Under the pieces are notes generated by a model. That model had not been told where the DNA came from and did no database searches. It was given only the letters and a program-made list of their open reading frames with translations. Source: an uncultured virus (IMG/VR IMGVR_UViG_3300042376_001667) (Duplodnaviria > Heunggongvirae > Uroviricota > Caudoviricetes). Taken from it: a stretch of DNA of 27,879 nucleotides. The stretch lies in IMG/VR virus record IMGVR_UViG_3300042376_001667; one strand, given 5' to 3'. Positions within the stretch are counted from its first letter, which is position 1. Each line of letters begins with the position of its first letter. The translations under genes and the position numbers were made by a program. Below, in pieces: positions 1 through 27,879 of this stretch.

Positions 1-3000
1 TTTTACAATGGTGGTGTAGATCCTATAATGTCCAGTAATTTTGGAGAGAGGTCTACAGCAACTTTTAATAACATTGCATACCTGTCAGCTACAATTCGTT
101 TAGATAGAGATGAGCCACAATTTAATAAAGTACCTACTATTCAAACTCTTATTGAAGGTAGAGTAGTAAGAGAAATTTCAAGAAGTGGAACAAGTCCAAA
201 TTTTTCATATGCATTAGGTAATAATGTTTACTCTAACAATCCTGCATATTGCTTGTTAGACTACTTGCTAGACGCTACCGTAGGTAAAGGATTAACAATT
301 TCCGATATTGACTTAGGTAGTTTCTATGATGCTGCTCAAATTTGTAACACAGTTGTACAAAGCAATGTAAATGTCGGTGGAAATATTTGGCAAACTACAG
401 ATAAGTCTCGAAATGTTACCACTAAGAATTTGCCTTTATACGAATGTAATATCATAATTGATGTTTCTAAACCTATCAGAGAAAACGTTCAATCTATACT
501 CTCAACAATGGGTGATGCAAGACTTGTATGGTCACAAGGTCGATATAAGTTGTTGCTTCAATATCCTGCTACGAATGCTAATATTAACCTCGCAGCAACA
601 ATAACCGATGATGATTTAGTACATGACAGGCCTGTAGAAATTCTTTGGCCCTCAGCGAGCGATAGACTTAACTCTTGTACTATACGATATCATAATGAAG
701 CAACTAACTTTAAAGAAGACTCTGTGTCTTGGCCTCCGAAAATCAATAGCACATTTGCTAGAGGTCTCGGCGCTACCAAGTATGTTGCAGTATCTGGTTG
801 GGAAGGCACTAGCGAAGGTGAAAGACTCTTAAATAATTATGCTGTTTGGAACGGCGGTTCTAATACAACTTCAATGTCTTGGAAAATAGTTGCACCTGCC
901 TCTGGCGACTATACTTTGAAATTTACTGCAGACGATGTTATAGACATTACTTTGAATACCACAAGTTCTAGAAGTGGGCATACTGGTGTATCTACTGTAA
1001 CAAGAACACTTACTGCAAATGCGGAGTATACAATATCAATATCTGCAACAAACACTGGCGGTTTGTTTGGAGCTGCAGCAACTTTAACGGCACCTAATGG
1101 TACCACAGTTTGGACAACCAGGAGTGATGTTTATACGTCTTTTGTAAACATATCTCAAACAAACACCGTTTACAACGCATATCTTGCAGAAGATAATAAT
1201 GTCAAACTAGAGACAGATATTTTTGCAGAAGGTATTACAGACTACTATCATGCTATTGCAAAAGCCGAAGAAACTGTAAGAATCAGTCGAACAGCTAGAA
1301 CAATAAGATTTCAATATGTTTTGAAGAATAATTACTTAGAACCCGGTGATATCATTAAGCTAAACAGCGCTACTCTAAGCTTAGGCAATACCTCTGATGT
1401 ATATCTCAGAGTGAATGAAGTAAAGCTTGAAGATAATGCAATTTGTGAAGTTGTAGGATCTCAGTTTGATGCAGCACAGCTTGTATGGAGTACTAAAGAC
1501 TCACAAGCAATAAATGCTATTAAATTGTACAACTTCTTTTTGTATGCACCATCGAGTCTTACATTTACAGCGGGTAACAATGTTGTAGCTAACTCTCCTG
1601 GAACGTTGACTTGGCCGGCATCTTCAAGCCCTTCTATTAGTGGATACATACTTTATTTTCATAAAGTATTAGATCTAGACAGCAGCGGCCGACCGATATA
1701 TAATGAAATTGGTCGTGCAACTCAAACACTGTTTTATGTTCCTGATTTAGGTGATGTTAATGGCGTTTTTGGTGTAAGAGCTTTTACAGACTCAATTGTA
1801 TCTGATTTAAGGACTAGTGGAAATGCCGTTAGGCTTAATACTGCATTAGTGCCACCAACACCAACTGGGTTTGCTGTAGCATTAGGAGGCGATTATAATC
1901 AAGTTTCAAAGCTCACTTGGACAATTCCTGCCTTAAGGTCTAATGGAATTCCTTATGCTGATCATTTCTTTACGAAGATTTTTAGAGCAAAAGACATCCC
2001 AAACCCTGTGTTTATTGAAGTAGGTACTTCAGGTACTAATGAGTATTTAGATATTTCAGCAGAATTTGGAAATTTGCTTTACAGAATTGCTTTCGTTTCA
2101 AGAAGAAATATTACAGGAAATTTATCTTCAATTGTAAGTACTACATTACAGCCTAATTACTCAGTTATTCCTGGAATTTCAGCGCCAAGTGTAAATGTAA
2201 GTAATGAGAACATAAGTTTTGGTGCACCTCTGAATGGATATGCAGGTATCGTATTTTCTAGCGGTTCATCTGCAATTACAGCTTTTATTGGAAATACTCA
2301 ACTAACTTATAGTACAACTGGCGCAAATACATTTAGTGTAACCGCTCAAGCAAGCACTGGTATTACTGTTGCAGCCGGCACGGGCACTGGCTCTACATAC
2401 ACAGTTCCTGCACCTACAGCAATGAGTGCTGATGTCGCATTTACTGATTTGTCTATTGTTGTAAGAGACGGTGCCGGAACAGCCTTGCCAGCTATTTCTA
2501 AAAGAATAACTTACAGCTTAAGCCGAAGAGGTGAAGGTGGAGCTGAAGGGACTAAAAGCGTCGCTATTAGCTGTTTTAAGTGGTCTACTACACCTATAAG
2601 TCCAATACCATCTCAAGCTGCAACTCTAACGTGGGCCGATTTAAGTATAAATTCATACCCATCAGGCTGGACTGCTGTTCCAGGTGCTGCAGCTAATAAT
2701 GGGATGGTTTTATACCAACTTACGGCAATCGTTACTGCAACAGTCTCTGCTACTACGACAAACTTTAATTGGAGCTCAGGTTATATAGGTTCAATTGGTT
2801 ATAGGCAAGACGGTTCAATAGGTTTACAAGGAAAATCTAGTAGAACTGCGTATACTGTAACAACTAGCGCTACTCCTCCTACTGGTATAACAGCAGGTAC
2901 AGGTGATGTTGTTCCAACTTCTCCAGGGACATGGAGTTTCAGTGCTACAAGCACACTGACAGAAGGTCAGTACATGTATCAAGTCGACGGCTTGTATGAT

Positions 3001-4194
3001 GTTGTTACTGACGCAATTGTTTGGGGTAATGCTTACTTAAGTAATCTGAAAGTTGGTTCTTTAAGTGCTATATCTGCAAATCTTGGAGCTATAAGTGCAG
3101 GCTCTATAAATATCAACAGCGGTGTAGCTACTATTTCAAATACTGGTGCAGCAGTCTTTAGAAATATTCAGATACAAGACTCTGGCGGTGGAATTATTCT
3201 GCAAAGTAACGGAAATATTGATTACTCAAGAGTAAATAATAAACCGGCATCTCTGAATGATATTAATACTGCCGAAAGTACTAAGCTTACTGGTATTGCA
3301 ACTGGTGCTAATAACACTTCTATTGATGCTAATGGTTTGATACAAGGAGTTAGTTCCGGTAGTGGGACTTTGGTGTCAAATGACAAGATACGCTCTGGAG
3401 GTATTAATTTAGTAGGTAATAGTGGTTTTATGAAAACCAGCCCCACCATGCCTACCAATTGGAGTCTTTATAATAATGCTGGCGTTGCCACTACAACTTC
3501 TGTTCAAGCTGGTGGCTTGTTTGGTCAAAACTACTATAGAGTAACTACTGGCGCAAATACAACATCAACAATGGGTATTTATATTGTCCCTAGTTCTACG
3601 GACTCTGTCAAAGCTTGGGAACCTGGACAAACTTACTGTATTTCTTATTGGGCAAGAGGCCAGGCAGGCGCTGTTGGAAAGACTATGAACGGTTTTGACA
3701 GCAATATGGGTTTTAATACTACTACAATTTTAGAGAATCCAGCTGTGACAGGTACATGGCAGCGTTACGTATTTAAAGGAAAACCTAACAGCAATGCAAC
3801 AACACCTAATGGTGAATTGTTTCTCTCTTGGTTCACTACTGGAACTTTAAATAGCGGCTCTATTATTGATATTTGTTGCCCTAAAGTAGAGCTGGGAGAT
3901 CAGCCTAGTTCTTGGACGCCAGCTCCTCAAGATCTTGTCTCTGTTGGTAATAAGATTACAGCTACGACTGCTTCAACATTTATTGCTGATGCTGCGATTC
4001 AAAATGCTCAAATTGGTGATGCCCAAATTAGTCTTGCGAAAATTAACACCGCCACTATCGGCAGCCTGTCTGCAATAACAGCGACTATAGGTACATTACG
4101 AACTACAGCTAGTGGTAGCCGAGTAGAAATCCGTGACAACGTAATAGAAGTTTACGAAAGTAATGTTTTACGTGTTAAAATTGGAAACTTATAA
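1..4194 (+). CDS. Tail tip / host-specificity protein (lambda J-like central fibre), 5'-truncated
   Basis: Frame is open from base 1 (FYNGGVDPIM...). J-like motifs include NNPAYCLLDYL, IDLGSF..AA..C, ECNIIID and LEPGDII. These are followed by FN3-like segments, a carbohydrate-binding-like module (GINLVGNSGF...PKVELGDQPSSWTPAPQD) and a typical J C-terminus (GSRVEIRDNVIEVYESNVLRVKIGNL). Confidence 0.85.
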   Translation, partial: FYNGGVDPIMSSNFGERSTATFNNIAYLSATIRLDRDEPQFNKVPTIQTLIEGRVVREISRSGTSPNFSYALGNNVYSNNPAYCLLDYLLDATVGKGLTISDIDLGSFYDAAQICNTVVQSNVNVGGNIWQTTDKSRNVTTKNLPLYECNIIIDVSKPIRENVQSILSTMGDARLVWSQGRYKLLLQYPATNANINLAATITDDDLVHDRPVEILWPSASDRLNSCTIRYHNEATNFKEDSVSWPPKINSTFARGLGATKYVAVSGWEGTSEGERLLNNYAVWNGGSNTTSMSWKIVAPASGDYTLKFTADDVIDITLNTTSSRSGHTGVSTVTRTLTANAEYTISISATNTGGLFGAAATLTAPNGTTVWTTRSDVYTSFVNISQTNTVYNAYLAEDNNVKLETDIFAEGITDYYHAIAKAEETVRISRTARTIRFQYVLKNNYLEPGDIIKLNSATLSLGNTSDVYLRVNEVKLEDNAICEVVGSQFDAAQLVWSTKDSQAINAIKLYNFFLYAPSSLTFTAGNNVVANSPGTLTWPASSSPSISGYILYFHKVLDLDSSGRPIYNEIGRATQTLFYVPDLGDVNGVFGVRAFTDSIVSDLRTSGNAVRLNTALVPPTPTGFAVALGGDYNQVSKLTWTIPALRSNGIPYADHFFTKIFRAKDIPNPVFIEVGTSGTNEYLDISAEFGNLLYRIAFVSRRNITGNLSSIVSTTLQPNYSVIPGISAPSVNVSNENISFGAPLNGYAGIVFSSGSSAITAFIGNTQLTYSTTGANTFSVTAQASTGITVAAGTGTGSTYTVPAPTAMSADVAFTDLSIVVRDGAGTALPAISKRITYSLSRRGEGGAEGTKSVAISCFKWSTTPISPIPSQAATLTWADLSINSYPSGWTAVPGAAANNGMVLYQLTAIVTATVSATTTNFNWSSGYIGSIGYRQDGSIGLQGKSSRTAYTVTTSATPPTGITAGTGDVVPTSPGTWSFSATSTLTEGQYMYQVDGLYDVVTDAIVWGNAYLSNLKVGSLSAISANLGAISAGSININSGVATISNTGAAVFRNIQIQDSGGGIILQSNGNIDYSRVNNKPASLNDINTAESTKLTGIATGANNTSIDANGLIQGVSSGSGTLVSNDKIRSGGINLVGNSGFMKTSPTMPTNWSLYNNAGVATTTSVQAGGLFGQNYYRVTTGANTTSTMGIYIVPSSTDSVKAWEPGQTYCISYWARGQAGAVGKTMNGFDSNMGFNTTTILENPAVTGTWQRYVFKGKPNSNATTPNGELFLSWFTTGTLNSGSIIDICCPKVELGDQPSSWTPAPQDLVSVGNKITATTASTFIADAAIQNAQIGDAQISLAKINTATIGSLSAITATIGTLRTTASGSRVEIRDNVIEVYESNVLRVKIGNL

Positions 4195-4205
4195 AAGGAC
4201 TGTGT

Positions 4206-4520
4206 ATGCCTTACGGAATGAGAATTTGGGATGCTAGTGGCAATCTAACTCTAGACACCACAGACCGAATAACCCGGTTTGTGACAAGTATAACACCAGG
4301 TACTATCGCAGCAAATTCAACAGTCAGTTACAGTGTGCCCGGCATCGTAGACGATGGTACGTGGTTTTTGGTAGTAATGAACACATGGCGACCGGCTTCT
4401 AATAGCACTGCTGTTTTTATCGTAATGACAATTACATCTGGTTTTATAAATGCTGAAAATAAGAGTACCACGGCTTGGACAAATGGTCTTGGTACTAGAA
4501 TAGAAGTATTTAGGGGCTGA
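4206..4520 (+). CDS. Small tail-tip accessory protein
   Basis: The MPYGMRIWDASG...LD N-terminus is typical of small proteins encoded just downstream of J-like genes. RBS AAGGA upstream. Confidence 0.65.
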   Translation: MPYGMRIWDASGNLTLDTTDRITRFVTSITPGTIAANSTVSYSVPGIVDDGTWFLVVMNTWRPASNSTAVFIVMTITSGFINAENKSTTAWTNGLGTRIEVFRG

Positions 4521-4521
4521 T

Positions 4522-5157
4522 ATGTCATACGGTATTAATATTTATAACGCTGCCAATAACATTATTATTAGCCAAGACTTTACTAACTATCACGTGGTTT
4601 CAAGCGGCACACTTGCAAATGCTGCGGCATGGCCTACGATTGCTGCTAATGAGATTCTTTTTATCAGAGCAAATACAGCAGGTGCAATAGTAAGATCTAG
4701 TATTCCGATAGGCACAATTTCGGTTTCTGCTGGGCTTGTCGAATATGTTGTGGTTAGACGTACTCCAAGCCCTTCCGCTAACACGTTTGGCCTACGCGTA
4801 TATCAATCCGACGGAGTTAGCATAGCCTTTGACTCGGGGGCAGCAGCTGCAAAAATTGTATCAAGCTATACAAAAGTTGGACGGTCTGATGGGTTTTTTG
4901 CGTATTGGAATGTTACACTAAATCAACCTATTGCAGTTCCTACTGGCAGAAAACGATATATTACTGCCGAACCTTTCAGAGGCTTGACAGCAGTTTGGCC
5001 AGGATTCTTTCCTTTTCCGCCTGCTATAATTCTTGACCAAATCACTTGGACCTCTGATACGCAACAGTATATTGACCAATTTACCACGGGTGGTGGTGGT
5101 TCAGGCGCTCCAATAGACTTTCAAAGTTCAAAGATCTTTTTAACCATTGATATATAG
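4522..5157 (+). CDS. Tail-tip accessory protein
   Basis: MSYGINIYNA start and an internal FGLRVYQSDG..FDS repeat of the same motif class. Tightly packed after the previous gene. Confidence 0.6.
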   Translation: MSYGINIYNAANNIIISQDFTNYHVVSSGTLANAAAWPTIAANEILFIRANTAGAIVRSSIPIGTISVSAGLVEYVVVRRTPSPSANTFGLRVYQSDGVSIAFDSGAAAAKIVSSYTKVGRSDGFFAYWNVTLNQPIAVPTGRKRYITAEPFRGLTAVWPGFFPFPPAIILDQITWTSDTQQYIDQFTTGGGGSGAPIDFQSSKIFLTIDI

Positions 5158-5164
5158 GCCCAAA

Positions 5165-5767
5165 ATGATGAGTGTATTCGTATATCTTGACCAAAATCAA
5201 ACACCAACCGGAGTGCAGCGTTTCGAAACAATGCCCGGAGTGGACATTACAGTTCCACCTGGAGTCTTGTATTTTGAAGACGCTTCTGAGCTACCTAATG
5301 ACATGGATATCATAAACCATTGGAGAATAAAATCAGGTGTGTTAACAGACGTCGGTCCAAATCCAGGTCCTTCGTATCGTTGGGACACAAATTCTGAAAG
5401 CTGGATTCCAGACATACCAAAGGCAAAAGAAAATAAACTTCAACAATTAAAAGCTACGAGAGACCAAAAAGAATCTGGAGGCTTTGTTTGGGATGGTAGC
5501 GTATTTGATAGTGATCCATTGAGCCAATTAAGGATACAAGGTAGTGTAGCATTAGCGCAAGTTGCTTTTGCTTCCAATACGCCCTTTACAATAGAGTGGA
5601 CTTTAAAAAACAATTCTATAAGAAGTCTTTCAGGACAAGATATGATTCAAGTTGGACTCTCTTTAGCAAATCATATTATCACAATTCATCAGACTTATAG
5701 AGATTTAAAAGAACAGCTAAGTAATGCAACAACTCTGCAGGTTATAGACAACATTTTATGGCCTTAG
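5165..5767 (+). CDS. DUF4376-like tail-associated protein
   Basis: C-terminal GGFVWDGSVFDSDPLSQLRI...WTLKNN...LSGQDM...I.W pattern is typical of DUF4376 tail fibre-associated proteins. Start at 5165 or 5168 is likelier than 5147. Confidence 0.7.
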   Translation: MMSVFVYLDQNQTPTGVQRFETMPGVDITVPPGVLYFEDASELPNDMDIINHWRIKSGVLTDVGPNPGPSYRWDTNSESWIPDIPKAKENKLQQLKATRDQKESGGFVWDGSVFDSDPLSQLRIQGSVALAQVAFASNTPFTIEWTLKNNSIRSLSGQDMIQVGLSLANHIITIHQTYRDLKEQLSNATTLQVIDNILWP

Positions 5768-6213
5768 CTGTAATTGATAAAATAAAGCTTTTTGATGAGA
5801 TTGCATACTGTGTCAACATGTATGCTAGTTTGAATGACTTTACTTTTCTTCCAATCGATCGTAAGCTAGCTGTACAAAACTTAAGCTTAGCAGTGCGTCG
5901 TCAAAAGTTTATACGAGTTTTAAAACAAGACAATCAAATAGTAGCCTGGATTTATGCAGATGTTGGAAACAGTCTTCATATGAATGAAAAAGTACTACAA
6001 CAGCAATATTATTGCTCAACTTTAGCTGGAACGAAAGCCTTTAGAGCAGTCCAAATCTTACACGAAGAACTTTTAAAATATGCCAAAGAAAACAAATACG
6101 ATATAGTATTCTCTAATGGAAGTCACATGGATGAAAAATACGTCTTTACTCGTATGCTGGAAAAACTAGGCTGGCAACGCCGGGGCTACGTGGCCTACAA
6201 ACGGCCCGACTAG
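5758..6213 (+). CDS. Putative GNAT-fold acetyltransferase-like protein
   Basis: About 150 aa with a ...IVAWIYA... strand, a LLKYAKENKYDIV helix-strand and C-terminal RMLEKLGW, matching the GNAT C-terminal pattern. Confidence 0.5.
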   Translation: MALAVIDKIKLFDEIAYCVNMYASLNDFTFLPIDRKLAVQNLSLAVRRQKFIRVLKQDNQIVAWIYADVGNSLHMNEKVLQQQYYCSTLAGTKAFRAVQILHEELLKYAKENKYDIVFSNGSHMDEKYVFTRMLEKLGWQRRGYVAYKRPD

Positions 6214-6252
6214 GTACCAGACGGGTCCACCTTGCAAAAATTTTTCAGCGGT

Positions 6253-6304
6253 AGGGCCAGGGTGATGTCGTGAAAAATCGCGTCACCTTGGACCCCTTTT
6301 CTTT
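6253..6304 (+). terminator. Probable rho-independent terminator of the tail operon
   Basis: Imperfect GC-rich stem AGGGCCAGGGTGATG / CGTCACCTTGGACCCCT followed by TTTCTTT. Confidence 0.5.
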
Positions 6305-6411
6305 GCATATTTATTAGCGGAACCCGTTAGATTAACCCAAGGACGGCCCCTCTATTAAGTATCTGTATCATATTGTAGTAGATGTTATAGTACTAAAGTA
6401 TAAGGAATAGA

Positions 6412-6939
6412 ATGATACCGTTAATAATTCAGCCATTGATTGCAGGAGGTCTTAATCTCCTTGCTAACGCAGCTATGGCAAAGGGTAAAGAGTGGGTTGA
6501 AGAGAAGACTGGTATCGATATTGATAAGGCTTCTTTGTCACCTCAAGAGCTTCATAAGCTTCAACAGTTTGAAATGGATCACGAAGAAGAACTGTTGAAA
6601 ATTAAACAAGAAGATAACCGAATTGCTGCAGATCTAGAAAAAGCATATCTAGCTGACGTTCAAAATGCTAGAGGAATGCAAGTTAAAGCAATTGAGTCTG
6701 ACGATAAGTTTGTTAGACGATTTGTGTATTACTTCGCAATCTTCTGGGCAATCTGTACTGCGGCTTACATAGGCTTCATTACTTTTGGTGTAGTGCCAGA
6801 AGATAATATTCGATTTGCAGACACAATTCTCGGTTTCTTGCTTGGCACAATTCTGTCTGGAATCTTTAACTTTTTCTATGGTTCGTCTAAAGGCAGTCAA
6901 GATAAGACTCAAGCAATGCTTAAGGAGATCTCTAAATGA
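6412..6939 (+). CDS. Holin (3TM/GTA-holin-like)
   Basis: Soluble N-terminus, a D..NAR.MQ motif, two hydrophobic segments and a YGSS.GS..K C-terminal motif. Overlaps the endolysin start (ATGA). Confidence 0.75.
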   Translation: MIPLIIQPLIAGGLNLLANAAMAKGKEWVEEKTGIDIDKASLSPQELHKLQQFEMDHEEELLKIKQEDNRIAADLEKAYLADVQNARGMQVKAIESDDKFVRRFVYYFAIFWAICTAAYIGFITFGVVPEDNIRFADTILGFLLGTILSGIFNFFYGSSKGSQDKTQAMLKEISK

Positions 6940-7265
6940 TGACATTAGGTCAACATCAAGAAGCCTTTGCGAGAGATCTTGCAAAACTATTGTCAAAAGC
7001 TTTTGAGCTAGGTTATGATGCTCGCTTAGGTGAGCTACAAAGAACAGTTGATCAGCAGACTATTTATGTTAAGACAGGCAAGTCGCAAACAATGAATAGT
7101 ATGCATTTAAAGAAATGTGCAATTGACATTTTCTTTACAAGATCAGGGCAGCTTGTATACCCTGAAGAGCTTGGGAAATATTGGGAGAGCTTGAATTCTC
7201 TTAACCAAGCTGGTATGTTCTGGCGAAAATTTAAAGATGGTCCACATTACGAAAGAAGGTGTTAA
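6936..7265 (+). CDS. Endolysin, peptidase M15 family (L-Ala-D-Glu peptidase-like)
   Basis: R..Q, S.H....A.D (SMHLKKCAID) and D..H.E (DGPHYE) zinc-peptidase motifs. Directly follows the holin. Confidence 0.85.
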   Translation: MMTLGQHQEAFARDLAKLLSKAFELGYDARLGELQRTVDQQTIYVKTGKSQTMNSMHLKKCAIDIFFTRSGQLVYPEELGKYWESLNSLNQAGMFWRKFKDGPHYERRC

Positions 7266-7376
7266 ATGGCTACGAAACCAATGATCCCAATTAAGAAAGA
7301 TAATTTTAAGGCGTGCCCTGGATGCCCTAGTCCAGGTAAGTGCAAAGCTGCAGGCAAGTGTCTTAAGAGCAAGTAA
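7266..7376 (+). CDS. 36-aa basic Cys-rich protein (MATKPMIPIKKDNFKACPGCPSPGKCKAAGKCLKSK)
   Basis: ATG immediately follows the endolysin stop, with GAAGG upstream. Four Cys in CxxC-x5-C-x5-C spacing. Ends just before a terminator. Not in the ORF track. Confidence 0.65.
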   Translation: MATKPMIPIKKDNFKACPGCPSPGKCKAAGKCLKSK

Positions 7377-7380
7377 CATC

Positions 7381-7409
7381 AACCCCACTGAAAGGTGGGG
7401 TTTTATTTT
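7381..7409 (+). terminator. Rho-independent terminator
   Basis: AACCCCAC-TGAAAG-GTGGGGTT followed by TTATTTT. Confidence 0.8.
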
Positions 7410-7418
7410 GGAGTTAAG

Positions 7419-7670
7419 ATGCCATACGATCCTAGTAGAAAAAGAGATTACAAAAAAGAATATAAGCAAGACCTGAAAACTGGAAAGTCAGGTCCAGGTA
7501 GTGATCAACATGAACGCCAGAAGGCTAGACGAATGTATGATTCTATGGGTATTGATAGAGATGGTAAGCATATAGACCACAAGAAACCAATTAGGAGTGG
7601 CGGTAAGTCTGTTAAAGGTAATTTAAGATTACGTGACCCTAGCAAGAACAGCGCTGATAACGGCAAATAG
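7419..7670 (+). CDS. Small HNH endonuclease-like protein
   Basis: HIDHKKPIRSGG....NLRL....N HNH-type motif. GGAG RBS before ATG 7419. Confidence 0.75.
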   Translation: MPYDPSRKRDYKKEYKQDLKTGKSGPGSDQHERQKARRMYDSMGIDRDGKHIDHKKPIRSGGKSVKGNLRLRDPSKNSADNGK

Positions 7671-7683
7671 TTCAACGGGTGTC

Positions 7684-7719
7684 ATGCGGGAAAATCGGTA
7701 TCTTATATGATAAGCAAGG
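7684..7719 (+). promoter_or_regulatory. Repeated promoter-like motif, copy 1 (core GTATCTTATATGATAAG)
   Basis: The 17-nt core is identical at 7698, 11350 and 12575. Each copy is intergenic and preceded by TGCG and an A-run. Confidence 0.65.
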
Positions 7720-7753
7720 GCTTCCCAATAAACTGTCTTTAAAGGAGTTTAAA

Positions 7754-7981
7754 ATGATAGTAGCTGTTTCTGACGTGAGTCTTTTAACAATTGAAATTTG
7801 TGTTGAATGTAATTTCACAAGAAACCGTTTTCAATTTATGAGCGAAAAAGATTTGCCAGAAAATGCAGAATTTCCTTACAACAGTGATTTGCATAACGGA
7901 CATGAAATCGATTATGTCCGTTTTGTAAACATTGTGTGTAAGAAATGCATAGAAGCAGAAAGTGAAACTGATGAGGCTTGA
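7754..7981 (+). CDS. Hypothetical protein with two CxxC motifs (possible Zn-binding)
   Basis: AAGGAG RBS before ATG 7754. Contains CVEC and CKKC. Its 3' end overlaps the hammerhead. Confidence 0.6.
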   Translation: MIVAVSDVSLLTIEICVECNFTRNRFQFMSEKDLPENAEFPYNSDLHNGHEIDYVRFVNIVCKKCIEAESETDEA

Positions 7982-8025
7982 ATAATAGCCGAAACCTAGG
8001 CCCTTCGGGGCCGATGGTCTTTCAC
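7962..8025 (+). ncRNA. Type I hammerhead ribozyme
   Basis: Stem I GTGAAA(7962-67)/TTTCAC(8020-25). Core CTGATGA(7968-74). Stem II GGCT/AGCC. GAAA(7991-94). Stem III ACC/GGT capped by GGCCC-TTCG-GGGCC. Cleavage triplet GTC(8017-19). Confidence 0.9.
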
Positions 8026-8051
8026 ACCTTTTTCTTGATTTAGGAGAAAAC

Positions 8052-8726
8052 ATGAGCACTATCACAACTGAACAACAACAGGCAATCGCTGCAAAGCTAT
8101 CAAACATGACCTTGCGATCAGGCCTAGGCAATGAAGAATCAGCATGTTCTATTGCAGCCATAAACCTTGCTTTGACCGGTAAACTAACTGACGATATTCC
8201 GCCGTGCATGTCTGAGGTGATCGGCACATGGATCATCAAAATTCAGGATGCCATGCCTTTTGATATTAGGAACTCAGTACGCTGGAAGGAACTGCTGCCA
8301 CGAGCAGCTGGTACAGGCTGCGAAAAAGAGAGCCAGCGTCATGCAATTCTTTGCGATTGGATGTGGGGTGTTGTTCTCCCTACATTTCAGCCAATTGCCG
8401 ATAAGTATGGCTTCGGTGCTAATTGGACGCATATGACAAATGAACGAACGTCTAAGGCAGCGAACGAGGCGGCGCGACATGCCGGAGAAGTGAGAATTGA
8501 TGCTGACGAAGCTGTGTTGCATTTGCAGACACTGTACAAGGCGGGTAAAGCCGACGAAATGGCGGCGCGTAGGATGTCATACGAAGCCGGAAAAGCGATG
8601 GTAGCAGCGTTACAGGCAAGTGCAACCTGGCACGCAGAGGTGGCAGTAACAGTTGGAGTGGATGACGCAATATGGTATCGATTCGATCCATGTATGTGGC
8701 TCGCACGTCTTATTAACGTAAAATAA
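8052..8726 (+). CDS. Hypothetical phage protein, paralog 1
   Basis: AGGAG RBS. Shares ACS.AAIN.AL.G.L...IPPCMSEVIG.WII..QD.MP with 8767..9480. Confidence 0.8.
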   Translation: MSTITTEQQQAIAAKLSNMTLRSGLGNEESACSIAAINLALTGKLTDDIPPCMSEVIGTWIIKIQDAMPFDIRNSVRWKELLPRAAGTGCEKESQRHAILCDWMWGVVLPTFQPIADKYGFGANWTHMTNERTSKAANEAARHAGEVRIDADEAVLHLQTLYKAGKADEMAARRMSYEAGKAMVAALQASATWHAEVAVTVGVDDAIWYRFDPCMWLARLINVK

Positions 8727-8766
8727 CACGCACTTTCAAACGGACTTCTCAACATAGGAGAAATAG

Positions 8767-9480
8767 ATGAGCACTATCACAATTGAACAACGAGAGACCA
8801 TTGCCAAGAAACTGGCAGATATGGAACTATCTTTTGGTTTAGGCGATGAAAAATCAGCTTGTTCTGTGGCGGCGATTAATATTGCGCTCAGAGGTAAATT
8901 AAGCGCCGAGATTCCGCCGTGCATGAGCGAAGTAATCGGCCAGTGGATAATTCTCGTACAAGATGGTATGCCTCGTGACATGCGAAACTCCGAAGAATGG
9001 AAATCGCTACTTCCGCTTGCCGCAGGGACCGGCAGAGAAAAGGAAGAAGAGCGCCGAGATGTTGTTCTGGACTGGATGTGGCGTATTGTACTGCCAACTC
9101 TTCAACCGGTAGCTGACAGTAACGGATTTGGCGACATGTGGAAGTATATGATTGCAATGCGTACGTCGTCGAAAATGCCCGAAATAGGAAAGGCAAGGAA
9201 AACTGCACTGCTGCCAGAATTTGTGTTAACTCGGGTTATAGATGCAGCAAAAAGGGCTCAACAAGCCGAGAGATCATCAAGAACAGGTGAAAGCTTCTCG
9301 TATACAGCATCACAGGTAGCGAAAACGACATGGACAGTATCAGAAGCGATAGCTAGATATGCAGTGTTGTGCAAAGAAACATCGGAAGAAGCAATAGTAG
9401 CTGAGAGGGCATCAAAAAAGTCAACATGGGCTCAATTCAATCCGTGCGCTTTGCTGAAAACGCTAATTGAGGTCAAGTGA
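8767..9480 (+). CDS. Hypothetical phage protein, paralog 2
   Basis: AGGAG RBS. Tandem paralog of 8052..8726. Confidence 0.8.
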   Translation: MSTITIEQRETIAKKLADMELSFGLGDEKSACSVAAINIALRGKLSAEIPPCMSEVIGQWIILVQDGMPRDMRNSEEWKSLLPLAAGTGREKEEERRDVVLDWMWRIVLPTLQPVADSNGFGDMWKYMIAMRTSSKMPEIGKARKTALLPEFVLTRVIDAAKRAQQAERSSRTGESFSYTASQVAKTTWTVSEAIARYAVLCKETSEEAIVAERASKKSTWAQFNPCALLKTLIEVK

Positions 9481-9513
9481 TATAGCAAGCTTTAGCAGAT
9501 CAAGGTAAATCTT

Positions 9514-9780
9514 ATGAAGACAGCTAAAATGGATGTAGTTGATTTTGCCTGGCAAATAATTGATATGCAGCGCACAATTAACGAACAAAAACACGAGCTG
9601 ATCCGGCTTGCAGCAATTGAGGAAAAGTATATGAGCCTACTGGATTCGGATATTGAACACAGTCAAACTATGATGCGCAATCTTCTTGAAATATGTGTGA
9701 CGCCTGGGGTTCTTCAAGCTCTCGAGAAAAACCCTAACGATCATTTCAAAACGGTACAGCCTGATGTCACAACACCATAA
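9514..9780 (+). CDS. Hypothetical protein
   Basis: AAGGT RBS. Helical/coiled-coil-like sequence that fits the operon spacing. Confidence 0.6.
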   Translation: MKTAKMDVVDFAWQIIDMQRTINEQKHELIRLAAIEEKYMSLLDSDIEHSQTMMRNLLEICVTPGVLQALEKNPNDHFKTVQPDVTTP

Positions 9781-9792
9781 AAGGAAAATCAA

Positions 9793-9867
9793 ATGAAACT
9801 TGAAGATGCAGTTCTGGGTGCAGTTTGTATCTGCGCTCTTGTTGGGATGGCGCTAGGGTGGATTTGA
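9793..9867 (+). CDS. 24-aa hydrophobic peptide (MKLEDAVLGAVCICALVGMALGWI)
   Basis: AAGGA RBS and a single TM-like stretch. Its stop overlaps TTG 9864 of the next gene. Not in the ORF track. Confidence 0.5.
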   Translation: MKLEDAVLGAVCICALVGMALGWI

Positions 9868-10328
9868 GGAACGTCTTAGTTGCGTTTCTAATGCTTTTAG
9901 GATTTTCAGAGATTCCGCATAAGGAAGATATTCTGAAGCCTGCGCAAGAAGCTTCAATTTCAATAGATGACTTGGACTGTCTTATCAAAAATGCATACCA
10001 TGAGGCTTTTGGAGAAGGTCCTTTAGGTATGGCAGTCGTGACTCAAGTTGTGATAAATAGGGCCCAAAAGACACGTGAATCTCTCTGTGAAACAGTGTTC
10101 AAGTATAAGCAGTTTTCCTGGACACTAGGTCGAGAAAAGACTCTTTCACAAGATTCTTATGAGAGAACAAAAAGTACGGTTCTTGCAGTATACTACGGAT
10201 TTATGGAAATTCCAAGTCATCTTAAAAACGCAACTCACTTCCACACATTGCAAGTAAAGCCCTATTGGAGCAAATCTCTGAAAAGGCTAGGTGTCTTGAA
10301 AAACCATGTTTTCTATGAAGGAGTCTAA
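9858..10328 (+). CDS. SleB-like cell wall hydrolase (Hydrolase_2 family)
   Basis: CL..NAYHEAFGE...G..VV.QVVINR, QFSW, ATHFH...VKPYWS and HVFY motifs. Hydrophobic N-terminus. Start is uncertain (GTG 9858 or TTG 9864). Confidence 0.9.
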   Translation: MDLRNVLVAFLMLLGFSEIPHKEDILKPAQEASISIDDLDCLIKNAYHEAFGEGPLGMAVVTQVVINRAQKTRESLCETVFKYKQFSWTLGREKTLSQDSYERTKSTVLAVYYGFMEIPSHLKNATHFHTLQVKPYWSKSLKRLGVLKNHVFYEGV

Positions 10329-10472
10329 ATGGTAAAGTTCGGAAAATTTGCATGGCCAGTAAATATTGTGAACTATGCGCAGGAAAGCTACATGCGCAAT
10401 CCCGCGTATTACCACATGTCTTTGGAGGAAATCCTCCATAAGTTTTACAGCACTTATAAGAAAGCTGTTTAA
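10329..10472 (+). CDS. 47-aa hypothetical protein (MVKFGKFAWP...YKKAV)
   Basis: AAGGAG RBS, and the ATG directly follows the upstream stop. Not in the ORF track. Confidence 0.55.
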   Translation: MVKFGKFAWPVNIVNYAQESYMRNPAYYHMSLEEILHKFYSTYKKAV

Positions 10473-10541
10473 CCCATTTAGAAGCCATTAGAGATAGTGG
10501 CTTCAATAATGTGTTAATTTTGACACAGACTTTGAAAGGAC
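10468..10541 (+). repeat. 74-bp direct repeat, copy 1 (hairpin plus RBS)
   Basis: 10475-10541 is identical to 10954-11020 over 67 nt. Contains GAAGCCATTA-GAGA-TAGTGGCTTC and ends in AAAGGAC. Confidence 0.95.
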
Positions 10542-10547
10542 TTTGAA

Positions 10548-10946
10548 ATGAAACATTTTCCATTGAGCTTGCCGCAAGAGATCGAGCTTATTGCGCAATT
10601 GCACCTTAGTGGATCGCGGTACTTCGGAACTGCAAAACCTGCTTCTGACTGGGACTTTATTGTAGGTTCTGCGTCCAACGAAGCGATTTTAGCGTTATTT
10701 CGAAAGCACAAAGCCTACCTTATTGGCTCATATGCCATCGAGACTGGAGGCCAAGTTTGGCGTTGGGATTATGAGGCTCAACAAACCCATATCGACTTCC
10801 AGATCGTTCCAAATATAGCTTGGAAGCTCCGAGCGCAAGCTTGGATCAAAGCTATGTTGGATGAAGGGTTTTGCTTTCCAGACTCAAAAGTAAAAAGAAA
10901 TAAGATTTGGGAGGCTGCTTTTAAGGCGTCAGAAGACCACGTTTAA
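10548..10946 (+). CDS. Pol-beta superfamily nucleotidyltransferase (minimal)
   Basis: hGSRxxG....SDWDh motif (LSGSRYFGTAKPASDWDF) and a later IDF strand carrying the third acidic residue. Confidence 0.75.
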   Translation: MKHFPLSLPQEIELIAQLHLSGSRYFGTAKPASDWDFIVGSASNEAILALFRKHKAYLIGSYAIETGGQVWRWDYEAQQTHIDFQIVPNIAWKLRAQAWIKAMLDEGFCFPDSKVKRNKIWEAAFKASEDHV

Positions 10947-11020
10947 TTTAACTCATTTAGAAGCCATTAGAGATAGTGGCTTCAATAATGTGTTAATTTT
11001 GACACAGACTTTGAAAGGAC
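10947..11020 (+). repeat. 74-bp direct repeat, copy 2
   Basis: Matches 10468-10541 with one mismatch. Confidence 0.95.
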
Positions 11021-11026
11021 CTAACT

Positions 11027-11326
11027 ATGTGGTTGCTTATTGATGATGAAAGAAATCTCAAAACAGAAGCCGTCGCAAGAACTGCTGAGGCTGGCAAAAA
11101 GCTTCTGGCATGCGGTGGCTGGGAAGTTGTTTGTTTCGATCATGATCTTGCGACAGAAGGTGAAACAGGTTATGACGTACTTGTCTGGGGTCTTGAAAAA
11201 GGCTACATTCCAAATAAAGTCCAGCTCGTGACTGCCAACCCTGTCGGAAGGTCTAATATGAAGGCTGCGCTTATTGCAGCTGGTTACGAATCTCGTGATA
11301 ACATCAATTTTGTAAAGCGTTATTAA
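11027..11326 (+). CDS. Cyclic-phosphate-processing receiver-domain protein
   Basis: LLIDDER, FDHDL, TGYD and TANPVG...M motifs characteristic of this stand-alone receiver-like family. Confidence 0.8.
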   Translation: MWLLIDDERNLKTEAVARTAEAGKKLLACGGWEVVCFDHDLATEGETGYDVLVWGLEKGYIPNKVQLVTANPVGRSNMKAALIAAGYESRDNINFVKRY

Positions 11327-11335
11327 CCTAAGATA

Positions 11336-11379
11336 TTGCGTAAAACGTAGTATCTTATATGATAAGCAAGGTGCTTATC
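11336..11379 (+). promoter_or_regulatory. Repeated promoter-like motif, copy 2
   Basis: TTGCGT-16nt-TATGAT, with the core at 11350-11366. Followed by the GATAAGCA-AGG-TGCTTATC hairpin. Confidence 0.65.
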
Positions 11380-11406
11380 TAACGCCCAAGTGGGCAAGGA
11401 GGTTCC

Positions 11407-11535
11407 GTGGAAGTAGTTGTAATCGCGGTATTCTCGTTTGGTGTCTTAAGGGTTCTGACAAAGAGTCCTCGGGCTACCATTATGGAACTCTCTGAAGAAG
11501 AGGGTTTCCTTAGTGCTCGCACGCAACCTGTGTAA
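11407..11535 (+). CDS. 42-aa small membrane-anchored protein
   Basis: Strong AAGGAGG RBS before GTG and a hydrophobic N-terminus (MEVVVIAVFSFGVLRVL). Not in the ORF track. Confidence 0.55.
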   Translation: MEVVVIAVFSFGVLRVLTKSPRATIMELSEEEGFLSARTQPV

Positions 11536-11582
11536 GAGCACTCTATCATACCATCCAAAAGGTGGTATGTTATGAGTGTTTT
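11534..11582 (+). other. Long intergenic stem-loop (possible RNase III processing site)
   Basis: AAGAGCACTC...CATACCATC-CAAAA-GGTGGTATG...GAGTGTTTT with an internal loop. Confidence 0.5.
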
Positions 11583-11607
11583 AACATAAACAATGAAAGG
11601 AGCTTTA

Positions 11608-11868
11608 ATGGAAATCTTAGAAATTTTAAAAGAAGAGGCTAAAGCTCAACAAAAAGAAATGGAGCTCAAGGCTAGACATCGGTACCAATACCGACGAGGT
11701 TACAGCAGAACAGTAAGAATTGGAAGCAATACTTTGCAAGCAATTAACTATTTGCAAAGCAGTGGCAGACGACATTTTCTTGTAGAGAAAACGGTTTTCT
11801 ACTTGAATAGCCTTCCGTTTAAGGAAGAAAAGCTTTCTGTGTATTTAGAAACAATGAAAGGAGCCTAA
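11608..11868 (+). CDS. Hypothetical protein
   Basis: AAAGGAG RBS places the start at ATG 11608, not 11593. Confidence 0.65.
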   Translation: MEILEILKEEAKAQQKEMELKARHRYQYRRGYSRTVRIGSNTLQAINYLQSSGRRHFLVEKTVFYLNSLPFKEEKLSVYLETMKGA

Positions 11869-12120
11869 ATGTATAAGCCATTTGTAGTTTTGGAAAACGG
11901 TAAGCCGTGTTGCTACCGTAAGTTCAAGGTTGACAAGAGCTGGAATCGATTTCAGTTCAAGAATGAAGGTGCAGCTTTTTTGTACGCTCTAAATTGGCTT
12001 GGTGCGTATGCCCCGATAGTTGAGAAGCTTGAAGTTGGTAAACCATACTATTATGCCATGAATTCGTATGTAGTAGTCCTTGACAAACGAATAAAAGGAG
12101 CATTAAATGACTTGGTATGA
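11869..12120 (+). CDS. Hypothetical protein
   Basis: AAAGGAG RBS. Abuts the upstream stop. Confidence 0.65.
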   Translation: MYKPFVVLENGKPCCYRKFKVDKSWNRFQFKNEGAAFLYALNWLGAYAPIVEKLEVGKPYYYAMNSYVVVLDKRIKGALNDLV

Positions 12121-12262
12121 CCAAGATTTTGCAAGTGCTGCTTGGCAGGAGTTCGCGAGAATCTTTCCAAGAGAAGCCCAACAATACCGGGACTTTCCCG
12201 GTTTAGGCAAGTGGCTACGCCCAGTTATTGAAGATTTCTTTATGGCCTACGAAGGCCGATAA
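12107..12262 (+). CDS. 51-aa hypothetical protein (MTWYDQDFASAAWQEF...)
   Basis: AAAGGAG RBS in the same context as the two upstream genes. Not in the ORF track. Confidence 0.6.
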   Translation: MTWYDQDFASAAWQEFARIFPREAQQYRDFPGLGKWLRPVIEDFFMAYEGR

Positions 12263-12266
12263 GGAA

Positions 12267-12295
12267 AGACCTGAGCAGGTCTTAAAAAGGCTCAA
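12267..12295 (+). repeat. 29-bp repeat / predicted pseudoknot, copy 1
   Basis: AGACCTGAGCAGGTCTTAAAAAGGCTCAA is identical at 12516-12544. Confidence 0.9.
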
Positions 12296-12322
12296 CGGGT
12301 GTCTTTAACAGGAAAGGTCCTT

Positions 12323-12523
12323 ATGAGACTTTTATGTGAGAGGCCATTGCCCGAAGGGGCAGCGGTTCAGGACAGATTTGTCCTAAAGGGAAAGCAAGTA
12401 GGCTTTCCTGAGCTTCGGTTTGTCCTCGTGAAGAGGATTGGGCCGAGGTTAAGTGTGTCCGGAGACGTACTTGAGAAAGCCAAATTGGCTTTCTTTGAGT
12501 GGTCGAAGGAGGCCGAGACCTGA
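12323..12523 (+). CDS. Hypothetical protein
   Basis: GGAAAGG RBS before ATG 12323. The stop codon lies inside repeat copy 2. Confidence 0.55.
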   Translation: MRLLCERPLPEGAAVQDRFVLKGKQVGFPELRFVLVKRIGPRLSVSGDVLEKAKLAFFEWSKEAET

Positions 12524-12544
12524 GCAGGTCTTAAAAAGGCTCAA
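12516..12544 (+). repeat. 29-bp repeat / predicted pseudoknot, copy 2
   Basis: Identical to 12267-12295. Confidence 0.9.
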
Positions 12545-12560
12545 AAGTGTCCGCATAAAA

Positions 12561-12591
12561 ATGCGGAAAAAGCGGTATCTTATATGATAAG
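12561..12591 (+). promoter_or_regulatory. Repeated promoter-like motif, copy 3
   Basis: ATGCGGAAAAAGCG-GTATCTTATATGATAAG, with the core at 12575-12591. Confidence 0.65.
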
Positions 12592-12920
12592 GAGAAATCC
12601 CTATCAAGCCGGATGCGTAACCGGCAATTTCAATTGAAACTTAGATTCCGGAGTAATTCTCCGGCGTGTTGGTTGCTACGAAAAGCAATGCCTTCGACGG
12701 GAATCGTCGGCCCAGATCATAGAGGGGCGTTAATACTCGTGATGGCAGTTAGCACTGTCTCAATTGCGATGAGCAGCCATGCTAGTGGCCTCATGTCGGA
12801 TTCGTAACCGACACGCTTGGTAGGCTATCCCTTCTACCGCCAAGCTAATGAAATGAAGGAACCCATCTGAAATATGGTGGGACCACTTAAGTACATTATA
12901 AAACGTGTACTTAAGTGGTT
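12590..12920 (+). ncRNA. Putative structured non-coding RNA (unclassified)
   Basis: No RBS-led ORF, about 10 consecutive hairpins, and a long-range helix 12664-12682/12801-12816. Lies directly downstream of promoter-like copy 3. Confidence 0.6.
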
Positions 12921-12967
12921 AGTTGTTAAATTAACCAATCGTGTCTTCAACCAAAGGAGTTACTGAA

Positions 12968-13315
12968 ATGAATACTGTAAAAGAGCTCGTTAGTGCGTTT
13001 GTTTTGTTTGTTAAGATTGCGTTACTGATATTAGTAGCGTTAGTTAGCATTGCATTCTTCTCTGAAGCTAAAGCTCACGGAGCCCCTAAAATGCTGATTT
13101 GCATGGAAACTGCATTTGCAGCCGGAGAAGCGTTTGAAATGAAAGCTTCAAAAAGAAAGCTTGTGTATCCTAAGGTAGACGACTTAATCTTTGCTGCTCT
13201 AATTAAAGTAGCAATGGATAAGGGCTACAAGGCAAAGTCCTATCAAGAAGCGGTTAAAATCGGCCATGATTCATGTGCTGAAAGTAAGCTGTGGGCTGAA
13301 ATTAACTTTGAATGA
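12968..13315 (+). CDS. Hypothetical exported/membrane protein
   Basis: AAGGAG RBS. Long hydrophobic N-terminus ending in AKA-H (signal-peptide-like). Confidence 0.65.
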   Translation: MNTVKELVSAFVLFVKIALLILVALVSIAFFSEAKAHGAPKMLICMETAFAAGEAFEMKASKRKLVYPKVDDLIFAALIKVAMDKGYKAKSYQEAVKIGHDSCAESKLWAEINFE

Positions 13316-13320
13316 AAACT

Positions 13321-13347
13321 GACCTAGGCATGTCCTTAAAAGGCCTA
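13321..13347 (+). repeat. Diverged pseudoknot copy 3
   Basis: GACCTAGGCATGTCCTTAAAAGGCCTA, in which TAGGC/GCCTA replaces TGAGC/GCTCA. Confidence 0.7.
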
Positions 13348-13350
13348 TTT

Positions 13351-13381
13351 TCCTCTGTAGGTATTTTGTATCTACAGAGGA
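13351..13381 (+). other. Intergenic stem-loop (possible RNase III site)
   Basis: TCCTCTGTAGGTA-TTTTG-TATCTACAGAGGA, a 13-bp stem with one GU pair. Confidence 0.5.
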
Positions 13382-13419
13382 GGATTTCCTCCGTCTAACT
13401 CAACTGAAAAGGACTTATC

Positions 13420-13839
13420 ATGAAGAATTCTGAATTGCTCAAGAAGTGTGTTATCAACTTTGTAATTTCCGTCTTTGCATTGATTTCTGTAGCCTCAATT
13501 GTAGCAGTTGCTATGCTACTTGTCAAAGATGCTCAAAGTCAACATCAGATCAGATATCTTGTAGAACAACAAGCCTTCAATAAAAAGCAAATTGCTGCTT
13601 TGACAACAGCTCTATCTGAGACTCGACAACAGGTAGTAGCCGCAAAAGCAGAAACTGCAGCAATTAAGACAGAAGCTACAGTTACAAAGGTTCAGCTCAA
13701 TAATGCCTTGGTACCTCAAGCAACTGTTTCTGAAGCTTTTTATGTGAATGTGAGCGAGCCTGTATCAAGGACTGCAACAGAAGTTTGGAAAAATGTTTCA
13801 GAGTCTTCTCGTAAGGCCTGGAACTATGTCTTCGAATAA
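13420..13839 (+). CDS. Membrane-anchored coiled-coil protein
   Basis: AAAGGA RBS. N-terminal TM helix followed by an Ala/Gln-rich coiled coil. Confidence 0.7.
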   Translation: MKNSELLKKCVINFVISVFALISVASIVAVAMLLVKDAQSQHQIRYLVEQQAFNKKQIAALTTALSETRQQVVAAKAETAAIKTEATVTKVQLNNALVPQATVSEAFYVNVSEPVSRTATEVWKNVSESSRKAWNYVFE

Positions 13840-14110
13840 AAAGTCTTCGAATAAAAAGTCTTCTTTCGTTTCTTCGCTATGGAAATTCCTGACGGGAGAA
13901 AGACCAGGCCCGTCAGGACTTGAAGTAGCAATGTGTTTATATAAGACAAATAAGGCAATAGCAAGTGTAGAGAAACTTTATGCGAAACAAGAGAATATAG
14001 AATTAAATCAAAACAAAATTAAGGCTCTTAGGAGTCGGTTAGATAAAATGAGTATTCATGACAGTGAATACAAAAAACTATCGAGGAAATTCGATAGATT
14101 GACGAAATGA
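13826..14110 (+). CDS. Hypothetical basic protein
   Basis: Likely start ATG 13826. N-terminal SSNKK x2 is encoded by a 15-bp tandem repeat. Confidence 0.55.
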   Translation: MSSNKKSSNKKSSFVSSLWKFLTGERPGPSGLEVAMCLYKTNKAIASVEKLYAKQENIELNQNKIKALRSRLDKMSIHDSEYKKLSRKFDRLTK

Positions 14111-14166
14111 CATCTCCCTTCGGGGAGATGTCTTAACTAGCTTTTCTTCTTTTTTTTTTTTTATTT
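14109..14166 (+). terminator. Terminator ending the early region
   Basis: GACATCTCCC-TTCG-GGGAGATGTC, then after a short spacer a T-rich tract including T13 (14150-14162). Confidence 0.7.
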
Positions 14167-14204
14167 CGCTCCAGTTGGACACTCATCAACAACTAGGAGC
14201 AATA

Positions 14205-14345
14205 ATGTTATTATACCAACTGTTAGGAATCTTTTTAATACTTTTTAGAATTACCCTAATAGTTGGATTTAATTTTATCGCTATTTGGTTTTTGATACAC
14301 GCAGCACCATTTTTGTTCAAGCTGCTTTTCTGGGAATTTTTATGA
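14205..14345 (+). CDS. 46-aa hydrophobic protein coupled to the RNAP gene
   Basis: AGGAG RBS. Sequence MLLYQLLGIFLILFRITLIVGFNFIAIWFLIHAAPFLFKLLFWEFL. Its stop overlaps the RNAP ATG (ATGA). Not in the ORF track. Confidence 0.55.
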   Translation: MLLYQLLGIFLILFRITLIVGFNFIAIWFLIHAAPFLFKLLFWEFL

Positions 14346-16594
14346 AAAAGAAAATTCTTGATTCTTTAAATTCAAGAATAACAACTGAGATTTCAGGTCA
14401 CAATCCCCTTAAATATTTACTTAAGCTTAAAACAGAAGATTATATTGATACACTAATTTCTATTGTATATTTATATACTAGACCAAAGAAGGGTCATAAT
14501 AAAAATTCCATTTATCTTACAGAAGTTATTTCAGCTATCGGACATGGTATTCGTAACAAGTTCAAGCTAAAGCGTGACTCAGCATTGGCTGCTAAAACTG
14601 GCGCTTTTATGCTATACACCTTTGAGCATCTCGGATATATTCAGGTTGTTCTTGGACAAGGCTCAAAAGGACATAATATATATCTTGTGCAAGTGCTTAA
14701 TGATGATGAGATTTGTAATTTGTGGAACTCACTAGACCCTTCTCAAATTGAAAAGTTACCTTCAGAAATTCCTTACGAACCGTGGACTTCTGCAAAACAT
14801 TCAACGGGTGTCTGGCTTGTTAAGACAGGCAATAAAACAGTTTTAGACAACCTTACTCCGGAAACACACCCTATTGTCTTTAGCTGTGTTAACAGAGCAC
14901 AGCAAATAGGATGGAAAATAAACAATTGTGTTTATGATCTCCACTTGTGGGCTCTACGAAATAAAACAGACGCATTCTCTGAAATTTGGGAATTGTCTAA
15001 TGCAGAAGCAAAAGCAACTAAGCTAAGAGAAGCGAAAGCTATAGGTGACATTTCACGAAGATTTTTGAACAAGGTCTTTTATCACCTTTACTATTATGAC
15101 TTTAGAGGTCGTAAATATACCGCTACTGCATATTTGCATGAGCAAGGCTCTGACCTTGCAAGAGGTCTACTGTTAAGAGCAGATTCAAAACCAATTGGAA
15201 AAGAAGGCTTCTTTTGGCTAATGGTGTCAATTGCTTCAAATTGGGCGGGTGATGCTGGCAGAGAAGATGGTGCAAAGACTGACAAAATACCACTTCAAGA
15301 ACGATATCTTTGGGCTCTAGACAACGAAGAAATTCTATTGTCATATGCCGAAAACCCTAAAGTAAATCAAGGCTGGATGAAAGCTGATAATCCTTGGCAA
15401 TTCATTGCAGCGTGCAACGAACTAATGCGATTTAGAATCTGGCAAATGAATGTGTATGAAAACCACAAAGATGTTGTAGCTGAATATGACTACCCATCAT
15501 CTCTTGAAGTATATATTGACGGGTCAAACAATGGTAGTCAGCATCTTGCAGCATTGACTAAAGATGAAATAATTGCACCGCATGTAAATCTGGTGCCATT
15601 AAACTTGCCTGGAGATCTCTACAAGTATGTCGGTGACCATGTCTGGAAACATCTTGAAGAAGAGCTTTCTTTAATGACAAATGAAGAAATTCAGGACTGT
15701 GAACGAGTCATTGATAATCTAATTTATCTTAAAAAGCAAATAAACGCTGCTGAACCTAAAAGTGATTTTAGAAAACAACTTATAGAACAGATCAAAGAAT
15801 TTAAGTCTGAAAATGATCAGCTTATTGGGATTGCTGCACCTGTATTTTGGTCTAGAATTAAAGATGCAAAACACAAAAGAAAGATTGTGAAAAGAAATAC
15901 GATGACTATCCCGTATGGCGGAACAGCCTATGGTCTAGGTCAGCAAATCATTGATGATGCTAGAAAGCATAATATTGAACTTTTGCTTTATATGGAACAT
16001 CGGTGGGGTGCATATCTCGGAAGAGAAGTGTTTAATGACTGCAAGCGTTCTTTAGAAAAGCCTATGCAACTGCTTAAGATCTTTGAAGAGGCTGGTCGAA
16101 AAGCTGAGCAAGACGACAAGTTCTTATCCTGGACTGTGCCTGTTACAAAGTTTCCTGTAGTACAAAATTATACAGAAGGCATTGTTAAAAAGATCTGGGT
16201 ACAATATGGTCCACCGCAAGGTGTCAGAAACAGCACAGGTTACTTTGACAATACACTGCAATTAGCAATATGCTTCATTGAAGATGTTAAGCCTTCAAAA
16301 GGCAAACAATCTCAAGGTGCAAGCCCTAATATTATTCACAGCCTTGACGCTGCGCATTTGTCTATGATTGTAGCTTCCTCTGACTTTCCTGTAACGACTA
16401 TTCATGATTCTTTCGGATGTCTTCTGGCAGATATGCCTAAGTTGTTTGCAGTAACTAGACAGACATTTGTTGAGCTTTATAAACAAGATCCTTTAACGTC
16501 AATCATGAAAGATATAGGAGGTAATGCAAATGAAGTAGAACTAGGAAATCTTGATTTAAACTTGGTAATTGAATCTGAATATTGTTTTTGCTAA
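14342..16594 (+). CDS. Single-subunit DNA-directed RNA polymerase (T7-like)
   Basis: DFRGRKY, motif A IDGSNNGSQH, motif B RKIVKRNTMTIPYGG, PNIIHSLDAAH and motif C TIHDSFG. Likely start ATG 14342 (750 aa). Confidence 0.95.
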   Translation: MKKKILDSLNSRITTEISGHNPLKYLLKLKTEDYIDTLISIVYLYTRPKKGHNKNSIYLTEVISAIGHGIRNKFKLKRDSALAAKTGAFMLYTFEHLGYIQVVLGQGSKGHNIYLVQVLNDDEICNLWNSLDPSQIEKLPSEIPYEPWTSAKHSTGVWLVKTGNKTVLDNLTPETHPIVFSCVNRAQQIGWKINNCVYDLHLWALRNKTDAFSEIWELSNAEAKATKLREAKAIGDISRRFLNKVFYHLYYYDFRGRKYTATAYLHEQGSDLARGLLLRADSKPIGKEGFFWLMVSIASNWAGDAGREDGAKTDKIPLQERYLWALDNEEILLSYAENPKVNQGWMKADNPWQFIAACNELMRFRIWQMNVYENHKDVVAEYDYPSSLEVYIDGSNNGSQHLAALTKDEIIAPHVNLVPLNLPGDLYKYVGDHVWKHLEEELSLMTNEEIQDCERVIDNLIYLKKQINAAEPKSDFRKQLIEQIKEFKSENDQLIGIAAPVFWSRIKDAKHKRKIVKRNTMTIPYGGTAYGLGQQIIDDARKHNIELLLYMEHRWGAYLGREVFNDCKRSLEKPMQLLKIFEEAGRKAEQDDKFLSWTVPVTKFPVVQNYTEGIVKKIWVQYGPPQGVRNSTGYFDNTLQLAICFIEDVKPSKGKQSQGASPNIIHSLDAAHLSMIVASSDFPVTTIHDSFGCLLADMPKLFAVTRQTFVELYKQDPLTSIMKDIGGNANEVELGNLDLNLVIESEYCFC

Positions 16595-16597
16595 ATT

Positions 16598-17008
16598 ATG
16601 AAAACACTTGGCACAAATCTTAAGACTCTTAAAGAGTGTGGTATACCAGCACTTTATGAGAAAATTTATAAATATTGTGAATCTTATAACAATGAAAGCT
16701 CCGATTTAGAGTTCCCTATCGGAGATAATTTTAATGTTGACCTAGGTGGTCCAATTCTGCTTGCAGAAACCGTAGAAGATTTACAAGTAATTCAAACAAA
16801 TCACTATAATCACGACGCTAGTCGATATTACAGTATTGCAGAACGTGCTTGTCAATTTGATATTTGTGAGTATTTTGATGATGAAAAGTATGTTTACGTA
16901 CTGATGTGTACACACAATGGTGGCGGTACTACCTATCTGATTCCTAAAGAACTCGCAGATAAATTTGAAACAATTCGTGAAAGTATTAAGCTAACAGCCT
17001 ATGATTAA
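16598..17008 (+). CDS. Hypothetical protein
   Basis: Operon-packed ORF of 136 aa. Confidence 0.6.
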   Translation: MKTLGTNLKTLKECGIPALYEKIYKYCESYNNESSDLEFPIGDNFNVDLGGPILLAETVEDLQVIQTNHYNHDASRYYSIAERACQFDICEYFDDEKYVYVLMCTHNGGGTTYLIPKELADKFETIRESIKLTAYD

Positions 17009-17210
17009 GGTAACTAAGACATCAATTATCAGTGGTACTACTAGAACTATCGAATTACCGATTACTCAAGATCAACTTGAGCGTTGGCAACGTGGTGAAG
17101 ATTTGATTCAAAACATTATGCCAGACTTGACGCCAGAACAACGAGAGTTTGTCATGACTGGTGTAACTTCTGAAGAGTGGGATGATACTTTTAAAGACGA
17201 GGATGTTTAA
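17001..17210 (+). CDS. Small conserved-looking phage protein
   Basis: LIQNIMPDLTPEQREFVMTGVT.EEWD pattern. Overlaps the upstream stop. Confidence 0.7.
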   Translation: MIKVTKTSIISGTTRTIELPITQDQLERWQRGEDLIQNIMPDLTPEQREFVMTGVTSEEWDDTFKDEDV

Positions 17211-17211
17211 A

Positions 17212-17451
17212 ATGGATGTTAATAACCTTTATATTATTGCTACAATTGGTAATAATGATGCTATTATTGCAATCCCACACTCTCAAGAAGCACTGGTTTT
17301 TCTATCGAAAATCAAGATTCTATCTCGAACGAGTAATTGGCGTGGTCTTTCAGAATTTGAGCATACCGACAAAAAGATGTATTTGTCGCTTGTAGATTAC
17401 GAGTCTATCAAGCAATTGCCTACACCTGTTCCGCCTGAAGACAAAATTTAA
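17212..17451 (+). CDS. Hypothetical protein
   Basis: GAGG upstream, and the ATG is one base after the previous stop. Confidence 0.55.
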   Translation: MDVNNLYIIATIGNNDAIIAIPHSQEALVFLSKIKILSRTSNWRGLSEFEHTDKKMYLSLVDYESIKQLPTPVPPEDKI

Positions 17452-17522
17452 AGTGAACATTTGTTAAGCAATCCCGTTAAGTTAACCCTCAAGTGAGGGA
17501 CATGTTTTTACTAAGGAATTTT

Positions 17523-18017
17523 ATGCCGATTATTTCTAACTGCGAGTTGTGGTTTCCAAAGCTGGACCCCAAGCGTCCTAACAGCAAATTCAATAAAGAG
17601 AATCCTACGTGGGAAGTGCAAATTCGCACTTCCTCGAAGGAAGTCAAAAAGAACTGGGAAGAACTTCAGCTCCCTGTAAAAGCTATTGTGCCTGATGAAG
17701 GTGCCCCGTATTACCGCGTCAATCTCAAGAAGAAAGTCTTCAAAGAAAACGGTGAAAATTCTTCTCCAGTCAAGCTTGTAAATGGTAAGCTGGAAGATAT
17801 GGATCCTAATTCTGTGGGTAACGGCAGTCTTGGCAATGTTCGCATTTACCAATACGAGTATCCTAAGAAGGATGGCGGAAAAGGCTTTGCAAGCGTTTTG
17901 ATGGGCGTGCAAGTTACTAAGCATGTGCTTTATACTCCCAAGGCTCGTAATGATGAGTTTGGTGAGACCGAAACGGAGATTGTAGAACCTTCTGAAGACG
18001 AAACGGAAGAGTTCTAA
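17523..18017 (+). CDS. Single-stranded DNA-binding protein (T7 gp2.5-like)
   Basis: VGNGS.G.V and L.GVQV OB-fold motifs, with an acidic tail ending in Phe (EDETEEF). AAGGA RBS before ATG 17523. Confidence 0.8.
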   Translation: MPIISNCELWFPKLDPKRPNSKFNKENPTWEVQIRTSSKEVKKNWEELQLPVKAIVPDEGAPYYRVNLKKKVFKENGENSSPVKLVNGKLEDMDPNSVGNGSLGNVRIYQYEYPKKDGGKGFASVLMGVQVTKHVLYTPKARNDEFGETETEIVEPSEDETEEF

Positions 18018-18021
18018 CATT

Positions 18022-18050
18022 AAGGGGCTACCTCATGGGTAGCCCCTTTT
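18022..18050 (+). terminator. Rho-independent terminator
   Basis: AAGGGGCTACC-TCATG-GGTAGCCCCTT followed by TT. Confidence 0.8.
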
Positions 18051-18068
18051 AATTTGAAAGGAGAACTT

Positions 18069-18680
18069 GTGCTATATACGTATACTGTTTATAAAACTAT
18101 TGACCCAGGTCGTCAAATTATTCGCTGTGATATTTTTACAAGAGAAGAAGAACTTAAGTTCGGGCATGTTGTCAAGCCTTATCATGTGACTATATTTGAT
18201 AATATGCTAAACAAAGAGATTAGTGTTTTAAACACAAGAGAGGATCTTAGTAAGTGGCTAGAATTTGTCGAAGATAAGCGAGTTGCTGCAGAACGGGTGC
18301 AAGCTTGGAAACCTAAAATGGATCAAAAGCTTGCAACAGGTGGAGTTGAAAAAGTCGCTGCAGCAGGTAGAATTGACACAGTCACAACAATAATAAATTC
18401 AACAGCGGTTAAACCGACACATTACGAAAACTTCATTGATGAATATCAATGGATTGACGCAATGTCTAGGATTCCAAGATTTAAGGATCCTAAAGTATTC
18501 ATTGCAGCTGTAGAATTACAAGTTCGTAAATACCTTGATCGGAACGGTCGAAAAGATGAAGAACTGCAAGAGCTGAAGAAAGGTTTGTTCTACTATATGT
18601 ATATGGTAAAGTACATTCAAAATAACAACACGCCTATTTTAGCAAAAGATATCCATGCAATTATGGAGCACTTTAAGTGA
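18069..18680 (+). CDS. Protein with C-terminal DUF3310-like domain
   Basis: V.P.HY...WID.M...KYL.R.G.K...QELKK..FY pattern. AAGGAG RBS favours GTG 18069. Confidence 0.65.
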   Translation: MLYTYTVYKTIDPGRQIIRCDIFTREEELKFGHVVKPYHVTIFDNMLNKEISVLNTREDLSKWLEFVEDKRVAAERVQAWKPKMDQKLATGGVEKVAAAGRIDTVTTIINSTAVKPTHYENFIDEYQWIDAMSRIPRFKDPKVFIAAVELQVRKYLDRNGRKDEELQELKKGLFYYMYMVKYIQNNNTPILAKDIHAIMEHFK

Positions 18681-20542
18681 AAGTGATCTTTGATGCAGAA
18701 GCAGATGGATTACTTCTAGTAGCCAAACGAATGTGGATTTTATCTACATTTGTACACGAAACAAAAGACCGTAAAACTTTCTTAGAAAATGACTTAGGCT
18801 GGCAAGATCAGTTTAACAATGCAACGCATGTTATTGGCCATAACATTATGGCTTATGACTTGCCATTGCTTGAGAAGTTGTTTGGTTACAAATTGCCAAA
18901 GCATGTGACACCTATTGATACTATGATTCTATCACAAGTTTTAAACTATAAGAGGTTTGGAACTGATGGACATAGCTTAGGTCGGTGGGGCGAAGCGCTT
19001 GGTCACAAAAAACCTGAGCATGAAGATTGGTCTCAATATTCAGAAGAAATGCGTATTCGAAATACTGAAGACGTTGAAATTACAGTTAAAGTGTTTGATA
19101 CTGTAAGAGCTGAATATCAAGCACTTCTTGCAAAAGAACCTAAGATTAAATTTTACATTAGAGCTGAACATGCTGCAGCTAAATGGTGTGCAACAGCTTC
19201 TCTCCACGGCTGGCCTTTTGATGTGCCAGCTGCGAAAACTCTATATGAAAACCTTGAGACATCGATGGGAAGGGCGTACACAGCTTTGAATGAAAAACTT
19301 GGAATGAAATGTGTAGCTGTTGATAAAAAGAAAGGCATTGTTGAAGAGAAGCGTCCCAAATGGACTAAGCAAGGCTGCTATGATGTTCATACTGCAAATT
19401 GGTTTAACATAGATCCATGGTCAGGTTTTGAGGGTGAGGCACGTCCTATTCTAGGTCCATACTCAAGAGTTGAATTTCAAAATTTAAGTCTAGATTCTGT
19501 CACTGATGTAAAAACATTCTTATATCGACATGGTTGGCAGCCTACAGAATGGAACTACAAAATTGATGAAGACACAGGTAAGAAAGTAAAATCGTCTCCA
19601 AAAATTTCCGAAGACAGTCTTGAGTTTCTAGGCGGTGATGGCAAACTTTATACTGAGTTTTTAACTGCAAGATCTCGGTATGGTATTCTTAAAACATGGC
19701 TAGAAAATACTGATGAAAATGGAATGCTACATGGTGATTGTATGCTGGTCGGAACACCTAGTATGCGTGCCAGACATTCAATTATTGTCAATGTTCCAAG
19801 TGCCGACAGTCCTTGGGGTAAAGAGATGCGATCGCTTTTTACTTGTTTGCCTGGCTGGAAATTGATTGGCTGTGATTCATCTGGTAATCAAGCAAGAGGC
19901 CTTGCCCACTATCTTGGTGATGAAAAATTCATCGATACCCTTCTCAACGGCGACATCCACCAGTATAATGCAGATGTTCTTACGGCTGTATTGAAATCTA
20001 TAAATGTAGACTTTGTAGTAAAGCGCTCTCAAGCAAAGCGTATCTTGTATGCGTTCTTGTTTGGAGCATCTGGTGGCAAATTATGGAGTTATATCTTTGG
20101 TGTAATTGACGATATTCAAGGCAAAAAATTAAAGAATGGCTTCCTAAAAGCTGTTCCTGGATTTAAAGCACTTCTTGAAAAACTCGAAAGCATTTATGGT
20201 AAAACATCACAATTCGGTGACGGCTACATTCCTAGCCTTGCTGGTAACCGTATTTATGTGGATTCCTTTCACAAGCTTCTTGTGTATCTCTTACAGTCTG
20301 CTGAAAAGATTACCTGTGCATCGGCTTTAATGCTTACTGCAGAAGCTCTTGAAAAGGAGAATATTCCATATATTCCGTGTATCTTTTATCACGATGAAAT
20401 CGATTTCATGGTACCTGCGCAATATGCTGAGCGTGCTGGAGAAATCGGTAAAAAGTCTTTTGCAGAAGGTCCTAAGTTGTTCGGTGTAACAATTATGGAC
20501 GGTGGCGCAAAAATTGGCAACAACTGGTACGACGTGCACTAA
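18677..20542 (+). CDS. DNA polymerase, family A (T7-like) with 3'-5' exonuclease
   Basis: Exo motifs FDAEADGL, GHNIMAYD and HSL..WG. Polymerase motif A GCDSSGNQAR, GDIH, motif B RSQAKRILYAFLFG and motif C YHDE. Confidence 0.95.
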   Translation: MKVIFDAEADGLLLVAKRMWILSTFVHETKDRKTFLENDLGWQDQFNNATHVIGHNIMAYDLPLLEKLFGYKLPKHVTPIDTMILSQVLNYKRFGTDGHSLGRWGEALGHKKPEHEDWSQYSEEMRIRNTEDVEITVKVFDTVRAEYQALLAKEPKIKFYIRAEHAAAKWCATASLHGWPFDVPAAKTLYENLETSMGRAYTALNEKLGMKCVAVDKKKGIVEEKRPKWTKQGCYDVHTANWFNIDPWSGFEGEARPILGPYSRVEFQNLSLDSVTDVKTFLYRHGWQPTEWNYKIDEDTGKKVKSSPKISEDSLEFLGGDGKLYTEFLTARSRYGILKTWLENTDENGMLHGDCMLVGTPSMRARHSIIVNVPSADSPWGKEMRSLFTCLPGWKLIGCDSSGNQARGLAHYLGDEKFIDTLLNGDIHQYNADVLTAVLKSINVDFVVKRSQAKRILYAFLFGASGGKLWSYIFGVIDDIQGKKLKNGFLKAVPGFKALLEKLESIYGKTSQFGDGYIPSLAGNRIYVDSFHKLLVYLLQSAEKITCASALMLTAEALEKENIPYIPCIFYHDEIDFMVPAQYAERAGEIGKKSFAEGPKLFGVTIMDGGAKIGNNWYDVH

Positions 20543-20543
20543 A

Positions 20544-20876
20544 ATGAATACTGATCCTAAACCAAGCACTCTGGCTTACACTATTCCAAAGCCGATTAAA
20601 AGATTACAAAAGAACCCATTACATTTAGAGGCTCGCTATAGTATACCTCCAGACAGACAAATCGGGACAACTACGGCAATTGCATTTGAAACGATTGCCA
20701 AAGCAATTAAAAATCCTTATACTTGGATTCTTATTTTAGATCATTACGGTACTGCCGAAGCCGATAGGCATTTACAGATGGTAATAAGCAGAGTATGTAC
20801 TTCGCTTGAATTGAAACAAATCTATTTTAAAATGGTAAATTCAAAGTTTTTTGTAGCTTTTGGAGATCCTAAATGA
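20544..20876 (+). CDS. Hypothetical protein
   Basis: ATG one base after the polymerase stop. Its TGA overlaps the next ATG. Confidence 0.6.
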   Translation: MNTDPKPSTLAYTIPKPIKRLQKNPLHLEARYSIPPDRQIGTTTAIAFETIAKAIKNPYTWILILDHYGTAEADRHLQMVISRVCTSLELKQIYFKMVNSKFFVAFGDPK

Positions 20877-21161
20877 AATTTCCTTTCAAAGAATATTTGC
20901 TTGTTGTACTAGCAGAAGAAGCTGCAGAAGTTCAAAAAAAAAGCTCTTAAATGTCTACGCTTTGGAATTAATTATTCTGAAGTGGAAGGCCATCAGAGCA
21001 ATCTAGATAAGCTTGAAACTGAGTGGAACGAGTTAGTCGCAATTGTTGAAATGTTGAATGAAGAAGGCGTTAAGCTTAGGACATTCACTAAACTTATTGA
21101 AGCTAAGAAAGCAAGAATAGGATTTTATTATGACAAGTTCTCTAAACTCACTGAAGTATAA
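20873..21161 (+). pseudogene. MazG-like NTP pyrophosphohydrolase, frameshifted at an A9 run
   Basis: MKFPFKEYLLVVLAEEAAEVQK in one frame continues as KALKCLRFG...NLDKLETEWNELVAIVEML in the +1 frame across A9 (20934-20942). Confidence 0.65.
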
Positions 21162-21372
21162 GGTAATGGTTGGCTTTAAGCAGTATATGGATTTTAGTAA
21201 AGGATACACGTACCTTTCTGATAAAGAGTATAAGAAAGACGACTTAGTGTTAGTGCCTGCAGGTAATTGGTATTCTGTAGGTAAGGTTGAAAGCTGTTCT
21301 GATCTTGTGGAAAAAGATTTAGATCCGCATGTCAAGTATAAAGCTATTATTCAAAAAGTAGACATTAAATAG
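21130..21372 (+). CDS. Hypothetical phage protein
   Basis: Y.YLSD..YK.DDLVLVP pattern. Start is uncertain (21130 or 21166). Confidence 0.6.
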   Translation: MTSSLNSLKYKVMVGFKQYMDFSKGYTYLSDKEYKKDDLVLVPAGNWYSVGKVESCSDLVEKDLDPHVKYKAIIQKVDIK

Positions 21373-21465
21373 CTATTTTCAGCTCTTCATGCTAAAAGAT
21401 TTAAATAGACTGCAAAGCTAAGTTACTGTTTATCATTTTGAATGTAAAGTAAATTTTATCAAAGA

Positions 21466-21669
21466 ATGAAAGTTATGCCTAATTTAGAAACGTACGAGCA
21501 ATGGATTCGTACATGTCAAGAGTGTGGTTACAAACAGAAAGCAATTAAACCAAGCCAAGAAAAAGAATTGACAGACTCATATCGAAATAGTAAATGTAGA
21601 AAGTGTCGGAGTGAGGCTTTAGACTATGGAAAGTTTGTATCTTCTTCGCAAGTCAAGACAACCCCATAG
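21466..21669 (+). CDS. Small Zn-ribbon-like protein
   Basis: Contains CQEC and CRKC. Confidence 0.55.
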   Translation: MKVMPNLETYEQWIRTCQECGYKQKAIKPSQEKELTDSYRNSKCRKCRSEALDYGKFVSSSQVKTTP

Positions 21670-21731
21670 AAGTTTTCCATATTTAAGAAGCCCATATACT
21701 ATCGATAAATTATTGTTCAAAATAAAGCCGA

Positions 21732-22229
21732 ATGAATATCTTTATATTAGAAGTAAATCCTCAAGTTGCAGCTCAAATGTTAATGGATAAACATGTTGTC
21801 AAGATGGCATTAGAGACTGCACAAATTCTTTCCACAGTCAGCGGAGGCCCTTATAAGCCAACTCATAAGAATCATCCGTGTGTTCTTTGGGCAGGCTCCT
21901 TTTCAGAAAATTATGCTTGGCTAGTAGAACATGGTATCGGTATTTGTAATGAATATGAATATCGATACGGAAAAGAGCATAAGTGTCAGGAAGTAATTTA
22001 CAAGCTTAGAAATCCTCCGAACACACTTACAAAAGGACTCTCACCCTTTGTGCAATGCATGCCAGATGACTACAAAAAAGAACTTGCTGTAGACGCTTAT
22101 AGAGCATATTACCATAGCAAGCGATCATTTGCAACTTGGACTAAACGTAATAAACCTTATTGGTGGAAAGTACAAGATGTTCAAAGTATTCGAACAACAT
22201 CGATTGACCCAAGGACCATTGTCATTTAG
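21732..22229 (+). CDS. Pyrimidine-dimer DNA glycosylase-like protein (DenV-related family)
   Basis: MNIF.L...P..AAQ...DKHVVKM.LE.AQ.L, YKPTH.NHPC..W, EY..RYGK.H, QCMPD.Y and AYR.YY motifs. Confidence 0.8.
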   Translation: MNIFILEVNPQVAAQMLMDKHVVKMALETAQILSTVSGGPYKPTHKNHPCVLWAGSFSENYAWLVEHGIGICNEYEYRYGKEHKCQEVIYKLRNPPNTLTKGLSPFVQCMPDDYKKELAVDAYRAYYHSKRSFATWTKRNKPYWWKVQDVQSIRTTSIDPRTIVI

Positions 22230-22311
22230 TTGGAAATGTCTTAAGTGCAATGGCAAGACAAATAATTATTTTGTAAAGTGTTTATATTGTAATCAAAGGA
22301 GGTATGTTTGA
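22177..22311 (+). CDS. Small Zn-finger-like protein
   Basis: WKCLKC...N....CLYC. Its stop overlaps the exonuclease TTG start. Confidence 0.45.
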   Translation: MFKVFEQHRLTQGPLSFSWKCLKCNGKTNNYFVKCLYCNQRRYV

Positions 22312-23132
22312 CAATAGCAATAATTGATGGAGATGTTTTGTGCTACCAAGCATGTAAGCCTCGTTGGGAAAAGAAAGCGAGAATTGAGGATGGAGTTTCT
22401 TTCATATCACTGGATGACAGTGGCAGTCGAATACCGCTTGAGTGGACAAAAGATGAAGATAGACATTACTTGGAAGAATCTTGGGAAAATCTCAAGAAAG
22501 ATTTGAGTTCACTTCTTGACGTTCTTTTTTGTACGGAATATTTAATGGCTGTAAAAGGCTCTGGAAATTTCAGAAACAGTCTGTACCCAGAGTATAAACT
22601 TAATCGACATGCAGATCCTAATAAACAAAACCACTTTGTTCCAACACTTAGAAAATTAGCTGTTGCTGAAGATTTAGCAGTAGAAGCTACTGGAAGAGAA
22701 GCTGATGATTTGATGCGAATGTGGGCCGAAGAGGCAATCGCATCCGGTGATGAGTATGTAATTTGCTCGATAGATAAAGACTTAAAATGTATTCCAGGTA
22801 AACACTACTTGATGCATAAAAAAGAGTTTATAACAGTAAGTCCAGATGAAGCTCTTAGACACTATTATGAGCAACTTTTAAAAGGCGATCCAACAGATAA
22901 TATACCTGGAGTGCCACGTGTAGGCGAGGTTAAGGCTAAAAAGTTTCTAGAAAATTGTCAAACTGAAAATGAATTTCAAGAAGCCGTTGTAGACCAATAC
23001 TTAATGGCGTATGGCGATGATTGGAAACAATATCTGCTGAGTAATGGAAAAATGATTTATCTTCAGAAACATAAAAATGACTACTTTAAAATAGAAGATT
23101 GGCCGATAGTACGAGAGTTAGGAGGTTTATGA
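22308..23132 (+). CDS. 5'-3' exonuclease (T7 gp6/FEN-like)
   Basis: IIDGDVL, NFR...PEYK.NR, EADD, SIDKDL..IPG and GDPTDNIPG...VG..KA motifs. Confidence 0.9.
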   Translation: MTIAIIDGDVLCYQACKPRWEKKARIEDGVSFISLDDSGSRIPLEWTKDEDRHYLEESWENLKKDLSSLLDVLFCTEYLMAVKGSGNFRNSLYPEYKLNRHADPNKQNHFVPTLRKLAVAEDLAVEATGREADDLMRMWAEEAIASGDEYVICSIDKDLKCIPGKHYLMHKKEFITVSPDEALRHYYEQLLKGDPTDNIPGVPRVGEVKAKKFLENCQTENEFQEAVVDQYLMAYGDDWKQYLLSNGKMIYLQKHKNDYFKIEDWPIVRELGGL

Positions 23133-23623
23133 AATTTGAAGGTATGGTGCCTTCCATCTCAATTCCAGTTTCTATTCCAAAACAAACACGTTTTAATAAT
23201 GGACACTGGTGCTTCCCTGAGCAGATGGGAGACTCAGTAGGGTTTATCTATGTAATACGTGATACAATTCTTGAGAGATTTTACCTAGGTAAGAAACTGT
23301 TTGTAGGTACAGGTAAGCTTAACAAAGGTAAGGAATCTAATTGGAAAAAGTACACATCTTCCTCAAAAGTTTTAAATGAACTCTTAAAGCATAGACCTAA
23401 AGAAGAGTTTGATTTTGTTTGTTTAGAGCAATATAAAACAAAAGGCACATTGTCATATTCAGAGACATGGTCTTTATGTTTTGTAGAAGCACCTACAAAC
23501 AAGATGTGGTATAACACTTTGATTGAAAAAGTTTCATGGCCTGTTAAAGAGCCTATCACAGCCAGGCACAGAGATAGATTATTTAAGGTCTGTAATGGAC
23601 ACAATTTCAAGGATGAGATATGA
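23129..23623 (+). CDS. GIY-YIG-like endonuclease
   Basis: GFIYVI.......YLGKK, ESNWKKY.SS and later E and YN residues. GGAGG RBS before ATG 23129. Confidence 0.7.
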   Translation: MKFEGMVPSISIPVSIPKQTRFNNGHWCFPEQMGDSVGFIYVIRDTILERFYLGKKLFVGTGKLNKGKESNWKKYTSSSKVLNELLKHRPKEEFDFVCLEQYKTKGTLSYSETWSLCFVEAPTNKMWYNTLIEKVSWPVKEPITARHRDRLFKVCNGHNFKDEI

Positions 23624-23853
23624 AAACTTTTGCTAAAGTTATTGACATTGTAAACTTCTTTGTTGTTGCATTTGGTGTTTACGCTTGTATTACAGCTTTT
23701 ACGAAGCTGCTTGATGTGCCTGAATGGAGTCATTTTGAATATCTAGGAGCAGCATTCTCTGCACTTATCTTTGGAGCTTTTCTTTCAGCTATTAAAGGAC
23801 ATCTTGTAGAAAATGGGCAAAATCGTCAAAAAGAATCTGAAATGTCTAAGTAA
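23620..23853 (+). CDS. Small two-TM membrane protein
   Basis: Two hydrophobic segments and an ATGA overlap with the upstream gene. Confidence 0.6.
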   Translation: MKTFAKVIDIVNFFVVAFGVYACITAFTKLLDVPEWSHFEYLGAAFSALIFGAFLSAIKGHLVENGQNRQKESEMSK

Positions 23854-25453
23854 AGACTGTAGCTCAAGTGATGCAAGACAGCTTTATGAGAACGGGACTT
23901 CTTTTTGTTTCTCATGCGAAGGTTGGTTTCCTAAACAAGATAACGAGGAACTAGAAGTGCCAGAAGTTAGAAAAGCACCAGATTTCTTTAAAAAATTAAT
24001 GGGTATTGAAGAAATCCAAGAGCTGCCAATAAGAGGCTTTAAAGAAAGAGGGATTACAAAACAAGTTTGTGAATTCTTTGATGTTAGAGTCTCTTATGGA
24101 GAAAACGGAGAGATTGATGCCCATTATTATCCATATGATGATGGCAAAGCTTATAAGATTAGAAAATTACCTAAGGACTTTACTTGGACAGGTAAATCCT
24201 CGAATTTATTTGGCCAGACTAAATTTAATGGTGCAGGTAAACGGCTTATTATCACTGAGGGTGAAATCGATGCTTTATCGGTTGCACAGGCATCTTACGA
24301 TAAGTATAAGAAAGTCTATCCAGTAGTTGCAATGTCATCTGCTACGATGACAAAGGCATTACTAGAGAATAGAGATTGGATTAGGTCTTTTAATGAAATT
24401 GTACTTTGTTTAGATAACGACGATGCTGGAAAGAAAGCTACTGAAGAAGCTATTAAGATAATTGGTATTGATAAGGCTAAGCTAGTAAAGCTACCTTGTA
24501 AAGATGCTAATGAAGTTTTAACAAAGTTTGACAGCAATCGTTTGATGCAATGCATCTTTGATGCTGCACCATATGTGCCAGCAGGTATTATTGGTAAAGA
24601 AGAACTTTGGGAAGCGCTTCAAAATTATAATAATGCACCTTCAGTACCGTATCCGCCGTGTTTAGCTGGTGTTAACACTAAGTTAAAAGGCATGCGTGGT
24701 GGAGAGATAACTCTGTTTATATCGGGTACAGGTAGCGGCAAGTCTACAATACTTAGAGAGATAATGCTTGATATCTTATTTAACACAGAAGATAAAATAG
24801 GCATTGTAAGCCTCGAGGAATCTCCTGCTGAAACAGCTAGAAAACTAGCAGGAATGGCTATCAACTTAAATCCAGCAAAAGAAGAAATTCCTTTAAATAA
24901 ATTGAAAATTGGATTTGACTCTGTCTTTGCGTCGGATAGAGTTGTATTGCTAGATCATCAAGGTTCAATAAATGACAACAGTATTGTAGATCAGCTTGAA
25001 TACATGTGTCTTGTAGGGTGTAAATATTTATTTATAGATCATATCACTATTCTTGTTTCAGAGGGTGTTGAGAATCTAACAGGCAATGAAGCTCAAGACA
25101 AAGTAATGAATGACTTGCTGAGACTTGTTAAAAGACATCCGCAAACTTGGATCGGTTTAGTTTCTCATTTAAGAAAAGCTCCAAATAATAAGGGTTCTTT
25201 TGAAGAAGGTAGATTACCTTCTATTGATGATATCCGGGGCTCAGGCTCTATCAAACAAATTTCCTTTGATATTATTTCTTTTGCAAGAAATCTAACAGCA
25301 GACAGCGAAGTTGAAAGAAATACAATTAAAATGAGAATTCTTAAATCACGCTACACAGGTCTTACAGGTGACGTTAAGGGTGCTCATTATGTATACGATA
25401 CTGGAAGGTTAGTAGCTTCTACAGCTGACGTAGAAGAATTTGTAACGATTTAA
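23813..25453 (+). CDS. Primase-helicase (T7 gp4-like)
   Basis: N-terminal Zn finger (C....C...FCFSC), TOPRIM (ITEGEIDA, LDNDDAG, KDANE), Walker A SGTGSGKS, FIDHIT, LVSHLRK, DIRGSGSIKQ and KSRYTG. Confidence 0.95.
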   Translation: MGKIVKKNLKCLSKDCSSSDARQLYENGTSFCFSCEGWFPKQDNEELEVPEVRKAPDFFKKLMGIEEIQELPIRGFKERGITKQVCEFFDVRVSYGENGEIDAHYYPYDDGKAYKIRKLPKDFTWTGKSSNLFGQTKFNGAGKRLIITEGEIDALSVAQASYDKYKKVYPVVAMSSATMTKALLENRDWIRSFNEIVLCLDNDDAGKKATEEAIKIIGIDKAKLVKLPCKDANEVLTKFDSNRLMQCIFDAAPYVPAGIIGKEELWEALQNYNNAPSVPYPPCLAGVNTKLKGMRGGEITLFISGTGSGKSTILREIMLDILFNTEDKIGIVSLEESPAETARKLAGMAINLNPAKEEIPLNKLKIGFDSVFASDRVVLLDHQGSINDNSIVDQLEYMCLVGCKYLFIDHITILVSEGVENLTGNEAQDKVMNDLLRLVKRHPQTWIGLVSHLRKAPNNKGSFEEGRLPSIDDIRGSGSIKQISFDIISFARNLTADSEVERNTIKMRILKSRYTGLTGDVKGAHYVYDTGRLVASTADVEEFVTI

Positions 25454-25465
25454 ACAGGAATTTGA

Positions 25466-27370
25466 ATGACTGAGATACAAACGCCCTGGTCCACTGTGGG
25501 CTATCTGACATATAAAAGAACATATGCAAGGCCTTTAGAAGGTACGTCTGCAACAGAGGAGTTTGCAGACACTGTTGAGCGTATTATTGCAGCTTGTAAA
25601 ACTCAACTTAATGTTGGTTTTACAGAAGATGAAGAAGCACGTTTGAGAGAATATTTCTTAAAGCTCAAATGTTCTGTCGCTGGAAGATTCTTATGGCAGT
25701 TGGGTACAAAAACAGTAGACAGGTTAGGTTTAGCAAGTCTTCAGAATTGTGCGTTTACTGTTGTAGACAATCCTGTTAGACCGTTTTGTTGGGCAATGGA
25801 CATGCTTGCGTTGGGTTCTGGTGTAGGCTATAACATTCAAAGACAACATGTGAATAAACTTCCGGTTGTTCGTGAATGGTTTACAGCGCCTACAAGAGTA
25901 GACCATGGCGGTGCTGACTTTATTATTCCCGACTCTCGTGAAGGTTGGGTGCAGTTTCTTGGTAAGACTCTTAAAGCTGCATTCTTGTCTGAGCGAAAAG
26001 AAAAAGGAACCTTCACATATTCTACTCAAGCTATTCGCGGTAAGGGTGCACCTATCAAAGGCTTTGGCGGTGTCGCATCTGGACCTGAAGATTTGTGCTG
26101 GGGTATTGGAAAGATTTCTGAAATTCTTCAAAAGAGACATGGAAAGAAAATTCGTCCGATCGACGCATTAGATATCATGAATATTATCGGTCACATTATT
26201 GTGGCAGGTAATGTTAGACGCTCTGCGCAAATTGCTCTGGGCGACCCTGATGATGTCGAATATTTGCTTGCAAAGCGTTGGGACATGGGTAGCATTCCTT
26301 CATGGCGTGCAATGTCTAATAATAGCGTTGTGTGTGAGAATATTGAAGATTTGCATGATTACTTCTGGGATGGCTACGAAGGTAAAGGCGAGCCCTATGG
26401 CCTTATTAATCTCGCTTTATCTCGCAAAGTCGGAAGACTTGGTGAGGATCAATATCCCGATCCTGAAGTTATGGGCTACAACCCATGCGCTGAGCAATCT
26501 CTTGCACCATATGAAACATGCTGTCTCGCTGAGGTTTTCTTGCCTAATGTTGAAAGTAAGGAAGAATTCTTAGATATTCTTGAACTACTGTATCGCATCA
26601 ATAAACACTCTCTTACATTACCTTCACATAATCATGAAACCGAGCGCATTGTCCACAAGAATATGCGTATGGGTATTGGCTTAACAGGTATTCTTCAAGC
26701 TTCTGAAGAGCAAAATTCTTGGATGAACGAAGGCTATGAGTATTTGAGAGACTTCGATGAGCGCTACTCTGAGCTCAAGGATTTCAACATTTCAATCAAG
26801 CTTACAACAGTCAAACCTTCTGGAACTTTGTCGCTACTTCCTGGTGTGACTCCTGGAATTCATCCTGCGTATGCACAGTATATGTATCGCAGAATTAGAA
26901 TTGCAGCTGGTCATCCATTAGTAGAAACATGCAGACTTGCTGGATATCCTATTGAGTATGTTAAGAACTTTGATGGCTCTGAAGACTATAATACAGTCGT
27001 CGTAACTTTCCCGTTCTCATACCCAGAAGGTACTAAGCTGGCTAACGAAATGACAGCGTTAGATCAGCTTAACGAAATCAAGCGTTTGCAAACAAATTGG
27101 TCTGATAACAGTGTGTCTTGTACGATTTATTATCGTAAAGAAGAGATCCCTCAAATCAAAGAATATTTGAAGGACAACTATAAAAACAATCATAAGAGTC
27201 TTTCTTTCTTACTTCATTCTGAGCATGGCTTTGCACAAGCACCGTATCAAGAAATTACAAAGGAACAATATGACGACCTTGTGGCAAAAACTAGGGTTAT
27301 CTCCAGCCTCAACAGTGCCGAATTCGAAAGCAGTGACGAATGCGCCTCAGGAGCTTGTCCAATCCGATAA
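25466..27370 (+). CDS. nrdJ: Class II (adenosylcobalamin-dependent) ribonucleotide reductase
   Basis: YKRTYAR, LQNCAF, GNVRRSA, NPCAEQ, TTVKPSGT and a C-terminal CASGACPIR redox pair. Confidence 0.9.
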   Translation: MTEIQTPWSTVGYLTYKRTYARPLEGTSATEEFADTVERIIAACKTQLNVGFTEDEEARLREYFLKLKCSVAGRFLWQLGTKTVDRLGLASLQNCAFTVVDNPVRPFCWAMDMLALGSGVGYNIQRQHVNKLPVVREWFTAPTRVDHGGADFIIPDSREGWVQFLGKTLKAAFLSERKEKGTFTYSTQAIRGKGAPIKGFGGVASGPEDLCWGIGKISEILQKRHGKKIRPIDALDIMNIIGHIIVAGNVRRSAQIALGDPDDVEYLLAKRWDMGSIPSWRAMSNNSVVCENIEDLHDYFWDGYEGKGEPYGLINLALSRKVGRLGEDQYPDPEVMGYNPCAEQSLAPYETCCLAEVFLPNVESKEEFLDILELLYRINKHSLTLPSHNHETERIVHKNMRMGIGLTGILQASEEQNSWMNEGYEYLRDFDERYSELKDFNISIKLTTVKPSGTLSLLPGVTPGIHPAYAQYMYRRIRIAAGHPLVETCRLAGYPIEYVKNFDGSEDYNTVVVTFPFSYPEGTKLANEMTALDQLNEIKRLQTNWSDNSVSCTIYYRKEEIPQIKEYLKDNYKNNHKSLSFLLHSEHGFAQAPYQEITKEQYDDLVAKTRVISSLNSAEFESSDECASGACPIR

Positions 27371-27593
27371 GAAAGCCGAATTGATTTTAGAAGATGGTCG
27401 ATTTGCAACTATTTATAAAGTCAAACTAGGTCATATACTAAGAGCACAAGATTCTGATCCTATGCATTTTTCTGTAAAACTTATTGCACAGTGTGTAAGG
27501 GTCGATGATAAGCCATTAGGATTCGAAGAAATTGTGAATTTTGACTTGCAGGATTATCATAAGATCATGCATCATCTAGCAACAAATAAATAA
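27333..27593 (+). CDS. Hypothetical protein (weak resemblance to tail assembly chaperones)
   Basis: ORF spans the gap between the RNR and the terminator. Start is uncertain. Confidence 0.45.
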   Translation: MTNAPQELVQSDKKAELILEDGRFATIYKVKLGHILRAQDSDPMHFSVKLIAQCVRVDDKPLGFEEIVNFDLQDYHKIMHHLATNK

Positions 27594-27600
27594 CTAAAAT

Positions 27601-27623
27601 GGGTAGCAACATCGCTACCCTTT
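27601..27623 (+). terminator. Probable terminator
   Basis: GGGTAGC-AACATC-GCTACCC-TTT. Confidence 0.55.
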
Positions 27624-27638
27624 AAAATTGAAAGCATT

Positions 27639-27848
27639 ATGAAAACAGAAGACGAAAAAAGCTTTTATATGGTATATGTAGCAGGCCGAAACGGACCTGG
27701 AAAATCACACGATACTCATGTGGAAGCTCACGCCGAAGCTAGACGATTGAGTGGGTTACATTTGAATCAAAGAGTCTATATTCTAAAAGCATTAGAGTAT
27801 TTAATTAGCGAAATTCCACTACCAACCCGAGTAGGCTTAAAGGATTAA
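27639..27848 (+). CDS. Hypothetical protein
   Basis: FYMVYV.G...P...H.T...A.AEA.RL pattern. The next ATG follows at 27849 (truncated by the window end). Confidence 0.65.
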   Translation: MKTEDEKSFYMVYVAGRNGPGKSHDTHVEAHAEARRLSGLHLNQRVYILKALEYLISEIPLPTRVGLKD

Positions 27849-27879
27849 ATGGATAGACTAGCTACAGTATCAGAGGCAA

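Follow-up and report, generated by a model that had tools for sequence, protein, structure and literature searches.

A stretch of 64 nucleotides on the plus strand of an uncultured lake phage, positions 7962-8025 of the 27,879-nucleotide DNA analysed here (IMG/VR record IMGVR_UViG_3300042376_001667, hereafter the window), is a complete type I hammerhead ribozyme, and it is the one copy of this motif in the window, matching the hammerhead pattern far beyond chance. Based on the motif, the computed fold and the conservation of its relatives, from which cleavage is predicted, we propose that this element is probably functional and self-cutting. It is one member of a very large class of hammerheads that lie at gene ends in phages, a kind of element that has already been described, and its most likely role is to split a polycistronic early transcript, as was proposed for phage hammerheads in 2011 by the authors of PMC3088659.

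Architecture of the hammerhead

An earlier note on this DNA, made from the letters alone, had described a complete hammerhead with all core nucleotides and three stems, and both the sequence and the minimum-free-energy fold agree with that description. The window carries all the conserved core nucleotides of the motif, namely C3 U4 G5 A6 N7 G8 A9, G12 A13 A14, an A15.1-U16.1 pair and H17, and the element conforms to the acceptance rules for hammerheads as they are printed in PMC3088659. The standard pairs adjoining the core are likewise present, with G7975-C7990 serving as pair 10.1-11.1, A7967-T8020 as pair 1.1-2.1 and A7994-T8018 as pair 15.1-16.1. Since loops close stems II and III and stem I is the open helix, the element is a hammerhead of type I. 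Its parts are listed below, together with the unpaired residue on either side; the position of the predicted cut follows from the hammerhead consensus given in PMC3088659.

7961 (+): conserved unpaired A on the 5' side of stem I, an A in 80 of the 84 aligned members of the wider class and in all five distinct copies of the subfamily
7962-7967 (+): 5' strand of stem I, GTGAAA, forming six of six pairs with 8020-8025, all six of which covary in the class
7968-7974 (+): core C3 to A9, CTGATGA, in which 7972 is the free position N7, a T in the window
7975-7990 (+): stem II hairpin, in which GGCT (7975-7978) and AGCC (7987-7990) form four pairs that enclose an 8-nt loop, TGAATAAT (7979-7986)
7991-7993 (+): core G12 A13 A14, GAA, invariant across all aligned sequences
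7994-8018 (+): stem III, beginning with A7994-T8018 (A15.1-U16.1), C7995-G8017 and C7996-G8016, followed by an internal loop
7997-7998 and 8013-8015 (+): internal loop of stem III, TA opposite GAT
7999-8003 and 8008-8012 (+): outer helix of stem III, five GC base pairs (GGCCC with GGGCC) capped by a TTCG loop at 8004-8007
8019 (+): C17, with the predicted cut between 8019 and 8020
8020-8025 (+): 3' strand of stem I, TTTCAC, the 5' end of the predicted downstream product
8026 (+): conserved unpaired A on the 3' side of stem I, an A in 82 of the 84 aligned class members

When the segment 7950-8040 is folded as RNA, both the minimum-free-energy and the centroid structure are exactly the three-helix hammerhead junction, with an energy of -25.4 kcal/mol; the stability of this fold exceeds that of shuffled sequences only modestly (z -1.95), with 9 of 200 shuffles being equally stable. 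The UUCG cap that the earlier note saw on stem III is there, as TTCG at 8004-8007, and its placement of the cleavage site after C8019 is backed, as a predicted site, by the structure, by a covariance model from which the element and its relatives were left out, and by the comparative data. The same note had allowed for an extension of stem I by pairing AGAAA (7957-61) with TTTCT (8031-35). These strands are indeed complementary, but the pairing is conserved neither in the four other distinct subfamily copies nor in the wider class; in both groups stem I stops after six base pairs, with a conserved unpaired A on either side. Another extension, drawn by the fold between 7951-58 and 8028-35, was rejected for the same lack of conservation.

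The hairpin within stem III could be taken for something else, given that a consensus scan lists 7999-8012 as terminator-like with the tail GATGGTCTTT: the TTCG hairpin would then be an intrinsic terminator or a 3' stabilizer, and the hammerhead-like sequences around it would be incidental. We regard this as very improbable, because the run of T residues is short and begins 7 nt past the hairpin, the tail with its T residues forms the 3' side of stem I and covaries with the 5' strand throughout the class, the core nucleotides beside the hairpin are invariant, and the full motif attains an E value of about 1e-11.

The significance of the hammerhead is not apparent from its simplest signature, as CTGATGA and GAAA spaced by 6-36 nt, the bare two-block pattern, are found at two places in the window against an expectation of 0.9, which is not significant on its own. 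The Rfam hammerhead search that the earlier note had set as a check came back empty, with Rfam 15 giving no hit in the window at the gathering score; a permissive search returned partial matches only, to Hammerhead_HH9 (18.3 bits, cutoff 52) and to RAGATH-1-hammerhead (16.6 bits, cutoff 56.3). At the gathering score, which is a curation cutoff and not a defining property of a hammerhead, Rfam found nothing in any of 20 other loci that bear the motif (19 loci of the wider class and the related contig L123 described below), which suggests that the miss in the window reflects the models and not the element. Other weak Rfam matches over the element, to PhotoRC-I (17.5 bits against 45), the XIST A repeat, suhB and further families, were set aside as chance matches based on the TTCG hairpin.

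Purpose-built covariance models resolve the element clearly. One of them (R2), built on 84 other hammerheads from viral contigs and free of rows from the window or its relatives, scores the window element at 51.4 bits with an E value of 9.9e-12. A second model (R1), of 88 rows that include the copies of the window and of L123, was applied to the entire window without filters and has as its sole hit 7959-8028 at 53.7 bits; the other 14 matches listed in the window reach at most 10.9 bits, with E values of at least 1.5. A circular RNA between two ribozymes was also considered, and is ruled out for the window by the single copy there. In light of the E value from the leave-out model, and of the copies conserved in two other contigs despite diverged flanks, a functionless chance match to the hammerhead consensus is a reading that is already contradicted and that we give next to no credence, even though the two-block pattern is not rare (two against 0.9) and Rfam is silent at its gathering score.

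Related copies and the wider viral class

Relatives of the hammerhead come from two sources. L123, a 62.9-kb viral contig rated as 93% complete, matches the window at 96% identity over 4396-7717 and, further along, from 10353 onwards; in between, the window's 7718-10352 (2.6 kb) is replaced by unrelated small genes, and within this replacement the hammerhead is the only matching sequence, at 85-96% identity. The entire contig carries exactly three hammerhead copies, each placed between small ORFs, two of which are paralogous. The second and more distant source, L186/L187, is 70% identical to the window over 6307-7710 and has one hammerhead copy in the corresponding place. Across the five distinct subfamily copies thus available (one in the window, three in L123 and one in L186/L187) the 13 conserved core nucleotides are unchanged, and the only variable core position is N7, which is T in the window, A in the three L123 copies and C in L186/L187. 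Loop II varies both in sequence and in length (8 or 5 nt), and the flanks diverge. In one L123 copy stem II has changed from GGCT/AGCC to GACC/GGTC by two compensatory pairs, and in the same copy a C to T change in stem III produces a G-U wobble. A fixed core, compensatory changes in the stems and diverged flanks together make up the pattern expected of an RNA that is kept for its hammerhead fold. The stem III module, with a compensatory GGGGC/GCCCC, is also found in type II hammerheads.

The exchange of sequence around the hammerhead in L123 also brings up a role at the level of DNA, in which the element would be a conserved linker for exchanging early-gene cassettes by homologous recombination, and ribozyme activity would be secondary or lost. 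This is consistent with the replacement of 7718-10352 that leaves the hammerhead as the sole remaining match, with the near-identical L123 copies that bound small ORFs, two of them paralogous, and weakly with contigs from the metagenome run X4 that end near the repeat described below and the hammerhead, though contig ends prove nothing. However, core changes confined to N7 and compensatory changes in the stems are unexpected of a pure recombination linker, and the wider class keeps the structure while its stem sequences differ freely, which indicates that RNA structure is under selection. We accordingly see the linker role as an improbable explanation of the element taken by itself, while noting that both roles can coexist.

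The hammerhead is not a fixed component of the phages that share its neighborhood. Among 58 loci encoding relatives of the gene at 7395-7670, a regular expression search (CTGATGA...GAAA) returned three unrelated coding matches only; this expression had missed the L123 copies because N7 is A there, and they were found by blastn and the covariance model. The covariance model in turn found no hammerhead in 57 contigs with relatives of the 7395-7670 gene (with up to 3 kb of flank) or in L001. With 58 further sources besides L123 that are without a hammerhead, the element is dispensable in that wider group. The nearest record, G001, a 16-kb fragment, has no hammerhead, and overlaps the region by just 31 bases.

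Beyond this subfamily, a search of IMG/VR viral contigs with the pattern CTGATGAGGCT, 4-14 nt, AGCCGAAAC, which admits a single stem II sequence, finds at least 121 stretches; those listed give 128 pattern matches, 115 of them distinct. A type I filter (U16.1 followed by a residue other than G, at least five of six stem I pairs and at least two of three closing stem III pairs) is passed by 110 of the 115 listed, the failures being L023, which is cut by the contig end, L024, L069, L070 and L079. At H17, 96 of these 110 have C and 14 have A. Trimming leaves 109 distinct listed elements, of which 84 were aligned; the 25 unaligned ones, either near-duplicates or elements whose stem II or III carries a long insertion, were picked by eye before counting. 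In the alignment, 96.2% of 1381 cells are paired as against 72.8% in shuffles, percentages that are partly built in, as stem I was selected for (at least five of six pairs) and stem II is fixed by the pattern; only five of the 115 listed matches failed the combined filter that contains the stem I criterion. Cells changed on both sides number 304 against 75.9 in shuffles, a value that none of 500 shuffles reaches, and sliding the register lowers pairing to 25.9-40.7%. Changes on both sides affect 12 of the 16 pairs, and all six pairs of stem I and the four inner pairs of stem III covary.

The genes around these hammerheads are arranged in a recurrent fashion. In 103 of the 109 listed class members the interval from 40 nt ahead of stem I to the cut contains the end of an ORF of 40 codons or more (TAA in 58, TGA in 34 and TAG in 11). 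Measured from the start of stem I, stops recur at +3, in stem I itself, +7, at the TGA of the core, and +17, in loop II. Past the cut, an ATG-headed ORF begins within 150 nt in 108 of the 109, at a median distance of 26 nt; the distance in the window is 32 nt. That a hammerhead overlaps a stop codon and lies close to the next gene is therefore the norm for the class and no peculiarity of the window.

Bases outside the helices are also conserved in the class. The outer pair of stem I is G-C, with a 5' G in 76 and a 3' C in 74 of the 84 aligned members, and the two positions that follow stem I are A in 82 and 67 of them, respectively; at the second of these the window has a C, like four of the 84. 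Loop II is 5 nt long in 76 of the 84, and these five-nucleotide loops have U at position 1 in every case and A at position 3 in 72; in the window the loop is 8 nt long. We consider these conserved flank and loop II bases to be candidates for the tertiary interaction of loop II with stem I that is required by natural hammerheads, of the kind described in PMC6155905. The window retains the candidate contact features apart from the longer loop and the flanking C, and these two departures could weaken, in the window, any such contact that would speed cleavage at cellular Mg2+.

Placement in the transcript and proposed role

The window is a segment of a T7-like podovirus in which every gene lies on the plus strand, and besides the phage RNA polymerase it encodes a DNA polymerase, a primase/helicase and a ribonucleotide reductase. 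The features that bear on the placement of the hammerhead are as follows.

up to ~7265 (+): tail, tail-fibre and lysis genes, with small ORFs next
7381-7402 (+): strong terminator-like hairpin of nine pairs with a T-run, which closes the preceding lysis/tail block
7685-7719 (+): first copy of a promoter/operator-like repeat, a candidate start of the ribozyme-bearing transcript
7754-7981 (+): upstream small ORF, 75 aa from ATG 7754, with the frame open from GTG 7679
8042-8046 (+): Shine-Dalgarno-like AGGAG of the downstream gene, 22 nt past the predicted cut
8052-8726 (+): downstream gene, 224 aa, the first of two paralogs
8767-9480 (+): second paralog, 237 aa
14285-16594 (+): single-subunit RNA polymerase

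The hammerhead thus sits downstream of the hairpin at 7381-7402 and upstream of the phage RNA polymerase gene. The repeat is 35 nt long and occurs in three copies (at 7685, 11337 and 12562), each upstream of the polymerase gene; a block of about 32 nt within it is invariant and recurs in L123 and L187, where the flanks differ, and it holds a short palindrome across a -10-like TATGAT. Its first copy lies about 245-340 nt upstream of the hammerhead. An identical order of elements, consisting of the repeat, a ribosome site, a short first ORF, the hammerhead, a second ribosome site and the next gene, is common to the window, L123 and L187, while the first ORFs themselves (75, 91 and 40 aa, respectively) have no detected similarity. 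This succession of repeat, short first ORF, hammerhead and next gene in three phages fits the processing of the first transcript of the region. It is plausible, in view of the position and the conserved order, that the hammerhead processes the first early transcript, as the earlier note had suggested, with the repeat as a putative promoter.

The DNA of 7400-8800 has no match among GenBank phages. The window sequence turns up in lake-water DNA runs only, with no RNA run among those listed, and DNA contigs from four lake runs show no variant letters over their fragmentary cover, the uncovered parts carrying no weight.

At its 5' side the hammerhead is shared with protein-coding sequence. The last seven codons of the upstream ORF, which ends in ...ETDEA, lie in the 5' half of the ribozyme, and its stop codon, TGA at 7979-7981, falls within loop II, at offset +17 from the start of stem I. 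The reading of the ORF thereby upholds what the earlier note had said of the overlap with the upstream stop and of the 5' half encoding ...ETDEA followed by the stop. Searches of Pfam and PHROG with the 75-aa product returned no family. To reach the stop at 7979-7981, ribosomes on the upstream ORF have to open up the ribozyme's 5' half, and folding could be delayed as a result. Stop codons in all three frames precede the predicted cut in the window, and the same holds for 42 of 105 listed class members as against 13% of mononucleotide shuffles, an enrichment that is a lead only, as these shuffles do not preserve the core, which is itself the source of one of the frames.

On the 3' side, 32 nt (8020-8051) separate the predicted cut from ATG 8052, the distance that the earlier note had given and that the coordinates bear out. 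The two proteins encoded at 8052-8726 and 8767-9480 are 45% identical (E 3e-67), in keeping with its designation of the next gene as a paralog. For the 224-aa downstream protein Pfam and PHROG returned no family, its nearest clusters in the Atlas consist of unnamed viral proteins, and a search for its relatives in viral contigs yielded 0 loci.

Taken together, these observations lead us to the following proposal. The small ORFs between the lysis genes and the gene for the phage RNA polymerase would be transcribed as a polycistronic message that includes the hammerhead and may start at the repeat at 7685. With stems I to III formed, the RNA would cleave itself on the 3' side of C8019. The upstream product would retain the complete ORF, as the stop codon lies within loop II, and would end in a compact fold of stems II and III with a 2',3'-cyclic phosphate. 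The downstream product would begin with a 5'-OH and a fixed 32-nt leader bearing the ribosome-binding site of the first paralog. Cleavage would in this way uncouple the fate and translation of the adjacent cistrons. Whether the 5'-OH would further protect the downstream mRNA, as the earlier note had proposed, depends on the host: in E. coli the hammerhead-derived insulator RiboJ raises transcript and protein levels according to PMC6206723, and in B. subtilis the glmS ribozyme yields a 5'-OH product that RNase J1 accepts as a substrate and that is quickly degraded according to PMC3328962.

These two cases pull in different directions with respect to an active hammerhead whose main effect is something other than downstream protection. 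Such a ribozyme could tune down or time expression, its 5'-OH product being open to 5'-3' exonuclease in a host with RNase J, as the glmS product is; or it could serve to stabilize the upstream product by means of the structured end and cyclic phosphate. The reviews PMC6765202 and PMC6155905 call the role of bacterial and phage hammerheads unresolved, which leaves room for a role of this kind. We nevertheless hold it to be unlikely. In 108 of the 109 listed class members the cut falls just before a start codon and leaves the ribosome site intact, with which the release of a translatable mRNA fits better than its destruction, and the boost given to expression by the RiboJ insulator in E. coli likewise speaks against down-tuning.

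Returning to the proposed division of the early transcript, we tentatively posit a broader reading, a possibility that we put forward without favoring it, in which these lake phages have exchangeable early-gene cassettes and the hammerhead is their natural "plug-and-play" boundary, acting on both RNA and DNA. On the RNA level it would close the upstream frame, cut, and give the next gene a fixed leader, making expression independent of whatever upstream content has been recombined in and replacing the host RNase III sites used by T7; on the DNA level the conserved 64 nt would provide the homology for swapping cassettes. The three related phages, with the same ribozyme and promoter-like repeat, different first genes, and U, A or C at N7, constitute a natural comparison, and with this locus it could be tested if ribozymes of the kind act to insulate cistrons and make them more stable. 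As Rfam 15 missed both this element and all 20 other loci with the class motif, routine annotation will overlook a class that numbers at least 121 stretches in IMG/VR for one stem II sequence alone.

Comparison with known systems

The early RNA of T7 contains RNase III sites between its early cistrons, at which processing yields defined mRNAs with structured 3' ends; the enzyme is a host protein and leaves a 5'-phosphate and a 3'-OH. The outline is alike in the window, whereas here the RNA would cut itself and leave a 5'-OH and a 2',3'-cyclic phosphate, so the element is not a member of that system.

The nearest precedent is provided by the clustered hammerheads of phages and prophages, which, as reported by Perreault et al. 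in 2011 (PMC3088659), flank single genes and cleave during in vitro transcription, with one set also cleaving in E. coli, and for which those authors propose that long phage transcripts are processed into single-gene mRNAs. Compared with the type I phage hammerheads of that paper, the window element has the same core, the same open stem I and the same location between small phage genes, and its subfamily shares with them, through L123, the flanking of single genes by multiple copies as well as the proposed role. Relative to what PMC3088659 presents there is no categorical difference, the subfamily being set apart by its long stem III, which contains a conserved internal loop and is capped by TTCG. 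The same source describes a halovirus hammerhead that lies 13 nt before an early gene and for which a mapped 5' end matches the cut: for this HHphage ribozyme of HF1/HF2, the 5' end of the major early transcript is at most 3 nucleotides from the cleavage site. That ribozyme is a variant in core and structure that comes from an archaeal virus and needs high Mg2+ (PMC3088659), in contrast to the consensus core and the lake phage of the window. For the thousands of hammerheads in phage genomes more generally, PMC6155905 and PMC6765202 still treat the biological role as an open question.

The engineered insulator RiboJ, as characterized in PMC6206723, offers a functional parallel, in that both RNAs are self-cleaving, or predicted to be so in our case, just before a ribosome-binding site and supply a fixed leader irrespective of the upstream sequence. 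RiboJ was designed with an added hairpin (PMC6206723), whereas the window element is natural, overlaps the end of the upstream ORF and is not a member of the RiboJ type.

Repeated elements and variable genes in the early region

A strictly conserved block, about 32 nt long, occurs three times in the window, each time upstream of the gene for the phage RNA polymerase (14285-16594); it holds a short palindrome spanning a -10-like hexamer.

7685-7719, conserved block, first copy
11337-11371, conserved block, second copy
12562-12596, conserved block, third copy
7663-7683, 12283-12303 and 14792-14812, coordinates given alongside the block copies

The block is likewise invariant in L123, a related 62.9-kb viral contig, and in L187, a more distant relative, and on sequence grounds we regard its copies as candidate early promoters or operators. 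Directly after this promoter-like repeat, at 7718, the window and L123 begin to diverge: the small genes of window 7718-10352 and L123 3324-5435 are entirely different, although the two phages are 96% identical. Window 7718-10352 is, as judged by this comparison, a hypervariable early-gene region.

Two further repeats were observed downstream of this region.

10468-10541 and 10947-11020, direct repeat of 74 nt, 99% identical
12267-12295, 12516-12544 and 13320-13348, hairpin-containing repeat of 29 nt (two copies identical, one at 69%)

The 74-nt repeat brackets on each side an ORF (10548-10946) with a weak, sub-threshold nucleotidyltransferase match, a layout also found in L123, and could represent the edge of a cassette or a regulatory region that has been duplicated. 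The 29-nt repeat lies where about 800 nt (12120-12941) are free of ORFs of at least 80 aa; it may be a signal for RNA processing or for termination, or the mark of non-coding DNA close to a genome end.

Stop codons and Rfam coverage of the viral hammerhead class

From the first base of stem I to the predicted cut (7962-8019), the window hammerhead has a stop codon in each of the three frames. Among the distinct members of its class, the type I gene-end hammerheads from IMG/VR viral contigs (at least 121 stretches by pattern search), all three frames are closed in 42 of 105 and two or more in 97 of 105, as against 12.7% and 55%, respectively, of mononucleotide shuffles. These shuffles do not retain the hammerhead core, and the core on its own closes one frame. 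At the gathering score, Rfam 15 reported no hammerhead in any of the 20 loci tested, 19 from the class plus L123, although all of them carry type I hammerheads that fit the consensus; this points to a gap in its coverage of this large viral class.

A stem III module shared by two topologies

The stem III module of the window's type I hammerhead (7995-8017; CCTAGG...TTCG...CCGATGG), with an internal loop placing TA opposite GAT, recurs in type II hammerheads, where the inner helix is a compensatory GGGGC/GCCCC. The type II carriers are three further viral contigs, along with three contigs from MAGs (Limnocylindrus, Acidobacteriota and Alphaproteobacteria).

L185, about 2024-2052, recurring stem III module
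L188, L190 and L191-L193, recurring stem III module

Conservation of this internal loop in both topologies suggests that it has a separate role; it may resemble a motif of the tetraloop-receptor or UA-handle type.

What the first reader, a model, noticed from the sequence alone, without database searches (positions are those of the whole stretch)
12590..12920. Candidate novel ~330-nt structured ncRNA with its own promoter-like element
Seen: a gene-free stretch in an otherwise tightly packed genome, made of back-to-back stems. These include GCCGG/CCGGC (12608-25), CCGGAG/CTCCGG (12648-64), CGACG/CGTCG (12695-709), GCCC/GGGC (12710-28), GGCAGT/ACTGTC (12744-59) within TCGTGAT/ATTGCGA, GCCA/TGGC (12776-89), GCTTGG/CCAAGC (12815-45), CCCATC/GGTGGG and a 14-bp terminal stem. 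Several stems need GU pairs on the + strand, consistent with RNA. It is not tRNA-like and I recognise no known family. Inference: an early phage RNA, possibly a decoy or scaffold.
Basis: partly seen in the sequence, partly recalled or inferred. Interest (0 to 1): 0.8.

Follow-up and report, generated by a model that had tools for sequence, protein, structure and literature searches.

The report
New folded RNA in lake phage
This gene-free stretch of an uncultured lake-water phage encodes a roughly 325-base RNA that folds into ten hairpins and two pseudoknots, is kept in shape by matching mutations in a distant relative, fits no catalogued RNA family, and has an unknown job.

Summary
Window 12597-12921 (+) has no credible gene. 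It folds far better than shuffles (z -4.66). It sits behind one of three copies of a conserved early promoter-like element.

Nothing matches in Rfam 15, and there is no tRNA or tmRNA. The 64-aa ORF is not conserved.

Only one other viral contig (L024) carries the same 240-nt core, at 86% identity, with unrelated genes on both sides. All 13 helices I defined pair in both sequences. By my hand count, 13 pairs changed on both sides and 6 on one side. The G-U pairs fit only the + strand.

The last ~105 nt form a shared 3' "handle": hairpin H8 with an H-type pseudoknot, then an invariant hairpin H9, then a long hairpin H10. Six distinct sequences carry it, including phages whose RNA polymerases are only 38-98% identical to the window's. 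Their 5' parts are unrelated. The pseudoknot and H10 covary.

The handle is single-copy, lies upstream of the polymerase gene on the same strand, and is missing from one near-complete relative. It is therefore accessory.

Function is inferred only. My best guess is an early, stable, protein-binding RNA with a swappable 5' domain. A put-like or processing element acting in cis is nearly as likely. No RNA data exist.

The parts
12516..12544 (+). Repeated intergenic hairpin cassette (6-bp stem, then an A-rich tail). Copies at 12267, 12516 and 13320.
   Evidence: family D4 (two copies 100% identical, the third 69%). Also present upstream of the same promoter in L004.
12561..12596 (+). Conserved early promoter-like element P3. 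My reading is -35-like 12561-66, a 16-nt spacer and -10-like TATGAT at 12583-88. A small hairpin 12551-56/12561-66 overlaps the -35. The inferred RNA start is about 12597-12599.
   Evidence: Three + strand copies in the window (D2). 17-mer search with up to 3 mismatches: one to three copies in each of L004, L006, L009, L011, L012, L014, most of them 30-60 nt upstream of a Shine-Dalgarno and start codon. In the near-complete relative G005 there are 3 forward copies, all in the 7 kb before the RNA polymerase gene, and 0 in the reversed-pattern control. The hexamer assignment and the start site are inferred. The sigma-70 scan did not list it.
12597..12647 (+). 5' leader. It has a 19-nt stretch shared with L004 (12590-12608), hairpin H0 12608-12625 (terminator-type, weak U tail) and a 12-nt perfect palindrome at 12628-12639. 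This part is absent from the L024 homologue.
   Evidence: H0 was flagged as terminator-like. The same hairpin type carries T11 and T15 tails in L024 and L038. The motif occurs twice in the window against 0.04 expected.
12648..12814 (+). 5' core.
- H1 12648-53/12659-64
- H2 12672-77/12684-89
- H3 12695-99/12705-09
- H4 12710-13/12725-28
- Pseudoknot A: H4 loop 12716-20 pairs with 12739-43
- H5 12744-49/12754-59
- H6 12769-73/12790-94 plus 12776-79/12786-89
- H7 12795-99/12808-12
   Evidence: Every helix pairs in both the window and L024. Changes on both sides of a pair, by my count: H1 3, H2 2, H3 1, H4 1, PK-A 1, H5 1, H6 1. RNAalifold on the plain MAFFT alignment gives 8 of 62 pairs changed on both sides. 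Consensus energy z -3.06, 0 of 100 column shuffles as good.
12815..12921 (+). 3' handle.
- H8 12815-24/12833-45
- Pseudoknot B: H8 loop 12830-34 pairs with 12855-59
- An AA linker
- H9 12862-67/12876-81 (invariant)
- H10 12882-95/12906-19, directly abutting H9
   Evidence: Found in six distinct sequences. Pseudoknot B is a perfect 5-nt complement in 6 of 6, in 4 different versions. Pair counts: 94.6% of 147 cells paired against 34-47% when partners are slid; 6 of 25 pairs changed on both sides (2 in pseudoknot B, 4 in H10); H9's 6 pairs never vary. The handle is single-copy in four near-complete genomes.
12613..12807 (+). 64-aa ORF inside the RNA. Judged not to be a gene.
   Evidence: No Shine-Dalgarno before it. 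No Pfam or PHROG hit. No relative in the 5.8-billion-cluster protein collection within 35-112 aa. In L024 the frame is cut by a stop so that only 40 codons remain, and a stretch of about 9 codons in the middle is frame-shifted. tblastx matches in several frames on both strands with similar scores.
12953..13315 (+). First gene after the RNA: Shine-Dalgarno at about 12953-59, ATG at 12968, 115 aa, hydrophobic N-terminus, no family.
   Evidence: The genes that follow the handle in L024, L018 and L019 are unrelated to it.

Best explanation
Window 12597-12921 (+) encodes an accessory, early-expressed, highly structured RNA of an uncultured lake-water phage that has its own single-subunit RNA polymerase.

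Shown:
- The + strand RNA fold is under selection: ten hairpins and two H-type pseudoknots.
- The RNA is built from two modules. One is a 5' core (12648-12814), found so far in only one other phage. The other is a ~105-nt 3' handle (12815-12921), which five other sequences attach to unrelated 5' parts.
- The unit moves or persists independently of its neighbouring genes and is dispensable for the phage group.

Inferred:
- Host RNA polymerase starts at the conserved early promoter-like element about 12597.
- The compact handle (pseudoknot stacked on two abutting hairpins) defines and protects the 3' end. In phages where the unit lies inside an operon, the handle marks a processing site. Either way a discrete stable RNA accumulates early.
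- The 5' core is the working part. It binds and sequesters or redirects a host or phage protein (decoy or scaffold). Its replacement by other folded domains in close relatives would reflect selection to match different targets.
For: Structure. The stretch folds with z -4.66 against shuffles. The core is 86% identical over 236 nt to L024. All 13 helices pair in both sequences with no non-standard pair among 66 and 65 pairs. By my count, 13 pairs changed on both sides and 6 on one side. RNAalifold gives 8 of 62 pairs changed on both sides, with consensus energy z -3.06, 0 of 100.

Strand. The kept helices hold 5 (window) and 7 (L024) G-U pairs, which would be A-C mismatches on the other strand.

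Handle. There are six distinct sequences. Pseudoknot B is complementary in 6 of 6, in 4 versions. 94.6% of cells are paired against 34-47% for slid controls, and the covariation score is 0.304 against 0.146 +/- 0.025, 0 of 500 shuffles.

Modular and mobile.
- L004, whose RNA polymerase is 98% identical, keeps the promoter, the 19-nt leader and the handle but has a different interior.
- Window-L024 similarity is confined to the element and the promoter.
- The phages carrying the handle have polymerases 98, 62-68, 55 and 38% identical to the window's.

Accessory. The handle model finds one copy in each of G002-G005 and none in G007, which is 94% complete and 78% identical in polymerase.

Stable-RNA setting. 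In L018 the unit starts directly after a tRNA-Met gene.

Not coding. No known family.
Against: There is no RNA evidence of any kind, so the start, the end and the abundance are all inferred.

The promoter assignment rests on conservation and position only. The sigma-70 scan did not list it.

In L024 the unit has no promoter of its own, follows a 64-aa ORF and runs straight into the next gene's ribosome-binding site. In 5 of 6 members H10 has no U tract, while true terminators of the same phages carry T11-T15. Both points fit a cis-acting element inside a longer transcript at least as well.

Only two sequences carry the core, so its covariation rests on one pairwise comparison. Four helices (H1, H3, H4, H8a) had to be re-registered by one column relative to the MAFFT alignment. 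The structure conservation index was only marginally above shuffles (0.73 against 0.65, 5 of 100 as high).

No binding partner is indicated by anything in the data.

A short frame of 39-40 codons survives in both sequences.
Confidence: 0.4

Rival explanations
1. The unit is a cis-acting transcription element. The handle, as nascent RNA, binds the host RNA polymerase that made it and makes it resistant to pausing and termination, as HK022 put RNA does. Early transcription then reaches the phage polymerase gene.
For: The handle always lies on the coding strand upstream of the phage RNA polymerase gene, 1.4 to 12.9 kb away. In the window and L004 it is about 140-220 nt behind an early promoter-like element. 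H9 and H10 are two directly abutting stem-loops preceded by a pseudoknot.

In the passages of PMC9378689 that I read, putRNA is about 70 nt long, has two stem-loops with a triplex in the first, and lies just behind PL or about 270 nt behind PR.

About 35 nt are identical across phages whose polymerases are 38-98% identical. That fits contact with a very conserved machine. H10 has no U tract in 5 of 6 members, so transcription probably runs on.
Against: The handle is absent from a 94%-complete relative, so it cannot be essential for reaching the polymerase gene.

The scan finds no terminator-like site on the + strand between the element and the polymerase gene in the window.

This reading does not explain the 170-nt core kept by compensatory change, nor the swapped 5' domains.

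Confidence: 0.2
2. The unit is RNA punctuation. It would be a processing and stability cassette inside a polycistronic early transcript, like the RNase III sites between T7 early genes. Cleavage at the handle would leave hairpin-protected ends that set the half-lives of the flanking messages.
For: The early region is full of repeated hairpin cassettes between genes (families D1, D2, D4). The unit lies between ORFs in L024 and between a tRNA and an ORF in L018. H9 stacked on H10 gives about 20 bp of helix. A hairpin identical to H9 ends genes as an ordinary terminator stem in five other groups of viral contigs. The T7 parallel is from memory.
Against: A processing site needs about 60 nt, not 325. 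The core's ten conserved helices and the first pseudoknot would be unexplained. The cassette is single-copy per genome, whereas punctuation elements recur at many gene boundaries.
Confidence: 0.15
3. The stretch encodes a small hydrophobic protein, from the 64-aa ORF or its 39-aa inner frame, and the RNA structure is incidental.
For: A frame of 39-40 codons ending at the same stop survives in both the window and L024. Two indels of opposite sign restore the frame. In the last 26 codons I count 5 synonymous and 3 non-synonymous differences (my reading).
Against: There is no Shine-Dalgarno, while neighbouring genes have strong ones. About nine codons in the middle are frame-shifted between the two sequences, and the first 24 codons have no counterpart. 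No relative exists in the protein collection, and there is no Pfam or PHROG hit. tblastx matches in several frames on both strands. Most of the synonymous changes are the two halves of compensated base pairs. Helices outside the frame (H1, H2, H8) covary as well.
Confidence: 0.05
4. The unit is leftover regulatory debris. Recombination between mobile promoter and terminator cassettes would have piled up terminator-type hairpins (H0, H7, H9) and spacers with no function of their own.
For: H0 and H7 share the loop and stem type of true terminators in L024 and L038. H9 is a terminator stem elsewhere and resembles the window's own strong terminator at 7381-7402. The locus is a recombination hot spot. 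The titles and abstract starts of PMC2839356 and PMC4122927, seen in the listing, describe such cassettes in T4-type phages.
Against: Debris would not keep 13 helices through 13 double and 6 single compensating changes. It would not keep a pseudoknot complementary in four different versions. It would not hold 86% identity between phages whose polymerases are 62-68% identical.
Confidence: 0.07
5. The unit works at the DNA level, as a replication origin or packaging site, and the hairpins are DNA structures or protein-binding sites.
For: It is single-copy per genome. It has a long invariant stretch. It lies in the early region, where T7-type origins lie (from memory). It holds a 12-nt perfect palindrome at 12628-39.
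Against: It is absent from a near-complete relative. The G-U pairs work on one strand only, and the pseudoknots point to RNA. GC content is above the genome mean rather than AT-rich.
Confidence: 0.03

Closest known systems
HK022 put RNA (putL, putR), a cis-acting RNA that makes host RNA polymerase termination-resistant (passages of PMC9378689 read)
   Same: It lies downstream of early promoters of a phage, either directly or about 270 nt behind the start. Two adjoining stem-loops form the core, with extra tertiary pairing in the first. The sequence is highly conserved. No dedicated protein is needed.
   Different: The handle here is about 105 nt and contains a true H-type pseudoknot. It comes attached to a further 170-nt folded core. 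It is missing from a close relative. No sequence likeness was or could be tested, and no terminators are seen downstream.
T4 small stable RNAs C and D from the tRNA gene cluster (from memory; no paper read)
   Same: They are phage-encoded, stable, structured RNAs of unknown function, made early and processed with tRNAs. In L018 the unit starts right after a tRNA-Met gene.
   Different: No sequence or structure likeness was tested. In the window there is no tRNA gene and the RNA has its own promoter-like element.
PeSL promoter/stem-loop cassettes of T4-type phages (PMC2839356, PMC4122927; titles and abstract starts seen in the listing)
   Same: Conserved hairpin-plus-early-promoter cassettes flank variable cargo, and close relatives differ by swaps of what lies between them.
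   Different: Those cassettes shuffle protein genes. Here the cargo is a folded RNA and the 3' boundary of the swap is itself a structured RNA module. The phage group is also different (podovirus-like, with a T7-type polymerase).
GOLLD and ROOL, large ornate RNAs of phages and prophages (abstract of PMC12286853 seen in the listing; the link to tRNA genes is from memory)
   Same: They are phage-borne, pseudoknot-rich, non-coding RNAs of unknown function. One was first seen in lake metagenomes.
   Different: They are two to three times larger. There is no Rfam match to either. No sign of multimer formation could be tested, beyond a palindromic 6-mer kept single-stranded in both core sequences.
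tmRNA
   Same: It has a pseudoknot followed at once by an alanine codon and a 20-codon frame with no ribosome-binding site. The stop of that frame lies in a hairpin loop, and another pseudoknot follows.
   Different: There is no tRNA-like domain. ARAGORN finds nothing at default or 95% thresholds. No tmRNA model matches even at E 10. The 'tag' does not end in the usual hydrophobic residues (that detail is from memory).
RNase III processing hairpins between T7 early genes (from memory)
   Same: They are structured intercistronic RNA in the host-transcribed early region of a phage with its own polymerase.
   Different: Those are single ~60-nt hairpins repeated at several gene boundaries. This is a single-copy, 325-nt, multi-domain fold.

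Membership tests
Any Rfam 15 family (4227 models, including GOLLD, ROOL, tmRNA, Y RNA, riboswitches and ribozymes) | A covariance-model match at or near the gathering score | tested here: not met
   There were 0 matches at gathering score over the whole window. At E up to 10 on 12400-13100 there were five hits of 11-17 bits against gathering scores of 40-105. In five relatives only two true tRNAs in L018 reach their gathering score.
tRNA / tmRNA | A cloverleaf or tRNA-like domain with an acceptor stem and T arm | tested here: not met
   ARAGORN found 0 genes in the window. It found 0 in five of six family members at the relaxed -ps setting, where the only hit was the true tRNA-Met of L018. The hits at 80% threshold with introns allowed have implausible introns of up to 586 nt.
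tmRNA | A pseudoknot, then a resume codon and short tag frame ending in a hairpin loop, then further pseudoknots | tested here: inconclusive
   The layout is present at 12710-12860. The same nucleotides are explained by the covarying helices H5-H7, and the tRNA-like half is missing.
HK022 put-type antiterminator RNA | Position behind an early promoter, on the transcript that must read through | tested here: met
   The handle lies about 140-220 nt behind the promoter-like element in L004 and the window and upstream of the polymerase gene on the same strand in all five genomes. The promoter itself is inferred.
HK022 put-type antiterminator RNA | Two adjoining stem-loops of about 70 nt that bind the polymerase zinc-binding domain and suppress termination | not testable with these tools
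   Two abutting stem-loops, H9 and H10, are supported. Binding and antitermination need experiments. No put sequence or model was on hand for comparison.
Lambda-type nut site (boxA plus boxB) | A single-stranded boxA followed by a short boxB hairpin bound by an N-type protein | not tested
   This is only a resemblance recalled from memory, between the pyrimidine-rich H8 loop and boxA and between the H9 loop and boxB. Here the boxA-like bases are paired in pseudoknot B. No N-like protein was looked for.
Type III toxin-antitoxin RNA antitoxin | Tandem direct repeats of about 35 nt followed by a toxin gene | tested here: not met
   No direct-repeat family lies inside 12597-12921. The downstream genes differ among members.
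Intrinsic terminator (for H10) | A GC-rich hairpin followed directly by a U tract | tested here: not met
   The window tail has 6 T in 9. The other five members have no T run. H10 was not listed by the scan. True terminators of the same phages carry T11 and T15.
Small protein gene | A ribosome-binding site, a conserved frame and relatives | tested here: not met
   Only proteins of 35-112 aa were searched.
PeSL-like mobile regulatory cassette (applies to the flanks only) | A repeated hairpin-plus-early-promoter motif bounding swapped cargo | tested here: met
   Families D2 and D4 each have three copies. Window and L004 share the cassette and the handle but not the interior.

The most novel reading that the evidence does not exclude
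The six sequences are members of a modular 'handle plus cargo' RNA system of lake phages. A nearly invariant 3' handle docks every member onto one conserved machine: either the host RNA polymerase, in the manner of put RNA, or an RNA-decay or processing enzyme. The 5' domain is a swappable effector that phages exchange through cassette recombination. Each version would mimic or trap a different host factor, for example a defence protein or an RNA-repair or tRNA-targeting enzyme. A cyclic-phosphate-processing receiver-domain gene and a nucleotidyltransferase-like gene lie 1.3-2 kb upstream. That would make it an RNA counterpart of the protein anti-defence islands of phage early regions.
Probability: 0.15. 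Interest if true: 0.85.

Novelty: new variant of a known kind. Interest (0 to 1): 0.58.

Why it matters
Phage early regions are where host takeover and counter-defence functions sit, and nearly all known ones are proteins. This stretch is a well-supported folded RNA placed there, and it has an unusual architecture. It combines a 3' module conserved almost to the letter across phages with very different polymerases with 5' domains that are swapped between close relatives.

If the handle turns out to dock onto RNA polymerase or a nuclease, it would be a second natural example of a put-like RNA device, or a new kind of RNA end-protection. It would also be a portable part for RNA engineering. If the cores are decoys, they point to host targets in uncultured freshwater bacteria.

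Even with function unknown, the family gives a defined covariance model that can be searched in larger data.

Tried and rejected
- Known RNA families: none found.
- tRNA and tmRNA: none found. The tmRNA-like layout was considered and dropped for lack of a tRNA-like domain.
- DNA likeness to 50,697 phage records: no match for 12400-13100.
- The window's own assembly is not held. The nearest record, G001, is identical over the stretch, so it adds nothing.
- Sequencing runs: no RNA holder is listed. Contigs of four DNA runs showed no other letters and no indels over the parts they covered, so they gave no extra variants.
- More homologues of the core:
  - An exact 18-mer from H7 found only the window's record and the L024 contig.
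  - The leader 18-mer found only the window's record and the L004 contig.
  - The proteins flanking the L024 copy have no relatives in viral contigs.
  - The metagenome scan with the handle pattern gave one new member, L038, plus two copies of L018.
  - The loop-degenerate handle pattern gave nothing new in viral contigs.
- Host or prophage origin of H9: there were 0 matches to the 20-mer in genomes of 185,579 species.
- Integrase or attachment-site idea: no integrase appears among 35 ORFs.
- Csr/Rsm-type sponge: only one loop carries a GGA motif (my reading).
- Leader pairing: the 10-nt pairing of 12600-09 with the 5' arm of H8, predicted in the MFE, is not shared by L004 or L024, so I give it no weight.
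- Automatic search for further loop-to-downstream pairings was noisy.
- Two literature searches for phage early-region pseudoknotted non-coding RNAs and put RNA listed nothing describing this element. I made no search by sequence in papers.
- Earlier notes of this scan: nothing at this place or with this sequence.
Full report
WHAT THE WINDOW IS. The window comes from a tailed phage with a single-subunit, T7-type RNA polymerase (14285-16594). Its closest named relative is only 34% identical in protein. Downstream lie a family-A DNA polymerase, a primase-helicase, an exonuclease and a ribonucleotide reductase. Upstream lie tail and lysis genes. All genes are on the + strand. A strong terminator at 7381-7402 closes the late genes, and the early region starts at about 7685. 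DNA runs that hold the stretch are lake-water metagenomes: three hold at least 89% of the sampled words, and one of those may be the source.

THE OBSERVATION. The stretch 12590-12920 folds at -119.7 kcal/mol against -92.4 +/- 5.9 for 100 shuffles (z -4.66, 0 of 100 as good). The reverse strand folds as well (z -4.96), so energy does not choose the strand. There is no tRNA or tmRNA. No Rfam 15 family matches at gathering score in the whole window, and only noise appears at E up to 10.

The "promoter-like element" is a 35-nt repeat with three + strand copies, at 7685, 11337 and 12562. The same 17-nt core, with up to 3 mismatches, recurs one to three times in each of seven related loci. In most cases it sits 30-60 nt upstream of a ribosome-binding site and start codon. 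In the near-complete relative G005 all three forward copies lie in the 7 kb before the polymerase gene. I read it as a host-polymerase early promoter (-35-like 12561-66, 16-nt spacer, TATGAT 12583-88). That is inference: the generic sigma-70 scan did not list it, because the -35 is weak.

RELATIVES AND THE CORE. Searching viral contigs with the polymerase gave 15 loci. L004 has a 98% identical polymerase. It shares the hairpin-plus-promoter cassette, a 19-nt leader and the last ~70 nt with the window, but the interior is a different sequence of about 150 nt, and a further ~240 nt of gene-free sequence follows.

A scan with a 20-mer from the window's penultimate hairpin gave 16 loci. One of them, L024, comes from an 81.5-kb contig with terminal repeats and carries the window's core: 85.6% identity over 236 nt (87% mean column identity). 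Nothing else in 1.5 kb on either side is alike except the promoter element. The L024 phage's polymerase is 62-68% identical to the window's.

I defined 13 helices. My script confirmed that each pairs in both sequences, with no non-standard pair among 66 and 65 pairs. Comparing the arm sequences printed, I count pairs changed on both sides as follows:

| Helix | Pairs changed on both sides |
|---|---|
| H1 | 3 |
| H2 | 2 |
| H3 | 1 |
| H4 | 1 |
| Pseudoknot A | 1 |
| H5 | 1 |
| H6 | 1 |
| Outer H8 | 3 |
| Total | 13 |

I also count 6 pairs changed on one side through G-U, and two loop-closing pairs lost (the sixth pairs of H2 and H5).

This is a hand count. In the plain MAFFT alignment H1, H3, H4 and outer H8 are offset by one column. 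RNAalifold on that alignment reports 8 of 62 pairs changed on both sides. Column shuffles give consensus energy z -3.06 (0 of 100 as good), but the structure conservation index is only 0.73 against 0.65 (5 of 100 as high).

The kept helices contain 5 (window) and 7 (L024) G-U pairs. These would be mismatches on the other strand, so the RNA is the + strand.

Pseudoknot A joins the H4 loop (12716-20) to 12739-43. Both of its stems show a change on both sides.

THE 3' HANDLE. Six distinct sequences share the last ~105 nt: the window, L024, L004/L021, L018 (the same as L027, L039 and L040), L019, and L038 from the metagenome scan. The handle has these parts:
- A hairpin, H8, of quite different sequence in each lineage.
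- A 5-nt stretch of the H8 loop that is perfectly complementary to the 5 nt lying two bases before the next hairpin. This holds in 6 of 6 sequences, in four different versions. This is pseudoknot B.
- A hairpin, H9, of 6 bp with an 8-nt loop that is identical in all members. L038 has one loop change.
- Directly abutting H9, a long hairpin, H10.

On alignment A4, 94.6% of 147 cells pair, against 34-47% when partners are slid by 1-3 columns. 6 of 25 pairs changed on both sides (2 in pseudoknot B, 4 in H10). The covariation score is 0.304 against 0.146 +/- 0.025, reached by 0 of 500 shuffles. H9's six pairs never vary and so say nothing. In A4 the L019 row is misaligned by four columns in the H8 loop, which causes the two unpaired cells in pseudoknot B. 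One search shows that L019's pairing is intact.

About 35 nt around H9 are identical among phages whose polymerases are 98, 62-68, 55 and 38% identical to the window's.

A covariance model of the handle finds exactly one strong copy in each of the four near-complete genomes G002-G005 (the remaining weak hits are reverse-strand or partial matches to the H10 region). Each copy lies on the polymerase strand, 1.8 to 12.9 kb upstream of that gene. The model finds none in G007, which is 94% complete and has a 78% identical polymerase. The unit is therefore accessory.

WHAT LIES 5' OF THE HANDLE ELSEWHERE.
- In L018 a true tRNA-Met gene ends about 85 nt before H8, and a tRNA-Leu lies 0.5 kb further on.
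- L018 and L038 appear to share another small pseudoknot just before H8. This is my reading and was not counted formally.
- In L024 the unit follows a 64-aa ORF with no promoter of its own and runs into the next gene's ribosome-binding site. A canonical terminator with T11 comes only after that gene.
- H10 has no U tract in 5 of 6 members.
- The window's first hairpin H0 (12608-25) and H7 share stem and loop type with the true terminators of L024 and L038.
- H9 itself is used as an ordinary terminator stem after genes in five other, unrelated groups of viral contigs (10 of the 16 loci). It occurs in none of 185,579 species' genomes.

So the RNA is partly built from terminator-type hairpins. 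The locus behaves like the mobile promoter/stem-loop cassettes described for T4-type phages (PMC2839356 and PMC4122927; only titles and abstract starts seen).

IS IT CODING? The evidence is mostly against:
- The 64-aa ORF (12613-12807) has no ribosome-binding site.
- It has no Pfam or PHROG family.
- It has no relative among proteins of 35-112 aa in the large collection.
- In L024 an in-frame stop leaves only 40 codons, and two indels of opposite sign shift about nine codons in between.
- tblastx scores are similar in several frames on both strands.

A 39-40-codon frame does survive in both sequences, so a small peptide cannot be excluded. Most synonymous differences, however, are the two halves of compensated pairs.

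HOW IT MOST LIKELY WORKS. The following is shown:
- A + strand RNA fold is under selection.
- The RNA has a two-module build.
- It is independent of neighbouring genes.
- It is single-copy.
- It has an accessory distribution.
- It lies in the early region upstream of the polymerase gene.

The following is inferred. Host polymerase starts near 12597. The handle forms a compact, nuclease-resistant 3' end or processing site, so that a stable RNA of about 325 nt accumulates early. The core then binds a host or phage protein. I put this at 0.4.

The main rival, at 0.2, is a put-like cis-acting antiterminator. According to the passages of PMC9378689 that I read, HK022 put RNA is about 70 nt long, has two stem-loops with a triplex, lies behind early promoters and acts on host polymerase without a protein. 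The handle's position, its two abutting stem-loops and its extreme conservation fit that description. Its absence from a close relative, the lack of terminator-like sites downstream and the unexplained core do not fit.

The remaining readings and their odds:

| Reading | Odds |
|---|---|
| Processing or stability punctuation | 0.15 |
| Regulatory debris | 0.07 |
| Small protein | 0.05 |
| DNA-level site | 0.03 |

LIMITS. There is no transcript evidence. The core's covariation rests on two sequences. The promoter is inferred. The host is unknown. Earlier notes of this scan list several other uncatalogued pseudoknotted RNAs in phage early cassettes. I did not test those notes. They suggest the kind is common, which tempers the surprise but not the reality of this family.

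Noticed in passing
window 11372-11592: The stretch behind promoter copy P2 also folds far better than shuffles (z -4.75, 0 of 200). It is about 91% identical to L004. It holds a 42-aa ORF with a good ribosome-binding site (37 of 42 residues kept) and ends in a long invariant hairpin. It could be a small protein gene, a second structured RNA, or both.
   Followed up: partly
window 10468-10541 and 10947-11020: A 74-nt direct repeat (99% identical) brackets a 132-aa gene with a weak nucleotidyltransferase match. It looks like a regulatory cassette duplicated by insertion of that gene.
   Followed up: no
window 11027-11326: A 99-aa protein matches the cyclic-phosphate-processing receiver domain (Pfam cREC_REC, E 2e-17). 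It lies next to the nucleotidyltransferase-like gene, which may make an RNA-repair-type pair in the early region.
   Followed up: no
window 12267-12295, 12516-12544, 13320-13348: A small hairpin with an A-rich tail is repeated three times between early genes. Two copies are identical. It has no U tract, so it is not a classical terminator. It may be a processing or protein-binding site.
   Followed up: no
L020, L022, L023, L025, L026, L028, L029, L030, L032, L033 (match at 1501-1520; at 1186-1205 in L020): The exact 20-nt H9 hairpin, loop included, closes genes as an ordinary terminator stem in five unrelated groups of viral contigs. It is absent from genomes of 185,579 bacterial and archaeal species. 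The window's own late terminator at 7381-7402 is a close variant. Why the loop is kept to the letter is unexplained.
   Followed up: partly
G004:C1:39586-42345 (contig of L024): The RNA polymerase match is split at residue 544 by about 500 nt that stay in one 926-aa open frame. This may be an intein or an inserted domain in the polymerase.
   Followed up: no
L004 2195-2433: After its handle, the close relative has a further ~240 nt without a gene, including another terminator-type hairpin of the H0/H7 kind without a U tract. The whole 486-nt stretch has z -2.74.
   Followed up: partly
L012 2773-2978: A more distant relative (polymerase 71% identical) has a different ~200-nt hairpin-rich, gene-free stretch behind the same promoter type and a 36-aa ORF. 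Folded non-coding cargo may be common in early cassettes of this phage group.
   Followed up: no
window 7395-7670 and 23099-23623: There is a weak Pfam HNH-endonuclease match (E 0.007, below Pfam's cut-off) just before the early region. A SegE-type GIY-YIG endonuclease gene lies between the exonuclease and primase-helicase genes. Both are probably homing endonucleases.
   Followed up: no
L004 1300-1345; L006 2140-2185 and 2555-2600: In some relatives the promoter core is preceded by its own inverted copy. This forms a large inverted repeat around the -35 region and may be an operator.
   Followed up: no
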